A stretch of DNA of 64,000 bases from Octopus sinensis (Eukaryota). Positions 1-64,000 of this stretch are shown here, piece by piece. The notes under the pieces were generated by a model. The model saw only the letters and a program-made list of their open reading frames with translations. It had not been told where the DNA came from and did no database searches. Every line of letters begins with the position of its first letter. Position 1 is the first letter of the stretch. Made by a program: the position numbers and the translations under genes. The stretch spans positions 39,804,001-39,868,000 of the forward strand of contig NC_043013.1 of NCBI RefSeq assembly GCF_006345805.1, given 5' to 3'.

Positions 1-121
1 AAGGGTCACCGTCAACGTAATCTGTATCATCATCATCATCATCATCATCATTGTCGTCGTCGCCATTGTCGTCGTCTCATCACCGTCATCCCCTTCCTCG
101 TCATCATGACTTTAACTATTG

Positions 122-358
122 CAGTAATCCCTCGACTATCGCGGCTATTACGTTCCAAAATCCCCCGCAATAGATGAAAATCCGCGAAGTAGAAACAGTA
201 TTGTACTGTATATTTTTTATAATTATTTTTATAATTTGTATGTATTTATTTTACTATAAATGCAAAACATCACCACAGAAGAATCGACATAAGATTAAAT
301 AATAAACCGCGATTGGCGAACCGCGATAGGTGAACCGTGATATGGCGAGAGATTACTG
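122..358. mobile_element. Tigger/pogo-like (Tc1/mariner superfamily) MITE, 237 bp
   Basis: Left end CAGTAATCCCTCGACTATCGCGG and right end CCGTGATATGGCGAGAGATTACTG are imperfect inverted repeats. TA follows the right end; the left flank is TG. No coding capacity. Confidence 0.75.
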
Positions 359-1362
359 TAGCTTTCCTCGCGTTTTAATTCTTTCCTCAGCCACATCCCC
401 AGCAATTTCTTTTTCTCTGTGTAGTTTTGCTTCTTGCTCTCTCCACACCACCCCACGTCTCTTTCTCTCTCTCTCTCCCTCCCTCTCTCTCTCTCTTTCT
501 CGCTTTCCTATCTATTCATCTATCTACCTCTTTCGCTCTTACCTAGCTTCTTTCTCCTAATCCGTCCTATACACACACGTATTCTCACAGTTTTGCAACC
601 CCAGTAACTCACATACAGAGTGGGGGAGTGTTTTGTTTTATAGGTATTATTTCTCTTCTTTTCTCAATTCTGAAGAATTCTATTCAAAATAGAGGAAACT
701 CGACTCCCTGTAGCAAGACTACGTCGTGTAACTTTTTCTAATAATAAATTTTGCCAACTGAGACAGACCAGCAGCTGTTTTTTTTTTTCCTGCATACACA
801 CACGAATACACACAGACAAACACACGCACAAACATATATATACGTACATACATCTCTTACTCTCTATCTGAATATGTGTGTTATCATTTAACGTCCGTGT
901 TCCATGCTAGCATGGGTGGGACGGTACCACAAAAACCTGCACCAGACATGTATGACTGTTTTGGCAGGATTTGTACACCCGGATGCCCTTCGTAAGAGCA
1001 GAGTGAACTTAGTGATTTTTAAGTGGCACAAGCACAGGCGAGGTCAGCTTTGGCATGGTTTTTACAGCTGGATGAGCTTCCGAACACCAACCACTTTACA
1101 GAATGGACTGGGTGCTTTTAAGTGGCACCTGCACAGACGGGGTCAACAAATACTTGCAAGACAAAACAAAAAACTTTTAAGACGGCAGGAGGGATGGAGG
1201 AGGTGATGATGAAAAGGTTATAGTGAGACAGATACAGGTGTCTTGCTGTAAAGGAAGTACAAGGTTACACTGCTAGAGAGAGAAAGATCAGGAATGAAGA
1301 CAGAAACAGGTGTGCTACAGCAAAGACGTACACCTGTTTTCTCTGTGCAGGAGAAAAAAAAA

Positions 1363-1408
<46 letters not shown>

Positions 1409-1755
1409 AGACCGCAGGATAGAGAGGGTGGAAAAATGCCGTGTATATATATGTGCATATGTATAAATAATTATATATATGTATGTATGTATGTATACAC
1501 ACATGTATAAACCCATATGCAAAAATAAATAGATTCATAGACACAGACATACATATTGCCTTACATGTTTCTTCCACTAGACTATTGTTTCAGGGAAAGA
1601 CGGTGAGAGAGAGAGAGAGTGAGAGAGAGAGAGAGAGGAGGGAGCCAGAGAGGGGGGAGCAGAGAGACAGACAGACAGAAGTAGCCACACGTGACCTAGA
1701 AACTTTCTCGGACTAATATAACTACAAAGATGAGACTATTCAACAGTAAGTTATA

Positions 1756-1802
<47 letters not shown>

Positions 1803-1810
1803 ATATATAT

Positions 1811-1860
<50 letters not shown>

Positions 1861-2101
1861 ATAAATATATATATATATCAACATCAGATAAATTGAGAAT
1901 AGTCTTAGTTGAATGCTGGTCTAAATAAGAGACTCAGTGAAATTAGAAACGTTGAATTTCTATAATATAATTATATAATATACAGTCATATAATATAATG
2001 TAATAGAATATATTTTATATAAACATGCGCACATGCACACACGTACATAAACACACCCGTATATAAATGTGTCATATTTAAACACACACATACACACACA
2101 C

Positions 2102-2164
<63 letters not shown>

Positions 2165-2218
2165 ACATATAAATATATACATATATATATATATATATGT
2201 ATACATATAAATATATAC

Positions 2219-2249
<31 letters not shown>

Positions 2250-2375
2250 TATATATATATGTATATATTTATATATATATATACATATAAATATATACTA
2301 TATATATATATATTATATATATATATATATAATATATATATATACATATATATATATATACATATATATATATAT

Positions 2376-4140
2376 GGAGGGTGGAGCTGTAGTGGTGTGG
2401 CGCGCGGACCTCTATAGGGCCGAGGCTTTCCGCCAACTCAATGACACCTCCTTCTATTCCCCTCTGCCCTCTAACCCCACACGTAGCTACCAACAGACGG
2501 TATCCTCTACCGTCCAAGACCTCATCTCGTCCTCCTCTCCCCCGCACCGCATCCAACCTAATTGTGCGAACCCCACGTACCCCCACCATTTACTTCCTCC
2601 CCAAAATCCACAAACCCAACAACCCTGGCCGCCCCATCGTCTCCGCCTGTAACTGCCCCACGGAGCTCATCTCTAAATACCTCGACCGTGTCCTTGCCCC
2701 CCTAGTGGCATCTCTTCCCTCCCACATCCACGATACCAACCATGCTCTCCGGCTTTTCAACTCTTTCTCCTTTCCTCCCGGCTCCTCCAAAATCCTTTTT
2801 ACTATGGACATCCGAAGCCTCTATACTGTTATCCCTCACCACGAAGGACTGCAGGCCCTTCGACACTTTCTTGACCTCCGCTCTAACCCTGTACCTGACA
2901 CCTCCACACTCATTCGTCTGGCCGAACTTGTCCTTACTCTGAACTGCTTCTCGTTCGCGGGCGAGTTCTACCATCAGTCTCGGGAGTGGCCATGGGAACG
3001 CGAATGGGCCCCAACTATGCGAACCTGTTCGTTGGCTATGTTGAGGCCCAAATATTCTCTAATTTCACTGGTCCCACTCCTGAACTATATGGTCGTTATA
3101 TTGACGACATTATCGTGCCACCTCACTCTCCTGCGAACATCTAGATTCCTTCCTCTCTTTCGTCCAATCTTTCCATCCAGCCCTCCACTTCACTTCCACT
3201 ATCTCCAACACCTCTGTCTCCTTCCTCGACATTTCAGTTAGCATTCTTCACTCCACTCTTACCACCTCCATTCACTACAAACACACAGACTCACACTCAT
3301 ACCTCAACTTCTCTTCCTCCCACCCAGAACACACCAAGCTTTCCATCCCCTATTCCCAATTCCTCGCGTCTACGTAGGCTCTGTAGTGACGACCATGACT
3401 TTGATACTCAGTCTCAACGTATGGCTCACCACTTCACCCTACGTGGATACCCCCTCACCACTATCCACACCGCCCTTGCCAGAGCACGGTCCGTGGACCG
3501 TGTATCTGCTCTCTCTCCCCGAACCCGCCCTGTAGTCTCCCGCCTCCCTTTTCCCCTCACTTACCACCCCACGACCCTACGTCTCCAACGCACCATTCTT
3601 CGAGCTTTCCGTCATCTCCAGTCCGACCCGTCCACTTCACACCTCTTCCCTAACCGACCCCTCCCCTCTTTCAAACGAGCCCACACAACCTTCGAGACCT
3701 TTTGGTACATAGCTCCTTCCCTGACCCTACCTCCCAACCCGGCTCGTTCCCCTGCTCCCGCCCACGTTGCCGCACTTGCCCTTACCTCTCCAACACCACC
3801 CGCCTCACTAGCACCCACCATCGACCCTATCCCATCATCCACTCCTTCACCTGCACCTCCAGCAATATTATCTATTGCATCTCTTGCTCTCTCTGCAATT
3901 CCTTGTACATCGGACAAACGGGACGCCGCTTGGCTGACCGGTTCGCGGAACACCTTCGTGACATCCACCTTGCGAACGACACACCGGTCTCACGCCATTT
4001 CCGCTCCACCGGTCACTCCTTGCAACACCTATCTGTGTTCGGTTTGTCCTTACACAGAGGCCATCCGGATTCCCGTTTGCGCCGCGGTGAACGGAATTAA
4101 TCTTCTCTCTTCGCTCTTATACGCCATTTGGTCTCAACTC
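2376..4140 (+). pseudogene. Frameshifted PLE RT/GIY-YIG reading frame
   Basis: ORF-track pieces 2197..2652, 2441..3241, 3421.. and 3702..4100 join into one PLE protein across about six 1-2 bp indels. Confidence 0.9.
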
Positions 4141-5009
4141 TCCCCCCCTCCTCATCTACCACCCCCCTCTCCCACCTCCTCACCTATCCTTTCTCCCCCC
4201 GACCCCTACTTCTTCAGTCCTTCATCCTTTCACCCCTACTCGCCTTCCTTCTTCCCTCTTTCTCCCTCCCTCTTCCCCTTCCTCTGCTCCCTCACTCCCT
4301 CTCTCTCCCCTCTCCCTCTTTCCTCCTTCATCCCCCTCCTCCCCTTCCTTCTCCCCCTTCCTCTCCTCTTCCCTCTTCTCCTCCCCCTCTTCTTCCCCTC
4401 CCCTTTCTCCCCCCCTCTTCCCCCTCCCCCTCTTCTCCCCCTCCCCCTCTTCTCCTCACTACACCACATGACTTTACACATCACATCACATATGATGTGC
4501 CATACTAATACACACACAACTAATACATACTAATACGTACTAATACATACTAGTACATACTAATACTTACACCAACCTATACATACACACGTCCAGACCC
4601 CGCATACGCACTTATACTCTCTCACACACACACACCACACATACCTATACATACCAATACGTACTAATACATACTAATAATACTAATACATACACCAACC
4701 CCATACATACGCATGTCCAGACCAATCTTACGCACTAATACTCTCTCATACACACACACACACACACACACACCCTTATACATACTAATACATACACCAA
4801 CCCTATACATACACACATCCAGACCCCTCCCACGCACTTTTAGCTGGTCCCTCAACCCATTTATCAACCCTATTATCTCCCCTTATTTCGCTCTCGCATC
4901 TCATGTTTGATCTTTGACCTCTGGCCGAAATCAGATCGCCATGTTGATTCGTTAGCTACTGCACGCATTTTTTTCTCTCCTTCTTTCTGTGTTTTTCTCT
5001 CTCTGTGTA

Positions 5010-5047
5010 TCTTTCTGTTGAAGAGCGTAGGCTCGAAACGTTAAAGA
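5010..5047 (+). ncRNA. Minimal type I hammerhead-like motif with variant core in the PLE 3' repeat
   Basis: UCUUU-CUGUUGA-A-GAGC(GUAG)GCUC-GAA-ACGU-U-AAAGA. Stem I UCUUU/AAAGA, stem II GAGC/GCUC, palindromic ACGU stem III. A6 is replaced by U. Confidence 0.6.
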
Positions 5048-5325
5048 CTTGTTTTATTTATATTTCCTGAGCGCCATACTAATACAATTGTTCGTTTGTT
5101 TTCCACCTGCCTTCGTCTTTTGTTTATTTTCATAAAGCTTCCCGTTATATATATATATATACATACATATATATATATATATATATACTTAAATGCCGAT
5201 CGATGAATATGAGTGCTTAGCTGCGCATTGTTGGGACAGAATGTCTTTATTTTTGCATTAAGGCTACCATTGGTTTCCTGCTAGGAAAAATATATTAAAA
5301 TTTTAATCATTCAAGCCGATCACAT

Positions 5326-5630
<305 letters not shown>

Positions 5631-7090
5631 CACTGTGCGATGGGACAATTGTCGCGATTTTATATTATTTATTTTGCTCATGCGCTTGTTTGTTTTTGAT
5701 TTTGTCGTCTACACACAGTATAGTAGGGTCAGTTGGGCACTATCTGTGAGAAAAACAGCAACATGACGCAATTTACCCTGCCAAAAATTTGGAAACGACA
5801 TGCTATATTGCTTGGTATTCGCGCCGGAAGCTCCCAATACGTACATTTCAGAGTTTTTGGGTGTCAATCTGAGGACAATGCAGAGGATTCGGAAAGAGTT
5901 GGATGAGTCTAATGGTGATTACGTATGTACGGCCGTTCTGATTAAAAAAGAACTCCTGAATTTGTTGGTGTGATCCAGAAAATGTCTGATAACGATCCCT
6001 CTAATTCAATCAGGTTCATCGGCAGGGACATGGGAGTGTCTGAGTTTCTTATCAGGCAGCGAGCTGGCAGAATTGTTAGCACGCTGGGCGAAATGCTTAG
6101 CGGTATTTCGTCTGTCGTTACGTTGTGAGTTCAAATTCCGCCGAGGTCGACTTTGCCTTTCATCCTTTCGGGGTCGATAAATTAAGTACCAGTTACGCAC
6201 TGGGGTCGATGTAATCGACTTAATACCTATGTCTGTCCTTGTTTGTCCCCCTCTATGTTTGGCCCCTTGTGGGTAATAAGGAAATAGGTAGCGCATGAAG
6301 ACATTTGGTAATCCTCATACAAAATGAGACAGGACAATTTCTATTTCAAGCCATCAAAAACAAGAGTAAAACCGCGCTACGAAGCTTTTGAACGAACTCA
6401 AGCATCCTCTCCAGCCGAACATGCTTTGGTTTTTTCCTCAGATGAGAAAGATTCTGCCAAGATCTGATGGTGAACACAGAACAACCGTTGACTTGTCGTT
6501 GCTCCCAAATCGTACCGAGAGTGATAAAAATCAACATCAAGGTGTTTAGAAGTGATCACTAGTAATGGCGATGTTATGCCTCCATTCATCTTCACACATG
6601 GCCTCACAATCAACACGAAGGCCTACATCAAGTGCCTGGAGGAAGTAGTGCTGCCCTAGGTCAAGAAGGTGGCTGCTGAAGACCCTATATCTGGCAACAT
6701 GACTCTGCACCATACCACACAGGTAGGAGAACCCAGTCATGGCTGTCATTAAATTTCTGCGACTACATCACCCCTAACATCTGGTCACATAACTTCCCAG
6801 ACTTCAACCCCCTTGATTATTGGGTGACGCGCAGTTGAGCTAGAGGTCAACAAATTTCCTTGTAACACCAAAGGTGAACTGAAGGCAAGGATTATGGCAA
6901 CATTCACCAACATAAAAAAGAAGACCACCCAGAAGAGTTGCAGGAAATCCTGAAGTCATCTGGAGGCCGTGGTTGAAGCCAATGGCGATGTTATTGAATA
7001 AATTTACTCTTTAATATTTCAAGATATGTTTATGTAGTCTTGCTAAATATATCAGTTAAAATGAGATGTCAGTGATAAGTTTCATTTTTG
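5631..7090 (+). mobile_element. Decayed Tc1/mariner (maT/DD37D-like) transposon interrupted by a SINE
   Basis: Broken frames give YKMR.GQF, WFFSDEK, WQHDSAPYHT and NFPDFNPLDY (third catalytic residue D). Many stops and frameshifts. No matching right TIR found. Confidence 0.8.
6055..6288 (+). mobile_element. tRNA-derived SINE, family A (GGCGGCGAGCTGGCAGAA head)
   Basis: B-box-like GAGTTCAAATTCC. The shared body GGTCGACTTTGCCTTTCATCCTTTCGGGGTCGAT occurs more than 10 times in the window. Confidence 0.9.
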
Positions 7091-7314
7091 CATGTTCCTA
7101 CATGCGTACGTACATCTTTCATCTATTAACTTTTACTTGTTTCAGCTATCCGACGGCGGCCAGGTTGGGGCACCACGTTAAAGGCTTTTAGTCGAACAAA
7201 TCGACACCAGGACCCACTTCTCAAAGTTTTGTACATATTCTATCTGTCACTTTTGCCAAACCGCTCAGTTACGGGAGTACAAATACGGACACAAAGGCAC
7301 ACGCACATACATAA

Positions 7315-7350
<36 letters not shown>

Positions 7351-7508
7351 TATGTGTGTGTGTGTATGCATTTATATATACGTGTGTATATATATATATA
7401 TATAACGAATGTATGTATGTATGTATGTATGTATGAATGTATGTATGTATGTATGTACACATACTTATGCTTGTGTGTGTAGTTAGATAAATAGATAGAT
7501 AGATAGAC

Positions 7509-7568
<60 letters not shown>

Positions 7569-7577
7569 GGATAGATG

Positions 7578-7634
<57 letters not shown>

Positions 7635-7856
7635 AAAAAGCTTTCATATGTATTGATCTTTATTAATGAATGGGTCGCAGGTTCGTGGCACGAAAATTTT
7701 GACACCATAATAGAAATAAATAAATAAGTGATGTTAACAGCCTTTATGTGTCTCTGAATGGGTAACTTGTGTCTTCCACGCAGCAATCACACGCGCGCGT
7801 GCACGCGCGCATTTCTGTATGTATGTATGTATGTGTGTATATATATATATATATAA

Positions 7857-7890
<34 letters not shown>

Positions 7891-7901
7891 GCATGTATAA
7901 T

Positions 7902-7935
<34 letters not shown>

Positions 7936-8288
7936 AATATATATATATACATATATATGTATGTATATGTACATATATATATATGTATGTATGTATGTAT
8001 GTATATGCATTTATATGCATATATATATGCATTTATATGTATATATATATATATATGCATTTATATGCATATATATATATATATATGCATATATATATAA
8101 ATATACCTATATATATATATATATATACACACACATACACACGAATATATGTATATGTATATATATGTGTGTGTGTTTGTGTGTGTGTGTGCGCGCGCGC
8201 TGTGCATGTATGCATATAGAGAAAAGTAGAAACTGTCAGACAGACAGACGGACAGACATACTGATAGATAAACAGACATACAAATATT

Positions 8289-8350
<62 letters not shown>

Positions 8351-9353
8351 CTGACCGACATTAATATGTCTACACAAAATTCCATTCACATCGACATAGA
8401 TAAACATAGAGACACGTATTCACATCCACAGATACACATTTACATCTGAAGATTTACACATACGAAACACACATTACTGATGCATACATCTATTTTAGCC
8501 ATTTGCTTTAAAGAAACCTCACTAAAACACAAAACACGTCTCCTGTATTTAGAACATTGTCCTTACTGCGAGCCTTCATTCTACGTGATGCTTAGGATAA
8601 TAGCTTCCCTTACAAATTGCATGTATTGGGCCAAATTACTGACTAATAAACCTTCATATGAAAGAACTAGGATGTTATTTAAACATAACTATATTCTTTA
8701 TTTTCTTTCATTTTCTCTTCTGTTTCTTCTTTGCTTTTTTACTCTGTTTTTCTGTTTAGTGGCAAGATACGTTAATTGGAAGAAATCAGACGATGAGAAT
8801 CAATATATCGCTATGTTTCTTAAATGGTTGGCGAAACATTCCACATGAGTTCATATTTCGATTGTACTCGATCCCCATTCACATGAAATCTTGGATAACG
8901 AATTACCAGTACAGGCCGAAGATAATAGGATTAGAGGAGCTTGCAGAATTAACCGACCCTCACCGTATAAACGCCGGCCATTTTCTCCAGAATTGCCGTG
9001 CTATTCGAACAGACGTTTCTAGTAACGATGTTCAAGTAGATATATCGAGGTTTTCGTGTCATCCACTTATTCGTGTTTTATACTAATTAACCGAACAAAA
9101 AGGGGCTGCTAAACTATGTATGCAAACAACAAAGGATCTAATTATCTAGATCTGTCTTTATCTATCTGTTAATCTTTGTCTATTTATATCTATCTATCTA
9201 TACGCTTGTCTGTATTTTTCTATATCTATCTGCACAGATGTTTATGCAGATTGACGGAGAAATGGATGGATATATAGACGCGCTACACACACACACTCAT
9301 ATATACACACGTACAGGCACATGAAATGCACACGCACGCACACACACACAAAC

Positions 9354-10150
<797 letters not shown>

Positions 10151-11195
10151 ATGGGAAACATATACATACATTTTCCGCTGATTACACAAACCAGAAAGAA
10201 AAATATAATGGAATTATGTGAAGGTTTCATGCATTTATTCGAACTGAGCCTTTACAATGGCGTCACTTTGAGCTTCCTTCAGTGTTCATTTCATGCTCTG
10301 AATCACATTCAGGTACGTTCATTAACGGGAAATAGAAGTGAAAATATGTTTATGTGAATATAATTTAAGTGAGTATATAAGTGTATGTATGAAAAAAATG
10401 CGATAGGTGCCTGGGATGCGTATACGTTGAGTGATACATAACAGGGCTCCGCAACCGATATATCGCGGTATACTGGTGTACCACGAGACGATGCTAGGTG
10501 TGCCGCAGTGTAAACTGAATATCTTTTTTCCCTATATTTTTACTTCAGGAGCGCCGCCTAATTTTGAAAAGAATGTAAGTGTACCGCAAGTGGAAAAAGT
10601 GGATGCTCTCTTTGTATCAAACGTACGCACTTTTATTGATAAGAAATAAATTGTTTCAACAAGAACTGTGATTTACTCTATTAAGAAAGAAACTCTACAC
10701 TATTTGTCCTCTATCTCTAGAATTAAAGATACTGCACTGTCGACAAGAAGTGTCAATTTGTCCATAGCAAAGGAATGCTGCTCCTTGTATCTTCTATCGC
10801 TTAGTCTAAAGACAATGGTGCTAATTATTTGTTCTCTAACTAAAATAGACTCGAGATTTACATCATGGGAATTCACCGATTCCTTTTCGTCAAATCACGT
10901 GTGGATGACGCTTGCCTGGAAGTTTATGAAGAATGGAATGTCGGCATTATCCTGCATAAAAGCATTTGTGGTTAGATGTAATGACAAAATAGGCTGCTAA
11001 TGAAGAGGAACAATCGTATGAGAGACAGAAGTTTAGGTCCGACGGAGCGATCCGGTAGGAATTTCCCTACAATAGATTAATTTCGCGTATGTATTATCGC
11101 TGCTACATTTGCTGCTGCTACTGGTGCTGCAGTTATTATTGTTGTTGTTGTTGTTAAGGCAGTGAGTTGGCAGAATGGCTACACGTTAAATTTAA

Positions 11196-11790
11196 GGCGG
11201 CGAGCTGGCAGAAAAGTTAGCACGCCGGACGAAATGCTTACCGGTATTTCGTCTGCCCTTACGTTCTGAGTTCAAATTCCGCCGAGGTCGACTTTGCCTT
11301 TCATCCTTTCGGGGTCGATAAATTAAGTACCAGTTGCGCACTGGGGTCGATTTAATCGAATTAATCCATTTGTCTGTCCTTGTTTGTCACCTCTGTGTTT
11401 AGCCCCTTGTGGGTAGTAAAGAAATACGAATAGCTACACATTAGATAAAATTCTTAGTAAATTTCTTTCGACTCATTACGTTTTGAGTTCAAATTCCGCC
11501 GAGGTCGACTTTGCCTTCCTTCTTCTCGGAGTCAATAAAATAAGTATTAGACATGTACTGTGGTCGATGTAATCGACTTCCCTTTCCCTTCACAACTCGA
11601 GTGGAATAATTTTTTTTTTTTTTTTTGCTGTAGTTTCAGCTCATAGCTGCAGCCATGCTGATGCACTGCCGTTGAAGGATGAAAAGCAAAGTGAATCTCG
11701 GCGGAATTTGAGCTCAGAACATAGGGACAGGCGAAATGTGCAGCTAAGCATTTTGCCTGGCGTGCTAACGATTCTGCCAGTTCTCCGCCT
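11196..11790. mobile_element. SINE family A cluster (one full + copy, one partial + copy, one - copy)
   Basis: Matches the 6055-6288 copy. Confidence 0.85.
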
Positions 11791-12559
11791 TAACGATTAA
11801 TCTTTTTTATATTTTTATATTTTTATTTCGATTCTACTTATTTAGTTGCTTGTTTTTTTTTTTTTTGTTCTTCAAACGCACCGGTTTTAACAGTTTCCAC
11901 GCCGACGTAATTCGGCACGAAAGAAACGCACGCGCAAACACAGTCAGTAAGAAGACCTTTGGCCTTTTTGTATAAGTAATACGAACAATGATAAATCGTC
12001 ACATGCACGGAGAACAGCGAAAATCAAAGCAATGACATACATATTCGTACTTGATACTTCCCGGCAAATTAGAATGTGGATATACTAATTGATGTTATAT
12101 TTTGTCTCCGGGGACAAACTTCTCCTATGGAGCAAACAAGATATTCATTGATCCAGAGGCATGCTTGAATAAAGAGACACAAGCAGTCTGAAACACCGCA
12201 GAGTCTTAACGTATTCTTACCTCAATGAATAAAGTGTGTTGTGAAGAGACATTTCTGAAAAGCAAAGTTACTTCTCTATACACAAAATATAAGAGTGATC
12301 AGCATATTCACGCTCTAATATACTGAGATGTATTAAGAATTAATATGTAAGACATCGTTAATGTAGCGAGCTGGCCGAATCATTAGCACGCCGGGCTAAA
12401 TGCTTAGTGGCATTTCGTCTGTTTTTACGTTCTGAGTTTAAATTGAGTCATGATTGACTTTGTCTTTCATCTTTTTCCCATTTTCCGAAATTGCTGGTTT
12501 GTTCCAAGATTTGAACCACTATGTCAGTCCAGTTTTATATTTAAGAGATGAGGAATTAT

Positions 12560-13815
12560 GTACATTATTTACATATTTAGTAACCAGAGTATGGTTACTT
12601 TCTCGTTTCTGTGACTTTTTCTGGCGTGTGCCTATACCATCTTATTTTCTGTTGTTATTCCATAGTGTTGGCATAGCTTCCAGTGTATGCAGGTCCCAAC
12701 TCTGTCGTGTCTGTGAATATATTCCTTCTTAGCCAGGACTGGGCAACCAGAGATAATATGATTTATTGTTTCTTGTCCATCTCCACATATTCTGCAGTTA
12801 CTTGTTATGTTTCTTTTCATTATATATTTTTGGTAATTTCTGGTGGGGAGGCTTTGGTCTTCTGCTGCAATTAAAATTCCTTCAGTCTCTGCTTTGAGTC
12901 CTGAGCTTCTCAACCATTGCTGGTATTTTTCTTTGTCTATTTCTTTTGCATTTAGTTTTGACCAGTATTTGCCATGAAGGGGCTGTTCTTGACATCATGG
13001 TCCGTTGTTGTTGTAGTTTTAGTTTGGATTTCATTTGTTTTATAGCTTTTGTTTCTTCTTCTTCTTCTTCTTCTTCTTCTTCTTCTTCTTCTTCTTCTTC
13101 TTCTTCGTCTTCTTCTGCATATTTGTTAGGTAGTATGACTTCTTGTTTGTATTTGTCATCTTCATTAAATACTGCAAACAGTTTTTTTTTGTTTTCCTTG
13201 TGTTTTGTGGCTATTTGTATTAGTTTTCCTTGCTTCTGAAGTAGGTATTTTCGAAGTCCTATGGTGGTTATTTTATAATAGTTTTCTAGCTGTATAAGTT
13301 CTCTACCACCTTCTATACGTTGTATAAATAGCCTTTCTATGTCAGATTTTGGGTGGTGCATCCTAGATCCTGTCATTATTTTTCTTGTTTTCCTGTCTAT
13401 TTTGATTAGTTCATTTAGTGTCCAGTTAAGCATAATGTAGCTGTAACTTATAACTGGGACAGCTAAAGTGCTAATGCCTATTATCTTGTTTTTAGCATTG
13501 AGCGCTGTTTTCAGTATTGATCTAACTCGTCTATAGTATTCTTTCTTTATTTTCTTTTTCGTTTGTGTGTGTTGTATCATATCTAGTTCATTGATTCCTA
13601 AATATTTGTATGTCTGGCTTTGGTCTAATTTTCTTATTCCATTGGCTTTATCTAGTGTGACGTTGCTACTATTAACTAGTTTTCCTTTTTTCAGGGTTGC
13701 TTTGGCACATTTTTCTAATCCAAATTTCATATCTATTTCTTTGGTAAATCTATGTACTGTCTGTTGTAGTGTTTCCAGCCGTTTATCATTTGCAGCGTAT
13801 AGTTTTAGTCCTCCA

Positions 13816-13816
<1 letters not shown>
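12560..13816 (-). mobile_element. R4/Dong-clade non-LTR retrotransposon fragment (RT C-terminus + CCHC/RHD region)
   Basis: KFGLEKCA, YKYLGI, GLKAETEG.LIAA.DQ.L.TRNY, CRICG...ETINHI.SGCP.LA...Y..RHD. Confidence 0.9.
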
Positions 13817-13853
<37 letters not shown>

Positions 13854-13869
13854 TATTATTATTATTATT

Positions 13870-15230
13870 CAGGTCACTGCCTGGAATCGTACTCAAAATC
13901 TTGGGGTTAGCAGTGATCAGTTTGTCGAGTTCCTTGAGGACATTACTCAGATCACTGACAGTGGCTCATGGGTGGATGTTGTCTACCTTGACTTTGCTAA
14001 GGCTTTTAATTCTGTGCCACACAAAAGGCCTATGGTGAAACTCTCTGCAATGGGTGTGAGGGATGATCTTTTTAACTGGTTGAAATCCTTCATTCTCAGC
14101 CGAAAGGAGGTAGTCACAGTTCTAGGACAGCATTCTACACCATATGAGATGTCATCGGGTGTACCACAGGGATCTGTTCTTGGTCCCCTCTTGTGTGTGG
14201 AATACATTAATGACATAGATGCCAATTTAAAGAATACCACAGTATTGAAATATGCAGACGACATCAAGCTGTACCTTGAAATCAAGAGGACAGATCCTGA
14301 TATCTACAACTCTTTCCTGCAATCAGACCTGGACACAGTGCAGCAATGGATCACGGACTGGCAACTGAAACTGGCTGTGGACAAGTGTACCACCATGCAT
14401 TTTGGGAGAAAAAACCCTACGTCCACATACTCCCTCCACAACACTGATATCAAGAAATCCTCTTGCGAGCGTGACCTAGGCATCACTGTCAGCAGTGATT
14501 TGCGTTGGACAAAGCATATCTCTAAAATTGTCAAAAAGGCCGAGGGTGTCTTGGCATCACTCAGCAAGACTTTTGTTAGCCGCTCTCCAGCCATCTATTT
14601 AAAGCTGTCTACAGCTATGGTACGACCACACTTGGAATTTGCATAATCAGTTTGGAACCCCTATCTTGCTCAGAACATTGGCCTCCTGGAATCTGTTCAG
14701 AGACGTGCAACCAAACGCATACCCTCCATCAGACACCTACCATACTCTGAGCGCCTTGTTTCCCTGGGCATGGATTCACTGAAGCTCCGGCGTCTGGCGA
14801 TGGACTTGGTAAAAACCCACAAAGTTATCAACCACCTCACCAACAACAACACTGAACACCTTTTTATCTCCATGTGTCCAACACACGTGGACATGCCTAC
14901 AAAGTCAGAAAACAGCACAGCTCCCATGACTTTCGGAAACATTTTTTCACGCTCAGAGTTGCTGAAACATGGAACAAACTGCCTGCGTCAGTTGTTGACT
15001 GCCATGACACTGCATCCTTTAAGGCCCTCATGCTTTCCGAAATCCGCCGAAACTACACCTGATTGTCCCCCTTCCATACTCATACACATATGTGTATGTT
15101 ATGACTCATGCACTGTTCTTTTCCTGACGCTTGTACATTACCCTATGTACTATACATACACTTTAGATGAGTTGTAGTGCACCTGAGCACTGTACACAAT
15201 GTTTTATTATATTATTATTATTATTATTCA
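13870..15230 (+). mobile_element. 5'-truncated CR1-clade LINE (RT domain + 3' UTR)
   Basis: VDVVYLDFAKAF, SGVPQGSVLGPLL, YADD (14251-14262), ERDLGI, VRPHLEF. Flanked by (ATT)n on both sides. Confidence 0.92.
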
Positions 15231-15377
15231 GTAGTTTTATTTTTATAGCGTGCTTTCACTTCACTACCGAGCACATCTCTGTGTGCCTTGGGTATGTGCT
15301 GTGATTTGTTGTGATGCTCTGATGGTTATTGTATGGAAAGTGTTCTGCGTAGGATGTGTGCAGTGCCTAGTAGTGCA

Positions 15378-15432
<55 letters not shown>

Positions 15433-17188
15433 TATTATTTATTATTATTATTATTATTAAGATATGCCCGTGGGCATATGTCAGTCATTGTTTTGACTCT
15501 TATCGTTTATAATGCATTGGACGATTTATTATCAGTTAGCAAATATCAGCAAATAGTTTGTTTAGTGAAGTTATAATGAAGACCCACACACTCTTATTAG
15601 ATTCGTTACTGCTGGATATCTTTGACTTAAGAGAGACAAGGGTGTCAAAACAACGGGGTGTCAAAAGTCTCGTTACTTTAATGAATTCATCCGAAAGCTG
15701 CTCTGTGTTAGCAAAAACACAGAACAGTGTTGGCAAAATACAACTACGATTAGCATATTTGAACGTTAGTACGCTAATCGCGGTTGTATGTTGTCTGGGG
15801 ATAACAACCTCTTTCAGACAATGTATGTTCACAACATATCCGAAAGGCAATGATGTTAAGGGACTTTGAGAGACCGCAGTTTATACACCTGGTTATGTCT
15901 CCTCAGTCAAATGTACCTACTGAATCATTGAATATCGGATGAATTGTGAACACACATTGTCAGGAGAAGGAGAAGCTGGTATCTGTAGACAAAATACGAC
16001 AGCGATTAGCAGATTCACGTTCTAATCTACCGGAAAATATTAGGGAAGAATATGTACTTCATTGTAATATGAGCCAGGATCGCTGAAATGCGTAGAAGCG
16101 ACAAATGAGATACAAGCCATCTCGGATCAAAGCACCGTTATATTATTATATTCTCTCTTGACAACGCAAAATTCCACAAGTCTACTGTAGTTGCAGAGAT
16201 CCAATTCGATTAGATTGATTAAACAAGCTGAACATCCAGTAGCATTTAACGAAACAGTATTGATGTGTTACTAATGTAAATAAAGTGGAATTGGTTGGAG
16301 AAGAATTTGGAGAAATTTAGTGACATATTGATTTCGAGTTTCTTTTTGGTTGTTTTTATAATCACAGAAAAGACAACGTTGTTGTTATTATAGCTGTTGT
16401 CGATGATGATGATGATTATGATGCTACAATTGTTGTTGATGCTGTTATTATGGTTGTTATCGGTGATGATGTTGATGATGCTGATCGAACAAACCTATGA
16501 ATGAATACTCTACAACCGTGACCAAATTGTTTTTCTGTTTGCAACCAGAACACATTATATGATTCGGGGAAAAATTTAGTTGCTGTTTCTAGCAGGTTGT
16601 GTGGCCACATAGAAGCTACCTAGTTTGCACGTCCTATAATGAGTTGAAGTATTTTCGAATCCTGAATACGAAACCTGATGCCAGTAATATACTACGGTTT
16701 ATTCAATCGACTCGTCCTCGTTCCACATAAATGTGTAACATTGTACATATATAAGTAATAAATATTTGTATTTTCCTATTCCTCATTAAAACAGTTTAAT
16801 TAATAGCAGTTTCAAATTTTGACACAAAGCCAGCACTTTTTAGGGGAGGGGTGGTCGATTACATCGCCCCCACCCACCTCCAAGGCACAACTGGTACTTT
16901 TTTATCAACTCCCAATGGATGAAAAGTAAAGTTGGTCTTAGCGGTATTCGAACACAGGACGTAAAGAGCCGGAAGAAATGCCGCTAAGCAATTTGTGCGA
17001 CGCGCTAAACATTCTGCCAGCTCACTGCTTTAATTCAATAATTAATACTCCCCCGCCACCATTTCTTGCAGACCTTGATTCAATGGTTCTAAACTAAGCT
17101 CCGCAGCACAGGGTGCCCCACTGGATGTGCCACGACGTTGCTTATTCTTTTAAAACATAATCTAAAGCGTTAAAAATCTTTACATATA

Positions 17189-17359
17189 GGCGCAGGCGTG
17201 GTTGTGTGGTAAGATGCTTGCTTCCTAACCACATGGTTCCGGGTTCAATCCCACTGCGTGGCACCTGGGGCAAATCTCTTCTACTATAGCTCCAGACCGA
17301 CCAAAGCCTTCTGAGTGGCAATGATAGTCGGAAACTGAAAGAATCCCGTCGTATATATG

Positions 17360-17404
<45 letters not shown>

Positions 17405-18109
17405 TGCTAAAATGAAATGATAAACACACATATAACATCCAAAAGTACATCCTTTTTCATCTGATGGAATTAAAATCATGTCATCTAAATGTATATTTAA
17501 TGTGAAAATTTGTAATTAAATTATAGAGTATTAATTGAAACGGCTGTAAGAAGAGAAGATGGCCAATTTGTTGCTAATAATAAACAATTATTAACTTCTT
17601 AATCTCCATTTTCTCTTCTTTATACATATATATATATATATGTGTGTGTGTGCGTGTGTGTGCGTATGTATGTATGTATTTATGTGTGTGTGTGTGTTTG
17701 TCCTCCTGCCATCGCTTGGCAACAGATACCAGTGTGTTTACGTCCCTATAACGTAGCGGTTCGGCAAAAGAGACCGATACAGTAAGTGCTAGGCTTACAA
17801 AGAATAAGTCCTGGTGTCGATTTCTTCGACTAAAAAACTGTAAGGCGATGCTCCAGCATGGCCGCAGTCAAATGATTGGAACAAGTAAGAGAATAAAAGA
17901 ATAATGCTTAAGTGTCTTGAAAAGTTTGTTATTCATAAATTTGTAAAATACACCGGCGCAGATATGATTGTGTGGTTAACAAGTTCGTTTCACGTTAACT
18001 TGATCTCGGTTCAATTCTACTGGGTGACACCTTGAACAAGGTATTTTCTACTGTAGCACCAAAGCCGTAAATTCGATAGACGGAAACTATAGAAACCTGT
18101 CATGTGTGT

Positions 18110-18145
<36 letters not shown>

Positions 18146-18480
18146 ACGTTGGCCTGTGTGTGCGTTTGCCTCTGTGTGTGTGTGCGTTTGCCTCTGTGTG
18201 TGTGTGTGCGTGTATGCGTGTGTTGGCCTATGTGCGAAAATGTCTGAGCGTGCTCTTGGATGTGTGTATCTCTGTGGATTGTGTGTTGGCTTGCTTATGT
18301 CCCCGTAAATATGTGGTTCGGCAAAAGCGCCCGATGGAATAAGCACTAAGTATTAAAGGGATGTCAACCCCACCCGCCAAAAGAAGTATCGGGGTCGATT
18401 TGTTGGACAAAACACTATAAATATGTTGCTCCAGTATGACCGTAGTCCAATGACTGAAACAAATAAATGAGCATGGTAAC
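17189..18480 (+). mobile_element. SINE family B copies and fragments
   Basis: Head GGCGCAGG..GTGGTTGTGTGGTAAG, B-box-like GGTTCAATCCC, and the family tail GAATAAGTCC..GTCGATTT. Confidence 0.8.
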
Positions 18481-19067
18481 AAAGAATTTATAAGTATTTG
18501 AGAAGTAAACTAAGGAAGAATGTAAAGTTTCGATTTGTTTTCTATATTTTAAACTTTATTCTTTCTTTTACGCCTTTGCTGGTTTCATGACTACAGCCAT
18601 GCAGGAGTACCGCCTTGAAGGCTTTTAGTCGAAGAAATCGACCCCAGGATTTATTCTATGTAAGCCTAGTACTTATTCTATCGGTCTCTTTCACCGAGCC
18701 GCTAAGTTACGAGGACGCAAACACACCAAAACCAGTTGCCAAGCGGTGATAGGGGCACAAACACAGACACAAATACACACATACATAGACATATACATAC
18801 ATATATATAAATATGTAGGTATATATATGTATATATATATGTATATATATGTATATATATATTATATATATATATATATATATAACTTAAAATTGTATGA
18901 TAGATTGCCGTCAATTCATTCTCTCTTACCTGTTTGTGTCTGCCTTCCAATTGCTGTTTTTACTGAGATCTCCCTTTTTAGTAGAAGAAATAGCTATAAC
19001 TCTTTGACTGCTATTTCTAAATTCGGGATGTGGTAAGGCAATTCGTTGCTAAACCCTTTATTGCTTA

Positions 19068-19490
<423 letters not shown>

Positions 19491-19739
19491 AACGAAAACA
19501 CAATAGAGGACAATAAAATATTGGGACAGATATACGATACAAAGGCGGAAGGAAAAACAACAATTAGGACAGGCAAAAAAGGCCTTCTTTCCTCAGTCAA
19601 ATTACCAGAAGTCCTTACTGTTTCGGACATACCAAAGTAAGTACATAAAGGTGGGAAAAATAGTACTCGAATACTGGAGGCAGAGTATTATGCTTTACTA
19701 TTATGTAAGCTGCAGAAACATCACAAAAACATCACAAAA

Positions 19740-20045
19740 AGCTGTTACTCAGAGCTTCACGTTCCCATTCGTTCCCATTGCCGAACCGCTAGGTTACGGG
19801 GACGTAAACACACCACTATCAGTTGTCAAGCGATGTTGGGTGGGGGGGGTGGGGGAACACACACACACAAAAATATACACACACATACAGATATATGTAC
19901 ATATATAAGATGGGCTTCTTTCAGTTTCCGTCTACCAGATCCAATCACAAGGCTTTGGTCGGCCCGAGGCTATAGTAGAAGACACTGTCCCGAGGTGCAC
20001 GCAGTGGGAATGAACCCGGAACCATGTGGTTGGTAAGTAAGCTAC
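19740..20045 (-). mobile_element. SINE family B
   Basis: Reverse complement of the family B consensus. Confidence 0.85.
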
Positions 20046-20204
20046 TTTGTTTCATTAAATTTGTCATCAAGACAGATATAGATTAGGTAGCTTTGCGGGC
20101 TGGACAAGATATTAATGAAATGAATGATAATGATACAAGGATGATAAGGATGGGAGAAGGTAGAAAGCGCCCGCCGACCTTCTGCTTCTCTATAACATTG
20201 TTCT

Positions 20205-22065
20205 TTAACAAATCATTACATGAGGCAATGAACCTCTTACAACAATGACAACATAAAATTTACATATTTCGGCGCTAAGCCTATTCTTCTTCGCCCCCCG
20301 ACCAGAATGTGAGCTGCCCATAGGTACTGCCCCGGTTCCCAGTCGAGGTCCCAAAACACGATTCTGAACAAGTCCCTCGTTAAGGAGCGCACGACCATGG
20401 ACATGTTGCCCTCCGATATGACCTTCGCAGTCACCTGCGAAGGCCAACTCTTGCCTTCAGTCCAGGCTAAGAGCTCCTCCGTCAAGCCTCGCTTCCTTAG
20501 GAAGCTTTCTATCGTCCCTCCCTTCAGAAAGAGCATGACAAATACATTTTCCGTCCTTCTAGGATGGGCCACTGCTCCGTCTGTCGGTAGCACACTTCCC
20601 ACCGACAGAGTTTCGGGGCATGCTGGCATTTGATCGTCAACTGCCAGCGATGTCCCATTCTTTTTTCTCTTTTTCTTTTTTTCTCTTCTCGACGGGAGGG
20701 TGAGGTTCCTCCAACTTGTCCGGGAGTCCCTTCTTCTCTCCTGCCGCCTCAGAATCCATCGGTGGGCAACCATTGTTGCCCACCTTCTTTCTTTTTTTCC
20801 TTTCGAGAGGGTTACCTCCTCCTCAACTTTTTCTACCTCTCCCTCCGTTATATAATCAGGAGGCTCCGTTGGAGAAAAAACATCCTCCTCTATTAACTTC
20901 TGCAGTGCCCTTGCTCGGTTCTTGGGGTAGTTCTTCTTTATGTGGCCCGATTCTAGGCACAGGTGACACTTGTGGGGGCGTCCTTCAAGAGTTACTGGAT
21001 ACCTAGAACCGGCCATCTTCAAAAATCTGGAAAAACCAGATCTTTGGCTGATTGGGTTCATAGGGTCAAAATTGCTTTCTACCCCACCCAATCAGCCACA
21101 GGAAGCATTCTAACATTTAAGAGCCTGGTTCCACTGCTACCCAGACCCATGCGGAGAGTGTTCTCTATCCACTCGGGCTCAATTCCGGGTGGCAGCCCAC
21201 ACACCCAGGCTCTTGTCAATTTCCTTCCACGATATGTGGGGAGAAACAAAATTTTTTCCCCTTCCAGGGACTGGCTAGGGAAAATGCTAGCCTCCTTAGG
21301 AATGTCAAATAGCAACCACACTGTTGCAAATTTGACACCCCTTGCGATAAACTTGATAGTTAGCAGGTATTCTGCCAACTCTTTTTTCTATCTCGTCTTG
21401 AGAGAACACAGTGATGGTGTCGAGGGACTTGGAATATGTCCTCAACACCACGATTCTCTCATTACGGTCCTTCAACCACTGCTTAGGGGTAAAATCACCC
21501 ATTCCAGCACAGTGCCCTTCTCTGTTGCCATGCTTGCAAAAACTAAAGAAAGTTTCCAAAAAAGAAGGTCCAACACAAAGTTCAAAAAAGTTCAATAAAA
21601 ACAAAAAAGAACAAAAAGACAGAGTAGAGAAAAAGAAAGAAGGAAGACAGTTCAAATCACGGCAACACATTTCCGCCACTCCGGTAATCCGCAAAAATAC
21701 AGGTACTCCAATCGCAGCACAAAATTAATCCATCCTGCCTTCGTACTCCTTGCCCGTGGTAAATCCAATGGAACTTCACGAACAAAGTAACACAAAAACA
21801 GTTTTCATAATCAAACAAATTTTTTGCGGAGGGGATACGCCTCCTCAAAAACACAATTCCCACTACAAAGTCTTTTCACACGACCACAGGGAGCCAAATG
21901 TCTGGAGCAGAGTGGAGATTGTTGCTCAACAAAAATTACTAATAACAGAACCACTAAGCTCCACTAAGCCCCACCAAAAATACAACAAACGCCTACCTGT
22001 AGTCGAGCTTCAAACGTTCAATATTTCACGACAAAATACGTGACTTTCAAGTAACAAGAAATCCC
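20205..22065 (-). mobile_element. L1/Tx1-clade LINE 5' part: 5' UTR + frameshifted ORF1 with zinc knuckle
   Basis: ORF pieces 21305..21694, 21079..21378 and 20237..21091 give RRM-like segments plus CHLCLESGHIKKNY (CCHC with the last Cys changed to Tyr), then acidic/basic low complexity. I did not recognise an ORF2. Confidence 0.7.
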
Positions 22066-22258
22066 CTGTAGTACAGGTAAGCAAGCTACTTACCACACAG
22101 CCACTCCTGCGCCTATAATATATATATATATATATATAATATAATATATTATATATATATATATTAATAATCTATATATATATATAATATATATAATAAT
22201 ATTATATACATATATAATATATAATACATATATAATATATATTATACACATATATAAT

Positions 22259-22307
<49 letters not shown>

Positions 22308-22384
22308 TAATATATATATATAATACGTATATATATATATATAATATATATATATATAATATATAATATAATATATATATATAT

Positions 22385-22418
<34 letters not shown>

Positions 22419-22460
22419 TAATACGTATATATATATATATCTATATTATATATATATATA

Positions 22461-22491
<31 letters not shown>

Positions 22492-23009
22492 AATATATAT
22501 AATACAATATATATATATTAATATATTATATATATATTATATATATATATATGTATATATACGAAGGGCTTCTTTCAGGTTCTGTCTACCAAATCCACTC
22601 GCAAAGCTTTGGTCGGCCTGAGGCTATGATAGAAGTCACTCGGTGTCAGGCAGTGGGACTGAACCCGGAATAACGTGGTTGGGTAGCAAATGTCTTACTA
22701 CACAGCCACGCCAGCACCTAAAGCAAACTTTGTTTGTTTGTTTACGTTCATCATAATTTATACTTTATACAGTATTTTGGCTGTTGTTTTTTTGTTGTTG
22801 TTGTTGTTTTTTTGTTATAAAAATTTCCGTATGACAGACGCCAGTAATTTCTTTTTATCTAATCTCCTGTCTGCCCTGAAACATTCTCTTTGAAAACTAC
22901 AGCCTAAATAGTAGGAGATTTGAATGTAATCAAAGTGGAACTAATCCAGTATTTTATCTTAAAGTTCTGTGACTGATAGGAAAATTAATTGTTCGATGTT
23001 TTATCTCAG

Positions 23010-23405
23010 TGGTTCTTTTACTTGTTTCAGCCATGTGATGCTGCCATGCTGAAGCACGGCCTTCAAGGGTGCTTTTTTAGTCGAAGAAATCGACCCCCGT
23101 ACTTATTCTTTGTAAGTCTAGTACTTATTCTATCGTTCTCTTTTGCCGAACCACCTATGTACTAGGACGTAAATTCACTAATATCGGTTGTCAAGCGATG
23201 GTGGGGGAGGGACAGACAAAAAGACACATAAATACATAAACATGTATACATATACGATGGTATTCTTTCAGTTTCTGCCTACCAAATCTACTCACAAGGC
23301 TTTGGTTGGCTCGAGACTGTAGTAGAAGAAATTTGCCCAAGGTGCCACGCAGTGGGACTGAACCCGGAGCCATATGGTTGTGACGCAACCTTCTTACCAC
23401 ACAGC
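23010..23405 (-). mobile_element. SINE family B
   Basis: Reverse complement of the family B consensus. Confidence 0.85.
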
Positions 23406-23497
23406 CCCAAACCATCCCTTTTAAATAGTTATTATGCCTAGCGCCCACCTAAGTGGCGAGTGAGTTATCACGACTAATCTAACTTCATATTGGATAA

Positions 23498-23888
23498 TCT
23501 TTATATATAAAAGTCAAGTTGTGTGTCTGTCTCCTACGATTTAGATTCCTAACTACTCCCACACTTTGCGGTGCAGTTTAACCAAAACCGGGTATCTTAT
23601 AGTCGTGATTTATATCGAGCCCTTCTGGGTATTAGCGCGCGTCTACGATGAGTCTACGATTTAAAACAAAATTTACCACCATTTTTTTTCCATTTTAATG
23701 CATTTCTTTCGCTATTATATAAGGGAGGTAACTCTTTAAAAAATGTCTACGATGTGTCAACGATTTTACCATCATTTTTTTTCCATTTTTAATGCATTTT
23801 TGTTTCTATTTTTTGGCTATAACTCTCTAAAAATGCTTATATAGTTATTTCCCTTACAAACCCGAGCAACGCCGGGCGATACTGCTAG
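23498..23888 (+). mobile_element. Non-autonomous Helitron, 391 bp
   Basis: 5' TC (TCTTTATATATAAAAG), 3' CTAG, subterminal hairpin CCCGAGCAACGCCGGG (23861-23876). Inserted between A and T with no TSD. Confidence 0.85.
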
Positions 23889-24613
23889 TAAATTATAAAT
23901 TTTACTCAGTCGAGTGACCCTTTTCTGAATGCAGTCTAGAATGGGTGCGGTAGCAGCACGTACCGAGATGTCAGACCAATATTCCAACACTCCACGAACG
24001 TAAAAGTAAACAGCCCAAGACAGCAGCTGCAGCTAAGAATTGAAACTGAGCCGTTGCTTCATTTCAACGAAGAACCTACTTCCTGTTGCGCAGCATTCGT
24101 CACAGACTGAGAATTTGTTTAATTTCGCTTCAATAGTTCAACAGACAAAAACCTGTTAATGAGTTGGAGGCCAAATAAATTAACAATTCTTGACATGCCG
24201 CCTACGTATTATCGCTTACTGCCTCCAGCCATTTACGCCGTCGTCGTCGTCGTCGTCATCGACATCATCATCATCATCGTCGTCGTCGTTGTTGTCGTTC
24301 TCTTTGTCGTTGTCGTTGTCGTCGTCATGAGCGTCATAACCGATGATATCATCACCATTTTATTTTCATCATCTTTTTTTTTCTTTTTCTCCTTCAGTTA
24401 TTACTAATACTGCTGCTGCTGCTGCTACCAATAACAATAGCAATAAGTAGATGAAGGAGTAAAGAGGAAGAAAGAGGAGGAAGAGAAGAAACAAAGAAGA
24501 AGAAAAAGAGGAAGGTGATGATGATGATATCTCTTCTCATTTCACTCAACATCTATCGACATATTTCCATTCATTCATTTATTCATTCATACATACATAC
24601 ATACATACATACA

Positions 24614-24645
<32 letters not shown>

Positions 24646-24732
24646 CATACATATATATATACTACAAATATATTATATACATAATTATATATATACAGAC
24701 ATACATATATACATACACATATATATATATAT

Positions 24733-24775
<43 letters not shown>

Positions 24776-25459
24776 ATTATATATATATATACATACATAG
24801 ATGCACACACTGTGTCATTTTCTCTTTTTTATGTTATTCTTCTCTTCCCTTTCATTGTTCTTCAAGAAAGAACTTTCGGTATAAGGTTTCTTTTATGTCG
24901 CCCTAAATAGTCAAACACAAACGAGCAACGTTAGGTCGAAAGCGACCACTTAAGCCAGACCGAACGGCTATACTCGGTAAATTTATTCAGCATCCCCTTT
25001 GGGAACAATCGTCAAATTATTAGCCAATACTTAACGACTGAAGCGACTTTTTGACTCAACTAATTTCTTGTTGGATGTTTGTGTGTTTGTGTTTCTTTTG
25101 TTTTTAGTTTTCTTTGTTTTTTTTTTTTCTAAACTTGAGAAATGATAATATCGATTACCTAAACGAATGAATGGAGAACAATTGACTGATACACGCTGTT
25201 TCCATTAAAGTGCGGTCGTGTTATTATCGAGTATTTTGACGGGATATCATCTGATGTTGTGGAGTGAATACTGAGTTAGAGTATGTTAAGCTTAAGTTTC
25301 GGCTCGTTTTTCTTTGTATTCATGGTGTGGCCCGATCTGGTCTGTCCTGATATTATGTGTGCCCTGATGCGGTGTGGACTGCAGTGGACTCGTACGGTGT
25401 AGTGTGAATTTTTGGCTTGATCTGTCCCAGTGCAAAGTTTAAAAAAAGTAAAAGTAAAG

Positions 25460-25692
25460 TTACCTTCTCGACCCATAAGGGCCGGTTTCCCGATTTCATT
25501 GCAGATATATTCCCCACTTGGACGGGACGCCGGTCAGTCACAGGGTTACTCATGTTTGCCAGCTGAGTGGACTGGACTAACGTAAAATGAAGATTTTTGC
25601 TCAAGAATACAACGCGTCAACTGGTCCAGGAATCGAAACCACAATCGTACGATGATGAGTCCAATACCCTAACCACAAAGCTATGCTCTCCA
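25460..25692 (-). mobile_element. Third SINE-like family (related fragments at ~37415-37505 and ~39380-39500)
   Basis: tRNA-like head on the minus strand (GGTTTCGATTCC B-box). Shares AGCTGAGTGGACTGG..GCTCAAGAA with 39400-39430. Confidence 0.6.
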
Positions 25693-26601
25693 CTGTGTTC
25701 CGCTGTGAATTTGTGCGATTTAGCGTGGGGATGGTGTGGGCTACTGTGACCTAGTGTGGCCAGCTGTTAATTAACGTGAACTTGTATGAGTTGTTGCAGT
25801 AACGTAGCAAGCTTCTAAAATCAGGTGGGGCGAGCACATGAAAAAAATGTGCCGTGGCAGACACCAAACAATTTTTAACTGATTTTCCTTATGATATGCG
25901 AAATATTTCATTAGTTATAATATACGTAATTATATTCTACATTCATTAATTTCATACATTATTTACATTATTTACATTTCACGGATATTTGTCCTCAACT
26001 TGTTTGTTGTTAATTCCTCTTCTTGTTAACTTCCTCTTCTTGACGGACAAATATCTGTCAAATGTAAATAATGTAAATAATGTAGATAATTCCTCATCTC
26101 TTATATACAGAACTGCATTAATTTCATGTTTGAATAACAATGTTATTATGTATGAAACTAATGATAAGAAATGACGTGGAAAAGTTGAAAAAGAATTAAG
26201 TATCGAGGTGATGTCAGCGGACACCTACACATCGCAAGAGACTGAGCAGAGAGTTTAAAAAATCACAGGAGGCCGGTAAAATAAAGGCAATGCGATTAAC
26301 AAAAAATAAGAATAGATTCGACTTTTACTGCAGAAGTGAACTAAAGAATTTTTTTTTAATTGTCAAAAAGACTCCAATTTTGAAAAATATGCCTGTGGGA
26401 AGAGGTGGCTCTCCTATTTGGTACGGCACTGGCTTGCTGTGGATTGCAGAGGCCTGTTGTGGTCAGATGTGGAATGGTATACCATTCTGTAGCCTACTGT
26501 GATTTTGTGTGGCCTGATTTGATAGTGCGTCTTGCTATGGTGTGTGCTGGTGTTACCAGGTACATATATATATATACGTATATATATATATACATACATA
26601 C

Positions 26602-26635
<34 letters not shown>

Positions 26636-26636
26636 G

Positions 26637-26676
<40 letters not shown>

Positions 26677-26857
26677 TCATAATATATACATATATATATA
26701 CATACATACATATATATACATATATATATATATATATACATGCATACATATATATACATATTACATATATATATATATACATACATACATACATATAATA
26801 TATATATATATATATAGATACATACATAGTTACCATAATATATATATATATACATAC

Positions 26858-26888
<31 letters not shown>

Positions 26889-27031
26889 CATACATACATA
26901 TATATATATACATACATACATATATATATACATATATTATATATATACATATATATATAATATACATACATATATATTACATACATATATATTATATATG
27001 TATGTATACGTATATATATAAATATATATCT

Positions 27032-27069
<38 letters not shown>

Positions 27070-27657
27070 ATATATACATATATATATAATATTTATAATA
27101 TTAGACCCGTTAGGTTTGATGATTTGGAAACGAGAAAAATAACAATAAAAATGCCATTTTAACTCTTTGCCTGTCCAAAGCATTTTCGGAAGTCTGTCTC
27201 AAACCTCCATGCTTGCCTTTTTACTTTAAGTTAACCCTTGTTTGATACGCTCTGACTAACATAAAGCTTTCCTCCCATAAGCCTCAAGTTACTCTGAGGA
27301 CAATACATGGACACATGTGTTTGATAAACAATGCATGGACACATGTGATAATGCAGGACAGACAAAGGGTTAAAATATATTATTTCATTTTAGTCCATAT
27401 TAAATTTTTAAGTTTCTTCACAGTTAATAGAAAATATTATCAAGTTTCACAGCTAAAATGTATATTTTTCATTCTTATTATAAATGTAGTTTTTTTTGTT
27501 GTTTTTTTGCCCAATTAAACTTTAAAGATAGAAGAAATAACTGGGATTTTTTAACTGTAAAGCTGAGCAACATATTCTGAAGAAATGTTAAAATTCAACG
27601 TGCTTCTTGGTTATCTGTATTTTCAGGACACTAAATCGGCACAAAACACACACACTG

Positions 27658-27739
<82 letters not shown>

Positions 27740-28307
27740 TGACTGTATGTACGTGTGTGCGTGTAGAAGTGTGCCGGGGGCGTATACATGTCTATATGGT
27801 TGTATTTATGTGTACATCACTATAGATGTACCGCGCTGAAAATGTCATCGAACATAATGTATACATAAACAAGACGTCGCTTATCTGTGTTTCGATAATA
27901 GAAGTTCCAGTCGTTAAATAGCCTGAAATACCTGTATTTTGTTTTATAGGGTATATCATTAGTTCAAAGGTTGTTGTATACTTATAGATTTAGGGATTAT
28001 TCAGCGACAGAAAAGAATACGGTTATTATTCTCCCTATATAGTATGTATGTATGTATGTATGTATGTATGTATGTATGTATGTATGTATGTATGTATGTA
28101 TGTATGTATGTATGTATGTGTATGTATATATATATATATATGGACAGATACATTCATACATAAATATATATATATGAATATATATATATACACATATATA
28201 CACGTATGTATATGTATTATTATATATATGTACATACGTATGCATATATATATATATTTATATATATAAATGCATAAACATATACCTAGGTATATTCATA
28301 TATATAT

Positions 28308-28346
<39 letters not shown>

Positions 28347-29374
28347 TGTATATAGGTATATATATATATTTGTGTTTGTATAATGTACTGTACCGTAATG
28401 GTTAGAGCAACAAAGAAAGTACACCGTGTGGTGAGAGATAAATATTTAATAGACAGAATACGTTTTTAAGTGCCACAAATTCTTTCATACGTTGAGAAAT
28501 ACCTGAAACCTATTCGTGAGGCACAAACAGTATATCAAAAGGAACTAAGTTTTTTTATAGTTCGTTATGATATGTGGCATGTTTCACTTCTTCCCTAGAA
28601 TATTAACTTAATCTCTTTCATAAGCATTTAACCGTCATATAAGACAAATAATTCACTTCTTCCCTAGAACATTAACTTTATCTCTTTCAAAACCATGTAA
28701 CCTTCAGTATTAAAAACAAAAAACCCTGAAGAGATTCTATCCTATATTATTTAAAATTATCATTAATTCTCAACATTGGATTTAATATAATTCTTGAAAT
28801 TATGCATTTATCTATAGGCTGGAATCGAAACATATGTAGGTCTTTTGAATTCATTTGCATTCAGTTTTTACCTTGGAACTATGCTAATAAATTAATTTAC
28901 ATCTTTACCAACTCCATTTCCTCAAGTCCATTTCCTCAACTTTTATTGAGTAATATATTTATATATGTATGTATGTGCATATATGTATATATATGTATGT
29001 ATGTACATGTATATATGTATGTATATGTATTTGTCCATGTGCACATGAGTGGATGAATCTATGCGCATAATTTTCAGTGTTTATTAGCGTGTGTGTACAA
29101 CCACATACGTACATATATGTATTTGTGTGTACATATGTATATACATGTACACATGTACATACGTATGTGTGTATGTATATGTGTGTGTATCTATATATCT
29201 ATATATATATATAGATATTAGTTTTTCCTTGGGGCTGGCCAAATTGGAGCAATCTCGAGTATAACTAGCCGAAATTGCAAAGATAATCTGCAACTTGACT
29301 GGGGAAAGAAAACTGACTGGTTCTTGTCCTTTTTTTTGTTTTATATATATAGATAGATATAGATATAGATATAG

Positions 29375-29407
<33 letters not shown>

Positions 29408-29646
29408 TGTATGTATGTATGTATGTATGTATGTATGTATGTATATGTATACACACACACACACACACATATGTATATTATATAATAAACAGACATACAT
29501 ACATATGCACATACCGATGTCATCTGCTGTAGGTTCTATTTTTCCAAAGCCAAATTTGGTAGTCATGAATTCTCATGAAGCATTCATACATACATACACA
29601 CATACATTTACATACACATTTATGCATATGTATATGTATATATATA

Positions 29647-29680
<34 letters not shown>

Positions 29681-29934
29681 TCATAAATGAGGGTGAAAAT
29701 TAGATATTAATTTAATAATTATTATGCATATGTATATATATATATATATACAAATTAGTAAATAAATGGCACAACAAAGTACCGATATTACTGGAAATAG
29801 CGAACGTAAAAATACGACGCTAAAGTGTAGCTTCACCACGTATGTATTAGTAAAAATGCGTGTGTGCAACAAAATAGAGAAAAAAAACCGTCTTACCTCC
29901 AGGGAGAACATCTGAGATGAAACACCCGGAAAAT

Positions 29935-30020
29935 GGATAATGTGGTACCTGCAGGTTTCAGTTTTTGCAAGATATGTTCTCTCACCCATATTTGCTTACC
30001 TTCTTCAGCCAAACATATAC
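29935..30020 (-). ncRNA. Type I hammerhead ribozyme, array copy 1
   Basis: CUGAAGA core, GAAA, palindromic stem III ACCUGCAGGU, cleavage triplet GUA. One mismatch in the basal stem II (AGGU/AACU). Confidence 0.8.
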
Positions 30021-30365
30021 CAAGACGAAACTACGATGTTACCACATAAATACTAACACACTCGACTGAAATACGGAACGCTAACAGTACGAGAAACGGT
30101 GAAGAAGTTTCAAAATATCAGTAATGCAATACAAAGTATTGCCTTCCAGTAAAAAGTAGCCCGTGAGGGAAAAATACACAAATTAGTAAATAAATGGCAC
30201 AACAAAGTACCGATATTTACTGGAAATAGCGAACGTAAAAATACGACGCTAAAGTGTAGCTTCACCGCGTATGTATTAGTAAAAATGCGTGTGTGCAACA
30301 AAATAGAGAAAAAAAACCGTCTTACCTCCAGGGAGAACATCTGAAAGATGAAACACCCGGAAAAT

Positions 30366-30451
30366 GGATAATGTGGTACCTGCAGGTTTCAGGTTTTGCA
30401 AGATATGTCTCTCACCCATATTTGCTTTACCTTCTTCAGCCAAACATATAC
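30366..30451 (-). ncRNA. Type I hammerhead ribozyme, array copy 2
   Basis: UAUGUUUGG-CUGAAGA-AGGU AAA GCAA AUAUG(GGUGAGAGA)CAUAU C UUGC AAA ACCU-GAA-ACCUGCAGGU-A-CCACAU. The canonical core is complete and all three stems pair. Confidence 0.88.
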
Positions 30452-30728
30452 CAAGACGAAACTACGATGTTACCACATAAATACTAACACACTCGACTGA
30501 AATACGGAACGCTAACAGTACGAGAAAGGTGGTGAAGAGTTTCAAAATATCAGTAATGCAATACAAAGTATTGCCTTCCAGTAAAAAGTAGCCGTGAGGG
30601 AAAAATACACAAATTAGTAAATAAATGGCACAACATAAATGAGGGTGAAAATTAGATATAATTTAATAATACCGTCAGTTTAACACCAAGTGGCCTACCA
30701 CATAGAAACCAGGGAGACAGTACAAATT

Positions 30729-30794
<66 letters not shown>

Positions 30795-30861
30795 GCATAC
30801 ACATATACATATATACATGCATACATACATACATACATACATACATACATACATACATACA

Positions 30862-30893
<32 letters not shown>

Positions 30894-30964
30894 CATACTT
30901 AAGTATTTCTGCACACCGAACTCGAACCTATTTCATTTTATGAGAGGATATGTTGACATCATAG

Positions 30965-31003
<39 letters not shown>

Positions 31004-31265
31004 CGACGACGACGACAGTGGTGGCGGTGGTAGTGGCAGTGTCGGTTGTGTTGTCAAAAAAGACGTATATTTTCCTGAGAATTATTTTTTTTTTTTACTA
31101 TTGTAACTGTTGTTGTCATTGTTTCCAGTGTTGTTCTGTTTTGTTTTTTTTTTTTGTCCGAATACACCCTTCACATCCGAAAGCTAGTGTCTTTGATTGT
31201 TTTCTTTACATATTTGTGTAATAAAAACAATCGCCGTACAGCTCAAACTGTAGATGAGATGACCA

Positions 31266-31294
31266 CCGGAAGTAGATACTCGAAAAATGGCGGC
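31266..31294 (+). promoter_or_regulatory. Candidate ETS (CCGGAAGT) + YY1 (AAAATGGCGGC) motif pair
   Basis: Exact motif matches 10 bp apart in non-repetitive sequence. No linked gene found. Confidence 0.25.
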
Positions 31295-32880
31295 ATGAAC
31301 TATAAATTAATTTCTTGTACAGGCTCCAGGCTATAGATATATCTTTGTATGATGTTCTGGAAAACGTTAGCAATGTCTCTCATCTTGTCTGTAATGTCTA
31401 TGATCATAGTTCTACTCAGTCAAAGATAGTCTAGGGCCAAATAAAGACAAGTATAGGCGTCGAAATGACAGTGTCAGCTAAAGCTGCAGACGACAGGCGC
31501 GAAGATTATATATTACAGCTTTTAGCGTTCTGATTTCAAATCCAGTCAAAGTCATCAGCTTTGTTGTTGTTTTTTTGTTGTACTGTAGATTGATAAAATA
31601 ATACACCAGTCGATGATTGTGGCCTAACAGAACCATTAGGACATCGATAATGTATTTTGCAATATTAATTCCGACTCTGCGTTGTTCTGGGTTCAAATTC
31701 TGCCGAGGTCAGCTTTGCTTTTTATAAAGTACCATCTGAAGACTGAACGCAAACAGAATCGCTAGATCGTCAGGCGACATACTTTGTGATATTTATTCCC
31801 TTCAGAGTCGAAATCTGCCGCGGCCTGCTGAAGTGGTTGTCTCTCCTTGGCTCGGTTTAACACCCGGAACAGTCCCTTAGGTGCCTTTAGAAGAAAAACA
31901 GAGAATTCTTTTCTATTAGAGACATTCGGATCAGGTCACCAGCTAGAGGATAACTCATCCCCCTCCTCTTTGCTGCCAGTCTTAAAGGCTCTGAAAAAGG
32001 TCAGGAGCAGTGACCGTTTTCCCTACTAAGCAATAAAGTAAAACCAATTATATGAATGTTGCAGCTACAAGAAATATTTTCTGCATGGCTATACAGTTTC
32101 CCAATCGATCATATATTATTTGGCACTATCCAACCATTGTAGAAAACAAAACAAATAAACAAAAATCTATCAACGATACGTAAATCAACTACGCGACCAC
32201 CATTAAACTAATTGTGGACAGAATGGCGTTAGTGTTTGGTGACGTCACGGGTGCACAGTCATGTGATCGTTAATATTTACCTCAAATTCTTGTCTTCCTT
32301 GTTTTGAATAATTTCCGGGAAATGTATTGTTTGTATAAAGATGGTATGATGAAAGACATTGATCTTCGATTTGGATAACCTGACCGGATGTAAATCATGT
32401 TTCCAATATGACACACGTCTGAAGTTTTGATGTATTTCACTAAAACAAAGCAGACGATGTCTGCCTCATCCTCATTGAGATATGTCTTCCATATTGAATT
32501 GCCGATATCTGATACAACTTTTATTGGACCTGCGTAAGGACCACTGAATAAATATATTCAAACAAGCCGGATGTTTATATGTATATGTATAAACATATTC
32601 ATGTATATATATATATACTCGTATATACACACACATATATACGTAAATATAAAATGCACACACACACACATATATATATATACATAATTGCGTGTTTATG
32701 TATTTATGCATGTCTATATGAATATATACATGCAAATACATGTACATGTCTACGTATGTATGCATGTATATATATATATATATAGACAGCATTTTTTATC
32801 ATATACATGAACATAGTTTATGCAAATTATATTTCCAATTGTTTATAGACGTAGTAAATATAATTTGCATAGAAAACGTT

Positions 32881-32930
<50 letters not shown>

Positions 32931-33025
32931 CATATGTATATATATGTATATCTATCTATATATGTAAATATATATTTATGTGCATACTTACATGTACATA
33001 CTTACATCTATACGTACATATATAT

Positions 33026-33063
<38 letters not shown>

Positions 33064-33069
33064 GGCACA

Positions 33070-34183
33070 GAACGTCACGATACGTGTACAACAAAGAAGT
33101 ACGAAGCACGTGTACATGGAACATGAACTATTCTTTCGAACAACGAAAGATACAAATGGAAAACAAAGCAAACATAAAGAATTTCAAGAGACTGGTTCCA
33201 CTGCCGATCGACTTGGACATGGCCAAAGAAGAGGTGTTCGGACCACTCAGCTTTTCGAAAATACCAGAGAAAAGATACGGCGAAATCCTCGTCGTCCCGT
33301 CAGAAAGCTGGTTTCCACAGCAAGAATAAGCCGAACATTGATGTATCGATTACTGAAGGAGGATCTCGGGATCCGCTCCTACAAGACGATCTGCTATCAT
33401 GAGCTCTCGCAAGATTGTAAGGCCCTGTAGCTGAGAGAAGTCGTCTTATCCTGCGTCATATTGCTAAAGGGACGCTACCCAACCTGGTGTTCACTGATGA
33501 AAAGAAATTTGACATCGAACAGAACGTAAACCAGAATGACTGACTTTGGAATGTATCTGGTTCCGTCGGGGATAGACTCGTAAATCGACATCAAAATCCA
33601 CAATCAGTAATGGTTCAGGCGACTGCGACAGCCACTGGAAGGTTCCCCTCATTCTTGTACCCTCCGTTGTTAAAATTAACACACAGCGATACATTAGCGA
33701 CATTCTGGAAGCTGAAATACTTCCATGGGTGAATGAGCACTTTCAAGGCGCTGCCTTGGAGTCTCCAGCAAAGACTCGGCACCATCCCACAGCTCCAAAC
33801 AGACACAACACCGGATTCAGAATAACATTCTATCGTTCATAGGCAAGGATGTATGGCCCCCAAGAAGCCCCTATCTCAACCCGTTCGATTTTTTCCTTTG
33901 ATCCATTTTGGAAACGGGAGTCACGCGCACTCTTCATGCTTCGCTCAACGCTCTGAAGGCAAAACTGCTCCAGAAATGGGCTTCGATTCCACAAGGACAG
34001 CTGCGTGCCGCATGTGAAGCATTCGCACCTAGAAAGAGTGGTGGTCATATCGAATAAATGTGGGAGCGTCGTAATTATGTTTCCTTTACCATTGTGTTTC
34101 AATGCTGCTCGGATCCGAAATATAATATTTTGCTTTGGCAAAATTGAATAAAATTGTTTGCCTTAATTTTGGGACTCCATGTA
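33070..34183 (+). mobile_element. Decayed maT/DD37D-like Tc1/mariner transposase
   Basis: [59 protein letters not shown]. Contains stops and frameshifts. Confidence 0.85.
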
Positions 34184-34202
34184 TATATATGTATATATAT
34201 AT

Positions 34203-34262
<60 letters not shown>

Positions 34263-34468
34263 TATATAATTAGTGTACGTTTAAACAGGAAAGCGGTCAC
34301 CCTAAAAGGACACCTTACATGCTAGAAGGAACAGTCAAAATCTAAACCACGGTTAAATGTACACTAATTTTATATGAAAAATATGTCTATTGACTATTTT
34401 ATACACCCTAGACCACTGGAAGAAAACTTCTATAATTTTCCTACCTTGTATATATATACATACATACA

Positions 34469-34500
<32 letters not shown>

Positions 34501-34738
34501 CAGGGTTGGCCAAAAGTCACCTGACAGTAAATCAAAATTCCATAAATACTTTTTATTCAATTTTATTTATGAATGTTTAATAACTGAATGCTGTGAGTTA
34601 AAATCACTGTTTCTGTTGTGTTTTCTTTTTCAACATTCGTCTGTATATTAGCGACGTCTCATATAAAATAATTTTATGTTTTAATCTTGGAATTAAACGG
34701 GCTTCTATTTACTGTCAGGTGACTTTTGACCAACCCTG
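34501..34738. mobile_element. Tc1/mariner MITE, 238 bp
   Basis: 31-bp TIRs CAGGGTTGGCCAAAAGTCACCTGACAGTAAA (34501-34531 and 34708-34738) with 1 mismatch. TA on both sides. Confidence 0.95.
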
Positions 34739-35391
34739 TATATATAATCGACTAACCCAAACATTAAACCCGTTTAATATGGACAAAATCCAATAACTAA
34801 ATTTAATAAAAGAATGAAAGAACATTCCACAATATCAGATTGGGATTCAATCCCGAGACTAGCGTTTTCCAGCTTAGCTGAAACCACGCTGTCGGTTTAT
34901 ATAATAGAAAAACTAACGAAATTATACGACGTACGTTTAAAAACGTTGTGCATTCACATCTAAATCTGATTCCGGTTCTATTCTAATTCACTGCTTATTA
35001 ATCATACGCACTTCTGGTTTTCAAATATGCCTTGTTTACCTTTAATTTGTATTTATAGGAAGATAAATTGCAATTATAACATTCATTACATGGATCGCGT
35101 TAACAAATCTACCGGCATAATCAGTGTAGCGTTTATGTATTAATTAAATCTCAACTTTTGCGACCCTTTCACTTCAGCTACTGTGTGTAGATGTGTGCGT
35201 TTGTATGAGTGAGTGATTCATACATACATACATTAATATATGCATACATACATACACACACATGTACACACACATCAACACACACACACATACACACACA
35301 AACATTGATAGATTGATATTCATATACATATACATTTATGCGTGAATTTTTATAAGTATATAAATATATGTATAAATAAATAAATAAATAA

Positions 35392-35488
<97 letters not shown>

Positions 35489-35489
35489 G

Positions 35490-35546
<57 letters not shown>

Positions 35547-35577
35547 ATGTAATATGTGACAATTATTCGGTAGCCAT

Positions 35578-35638
35578 GATAAAATTCCGAGTTTCGGATG
35601 CCGAGGTGGAAATCCACGCCGCCATCTCTTGAGTTATC
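35578..35638 (-). ncRNA. Degenerate type I HHR, family 3
   Basis: GAUAA-CUCAAGA-long stem II-GAAACUCGGAAUU-UUAUC. Carries G5C and G16.2A changes, so probably inactive. Homologous to 54940-55000. Confidence 0.6.
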
Positions 35639-35969
35639 CGGCCCTCCTTCTATCTCTCACTGTCTGTGTGTATCGGCCAACGAGTCTCACGAATCACCTG
35701 TCCAGAGGAGTACTTTCTAGGTGCGAAAACTACGGTCACTCTCTGACTAACCATAACAAACAATCTTGACCCTTGACGTGCATGCATATATATATATAGG
35801 CGCATGAGTGGTTGTGTGGTAAGAAGGTTGCTTTCCAACCACATGATTCCGGGTTCAGTCCCACTGCGTGGCATCTTGGGCAAGTGTCTTCTACTATATC
35901 CTCGGGCTGACCAAAGGTTTGTGAGTGGATTCGATATATGGAAACTGAAAAAGCTCATCATTTATGTAT

Positions 35970-36024
<55 letters not shown>

Positions 36025-37889
36025 GATAGATAGATATATGTGTGTGTGTATCTGTGTTTGTTCCCCCAATATATATATGCATGTATGTGTATATGGATAT
36101 TTGTTTATATTTATATATATTAAATTGTACGTGTATCCTCTTTCATGTATTTATATATTGAAAGTTCTTTATAATCTCTGACAAGACCTATGGTTATATA
36201 TAAGTACCCCATTTTTAAATGCCTACAACCTCAATATAATTGACAACTATAGGCACTGAAAATCTACTTTTTTCCATAGACTGAAACAGATGTAAGAGTG
36301 ATTTTAATAATTTCAATCATTTATATTGAGATTTTTATAATTGTATTCTTATCTTATATGTATTGAATTATATATATATAAGGTTCTTGTTTTTGTTAAA
36401 TAAATATATAAGTCAACATTCTAATATCCTAAAGCTGATGAACCAACTAAATTGTTTCTCCATTTTCTTATTTGTATTATAAATTAATGGTAAAATATTT
36501 CTTTACCTTCACCCATTTAATACAATAAGTATGTTAATTGCATTGCAATTAAAAACACTTGTGTATTAAAAATTTGGGTATTATACCAACGGTATATTGG
36601 ATAAGTATTATGCCTTAGTAGGTTGGATCCACAACCCCTAACATACTTGGTGCTATATATATACAAAGACGATAAGAAATGGAGCAATAAACAGTGAGAA
36701 GTGGATTGTTGGTGTCATAAAGTCATTATTTAATGAAGATGAGAGTTTACAGCTGTTTCAGTACGTCAAGCTGGGGTAAATTTGCATTTACCGCGTTGTA
36801 ATTGACAGACATCATCGGAACGATTGTATGGCAAAGATAAATAGAAGGAAAATAGAAAGAAGATGTGATGAAAAGAAAGGAATAAAGGGAAAATTGTTCG
36901 TTAATTCAATAGTCTTACATTTTAGTGAAGTCCATGACTCAATATATCATTTGGAGGATAGAAGAGAAGAGAGTTAGTTAAATCCATTGTCTTATGATTA
37001 GTTAGTTTCATAATTCCACGTGTCCGGAGGTTCTAACATCTAGTACTAATGGCTAGTTGACCGCCGGTGTAATCTGAGGGAGTTATCGCTATTGGGGATA
37101 GTTGGTGTAGTTATTTGAACCTACGTGACACTAATTTATAGTTTGTAAATTAGTTCCTGTATTTTCAATGGAAGCCGTAGTATAAGACTAAAGTTATTAT
37201 TTAGAATATGTACGATATAGTGTATAAATGGGCTAAGTAAAGGAACATTAGAAGAGTGCTTAGAAAAACAATAAGAAACGCCGTAAAGCTAAGCGCTTTA
37301 TGGACGTGAAACCCAGGGTAACCCTATAGACCGGTCGTAACCATCTTTATTTAATTACCCTACTTACAGTATGCTGTTCTTTCGGATTTACTGACGATAT
37401 ATTAATCCTGCGATGGATCGGTGTCCTGTCCAGATGGGACATATATACACCATAAAACCAGGAAACCAGCCTTTATGAGTCAGTATGACTCGAGAAGGTA
37501 ACTTTACCTGTTATTTAAGGATCATACGGACCCCGGTTGAAATCCACTGATCTACGCAGTTTCACTCAGAAGGCTTGAGTTAACTCGAAACTATGGTAGA
37601 TGTCAGTTACCCCAGAAACCATATAAAATGACTGGATTTCATGATTGTGAGGCTTGAATATATGTTCTACATGTTTCGGTCATTTGAAAGCTGCCATGCT
37701 GGAGCAACGTCCTGAAGGGTTTACTTGAATAAATCAGGTCCAGTACTGACACTTATTTTCTAGGGTTCCTTTTTTTAATCGAATCTCTAAGTTATGGAGA
37801 CGTTAACAAAATTTTCAAGGCGGTCATGTTGGGTGGAGGGCAAACACCACGCATATAACAGTTGTCTGCATGTTTCTGTCCGGAAATCG

Positions 37890-37920
<31 letters not shown>

Positions 37921-38059
37921 ATAAGATATAATTCTTTATTCTATTTGGGAATGATGAAAGTAAACATCACTTCGGCTGTATTTGAAATGAGGGTGAAGAA
38001 AGCGGTTAGGAACGTTGCACAGCATTTATCTCGAACGAAATCTTTCGATCATACGCCCA

Positions 38060-38113
<54 letters not shown>

Positions 38114-38281
38114 AGCGTGTGTGTGTGTCTGTGTATTCAAACATAGATATATATAGCTACTTTCTATTATGTGTATGTAGTTATGTATTTAGGTAAATAT
38201 ATATGAGACATAATATATAAACACACATACACACCTACATATATATATATATATGCACACACACACCACACACACACACAC

Positions 38282-38325
<44 letters not shown>

Positions 38326-38892
38326 AGTTTATTTATGTGCACACATACATACACACTCACAAATATGCGCATTATACATACACAAACACACACATACACA
38401 TATGCAAAATGCATACATCTGTGTGTGTATATAATACATTCATTCTTTCATGTATAAACGCATAGACTAACGTATGAGTGTATGGCAGAACATACAGAAT
38501 GATTCAGTTCGTCTTTATTATATCAATTAATTTATCACATATGATACATCATCAATTAATCACATTTCCCTGAGCAATACAACGTACTGTTACGAACATT
38601 TCTATGCAATAAGATAACTACTCCGGCACCAATAAGTAATGACGAAGGCTATGGCTTCACTGTTGATGCCTACTGTAGAGAAATGCTGGTCGTTGTTTTC
38701 TTTGATTGCTGGTCCAACTATTTTCCTTAATCGCTCTATTTGACACGTAATGTGAATATTTCAGGTCTTAGCAGCATTGGTAATAATTAGATCCACACAT
38801 TTAGGCACCGTGCTGGCTCGCTATATCATGGTATCATCATATTGACCAGATTATCGGGTGATGTTATACATCGTTGATTACAATGCGCTTGA

Positions 38893-39316
38893 CATTGGTC
38901 TTGGTATATTGCAGAATGAATCTCATATATGTGACTCGCCGTGAGCACCTTCTTGGGCTTCGTTTCTAAATTACCGTGATATGGAGAGTTGGGCATGAGA
39001 GATATTGGCCTCCACTATCAGACGATAGCAAAGACCTTCACAATCATTGTGGTCCACAGGACCTCCAATTATATAGACCTTGTTTTCTTGAAGTTCATCT
39101 AAGACATTGTCTGATTCACTAGACAAATAAACAAGAGAGTTTTTGTCAAACAATTCGCTGTACTTTTCAGGAGGGAAGCTAACACCCAGTCTACTGTAGT
39201 CACCAATCTTGTCTAATCTTTCCTGGATCTTGCCACTGCATCCAGAAATGTAGAGCTGAAATGGGTTCTCAGCAAGTCGGTTCAGTGAGTAGCAGCTCTG
39301 TAATTAGCCTTCGAAT
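38893..39316 (-). pseudogene. TRMT10A: Intron-less TRMT10A/Trm10-like tRNA m1G9 methyltransferase retrocopy
   Basis: LQSCYSLNRLAENPFQLYISGC...LVYLSSESDNVLDELQENKVYIIGGPVDHN..GLCY......I.HAQL, then a stop/frameshift and KKVLTASHIYEI-ILQYTKTN. This is collinear with the Trm10 SPOUT domain motifs (LxYLxSxS, YxIGGLVDHN, HAQLP, KVLxxNH). Gene name comes from recalled motif similarity. Confidence 0.82.
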
Positions 39317-39650
39317 GATGCCACTCCGTGGGTTGGCGAGCAGGCCAGTATTCCTTTTGATTAGAAGACTATGCCGTTGCAGGGGCGACCCGTTTATAGC
39401 TGAGCGGACTGGTGTAACGTGCTCAAGAACACACCGCGCCACTCGGTTTGGGAAGCGACACCACGATCTGGCAATCATGAATGCAACACCCTAATGACTA
39501 GGACACAAACTTTCCCTGCCTCACTATATATTGTTTCAAATTTTGGCACAAGGCCAGCAGTTTTCGATTAGAAGTGTTAATCGATTGCATCGCCCCCAGA
39601 ATTTGACTGACACTATTTTATTGACTCCGAAAGATGAAAAGCTATTCTAC

Positions 39651-39796
<146 letters not shown>

Positions 39797-40009
39797 ACAG
39801 TTTTTCCAATTTTACACAAATAATTGTTATTTATGTTTACTAATTTAATTACCATAGATCTATTGATATTTGCACATGGGTTTACAAATATGAATCTTAA
39901 GAAATTGTGAACAGAAATATTAGTTTTGGTTTCTAAGACAAGGCGGCGAGTCTTGTAGCAGTTAACTGTAACCAAGGAAAGGGGAAAGGAGAACGTGCAA
40001 GAGAGGAAA

Positions 40010-40370
40010 ATAACTCAGTGTCAGAGACTGGAGAAGGATTGGCGCAAGAAATTTTTGGCAACTAGGTGTTTATCAGTGGAGGCTTGCATTGGAAGGCTCG
40101 CAACCCGTACCAGAGTAAGGCCTATGGAACCTTGAATATTACAGGAATGAGCAGAAGAACCGTCAAGGACAACGTAGAGGCAACTGAGAAGGACCTCGAT
40201 GGTTTTGGTGATTAGTGAAGTCAGTAGATTGATGCTTGGACACCGATTAAGCTTGTTCAGCCTAGATTGGATCATATGAATAAAGGTGCATACGACGCGA
40301 AACAACCAATAACCCCAGGATACAACACTGACGATGCACCCAAACACTGCATCTGTTGGATGTATGTTGA
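40010..40370 (+). mobile_element. 3' fragment of a HERO-like (RLE) non-LTR element
   Basis: AYGTLNITGMSRR...NVEATEK resembles the HERO C-terminus. The 3' UTR has GAAAC...ACCCCAGGATAC..CTGACGATG. Clade assignment is from recall. Confidence 0.55.
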
Positions 40371-41243
40371 CCTACAATGCAATCACGTTTTATACATGAG
40401 CCCTTTCGCCCCCACCAAGATATCAATAGACATTCTATTGTCAGGCTGCACGAATAAAGTTTGTGACTTAATATGCTTAATATAACTTTAACTGCTAATT
40501 AATACAAGCATAAACTTTACAAGAGGTGCACACATTTCTTGACATCATCTTTACTGAAAGGAGAATTTTGAATATTTCACAAAGTGATAAAATTAACGGA
40601 CACCTGGACAGCAAAGATATTTATGAAATTAGAAAGAGAAACATTTGAAGAAGCAATACAAAATTCAGTAGAAAGCATCTGCCATAATACCGTCTCTTCG
40701 AGGATGATGATATATGTCATAATTTTATTTAGACAATTTCAAATCTCTAACGAACCTGTTTTATTATTTTTAACCTTTGCAAATCTCTTGCTATTGAAAA
40801 TAAGAATAATAACGACTTGTTCTATTAATAGTTGAAAACGTTTTGCAATTAACAAATGTTGATACTATCTGACTCTTTCAATAATGGCTTCCTTTTCAAT
40901 TAAAGGTTGTTTTTCTTCGTGAGAAGTCAATATCCTTGAAAAATACGCTCTTAGGCAATTATTTTGCCGCAATATACCAGATATGACCACTTTAGAGTTA
41001 TCAGTTTGAAGTACAAATATTTCAGATTCATCAACTGTTCTTAAAGTTGCCTAAAGCACACAAGATTTCGGATTATTGGAATAACATTTTTTGTGATTCA
41101 GTTAAAGGGTAATGAGAAATTTTTGTGACTCTATGTTAGCTGAATAACATGGAATCAACCTGGAATAGAAGAACATTTTTGGCAATCTCTGAAGTGAATC
41201 ATCATCATCATCATCATCATCATTGTTATTATTATTATTATTA

Positions 41244-41278
<35 letters not shown>

Positions 41279-41499
41279 GTTATTATTATTATTTCTCTCT
41301 TTATAAAGCGACAAGCTGGCAGAATCGTTAGCGCGCCGGACAAAATTTTAGCGGTATTTCGCCTGTCGCTACGCTCTGAGTTCAAATTCCACCGAGGTCG
41401 ACTTTGCCTTTCCTCCTTTCGGGATCGATAAATTAAGTACCAGTGAAATAATGAGTTTGATGTAATCGACTATTCCCCCTACCTCCACCCTTGTGACTA

Positions 41500-42478
41500 T
41501 AGTAGAAAGGGTTATTATTTCTCTTTATCACAGGTTTTGTTGGACTTTCTGGAGTCTTGCATGCGTAGCGGGGCTTGCTACCTGCAGCCTACGGTACCAT
41601 ACTATCCGTTCTTTTCAGCTAATTAATTTTATATTCCTCTTGAAGCCTTCTAATACTGTTCCCAAGGATCCAACAATAATTGCCACTATCTTCAACTTCA
41701 TTTTTCATAACCGGGCTATTTCGTGCTTAAGAGGGTTATATTTATCTATCTTTTCGCCTTCCATCTTGATTATTCGTGGGTCGAAGGGGCATGCAACATC
41801 AATTATATAGCGTATGTGGTGCACCTTGTCCACCACTACTAGGTCCGTTCTGTTATGCTCTAGCACTCGATCTGTTTGGATTGGGAAGTCCCAGAGGATT
41901 TTGCTTCTCCCCGACTCCGCCACTCTCTGCGGTTTGTGGTCATACCACGTCATGCCTCTCTCTAGCCCCCCTTACTTTTCGCACAGTTTCCAATGTAGCA
42001 CTTCACTACCTGATCGTGATAGGGACAATGGTTTCATCCACTCTATTGCAGATGTGGCACAATGCAGACACTTGCTCATTCCTCAGATTCTCTCTCCAGT
42101 TCGTGGCCAAAGCTTGATCCTGCGCTGCCAGTATAGTGTTCTCGGCCTCTTTTTTAGAATTCCTTTCATCAGCAAATCCCACCTACTTTTTCCAGCAACT
42201 TCTGTTGTGGTTAGATGGAATTGATTGTGTAGTCCCTTCTTGCGTAATTCTTCTTCATGTCGTTTTTGTACTTCCTCCTTTGTTTTTCCTTATTTTCTCT
42301 GTTTTCATCACTCCGTCATTCCTAACTGTCACTAGCAAGGTTTCATTACTTCGGGTTAGGTATCTCTTAATGAGATTTCAGCAATGACATCAGAATAGAT
42401 TTTGGCCTTAATAAGCTTTCCTCTTACAAAAGCTGCTTCTTTGTAAGAGGAAAGCTCAAGCAAACAGCTTCCATTAAA
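41500..42478 (-). mobile_element. R4/Dong-clade LINE 3' fragment
   Basis: ENTILAAQDQALATN, ILWDFPIQTDR...HNRTDLVV, IDVACPFD, KIDKYNPL. Confidence 0.85.
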
Positions 42479-42479
42479 T

Positions 42480-44398
42480 TGGATACTGACACTACCATCA
42501 AGGAGCTTGACCCACAAAGAACGTATACATACATGAGGATAAACGAAGGAGATAGTATACAACATGCTACTGTTGTGGCACTCCGTCGGTTACGACGACG
42601 AGGGTTCCAGTTGATCCGATCAACAGAACAGCCTGCTCATGAAATTAATGTGCAAGTGACTGAGCACTCCACAGACACGTGAACCTTTAATGTAGTTCTC
42701 GGGGAGATTCAGCGTGACACAGATTCTGACAACGCTGGCCTTTTGAAATAAAGGTACAACAGAAACAAGAAGAAAGAGTGAGAGAAAGTTGTGATGAAAG
42801 AGTACAGCAGAGTTCGCCACCATCCCCTGCCTCGTGGATATTTAGGTGTTTTCGCACTCACAACGGCCGGTCTGGGGATCGAAACCGCGATCCCACGACC
42901 GCGAGTTCGATGCCCTAAATACTGGGCCATTGTGTCTCCACAACATGCTACTATAAAGGAAAAAATAAGAAAGGAGGTTTACGGGAGAATAATACCCATA
43001 CTAAAAACCGAACACAACTCCAAAAATTGCATCGAAGCCATTAACAACCTGGCACTTCCAGTAGTCCAACATCATTAACTGGGATATTACAAAACTCCAA
43101 CGCCTGGATAGGAAGACAAGAAAACTACTAACATCTAAGAAATAGCACCACCCAGAAGCAGACGTTGATTGTCTGTCTAGAAGTAATGGGAGAAGAGGAA
43201 TGATGCAGGTAGAACTGTGCTATAAGACCTCCACAATAGTAATGAACAAGCACTTAAGTGGCACAGTGGACTGGATGCTGCGGCTTGTGTGCAAATACGA
43301 AAGTAGCAAAAAATCACATTTGATTGTCAAGGAAGCTTGCAAATTTGCAAGTGAACTTGGCATTAACCCTGAATTAAATGAAGAACCTGAAACCACTGCC
43401 ACGAAAATAGCAAAACGTATCTAAAGACTGCAAAAAAGAACGGGTAGAAACAAATTGAGGAGCGGTGGTACCAGAAGCCTCTGAATGGACAGCATATACT
43501 TCGAAGCCGAAAAGCTAATGTCGACCAAGCAACAACCCATCAGTGGCTGAGAAGCTTAGGATTGAAAGCAGAGACTGAAGGTTTCATATTGGCGGCACAA
43601 GATCAAAGCTTGCTTACAAAAAAAACTACCTGGCTAACGTTCTACAGAATGGCTCTAGCCCTAAATGCAGATTCTACGATAAATTTGATGAAGCAATAGA
43701 CCATCACGTCTCAGGTTGTCCTCTGCTGACACCAAACGAATACAAAATTCTCCACGATAGGGTAGGACAGTATTTACATTGGAAAATACGTAAACACTAC
43801 AAAATCAGCACTCCTGCTTACTGGTGTGACTATCATCTTGAGCCAGTCGTTAAAGGTAAAAACGTCACTATCCTCTGGGATTTTCCAGCGAACACCGACA
43901 TAACGATACAGGCTAATCGACCAGACATAGTCATTAAAGATCAGGAAGAAAATGCTTGTAGACTAATAGATGTAAGTAATCCTACTGATACAAATATATC
44001 TGTAAAGGAATTTGACAAATTAAGTAAATTTAAGGACCTGGAAATTGAAATACAAAATATGTGGCATCTTAAAGCGAGAACTGCTCCTGTTATTGTGGGT
44101 GCCCTTGGTATGATAAGAAATGGATGTCAGAAACATCTAGATTATATCCCAGGAGAACCATGTCTCAGAGAAATCCAAAAGATTTTGCTGACAAGTACTG
44201 CCCACAACCTTAGAAAAACCTTATCAATTTAAATGTAGGTATTTCGCTACATGAAGATATTTCACTACAACCCTTATCATTTGCTCTCTCGAAGTTTTCA
44301 GTCATGTTGTAACATCTCTTATCCTTCACTCACCCTAGGACGTTGGGTGTGTCTCCGTGAGTGATTCTAACAAACATGCAGATTAAAAGTAGAAAATA

Positions 44399-44451
<53 letters not shown>

Positions 44452-44465
44452 TAATAATAATAATA
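42480..44465 (+). mobile_element. R4/Dong-clade LINE 3' portion with (TAA)n tail, interrupted by a SINE
   Basis: GLKAETEGF.LAAQDQ, HDRVGQYLHWKI, LWDF, ANRPDIVIKD, PVIVGALG, TAHNLRKTLSI*. Confidence 0.9.
42572..42939 (-). mobile_element. Full-length tRNA-derived SINE with 13-bp TSD
   Basis: TSD ACAACATGCTACT at 42559-42571 and 42940-42952. A-box-like TGGCCCAGTATTTAGG and B-box-like GGTTTCGATCCC on the minus strand. Confidence 0.9.
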
Positions 44466-44596
44466 CAATCAAAACTGCTGACAAATGGTACAAGCATCAC
44501 CCTGAGGTTGTAACTGAGTGGGAAAATGTAACGATTCTTTGAGACTTTCCAGTATGTACAGACCGGTCTATCAAAGTTAATAAACCAGATAGAGTC

Positions 44597-45125
44597 ATGA
44601 AAGACCAAAACAATAAAATCTGTTTATTGATTGACATGAGCATACCTTGTGATCATAATATCTCAGCAAAAGAATTTGATAAGCTCAGAAAATTGATAAG
44701 CTATAAAGATTTGCTGACTGAAATCGAAAAGATGTGGTATCTCAAGACGGCTACAAAACCAGTGATTATAGGAGCACTTGAAATCATCAGAAAAGAAACT
44801 GAAAATTATTTGAAGATGATCCCTGGCTTACCACCCATGCAGGAAGAACAAAAGATTGTTTTAACAGATACGTCACTTGTATCATCGCTGTGAATTTCCT
44901 TTCCTTTTTTTGTCCCCTTATTTTCTTCGTTTCCTGTTTTTCATCTTTTTTCTTTTATTTTTTCTTCTTTCCTCTGTCTTTCTTCTCTTTTCTATCACAT
45001 GACTTTGTAAATGAACAATCTGATGTGTTTATTTTCATGGCCCACTAATGTATACAGTGAGTTTCTTTGCTCTAGGTGTTGGGGAGACACTTGGCAATAA
45101 ATTGAAACAAAATTGTAATAAGAAA
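44597..45125 (+). mobile_element. R4/Dong-clade 3' fragment + 3' UTR, followed by (AAT)n
   Basis: CLLIDMSIPCD.NISAKEFDK, YKDLLTEIEKMW, PVIIGAL. Confidence 0.88.
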
Positions 45126-45130
45126 AAATT

Positions 45131-45193
<63 letters not shown>

Positions 45194-45748
45194 TGCCCTG
45201 ATGCAGTACCAGGCAGTGGCTCTCATGGCTTCTGATCTTAACTGATTGGAAGTGTCATCATGTACGTTGTTTTGTCTTGGTATAAAAGATGGGCTACAGC
45301 AAATATTCTGCTCAATACCACAGATTTGCTTGTCAGTTGTTTGACCTTAACCAGTTGAGCATGTCCCTTAGTTACTGACGATATGTGCATCTCTGATCAC
45401 GAGCAGAAGTAGTGGGGGAGCATCATAGCCATGTGTTGAGAGGGATTCTTTGGAGTTTGAATAATTCACCTCTGGAAACATGGGTGGTTCTTTCTACATC
45501 CTTAAACAACCCTTATTCAGGGACCTTTTGAGCAGGATGGGCTACTCAACCTGAAGAAAATTCTAACTGGGCCCCACCTGCAAGGTCATGTGCTGTTTAT
45601 CTTGATATGAGATCACCATGTCGCGCACATATGGTTGTGATGCATGTGCCTGGTGTACCCTTATCAGACGGGTAGTCATGATGGGTATGCTGGGCTTTGT
45701 ATATTTTACCCCAGTGTCACTTTGATGGCATGCACTGCTCTCTCACTC
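45194..45748. mobile_element. ~555-bp non-coding interspersed element embedded in (AAT)n
   Basis: Full-length second copy at 49555-50112 and an internally deleted copy at 46331-46440. All three share both ends. Confidence 0.85.
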
Positions 45749-45770
45749 AATAATAATAATAATAATAATA

Positions 45771-46165
45771 ATAAAGAATTTGACAAGATCAATAAATATA
45801 AAGACTTGCTGATAGAAATTGAAAAAATGTGGCATCTCAAGGCGACTACAGAACCAGTGATTGTAGGAGCTCTAGGAATGATAAAAAAAGGTACTGAAAC
45901 CTATTTGGAAATTCTACCAGGCTTACCATCCCTACAGGAAGTGCAAAAAATCGTGTTAACTGGAACGGCTCATGTACTAAGAAGAGCATTATCGCTGTGA
46001 AAACAACCTCCATTCATGAATTTATTTATTTATTAATTTTTTAAATACATATTTTACCTGTGAATTTGCGTGTGTAATCTGTGAATGCATACAATGTGCT
46101 TCACTTCCCTAGGTGTACGGAAAACACTCGGCGAGAAACGGAAGAAAATTTGAAGAAAGAAGGAA
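45771..46165 (+). mobile_element. R4/Dong-clade 3' fragment + 3' UTR between (AAT)n tracts
   Basis: KEFDKINKYKDLLIEIEKMWHLK...PVIVGALG...GTAHVLRRALSL*. Confidence 0.9.
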
Positions 46166-46218
46166 AAATAATAATAATAATGATAATAATAATAATAATG
46201 ATAATAATAATAATAATG

Positions 46219-46306
<88 letters not shown>

Positions 46307-46330
46307 TAATAATAATAATAGTAATTCTTA

Positions 46331-46440
46331 TGCACTGATGCAGTACCAGACGCTGACTCTCATGGCTTCTGATCTTAGCTGATTGGAAATGTTATCATGT
46401 ACATTGTATAGTATTGATGGCATGCACTGCTCTCTCACTC
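46331..46440. mobile_element. Internal-deletion derivative of the ~555-bp element
   Basis: The first ~77 bp and last ~27 bp of the element are joined by a short filler. Confidence 0.85.
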
Positions 46441-46559
46441 AATAATAATAATAATTTCTTTAGTCATCACAAATGATTTACACCAGGAAAAACGTTATGA
46501 ACAGCACATAACAAAACACTGAATGTGTGTGTTCATGTGTGTGTAATTGTGTTGTTGAG

Positions 46560-49135
46560 AGGGTTTGGTGTGTAAACAGGTTTAACGTCAAAAAATACAT
46601 AACAATGTGTAATCCTCAATATGTAGGAGAAGCCGAGGCTGCTCATAGTAAAAAACTCCGTGAAACAACGGCTGCCCTGACTACTAGGGCGGGTGCATAT
46701 TCTCAGTTTCTTATCTCCGTTTTACAGGAAAATACTCGCGAGATCCTGGTTCTTCCGAAACAACACAGCGACTATACTTCCTACTCCCGGATGCCTCGGC
46801 CTCGAAGTCTTGTGGCTCAGAAATTCTGTTCTCACTAATAGCCACCTCATCAACGTTTAGTGTGAATGCACGTGACCGGGGGTCGCGTGCATTCACACTG
46901 CCTATTCTGAACAAGTCCAACATTACTGAGATAAAAATAAGTGTGAAATGGAAAGCTCACTTGGTTTTCTTTGGAGATGCAGTTTGTCCGTCCCTCCGGT
47001 TTGATTGGGGTGTTTCCACCAACAGAACACTAGGTATTCATTTGGTGATATTCCCTCGAAAGTCACCGATTTCCGTTGGTTTGTATATGTGTTTTGTGTT
47101 GTTCGAGTAATTTGTTTGTGTCTAAGTAAAGAAATTATGGGTGTAATAAAATCTGCTTGTGTTATGTTGGTGTGTGTTTTTATGTAATTCATGAAAAATG
47201 CGTCTTTTGTGTTTATTGCCATGTAGTATGTAATGGTACTGTCTTTACTTTGTGTTTGTTGTTGTTGTTGTTGAAGTTGCTGATGTTTGTTTTTGTTGAG
47301 ATTGTTGTTGTGTATGTGGGATGCGTTGTTTTTGTGGTGTTGGTGGTTGTGGTAGTGTTTCAGGTGTTTATGACAATGGTGGTAATGTAGAATGAATTTG
47401 CTGTATTTTTGCCTTGCGGCTTTCATTTTCTTTCTATTTCACTTTTTGTGTGGATGAAGTTTGCTCTTTGTCAGTTGTTGATTTGTTTTCCTTCCTGTCT
47501 TTTCTCCTTTTAGTTTTTGTCTTCCACTCTACCTCCTGATCAGACTCGCCTCACGTCATGTCTGACCGCACGGAAACGGGAAATGGCATGTCTTGTACAG
47601 GAGTTGAGAAGTGACCGGAGGAATCTATTGTTCGTATGGTGAGAATTGGTGCTTTCATAGTTGCTGCTGCTACTGTTGTTGTTGTTATTGTTGTTGCCGC
47701 TGGAAGTTTTGCTGTTTCTGTTGATGCAGCAATTTGAATTGTTGGTGATGGTGCTGTCGTTGCTTTTTTTGGACTTTGGTGACTGTTGGTGGACAGTTTG
47801 ATACTGAAAAAGAGAGGATCTCTTCTCTTAGTCCTTCAGTTGAGGAGAGAAGGCTCTTAGATGAGTGGTCGAAAGTCAGATGTGACACTTTGCCTTCATT
47901 CTTTTCACTCTAACTAGTATGATGATGCCGCCTGAAAGACGTATTTGGGATGATATCTACATTTTTCTGATTGGTTTGGATGGGGAGTTCTGCTCCCATT
48001 CCCGACCAGTTCTATATTTTGGTCTGATAGACTTCGGGGATTTTTATGTTTTCCTCGATGTTTATCGTGACCGCAGCAATTAGTTAAGGAATTGCTATTT
48101 CCAGCAGCACCTGCTGGATGTGAATCCTTGTCAGTCTCTGGCCGGAGTAATAAGAAACTAACAAGAGATCCTCGCTTTTCAGAGATTTTAGCGAATGAGT
48201 TTTCGCTTCTTCCTGTGCCTGAAATCTCACTTCCACCGTTCCATAACCCCTTCCATTTTGTATATATTTTTTTAGGTTCCAAACGGAACCTAATGCCTTT
48301 CGAATTTGAGCCTCGGTGGCTCTTTCTATCCTTTTCGATTTCAATTCAATTGTACGGCACGTCACTGTGCGACACATCCTATTTTGAATCGTGTCTACTG
48401 GGATGTTGAGTTTGACAGTTAGACCATTTCATTCGACTGTAATCTCTTCCTCGGAGAACTTTAGTATTCGAAGAGAGGACTGGATGACACTAGCGAAAGA
48501 GATACCGGTGGTTTTTAATGGCACTTGTACTGGCATGTTCGTCAGTTCTTCGTTGCCGTCGTCGTCGCCGATGTTGTTTCCTTTTGCGTCGAAACATAGT
48601 CTTCGATATTGTCTGTCAAGTCACACACGAAAGGCTTTGAATAGTGTACATTTTGTTCATCGCCGGTGTTGTTATTTGTCTCTACACTTTTTTCTCGTCT
48701 GTTGTACTTGAAAAAGAGTGTTGTTATTTTAGTTGGAGTTGTTGTTAGTGGCAGAGGTCTTTCTTGAAATGTCTGCTTAATCAATAATCTTCCTTATCAA
48801 TAATTTCAACTTGATTTCTGTTAAAAACGAACTGCACTCCTGTTAAAAACAGACTTGTCTGTTTTCCCAGATGGAGCGACATAGCGCATCGCGCACGCCT
48901 CCTCATTTATTACGATCTGGTGACGCTCCTCAATCTGCCCCCCCCCCCACACCTTCTTATAAATTGGAGCGTTAGTGATCCAGAGAAGTTTACTCCATGG
49001 ATGGACAGAAAACGAAAAACTTTTACAATGCAAACAAAAAAATTAAATCGTATCTTCTCCCCCAAGACTGCGAGACAACATACGAGAAGAAATCCAACAG
49101 TCGGCAGCAATTAACTTGTTGTCCACGGTAATACA
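46560..49135 (-). mobile_element. Decayed L1/Tx1-clade LINE: 5' UTR, ORF1, start of ORF2 (APE endonuclease)
   Basis: ORF1-like RTIELKSKRIERATEAQIRKAL...GYGTVEVRF. The ORF2 start FRIGSVNAR resembles the APE N-terminal motif. 5' boundary approximate. Confidence 0.65.
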
Positions 49136-49216
49136 AATTCCAGAAATGTACACAAAAACCTATTGTTTATAAAATCCACTGAGCTAGATCAAGCGTGGCT
49201 TGTCAAGCTGACAGCC

Positions 49217-49254
<38 letters not shown>

Positions 49255-49495
49255 GATGATGATGATGATGATGATGATAATAATCCTTTCTAATAAAGGC
49301 ACAAGGCTTGAAATTTGTGGGGAGGGGACTAGTCGAATACATCGACCCCAGTGTTTCACAGCACTTACTTTATCGACTCTGAAAGGATGAAAGGCAAAGT
49401 CGACATCGGTGGAATTTGAACTCAGAACGTAACGACGGGCGAAAAACCGCTACGCATTTCGTCCAGCATGCTAAGAGTTTTTCCAGCTGACCACC

Positions 49496-49554
<59 letters not shown>

Positions 49555-50112
49555 TGCTCTGATACAGTACCAGGCTGTGGCTTTTGTGGTTCCTAATCTT
49601 AACTGATTGGAAGTGTTATTATGTACATTGTTTTGTCTTGGTATAAAAGATGGGCTAAAGCAAATATTCTGCTCAATACCACAGATTTGCGTGTCAGTTC
49701 CTTGACCTTAACCAGTTGAGCATGTCCCCCAGTGGCTGACGATATGTGCATCTCTGATCATGAGCAGAAATAGTTGCGGAGCATCATACCCATGTTTTGA
49801 AAGGAATTCTTTGGGGTTTGGATAATTTACATCTGGAAACATGGTGTTTTGTTCAACATCTTTAAACAACCTTTATTCAGGAATCTTTTGAGCGGGATGA
49901 GCTAATCGACCTGAAGAACATTCTAACTGGGCCCACCTGCAAGGTCATGCGCTGTTTATATTGATATGAGATCATTATGTCGCGCACATACAGATGGGAT
50001 GTGATGCATGTGCCTAGTGAACCCTTATCCGACGGGTAGTCATGATGGGTATACTGGGCTTCGTATATTTTACTCCAATGTCACTTTGATAGCATGCACT
50101 ACTCTCTCATTC
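49555..50112. mobile_element. Second copy of the ~555-bp (AAT)n-embedded element
   Basis: Collinear with 45194-45748. Confidence 0.85.
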
Positions 50113-51189
50113 AATAATAATAATAATAATAACAACAACAACAACAACAACAACAACAAGGGTTTACATTAAAAATATTATGGACAGTGCAGGACAAAAC
50201 AAAGAATGTGTGTGTTGTTATGACGGTTTTAGAGTGTAAACAAGTTTAATATAATGGGGAAAAAATTTAAATTGTCAATAGAGAAGAGACGTTCGGGAGT
50301 TTTCCATAAAATATGGGTGCCCTATAATAATGATTTCAAATTTTGGCATAAGGCCAGAAATTCTGGGGGATCTATATCAATCACCTCTGTAACTACCCAA
50401 TTCTACTGATCATAATAGTTTCCTTCGGTTATAGTTTCCTTGCTGCCACAAGCACCACCCATTACACCGCCTTTCGCTTGTCATGGTTTGTCCATGTTAT
50501 TGGAGGAGAAAGCGATGAATTAAATGCATATCTCGCTTGTCGTAACTGATATACACACAGACACACACGCGCGCGTACACAAATACATTCGCAAACACAA
50601 ACACACATACACACACACACTCACAAAAGCATACACAAACTCACACTGACACAAACATAGACACACACACAAGCAAATACACACGACAGCAAACACGCAC
50701 GCACGTGCACACACATACATACACACACACACTAGTACGGTCACGTACATAAACAACTACATGCGCAAACACAAATGCACACACAAACCCGCACTCAAAC
50801 AAACACACAAACACATGCAAATATACACACACATACACAGACACACAACCACGCACGCACACACACACACCACACACACACACACAAGCACACTCATGTC
50901 CACACCCACACAGATAAGATTATGGTTGCAACCCAGAACTAAAGAGACAAAGGATTCGAGCGGAAGATAACTTGTCAAACATAAGAATTTACTTGTTTCT
51001 CCTCCGACTAAGAGCCCAGCCTTTAATATTAAGATCCTCTACTTCATTCTATATAACACACCATATCATTATATTCGGTTTTCTAGCTGCGCCAAGAAGA
51101 AAGCCTCTATATTCATCGTTTCTCCAGTTAAAAATCAGCCATTACACCACAGCTAGCATTTTTGTTTTTTAAAGATAGGAGAAATTAAA

Positions 51190-51596
51190 TAATTATTTCT
51201 GCTCTGGGCACAAGGCCTTGAAAATCTTTTGGGGGAAGGGGGCTAGTCATTTACATCGACCCCAGAGCGTAACTGGTACTTATTTCATCGTCCCCAAAAG
51301 GATGAAAGGCAAAGTTGACCTCGGCGGAATTTGAACTCAGAACACAGCGGCAGACGAAAAACCTATTTATTTACTACCCACAAGGGGCTAAACACAGAGA
51401 GGACAAACAATGATAGACAAACGGATTAAGTCGATTATATCGACCCCCAGTGCGTAACTGGTACTTAATGTATCGACCCCGAAAGGATGAAAGGCAAAGT
51501 CGACCTCGGCGGAATTTGAACTCAGAACGTAACGGCAGACGAAATACCGCTGAGCGTTTCATCCGGCGTGCTGACGATTCTACCAGCTCGCCACCT
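51190..51596 (-). mobile_element. Nested SINE family A (one head, two bodies)
   Basis: The tail of one copy joins the body of another at ~51362. Confidence 0.85.
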
Positions 51597-51776
51597 TGGA
51601 GAAATTAAATAATGTAGATCTAGACTAGCAGTTCTCAAACATTTCTTTTTTCTTATGGATCTCTTTTATTTCTATTTTACTCGGGTGGGTCTACATAGCC
51701 AGTCGTTATTTTCAAAAATCTTATTGTATTTTCATAATTAAATGTTATTCATAAATTTTAACGATAAAATCTTACT

Positions 51777-51993
51777 CGAAGGGGTGCTGAAAAGTTCCTG
51801 GCTTTGGGTAAAAGAAAATACAGTAAAATCAGTTAATTATGATTTTATCCAACATATTCCCTTCTCAGATTCACACACTTATTGCAACGGTTTTTCAGTT
51901 TTTCTAAGTCCTGTGAAAGAACTTACAAGTTTGGGTCTCCAGCCAGGCCTTTCGCGACTCTTAAAAAGCCAACAACTTTCCAGCACACCGTCG
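51777..51993. mobile_element. mariner-like MITE, 217 bp
   Basis: 28-bp TIRs (51777-51804 and 51966-51993) match at 23/28 positions. TA on the right. Confidence 0.75.
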
Positions 51994-52332
51994 TATGCCC
52001 CACTCAGGGGAATTTATGGACCCCGGCTGAAAACCACTGTGTCACACAGAAGTGGTGGTCATAGGTGGAATGCTAAAAGAGAATCATCATCAATAACAAC
52101 TAATTGTGTTTTCTTTTGTGTTTACCGTTTGTAACTTGTGTTCTTGCCAATGAGGACTGTCATCGTCTTGCTAATTGTGATTAATCGGAATCCAATAGAG
52201 ACATTGAGAAGGAATAATAAACATAGGCGCGCGTCTGTATTACTATTATTAAATATATGTACAATGTACATATATACTATTTAATTGCATATATATATAA
52301 ATATATATTATATATATATATATATATATTAC

Positions 52333-52364
<32 letters not shown>

Positions 52365-52381
52365 ACATATACATACGTAAT

Positions 52382-52444
<63 letters not shown>

Positions 52445-52481
52445 TATATATATGCATGTGTGTGTATTTGTACAAATGTAA

Positions 52482-52543
<62 letters not shown>

Positions 52544-52554
52544 GACAGACAGAC

Positions 52555-52622
<68 letters not shown>

Positions 52623-53784
52623 GCATAGACAGATTCATACTTACATATGTTCGTGCATGCACACAGGCCAGCATATATACATACATACACACATATGTAT
52701 ACACATACACACATACATACATACAGACAGACATACGTACATACGTACATACACACGTACGTACCGAAAGAATAGTGCATATTCCATATACTCGTGCTTT
52801 GTTCTTTTTTGTTGTACATGTTTCCTGATTATATATATATATATTATTTATGTTATTACATACATATATACATTCGTGCGATATTTCTTCCGACTGTTAG
52901 CGTTCTGAGTTTAAATAACAATATGGCCTACATGAGTGGTAGACTTAAAATGTCGCCTGGTTTAAGGCCTACTGCCTGGTACAACACCTGCCAACTTGCA
53001 GGTGGGAAACCTTGAAAGAAGCCTTGTCCGTTCAAAGTATTCGAAGTTGGTTTCCTTCCTGAAGGTGCCTTAGAGGCCCGCCTACTCTCTGCCCCTCTCT
53101 CCACCCCTCTCCCACTTTATGTTATATATAAATATACGTTTATGTGTTTGTGTGTTTGTATATGTGTGTGTGTATCTTTGTTCACCGGTTCGCTGTTGTA
53201 TAGCGCCCAGCGGACGGCGCCTTCATTACGCTGTATGTTAAAGCAACAGAGAGTCATAGACAGGCGAGATAACTCACCTCTTTTCTCATTCGGAAATGAT
53301 AAATAGCGATATTTCGGCCATTTTTGTGGTTTAACAACATTACGTCCCTGAATCGAACCGGAGATGAGTCGCCATGGCATACAAGTAAATGTTTTTTACA
53401 CGGTTTATATAGTCATGGACTCACGATTGGAAATGTATGTGCAGTCGATAATGTTTACAACACTAGCGTTACTTTTACTCCGTTACTGAATATATATATA
53501 TATATTCAGGACCTCGAAACCACAAGAGTAAACAAGAGAGACAGAGACAGGCAGAAACAAGGAAAATACCACTTGTATTTGAATACTATGCAAATGTTCT
53601 TTTAAAAAAACTTTTCTTTTAATTTTTCTAAATTCAATTATTTAATTGTTACAGTTGCAAAAGGCTCAATGACTGAAACTGGTACTGAAATGTTTTTTTA
53701 TAAAATTAATTTAGCATTTTCTATCGTGACTTTTTTTTTCCATATATATATATACGAGTACATATAAATACATATATATATATA

Positions 53785-54015
53785 TTGGGCTCGTGCATAA
53801 TTATTGCAGGTTTTTATTTCAACGGAAGCAATAACAATATTTAGCAAGAACATCTGTAAATGACGGTCTGACCGCCGGCCAAGCAAATGGGAAGCCGTAA
53901 TTGAAGTAGATGGTGAATATGGTCTGGAATAATCATTCAAAGATGTTTTTGTTACATCCTGTTCTTGTTTTCGTGAATAAAATTTGTTGAAAAAAGCCGC
54001 AATAATTATGCACCA

Positions 54016-54021
<6 letters not shown>
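53785..54021 (+). mobile_element. Internally deleted mariner, 237 bp
   Basis: TIRs share GTGCATAATTATTGC with TA flanks. Retains the transposase C-terminus KWEAVIEVDGEY. Confidence 0.8.
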
Positions 54022-54059
<38 letters not shown>

Positions 54060-54320
54060 GTGTGTGTGTGTGTGTGTGTATGTGTGTGTGTGTGTGTATG
54101 TGTGTGTGTGCGTATGTGTGTGTGTGTATATGTATGTAGATATATATGTATATATACTGCAGTCTTATGAAATTTTCCTATCTTAAAAGCACGAAATAGT
54201 GAGTAATAAAACAGTCGACAACTGACAAGCGAGTTATCTTCTTTTGGTAATTGTCCTGTACGTATCTCTTGTGTGTTTACGTATTTTCACTCGTTAGTGA
54301 TGACCTGTACTTAGTGTTAT

Positions 54321-54373
<53 letters not shown>

Positions 54374-54636
54374 TTGAGAGAGCAAATAAATTTGGATGAG
54401 GCACAAAAGTATATTTTCAAAAGTGTTCAATCAATATAATTGTTACTGTGATTGATTAAAATATTACCAGTTTCTATGTATCCATTGGAACTGGTTATAT
54501 TGCAAATCACTCACCGTAACAGAAATATTAAAATTTCTCTAAAACATTCTTCCGTGTCCTTTCCAAATATATTCGCCGTTTTAACCATGATTTTTTATTT
54601 GTATGGACTCTTAATCTCTTTTCAACTATATATATA

Positions 54637-54693
<57 letters not shown>

Positions 54694-54718
54694 GTATATG
54701 TATATTATACACTATACC

Positions 54719-54759
<41 letters not shown>

Positions 54760-54939
54760 TATATAATATATATATATATATATAGATATATATATATAAA
54801 TACTGAGAGATAATATTTATCTTCACTTAAACGTAGATGTTCAGTTAGAACAAACTATACTGTGTTAGATACCGTGAGAGAAATTCTCAAATAGACATTT
54901 GGTGCAAAATGGTCTTTCGTTTATATCTCTTGATGGCCC

Positions 54940-55000
54940 GATAACTGAAGAGATGCCGATGCGGATTTCCGCCTCGACATCCGAAACTCAGTGTTTTATC
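54940..55000 (+). ncRNA. Type I HHR, family 3
   Basis: GAUAA-CUGAAGA-GAUGCCGAUGCGG(AUUU)CCGCCUCGACAUC-C-GAA-AC(UCAGU)GU-U-UUAUC. Canonical core, with one extra C before G12. Confidence 0.7.
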
Positions 55001-55024
55001 ATGGCTACTGAATAATTGTCACAT

Positions 55025-55108
55025 ATTATATTTACAGATATATAAGCCTTGTGAGTGGATTTGGCAGACGGAAACTGATAGAAGCCCATCATATATATAC
55101 ATACATAT

Positions 55109-55168
<60 letters not shown>

Positions 55169-55385
55169 ATGTATATGTTTGTGTGTCTGTATTTGACCTC
55201 CACCACCACCACCATCGCCATTCCTTGACAACCCATGCTGGGGTGTTAACGTTACCGTAACTTAGCGGTTCGGCAAAACAGATCGATAGAATAAGTACTA
55301 GGCTTACAAAGAATAAGCCCTGAGGTCGATTTGTTCGACTAAAGGTGGTGCTCCAGCATGGTCGCAGTTATGAAATAAGCAGCAG
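55025..55385 (+). mobile_element. SINE family B, 5'-truncated
   Basis: Homologous to 58692-59089. Confidence 0.85.
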
Positions 55386-55669
55386 ATGAAATACATACAT
55401 ATATACAAACACACGCCTGTGTATGTATGTATGTGTAAATATATAAGTTTGTGTGTATGTCTGTGCCCGTTGTTTGAGTTTGTGTATAACATTTGGTGTG
55501 GTTGCTGGGGGGGGGAGTTTGTTAGGGTTTTTTTGTGGTTTTTTCTTCATGTTTTCTAATTTTTTGTTTGATTCTTTTCAAAAATACACTTTTATCTTTG
55601 ATGGATGGTTTTGTTCCGTTTAATCAATTCTTCACCTAAGGCCGTTGTTTCCCTTATCATTACGGTGAT

Positions 55670-56720
55670 GGATATGATGCTGATGATGATGATGAGGAGG
55701 AGGATGCGGAACTTGGTGGTGGTGGTGGTGGTGGTGGTGGTGATACTTGTGGTTATGAATTTGGTGGTGGTGTTGGTGGCGTTGATTGTGGTGGTGTAAT
55801 GGTAGTAGTTGCACCAGCTCTGAGAGGTTTTGTATGGTTATCGTTGCAGTGTTGGCATAGGTGGCTTGTTGGTTTATCTCTTGCTTGGGGCCGATGGTTG
55901 TAATATTTTTGTTGTCGGTGGTGGTGGTGGTGGTGGTTGTGGTGGTGGTGGTGATACTTGTGGTTATGAATTTGGTGGTGGTGTTGGTGGCGTGATTGTG
56001 GTGGTGTAATGGTAGTAGTTGCACCAGCTCTGAGAGGTTTTGTATGGTTATCGTTGCAGTGTTGGCATAGGTGGCTTGGTGGTTTATCTCTTGCTTGGGG
56101 CCGATGGTTGTAATATTTTTGTTGTCGGTGGTGGTGGTGGTGGTGGTGGTCGTCGTCGTCGTCATCGTCGTCGTAATGGTGCTGGTGGTGGTGATAATGG
56201 TGCTGTTGAAGGTGGTTGTGGTTGTGATGGTACTTGTGGTGCAATAATGGTGGTGGTGCAATAATGGTGATGGTGGTTGTGGTGGCGGTATTTCTGTTGC
56301 CGCTGCTGTTACTGCTGCTGCCGCTAAGTGGTTCTGGTGGTAGTGCTGGGGTTGTTGGAGGAGCTGGTTGTGGTTGCGGTTGCGGTGGTGGTGGTGGTGG
56401 TGGTACTGGTTGTTATTGATGTTGTTGCTGATGGAGGTGGGGTGGCGGTGCTGGTGCTGGTGCTGGTGGCGATCGTAGTGCTGGTAGAGCTGATGGTGGC
56501 GGTGCTGATGGTGGTGTTGGTGAGGGTGGTGGGGGTTGTGGTGGTGGTGGTGGTTGTGGTGGTGGTGGTTGTGATGGTGGTGGTGATGTTTATCTGACAA
56601 CATGTCTGGTGTTGTTGAGTCATCTGCTATCTTATATTCATCAGGTTTCATCAGACGCAGACTAGAATAAAGCTAAAATAGATACGACAATAACAACAAC
56701 AACAACAGCAACAACAACAA
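55670..56720. repeat. (GGT/GAT/GCT)n low-complexity tract with an internal 211-bp tandem duplication
   Basis: The unit TGATACTTGTGGTTATGAATTTGG... recurs at 55741 and 55952. Confidence 0.9.
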
Positions 56721-57537
56721 CAACAAAATCTTGGCCAACAACGACAACAACAATTTCAAGATCAGCAGTATTTTCAATATCCAATCTTTCCTTCTTTTCC
56801 TTTCTTCCAAAACAGAAAATAGAAGTAAATAATAATAATAAAATACAGTCCATTTCTATAGGCGGTAGGAACATTGTATAACCTGACGAGTGTTTCGTTG
56901 ACATTCGAATCTATGTTCACCTCACGGACTGTTAACATTTCCACTCGCAGCGTCCTTTTTCCCGGAATTAGAAAATATTTATGAGAAGGAAAAGTAACTT
57001 CTTCTCATGGAAAAAAAAGTATTTCTGTTTCTACTCAGCGTGAAACAAACTAAACGGCTTATCAGTGTTTCAACGAAATACAGAAATAGGGAAAGTATCA
57101 TGATAGCTATTTGACTTTGATGCGCATGTCGAGGGTTGGGGTGGATTGAGAGAAAAGAGAGGGATAGACGCTGCATCAACTATGGTAGTGTATAATTAGA
57201 AATTAGGTGTACCTTACGTTGCTTATTGATGAACCGCTGTGTGGTGAAACAAGAAACGGACTCAAAGAAGAGATAGAGAAAACGCTGTCCGCCATTGTAA
57301 TATACGGTAAACAAACAAATAGTGTCAACTGGAAATGTATCGAGTCTCGTTAATATAACAACTTACTTTTAGTGAATCCCAATATCTTGGAACAAAGAGA
57401 GAGAGAGAGAGAGAGAGGGGGGAGTAAGAATGAGAGAGAAAGAGAGCGAGAGAGGGAGATGTATCAATCATCATGATTTGTTATCTAACCCACATGAGGT
57501 CAAATTTCAACGCGAAATTAAATTAATCCTTTCTACT

Positions 57538-58479
57538 ATAGGCACAAGGCCTGAAATTGTGGTGCAGGGTGACATGTCAATTAGATCGACCCAGTACGCA
57601 CTGGTACTTTATTTATCGACCCAGCAAAGGATGAAAAGTAAAGTGGACCTCGGTGGAATTTGAACCCAGAACGTAGCGCCGGGCGAAATACTTTTTCTAC
57701 TCTTGGCACAAAGCCCGAAATTTTCGGAGAGGGGACCAGTCGATTAGATCGACCCGAGTACGTAACGGGTCCTTAATTTATCCACCCCGAAAAGATGCAA
57801 GGCAAAGTCGACCTCGGCGGAATTTGAACTCAGAACGTAGCGACGGGCGAAATACCTATTTCTTTACTACCCACAAGGGGCTAAACACAGAGAGGACAAA
57901 CAAGGACAGACAAACGGATTAAGTCGATTATATTGACCGCAGTGCGTAACTGGTACTTAATTTATCGACTCCGAAAAGATGCAAGGCAAAGTCGACCTCG
58001 GCGGAATTTGAACTCAGAACGTAACGGCAGACGAAATACGGCTACGCATTTCGCCCTGCGTGCTAACGTTTCTGCCTGTGAATATAGCAAATCAAAACAA
58101 ACCCACAAAACACATTACTAAACGTAGTGACGGGCGAAATACCTATTTCTTTACTGCCAACAAGGAGCTAAACGCAGAGAGGACAAACAAGGACAGACAA
58201 ACGGATTAAGTCGATTATATTGACCGCAGTGCGTAACTGGTACTTAATTTATCGACCTCGAAAAGATGCAAGGCAAAGTCGACCTCGGCGGAATTTGAAC
58301 TCAGAACGTAACGGCAGACGAAATACGGCTACGCATTTCGCCCTGCGTGCTAACGTTTCTGCCTGTGAATATAGCAAATCAAAACAAACCCACAAAACGC
58401 ATTACTAAACGTAGTGACGGGCGAAATACCGCTAAGCATTTCGTCCAGCGTGCTAACGATTCCGCCAGCTCACCGCCTT
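57538..58479 (-). mobile_element. SINE family A nest with a 287-bp tandem duplication
   Basis: Identical 62-aa spurious ORFs at 57933 and 58220. The GAAATAC junction recurs at 57855, 58142 and 58429. Confidence 0.9.
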
Positions 58480-58691
58480 AAAGCGAGAATAAATTAATAG
58501 CATGATGGCGGGAATTTATCTTTCCACAAGCGATATAAACAAGGGAGTATTTTGCACTAAATGCCTATTTGAGAATTTCTCTCACGCTATCTACCACAGT
58601 ATAGTTTGTTCTAACTGAACATCATTGTTAAGTGAAGATAAATAATATCTCTCAGTGTTACAGTTGCCTCTGTTTCTAATATATATATATA

Positions 58692-59089
58692 GGCGCAGGA
58701 GTGGCTGTGTGGTAAGTAGCTTGTTTACCAACCACATGGTTCCGGGTTCAGTCCCACTGCGTGGCATCTTGGGCAAGTGTCTTCTACTATAGTCTCGGGC
58801 CGACTAAAGCCTTGTGAGTGGATTTGGTAGACGGAAACTGAAGGAAGCCCGTCGTATATATGTATGTATATATGTGTGTTTGTGTGTGTGTGTTTGTCCC
58901 CCTAGCATTGCTTGACAACCGTTGCTGGTGTGTTTATGTCCCCGTTACTTAGCAGTTCGGCAAAAGAGACCGATAGAATAAGTACTGGGCTTACAAAAGA
59001 ATAAGTCCCGGGGTCGATTTGCTCGATTAAAGGCGGTGCTCCAGCATGGCCGCAGTCAAATGACTGAAACAAGTAAAAGAGTAAAAGAG
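58692..59089 (+). mobile_element. Full-length tRNA-derived SINE, family B
   Basis: A-box-like TGGCTGTGTGGTAAG, B-box-like GGTTCAGTCCC, internal (TA)/(TG) tract, and tail AAGTAAAAGAGTAAAAGAG. Confidence 0.92.
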
Positions 59090-59158
59090 TATATATCTTC
59101 TATTAATACAATTGGCCGAATGCCTCCTCTTCCTAACTACGTCTGTCACTCTCTCTCG

Positions 59159-59193
<35 letters not shown>

Positions 59194-59371
59194 TCCGCAC
59201 TCGTCCTCTTTTTCTTTCTCCGTCCGTCACCCTGACTTGCGCATTAACGTTAAATAGCTGCAATGGTACTATAATACTTCCATTAATTTTGTATTTGTTG
59301 AAAACAGACATGAGGTTTACTGAGCTGAATACTGGAAAGAAAGTGTACATTATAGGTTTATAAATGTCCTT

Positions 59372-59426
<55 letters not shown>

Positions 59427-59427
59427 T

Positions 59428-59463
<36 letters not shown>

Positions 59464-59662
59464 CGTGTGTGTGTGCGCGCGAGTGTATGTGTAGATTGTT
59501 CGAAGTGGTGTACAGATTTTATACATATTAAGAAAAAGGAGGTAGTCAGAATTTTGAATAATGATTTAATTAGCGCTTTCATCTCGTTTCAAATCCTAAC
59601 GAATCTCTGAAAGGAGATGACAGCGCTAAGTAAATAATTACCCGAAATTCTGACTACCTGTA

Positions 59663-59693
<31 letters not shown>

Positions 59694-59769
59694 TATATAT
59701 ATATATTATATATATATATATATATTTTTAATCCAAAAGGGAAACAAAAAAACAACAACGACAGGAACA

Positions 59770-60000
59770 ATTACAGTATTATTATAATAGGCGCTCAGGA
59801 GATGGAAGCAGGGAGGTATGACGTTTCGAGCGGAGCTCTTCTCGGGGGAAACATAAAGAAGGAAGAGAGAGGAAAGAAAGATCCCAGAGCGGCAACCGGG
59901 AAAGAGAAAAAAGACGACTGGTGTTACGAGTTGGCCATGGTGAAAGGCGGATGTTGACGATAACAAGGGCAAAGTGGGTTTTTAAAGGCAAAAGAGTGGA
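59770..60000 (-). mobile_element. Diverged relative of the PLE 3' repeat with a relic HHR
   Basis: Minus strand GAAGAGC(TCC)GCTCGAAACGTC and CCTGAGCGCC..TAATAC..AATTGTTC are shared with 5020-5095. Confidence 0.55.
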
Positions 60001-61365
60001 GACAGGTGGTAACCCAACAGATGTGTGTGTATGTGTGAGTGTTGCATGTGCGTGTGTGTATGTGTGTGTGTGAGGCGAGATGAAAAAACAAAAAAATATA
60101 TGTGGGTGTTAGTGTGTGCGTCTGTGTGTAGGCGTGTGAGGTAGGGCGAGACTGGTGGTCAGCTAGCAGACGAGGTCAGTACTAAGAAAAAGAAGGAAGG
60201 AAGAAGGGAGGTCAATAGTAAGAAAAAGAAGGAAGGAGGAAGGGAGGGAGGGGAAGGGGTGGGGGCGTATGTAGCGTGCCAGCGTGTTTGAGTAGTAGTT
60301 GTGTGTGTGTGTCAGTGTCGTGGTGGTATTAATGAGTAGATTGAATGTGTGTAAGAGTGATGTATATATATAGGCAAGGTGTGTATATGTGCGCGTGTGT
60401 GTAACGAAAAAGGGGGGGGTTAAGAGAAAGGACTCCAGCTGAGGGGAAGATGGAGAGTGGTACCGCGGAGACAGGCGTGGGAAACCCAACGACACGCGAC
60501 GGTCCCAGGAACCTATTCTTTTATTTATTTCAGTCACTTGACTGCGGCCATGCTGGAGCAGCCTTTTACTATTTATTCAATGATAAACACATTCATTGTA
60601 TTCAACTAATCCATTTAAATGCATTTATCATAAGTAATTAACCAAAAACGTACTAAACATCTACCCCGAATTTTTACACAAATACCGGTGAGTTTATTCT
60701 CTATTCACAATGTAATTAACCCCTTTCCTTCTACTGGGTAGGCATGAAAGAGAGAGAATCGGGAAAACAAAAGTCACGGGGTCAGAAAGAGGATTAGCGA
60801 AAGGTCAAGTTTAGAAAGGCAGAAGGGGAGGGAGATTAAGATATACAGGGTGTTCAAAAAGTTTCTCCGCGATGAATTTTTTTTTCTCTAGGATGTATTT
60901 CAAAACAACTTCTTTATTATTTATTTTTCTATTTGAATGAATGCAAAATTCGTCAACAGCATGCAAAGCTACATTTTTTTTAAAAAGTATTTGGTGAAAA
61001 TCTGAAGAATTTTAAGTGATCTGGAAACAATTTAATGCGATATTTTAATAGTAACATTATGATAAAGTACGTGTTAGCCACAATCACAACGAGAATAATT
61101 ATAATAATCCTTTCTACTAAAGGCACAAGGCCTGAAATTTGGTGGGAGAGGTCTAGTCGATTTCATCGACCCCGGTGTTTCATTGCTATTTAATGTATCG
61201 ACCCTGAAAGGAAGACAGGCAAAGGTGACCTCGGTGATATTTGATATCAGAACGTAAAGACGGACGAAATGCCGCTAAACATTTTGCCCGGCGTGCTGAC
61301 GATTCTGCCAGCTCGCCATCTTAATAATACTACTACTACTACTAATAATAATAATAATAATAATA

Positions 61366-61431
<66 letters not shown>

Positions 61432-61432
<1 letters not shown>

Positions 61433-62572
61433 TATGTTTGACTTTTGCTTTATGTCTGTACAAGTTGGCTCCAAGTCTCACCCAGAGACCTCAAGAGACA
61501 ACAGGTTGGACGTTCACGTTGTTGTTATGCCTAGTGTGCCATATATTTGGGGTTTTTTTGGTGTTGTACTAGTGAATGTCTAATAAATAAATTAGAAAAA
61601 AAAAGTTTGTTTTAAACATTGGGATTATATAGAAAGTATTTTGCGTAGGATATGAGCAGTTCCCATGAGCACTATCTTTTGAATTTCTGCCATTTGGGGG
61701 TTTCCTGGTATCTGAGTTAGGTAGCAATCAGCCCCTTCCGCTATCATTCCCAGGGCACCTATGACAACAGGTATTGTTTTAGTCTTCAGGTTCCACATTT
61801 TGCTGATTTCTATTTCAAGATCTTTATATTTGCTCAGTTTTTGGTAGGTCCTGACAGATACGTTTATATCGATTGGGACAGTCATATCAATGAGGAGGCA
61901 TGTTCTTTGTCTGGAGTCTTTCAATATGATGTCTGGCCTATTTGCATTTATCTTTCTGTCAGTTTGAATGGTGAAGTTCCAGAGGAGTGAGATGTGGTCA
62001 TTTTCAAGCACTGGAGGTGGATTGTGTTCCCACCGGTTTTTTTCATGGGGCAAATCCAGGTTTTTGCAAATTACCCAGAGAATATATTGTGCAGCTCTAT
62101 CATGCCTGTTGAGGTACTCTGTAGGCGCTAGAAGACTGCATTTGGAGACAACATGATCAATGGTTTCATTTTGTTGTCGGCATACACGACATGTTGGGCT
62201 ACTGCCGTTCTTTAATATGTTGGCCTGATAGTTTCTTGTTGGTAGGCATTGATCTTGAGCTGCTATGATAAACCCTTCTGTTTCAGATTTTAAGCCAGAG
62301 GCCATTAGCCATTGATGGGTCAGGGCTTTGTCAATATCTGCATTATTCGCTCTCTTTGGCTATTTGCCATAGAGAAGTTTTTCTTGCCATTTATTATTCA
62401 GAGTATCTAAGGCCGCAGTTTTGGCACGGGTTTTCATTCGCCTAGCTTTTTCTGTGCTTGTTTCTTGTATGTCTATCTCTAATTCCGAAATTTGTTGTAT
62501 TCGGAATTCACTTAGATATTCCTTTGCCGGTTTTGTTACTGAGTATGATGCTTTCTTGTTTTCATGTTTTGA
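61432..62572 (-). mobile_element. R4/Dong-clade LINE 3' fragment with an uninterrupted 226-aa CCHC/RLE C-terminus
   Basis: ORF 61625..62305: CRVC...ETIDHV...C, RHD, NRPDI, IDMTVP, KYKDL, PVVIGALG. (ATT)n on both sides. Confidence 0.95.
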
Positions 62573-63133
<561 letters not shown>

Positions 63134-63229
63134 TTGTCCATAAGGGCCGAACACAAAACAAATAGCGACAATACATCACAAGGGACAAATAAAGTTTGGA
63201 ACAATATCGAGTACACAATAAATAACAAA

Positions 63230-63945
63230 AACAACAATACAATTAAACAATAAAATTTCCAAAAAGAGGGGAGTTCTTCACAGGGACGACTGCAAAACCT
63301 AACACATCCTGGTTACACCAACTGCTATGTGCACTTCAGCAGGCCCGTCTCTGTGAGGCAAAACCTCCCTCTCTATCCTCACTTTCTTTCTCAAGTAAAA
63401 CCTGAAAAAGTTGATCAATGTCTTGGTCAAAGAGGAAAGTTTCTGTCTTTAGTCCTTTCAATCTCATCCACTGCACTACCTCATTCGCCGTAACCACCAG
63501 ACAGGAAAACTCCCTTTCCTTCCCGGCTAAAGGAAAGGGACGGGGCTATCTTCACGAAGGACTCGGTTGATAACCGGATCCGTTCTACTCGCGACAACAG
63601 CTGTTCGACAAAGCCCCACAAGTCAGTAATGCACGGACACTGGACGAATGCATGCAGCAGGGTTTGGTTGCCCTGCGCACACCTCTGATAGGTCTGTCTG
63701 ATAGCACTTCCGCGTCTGTAGAGCTTGTCTTGAACCAGCAGAACTCCCTGGTATCACTGCCAGGCCAGAGATTTCTGGAAGTTACCCATAGGCCCTGGCC
63801 CAAAAGCCCTCTCGAAAAGACCAGTTAATTGATACCTCCCGAGGACATCGTAGTTCTTTCCCATCATAAATCCTCTATAGAACTCCATAGTGGAACTGCC
63901 ACCGGTCACGTTGCCTGGCTGGCAGAAAGCAGTGAGCGCAATTTT
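63230..63945 (-). mobile_element. L1/Tx1-clade LINE ORF2 C-terminal fragment
   Basis: QKSLAWQ and RC..GNQTLLHAFVQCP.I.DLWGFVEQLL (zf-RVT-like), with stops. Confidence 0.75.
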
Positions 63946-64000
63946 AATAATGATGATGATGATGATGATGATGATGACATTATAACGAAACAAAATTATT

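What the first reader, a model, noticed from the sequence alone, without database searches (positions are those of the whole stretch)
29751..30633. Retrozyme-like tandem array: a canonical hammerhead in each ~430-bp monomer predicts release of a 431-nt RNA
Seen: ~2.05 head-to-tail non-coding units. Each has, on the minus strand, the complete HHR core (CUGAAGA...GAAA...GUA), a palindromic stem III (ACCUGCAGGU) and a bulged stem I. Stem II is unusually long: AGGU/ACCU, an AAA/AAA internal loop, GCAA/UUGC, AUAUG/CAUAU and a 9-nt loop. Predicted cleavage falls 3' of the A at 30377 and at 29946, giving a 431-nt monomer. Established: animal retrozymes are tandem type I HHR repeats that yield circular RNAs and are thought to use PLE machinery. 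Inference: this is a retrozyme-like family in a probable cephalopod with a large monomer and extended stem II, lying in the same window as a PLE. I cannot confirm that it is undescribed.
Basis: partly seen in the sequence, partly recalled or inferred. Interest (0 to 1): 0.92.

Follow-up and report, generated by a model that had tools for sequence, protein, structure and literature searches.

The report
Hammerhead-bearing mobile repeat in octopus-like genome
The 890-bp "tandem array" is one decaying insertion of a young, roughly 200-copy family of non-coding jumping elements that carry a self-cleaving hammerhead RNA motif and insert the way Penelope-like retrotransposons do; it is a new example of a known kind (animal "retrozymes"), not a new kind.

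Summary
Window 29746-30635 (minus strand) contains 2.1 head-to-tail copies of a 431-bp unit. Each of the two hammerhead-bearing copies has a complete hammerhead core, and the predicted cleavage sites are 431 nt apart. The second hammerhead carries three changes in stem II.

The array is not a local satellite. It is one insertion of a dispersed family with about 200 or more 3' junctions in a 2.72-Gb genome. Insertions have a fixed 3' end that runs into (TA)n and variable 5' ends. About a quarter carry an upstream inverted 5'-truncated copy with a roughly 60-nt one-sided "tail". The window copy has a 37/38-bp target-site duplication. These are the published hallmarks of Penelope-like-element (PLE) integration.

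The RNA polarity implied by 5' truncation is the hammerhead polarity. Three subfamilies keep the core and show compensatory changes in the long stem II.

Rfam models do not score the motif, and its stem II closes with A-U rather than G-C. As a single copy it is not the preferred fold, so it probably acts as a double hammerhead. The insertions show almost no footprint of in vivo cleavage.

No sequence-related autonomous partner was found. An abundant PLE with intact ORFs that also ends in (TA)n coexists in the genome.

Verdict: new member of the metazoan non-LTR retrozyme class. Catalysis and circular RNA are untested.

The parts
29746..30635 (-). Whole insertion: unit positions about 173-431, then 1-431, then 1 to about 200 (2 units plus about 30 nt)
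   Evidence: TRF; BLAST of the unit against the locus
30377..30635 (-). 5'-truncated first unit (unit 173-431), carrying hammerhead copy 1
29946..30376 (-). Complete 431-nt unit between the two predicted cleavage sites. It differs from the family consensus at 3 positions, all in stem II of its hammerhead
29746..29945 (-). 3' partial unit (unit 1 to about 200). The element proper ends ...ACUAAUUUGU at 29750 and runs into (TA)n
30366..30452 (-). Hammerhead copy 1, identical to the family consensus: stem I, CUGAAGA, 13-bp interrupted stem II, GAAA, ACCUGCAGGU, A17
29935..30021 (-). Hammerhead copy 2: intact core, three changes in stem II (11.3 C-to-A, one A lost from the internal loop, one A gained in the terminal loop)
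30376..30377 (-). Predicted cleavage site 1 (3' of A30377, before C30376)
   Evidence: sequence; not tested biochemically
29945..29946 (-). Predicted cleavage site 2 (3' of A29946, before C29945)
   Evidence: sequence; not tested biochemically
30634..30670 (-). Upstream copy of the target-site duplication (37 nt)
29682..29719 (-). Downstream copy of the target-site duplication (38 nt; one extra A)
29720..29749 (-). TA-rich filler or tail, (TA)7 CATATGCATAATA, between the element's 3' end and the downstream duplication copy

Best explanation
The array is one dead-on-arrival insertion of a young family of non-autonomous, non-coding retroelements. The family is built from a 431-nt unit with one type I hammerhead motif per unit. 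That makes it a non-LTR retrozyme in the sense of Cervera & de la Pena 2020.

Shown here:
- The family is dispersed.
- Its RNA intermediate has the hammerhead's polarity.
- Every sense copy has a fixed 3' end (unit 199 or 204) joined to (TA)n and a variable 5' end. Copies are longer than one unit (1.07 to more than 5 units).
- About a quarter have an adjacent inverted 5'-truncated copy ending about 60 nt further along the unit.
- This is the insertion signature described for Penelope-like elements.

Inferred:
- Multi-unit transcripts fold so that the palindromic ACCUGCAGGU segments of two hammerheads pair into a 10-bp stem III (a double hammerhead). They then cut 3' of A17 and release 431-nt RNAs with 5'-OH and 2',3'-cyclic phosphate ends.
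- By analogy with other animal retrozymes, a tRNA-ligase-type enzyme circularises these RNAs.
- A PLE reverse transcriptase/GIY-YIG endonuclease nicks (TA)n.
- The (TA)n 3'-OH pairs with UGUAU at unit 199-203, with a G-T wobble that explains the G200-to-A change in most terminal units.
- Reverse transcription then runs round a template longer than one unit, either circular or an uncleaved multimer. It often stops at unit 49-61, just 3' of a strong hairpin.
- The second target strand sometimes primes a second, inverted copy.

In this locus only the upstream hammerhead is intact. The locus is more likely a fossil than a source of RNA circles.
For: Family and dispersal:
- 139 matched pieces, 93-99% identical, on many contigs.
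- 185 junctions of the class joining (TA)n at unit 199 at one mismatch or fewer. At least 27 further exact junctions join at unit 204.
- 189 exact hammerhead pattern hits against 0 in the reversed control.

Insertion architecture:
- All 24 sense 3' ends abut (TA)n.
- 5' ends are variable. Inverted copies were seen in 6 of 23 sequenced loci and 11 of about 45 listed arrays. They always end at unit 262-265 and are always paired with a sense copy.
- The window has a 37/38-bp duplication.
- Craig et al. 2021 (PMC8557442) list 5' truncation, partial tandems, an adjacent inverted 5'-truncated copy, a one-sided tail and microsatellite bias as PLE features not seen with LINE integration.

Template longer than the priming site:
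- Two junction registers, 199 and 204, occur across subfamilies.
- Within-array substitutions are 1.3% against 2.3% between arrays.
- 29 of 102 array-private variants are shared between units of the same array.

Hammerhead:
- One descriptor hit in the window against 0 in 60 shuffles.
- Three subfamilies keep the core. They differ at N7 (A/U) and H17 (A/C) and by compensatory changes in stem II. Pairing is 94.8% against 13-44% with slid partners. Two pairs switch between G-C and A-U, one goes to G-U, and a bulged C becomes a G-C pair.
- Stem II appears in the unconstrained MFE. The MFE of two copies is a double hammerhead with a 10-bp stem III.
- The sense circular monomer has z = -5.2 against shuffles. 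The antisense strand is unremarkable.

Machinery:
- PLE RT has 7,667 first-look candidates. Many are 98% identical, with ORFs up to 1,009 aa.
- One intact copy has RT, a C-x4-C-x2-C linker and GIY-YIG. It ends in (TA)n and sits in a partial tandem.

Class description: PMC7229834.
Against: - No Rfam hammerhead model scores the motif at gathering threshold or at E <= 10, even for the subfamily with canonical CUGAUGA...GUC. The same model does find compact hammerheads elsewhere in this genome.
- Stem II closes with A10.1-U11.1. Perreault et al..1-11.1 the most conserved stem pair after 15.1-16.1, and the usual pair there is G-C.
- The single-copy hammerhead fold (-14.8 kcal/mol) loses to an alternative fold (-20.3). 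The dimerisation gain is no better than for shuffled sequences (43 of 100).
- Only 1 of 37 arrays begins exactly at the predicted cleavage site.
- Mutations after insertion are neither depleted nor enriched in the hammerhead (31 observed, 30.1 expected), so copies give no evidence of selection.
- Covariation rests on few independent events, and part of the set was gathered with a pattern that fixed the core.
- No autonomous element shares sequence with the unit.
- No expression or circular-RNA data could be consulted.
Confidence: 0.75

Rival explanations
1. Same mobile family and same PLE-type integration, but the hammerhead-like motif no longer cleaves (or never did in this form). Under this reading the template is an ordinary linear read-through transcript that starts near unit 55 of one unit and ends in the (UA)n after unit 199 of a later unit. 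The element is then a PLE-dependent SINE-like repeat with mini pseudo-LTRs, not a circle-forming retrozyme.
For: - 10 of 37 arrays start at unit 49-61 (about 1.1 expected; Poisson p about 3e-7, my calculation).
- The commonest complete form is about 580 nt, with a 149-nt terminal direct repeat.
- Almost no insertions start at the cleavage site.
- Rfam misses the motif.
- Stem II closes with A-U, and the monomer fold is disfavoured.
- Craig et al. note that hammerheads are dispensable for PLE proliferation.
Against: - The core is intact in the consensus of three subfamilies that differ at about 10 other hammerhead positions, with compensatory stem II changes.
- The sense RNA is unusually structured, z = -5.2.
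- Two junction registers (199 and 204) across subfamilies argue for priming inside a continuing template rather than an inherited terminus.
- Published animal retrozymes with weak stem III do cleave as dimers (PMC7229834).
Confidence: 0.2
2. A SINE-like element mobilised by a LINE that uses microsatellite-tailed 3' ends. The tandem units would come from dimerisation, and the hammerhead would be incidental.
For: LINE-type RT fragments are present in the window (13537-15174; zf-RVT ORFs at 43579-44232 and 61625-62359). A simple-repeat 3' tail is known for some LINE/SINE pairs (my knowledge).
Against: - Adjacent inverted 5'-truncated copies with a one-sided tail, and partial tandems, are described as PLE-specific and not seen in LINE integration.
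- There is no tRNA, 5S or 7SL head: Rfam finds nothing in the unit.
- The PLE family in the same genome ends in (TA)n in just the same way.
Confidence: 0.04
3. A local tandem duplication or satellite made by replication slippage or unequal crossing-over, with a chance hammerhead-like motif.
For: Only about 2 copies at this locus. The surroundings are rich in microsatellites.
Against: - About 200 or more dispersed insertions share the same 3' end and have variable 5' ends.
- A 37/38-bp target-site duplication flanks this copy.
- The motif is absent from 60 shuffles and from the reversed-pattern control genome-wide.
Confidence: 0.01

Closest known systems
Metazoan non-LTR retrozymes (Cervera & de la Pena 2020, NAR, PMC7229834), e.g. 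the Mytilus galloprovincialis 350-390 bp repeats
   Same: Short head-to-tail repeats of 150-450 bp. One type I hammerhead per unit. Low GC (38% here). No ORF, LTR, PBS or PPT. Target-site duplications much longer than 4 bp. Mollusc host. Proposed dependence on PLE machinery.
   Different: - The host appears to be a cephalopod, and I found no cephalopod example in the searchable literature.
- Stem II is 13 bp, interrupted by an A-rich internal loop and closed by A-U. Rfam models miss it.
- Insertions are short (1-5 units) and strictly tied to (TA)n.
- Expression and circularity are unknown here.
Newt satellite 2 / axolotl HHR_Amex1 hammerheads (dimeric type I)
   Same: Weak helix III capped by a palindromic loop. 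The single motif is predicted or known to be poor. Two tandem copies can form an extended helix III (double hammerhead).
   Different: The amphibian motifs have a compact stem II with the classical loop 1-loop 2 contacts and reach 10^5 copies in long arrays. Here stem III has 3 bp plus UGCA, stem II is long, and there are only about 200-300 insertions.
Minimal hammerheads in pseudo-LTRs of Penelope-like elements (Cervera & de la Pena 2014, PMC4209133; dimeric variants reported by Lunse et al. 2017, from memory)
   Same: Type I topology, tiny palindromic stem III, association with PLE-type insertions. The PLE in this genome carries such a motif (ACGU stem III).
   Different: The 431-nt family's hammerhead is not minimal. 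It has long stems I and II and shares no sequence with the PLE examined. That PLE's motif has U at core position 6.
Schistosoma Sm-alpha (SINE-like element with a type I hammerhead)
   Same: A non-autonomous dispersed repeat that carries a type I hammerhead in an invertebrate.
   Different: Sm-alpha is described as SINE-like with a compact, efficient monomeric hammerhead. Here the junctions are PLE-type and the ribozyme probably needs dimerisation.
Plant LTR retrozymes (Cervera et al. 2016, PMC4918200)
   Same: Non-autonomous retroelement whose hammerheads delimit an RNA thought to circularise and act as the transposition intermediate.
   Different: The plant elements have type III hammerheads inside real LTRs, a PBS and PPT, 4-bp duplications, high GC, and use LTR-retrotransposon machinery.

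Membership tests
Hammerhead ribozyme, type I | Conserved core C3 U4 G5 A6 N7 G8 A9 / G12 A13 A14 / A15.1-U16.1 / H17 (not G) | tested here: met
   CUGAAGA...GAAA...GUA in both window copies. The consensus of all three subfamilies keeps it, with N7 = A or U and H17 = A or C.
Hammerhead ribozyme, type I | Three helices around the core, with stems II and III closed and stem I open | tested here: met
   Descriptor hit, 0 in 60 shuffles. Stems II and III are 94.8% paired across 23 variants, against 13-44% with slid partners, with 2 compensatory pairs. Stem I has 10 bp with bulges.
Hammerhead ribozyme, type I | Stem II closed by the consensus G10.1-C11.1 pair | tested here: not met
   A10.1-U11.1 in all 23 variants. 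A Watson-Crick pair is kept. Natural active hammerheads with U-U at this position exist (PMC3088659; axolotl HHR_Amex2), so this departs from consensus rather than excluding membership.
Hammerhead ribozyme, type I | Scores at or above the gathering threshold of a curated Rfam hammerhead model | tested here: not met
   No hit at gathering or at E <= 10, in the window or in the canonical-core subfamily. The same model finds 7 compact hammerheads elsewhere in the genome.
Hammerhead ribozyme, type I | Mg2+-dependent self-cleavage 3' of H17 | not testable with these tools
   Needs in vitro transcription and cleavage assays.
Hammerhead ribozyme, type I | Tertiary contact between stem I and stem II loops | not tested
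   A UU bulge in stem I and an AAA/AAA internal loop 4 bp into stem II are positioned where such contacts usually sit. This is inference only.
Metazoan non-LTR retrozyme | Head-to-tail repeats of 150-450 bp, each with a type I hammerhead | tested here: met
   431-bp period. Arrays have 1.07 to more than 5 units, with one motif per unit.
Metazoan non-LTR retrozyme | Low GC, non-coding, no LTR/PBS/PPT | tested here: met
   GC is 38%. The only ORF is a 76-codon frame, open in 8 of 29 units, with no Pfam match. There are no terminal repeats beyond the unit itself. PBS and PPT were not searched for specifically.
Metazoan non-LTR retrozyme | Dispersed copies with target-site duplications longer than 4 bp | tested here: met
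   About 200 or more junctions. A 37/38-bp duplication in the window. Elsewhere duplications are hidden in (TA)n.
Metazoan non-LTR retrozyme | Expressed as linear and circular RNA of unit length | not testable with these tools
   No transcriptome access. Only indirect support: the sense circular fold has z = -5.2.
PLE-type (Penelope-like) insertion | Frequent 5' truncation with a fixed 3' end | tested here: met
PLE-type (Penelope-like) insertion | Partial tandems | tested here: met
   Every sequenced insertion carries more than one unit length.
PLE-type (Penelope-like) insertion | Inverted 5'-truncated copy directly upstream | tested here: met
   6 of 23 sequenced loci and 11 of about 45 listed arrays.
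PLE-type (Penelope-like) insertion | Short extension ('tail') at one end only | tested here: met
   Inverted copies end at unit 262-265 and sense copies at 199/204. The extension is 59-63 nt, against the published 30-40 bp.
PLE-type (Penelope-like) insertion | Microsatellite insertion bias | tested here: met
   All 24 sense ends and all 6 inverted ends join (TA)n. The PLE in this genome does the same.
PLE-type (Penelope-like) insertion | Sequence homology of the unit to a PLE pseudo-LTR (as shown for Xenopus retrozymes, bioRxiv 10.64898/2026.07.22.740005) | tested here: not met
   Only one PLE family was examined. The local alignment is not significant (76 of 300 shuffles do as well). Only a 13-mer is shared. 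No hammerhead with the same stem III exists outside the family. Other PLE families in the genome were not examined.

The most novel reading that the evidence does not exclude
The family could give the first insertion-footprint evidence that an animal retrozyme is copied by PLE-type target-primed reverse transcription from a template longer than one unit, either a circle or an uncleaved multimer. The features are (TA)n-primed starts in two registers, inverted twin copies, a one-sided tail and arrays longer than one unit. Its hammerhead (A-U at 10.1-11.1, and a 13-bp stem II with an A-rich internal loop in place of loop 2) may also be an active structural variant outside all current Rfam hammerhead models.
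Probability: 0.3. Interest if true: 0.6.

Novelty: new member of a known kind. Interest (0 to 1): 0.45.

Why it matters
Animal retrozymes are thought to ride on Penelope-like elements. The published support for that is co-occurrence, shared ribozyme type and, in frogs, sequence similarity to pseudo-LTRs.

This family is young, has a low copy number and is cleanly bounded by (TA)n, so each insertion can be read base by base. The junctions show the PLE-specific architecture and suggest where priming occurs. That makes the mobilisation step directly testable.

It also extends the class to what appears to be a cephalopod. And it shows that curated covariance models miss hammerheads with long interrupted stem II, so genome surveys based on Rfam will undercount them.

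Tried and rejected
1. Rfam scans: no hammerhead hit. I kept this as evidence against 'canonical', not as proof of absence, because a descriptor scan and covariation support the motif.
2. Footprint of cleavage: I looked for insertions beginning at the cleavage site. A genome-wide pattern found only 2 insertions abutting (TA)n within -11 to +19 of it. A second apparent case (C2:128747144) actually starts at unit 403. There is no enrichment.
3. Mutation enrichment in the hammerhead. This was prompted by the window's middle unit, whose 3 differences all lie in stem II. It is not general: 31 substitutions observed against 30.1 expected.
4. Dimerisation energy as a test of the double hammerhead: the gain is no better than for shuffles.
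5. The window's PLE remnant as the partner: the alignment is not significant.
6. The RT at 13537-15174 as 'the PLE': it is a LINE-type RT.
7. 'Type C' hammerheads in inverted pairs as pseudo-LTRs of an autonomous element: they are just a diverged subfamily of the same unit inside a 2.1-kb segmental duplication.
8. A hammerhead with the same stem III but a short stem II elsewhere in the genome: none.
9. The two Rfam hits 431 bp apart on C16 as a compact-ribozyme relative: an unrelated element of about 340 bp, whose spacing is a coincidence.
10. Terminal against internal unit differences, as a test for a fixed linear master: none except the junction base.
The sample is therefore about 23 sequenced arrays plus the coordinate tables.
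Full report
**1. The observation**

Tandem Repeats Finder reports a single array at window 29746-30635, with period 431, 2.1 copies and 97% matches.

Read on the minus strand, the upstream hammerhead candidate occupies 30452-30366. It consists of:
- stem I 5' strand GGUAUAUGUUUGG
- core CUGAAGA
- stem II: AGGU/ACCU, AAA/AAA internal loop, GCAA/UUGC, one bulged C, AUAUG/CAUAU, 9-nt loop
- GAAA
- ACCUGCAGGU
- A17 at 30377, followed by CCACAUUAUCC, which pairs back to the 5' strand with bulges

The second candidate occupies 30021-29935, with A17 at 29946.

A descriptor requiring the core, stem II of at least 4 bp, stem III of at least 3 bp and stem I of at least 3 bp finds only copy 1 on either strand of the window. 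It finds nothing in 60 dinucleotide-preserving shuffles.

**2. What the array is**

The unit is not local. The window's genome (2.72 Gb, 13,516 contigs) gave 139 matching pieces, 93-99% identical, from only the 40 best-scored candidate regions.

| Whole-genome pattern scan | Result |
|---|---|
| 3' junctions of the common type, one mismatch or fewer | 185 |
| 3' junctions of a second type, exact | at least 27 |
| Exact hammerhead pattern hits | 189 (0 for the reversed control) |

I sequenced 23 arrays with flanks. In the hammerhead's orientation:
- Every array ends at unit position about 199-204 (...ACUAAUUUGU), and the next bases are (TA)n.
- The 5' end is variable.
- The length always exceeds one unit, from 1.07 to more than 5 units.
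- Six of the 23 have, directly upstream, an inverted 5'-truncated copy. Eleven of about 45 arrays in the coordinate table do.
- The outer end of each inverted copy is always at unit 262-265 and also joins (TA)n.
- Such copies never occur without a sense partner.

The window copy is flanked by a 37/38-bp direct repeat (30634-30670 and 29682-29719). A 26-30-nt TA-rich filler lies between the element's 3' end and the downstream repeat. Elsewhere, duplications cannot be read because both flanks are (TA)n.

The 'tandem array' is therefore a single retrotransposed insertion.

**3. Whose signature this is**

Craig et al. 2021 (PMC8557442) describe Penelope-like-element insertions as:
- highly 5'-truncated
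- organised in partial tandems
- with a 30-40-bp tail at one end
- with microsatellite bias, including (TA)n

They state that these structures are not observed with LINE integration. The family meets each point. Its tail is longer, at 59-63 nt.

The fixed-3'/truncated-5' polarity also shows that the RNA intermediate has the same sense as the hammerhead. This is independent support for the strand assignment.

**4. Clues to the template**

Most terminal units read ...UUUGU-AUAU (20 of 23 have A at unit 200, where internal units have G). A minority read ...UUUGUGUAU-AUAU and keep the internal sequence up to unit 204. The second register occurs next to hammerheads of subfamilies A, A' and B, so it is not a lineage marker.

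The simplest reading is that a (TA)n 3'-OH pairs with UGUAU (one G-T wobble) or with UAU a few bases on, inside a template that continues past that point. That template would be a multimer or a circle.

Microhomology alone does not choose the site, because the best UAUAU stretch of the unit (356-362) is never used.

Units within an array differ by 1.3% in substitutions, against 2.3% between arrays. Of 102 array-private variants, 29 are shared by two or more units of that array. This fits homogeneous templates but is not decisive with my sample.

Ten of 37 arrays start at unit 49, 55, 55, 56 or 61 (about 1.1 expected; Poisson p about 3e-7, my calculation). These positions lie just 3' of a predicted hairpin (unit 14-52) and at the start of a U8 run. 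They could be a reverse-transcription stop or a transcription start. I cannot tell which.

Only one array (C15:50173858) begins exactly at the predicted cleavage site.

**5. Is the hammerhead real?**

*For:*
- The core is complete.
- The hits fall into at least three subfamilies:
  - Subfamily A (the window's type): CUGAAGA, AGGU..ACCU, GCAA..UUGC, GUA.
  - Subfamily B: CUGAUGA, ACAA..UUGU, GUA or GUC.
  - Subfamily C: CUGAUGA, AGAU..AUCU, A[C/U]AA-G..C-UUGU, GUC.
- On 23 distinct variants, the proposed stems II and III are 94.8% paired, against 13-44% when partners are slid. Two pairs switch fully between G-C and A-U, one goes to G-U, and the bulged C becomes a G-C pair in subfamily C.
- The core positions that differ between subfamily consensus sequences are N7 and H17, the two positions a hammerhead tolerates.
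- Stem II appears in the unconstrained MFE.
- The sense circular monomer is far more structured than shuffles (-114.8 against -88.9 +/- 5.0 kcal/mol, z = -5.2). The antisense strand is ordinary (-87.2).

*Against:*
- Rfam models do not score the motif at gathering or at E <= 10, even for subfamily C. Yet RF00163 finds compact type I hammerheads elsewhere in this genome.
- Stem II closes with A-U. Perreault et al..1-11.1 the most conserved stem pair after 15.1-16.1, though active U-U variants exist and axolotl HHR_Amex2 has one.
- The single-copy hammerhead fold (-14.8) loses to an alternative fold (-20.3).
- Covariation rests on few events, and part of the variant set was gathered with a pattern that fixed the core.
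- Post-insertion mutations are neutral with respect to the motif: 31 observed against 30.1 expected.

**6. Likely mode of action**

Stem III has 3 bp plus a UGCA loop, and the whole ACCUGCAGGU is self-complementary. The MFE of two copies is a textbook double hammerhead:
- both stem IIs are present
- a 10-bp intermolecular stem III forms
- each stem I forms between the 5' strand of one copy and the 3' strand of the other

This is the mechanism established for newt and axolotl repeats. The energetic gain is no better than for shuffled homodimers, so this rests on the palindrome and on analogy.

In that mode the site at 29946|29945 would be served by the intact upstream core and stem II. The site at 30377|30376 would be served by the damaged downstream one. 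This locus is thus a poor candidate source of a 431-nt RNA.

**7. The partner**

The window does contain a PLE remnant (2393 to about 5145, plus strand), bounded by (TA)n. It is decayed, lies 26 kb away and is not significantly similar to the unit. The RT at 13537-15174 is LINE-type.

The PLE family is very abundant, with 7,667 first-look candidates. Many copies are 98% identical, with ORFs up to 1,009 aa. One intact-looking copy has the following features:
- RT motifs
- a C-x4-C-x2-C linker, which Craig et al. ascribe to Neptune/Nematis-type elements and discuss as a possible (TA)n reader
- a C-terminal GIY-YIG domain
- a 3' end directly followed by (TA)n
- a partial tandem arrangement

It shares the target or tail with the 431-nt family. 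It shares neither sequence nor ribozyme. Its own motif is CUGUUGAA-GAGC GUAG GCUC-GAAACGUU, with U at core position 6.

No hammerhead with the family's stem III exists outside the family. The PLE link is therefore shown by insertion architecture and co-occurrence, not by homology. Other PLE families in the genome were not examined.

**8. Comparison with what is known**

The class was defined by Cervera & de la Pena 2020:
- type I hammerheads in 150-450-bp tandem repeats
- low GC
- no LTR, PBS or PPT
- long target-site duplications
- circular RNAs
- mussel repeats of 350-390 bp

A 2026 preprint argues from co-occurrence and pseudo-LTR homology in vertebrates that these are PLE derivatives.

The 431-nt unit is within the published size range. 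Full-text searches found no cephalopod retrozyme or hammerhead report. Repbase and Dfam could not be checked.

This match is by size only. It would also explain the many homopolymer indels among copies.

**9. Verdict**

- It is a new member of a known kind.
- Its most useful aspect is the cleanly readable PLE-type insertion footprint.
- Catalysis, circular RNA and the identity of the partner remain open.

Noticed in passing
window 2393-5145 (+): Decayed Penelope-like element (RT motifs [16 protein letters not shown]; frameshifted endonuclease region), bounded by (TA)n on both sides. Its family is very abundant in the genome: 7,667 first-look candidates, many 98% identical, with ORFs up to 1,009 aa.
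   Followed up: partly
window 5015-5050 (+); L055 4439-4475: Hammerhead-like motif in the PLE 3' region: UCUUU CUGUUGAA GAGC-GUAG-GCUC GAAACGUU|AAAGA. It has a palindromic ACGU stem III and U instead of A at core position 6. It is identical in the decayed window copy and in an intact copy, so this is not private decay. Whether it is an active variant or a relic is unknown.
   Followed up: partly
window 13537-15174 (+): 5'-truncated LINE-type reverse transcriptase (RVT_1, 1e-24; YADD; C-terminal RRATK...YSERL...LGM.SL motif). It is not a PLE.
   Followed up: partly
window 61625-62359 (-) and 43579-44232 (+): Two related ORF fragments with a zinc-binding-in-RT motif (zf-RVT). They look like 3' parts of another non-LTR retrotransposon family, on opposite strands.
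   Followed up: no
L064 (G000:C16:25145900-25147300), L065 (C13:29988900-29989140), L066 (C5:60037620-60037860): Rfam RF00163 finds compact canonical type I hammerheads elsewhere in the genome. One is in an unrelated element of about 340 bp that also ends in (TA)n (CUGAAGAG-ACCC...GGGUC-GAAAC-AUGU-GUC). Its 431-bp spacing is a coincidence caused by the included microsatellite. Another is Schistosoma-like. Several hammerhead-bearing families coexist in this genome.
   Followed up: partly
unit positions 49-61 (window 30328-30316 and 29897-29885, minus strand): Preferred 5' end of insertions: 10 of 37 arrays, against about 1.1 expected. It lies just 3' of a predicted hairpin (unit 14-52) and at a U8 run. 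The commonest complete form is about 580 nt, with a 149-nt terminal direct repeat (a mini pseudo-LTR).
   Followed up: partly
unit positions 37-267 (window 30340-30110, minus strand): 76-codon ATG ORF in the family consensus. It is hydrophobic, open in only 8 of 29 units, and has no Pfam match. Probably chance.
   Followed up: yes
unit 96-108 (window 30281-30269, minus strand); window about 4519-4795 (+); L055 3945-4218: The 13-mer TACTAATACATAC of the unit equals the tandemly repeated motif in the PLE 3' UTR. A related TTTACTAAT lies at the unit's 3' end. It is statistically weak (E 0.09-0.95 per match) but could be a shared recognition motif.
   Followed up: no
L036 (G000:C2:111026400-111030400) and L054 (G000:C4:14920500-14925500): Insertions of the family lie inside recent segmental duplications (1.16-kb and 2.16-kb periods, 98.5% identical in L054). 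Some copies therefore multiplied by DNA duplication, not retrotransposition.
   Followed up: no
window 55632-56672 (-): 346-codon open frame made of His/Thr-rich low-complexity runs. It is microsatellite-derived and has no Pfam match.
   Followed up: no
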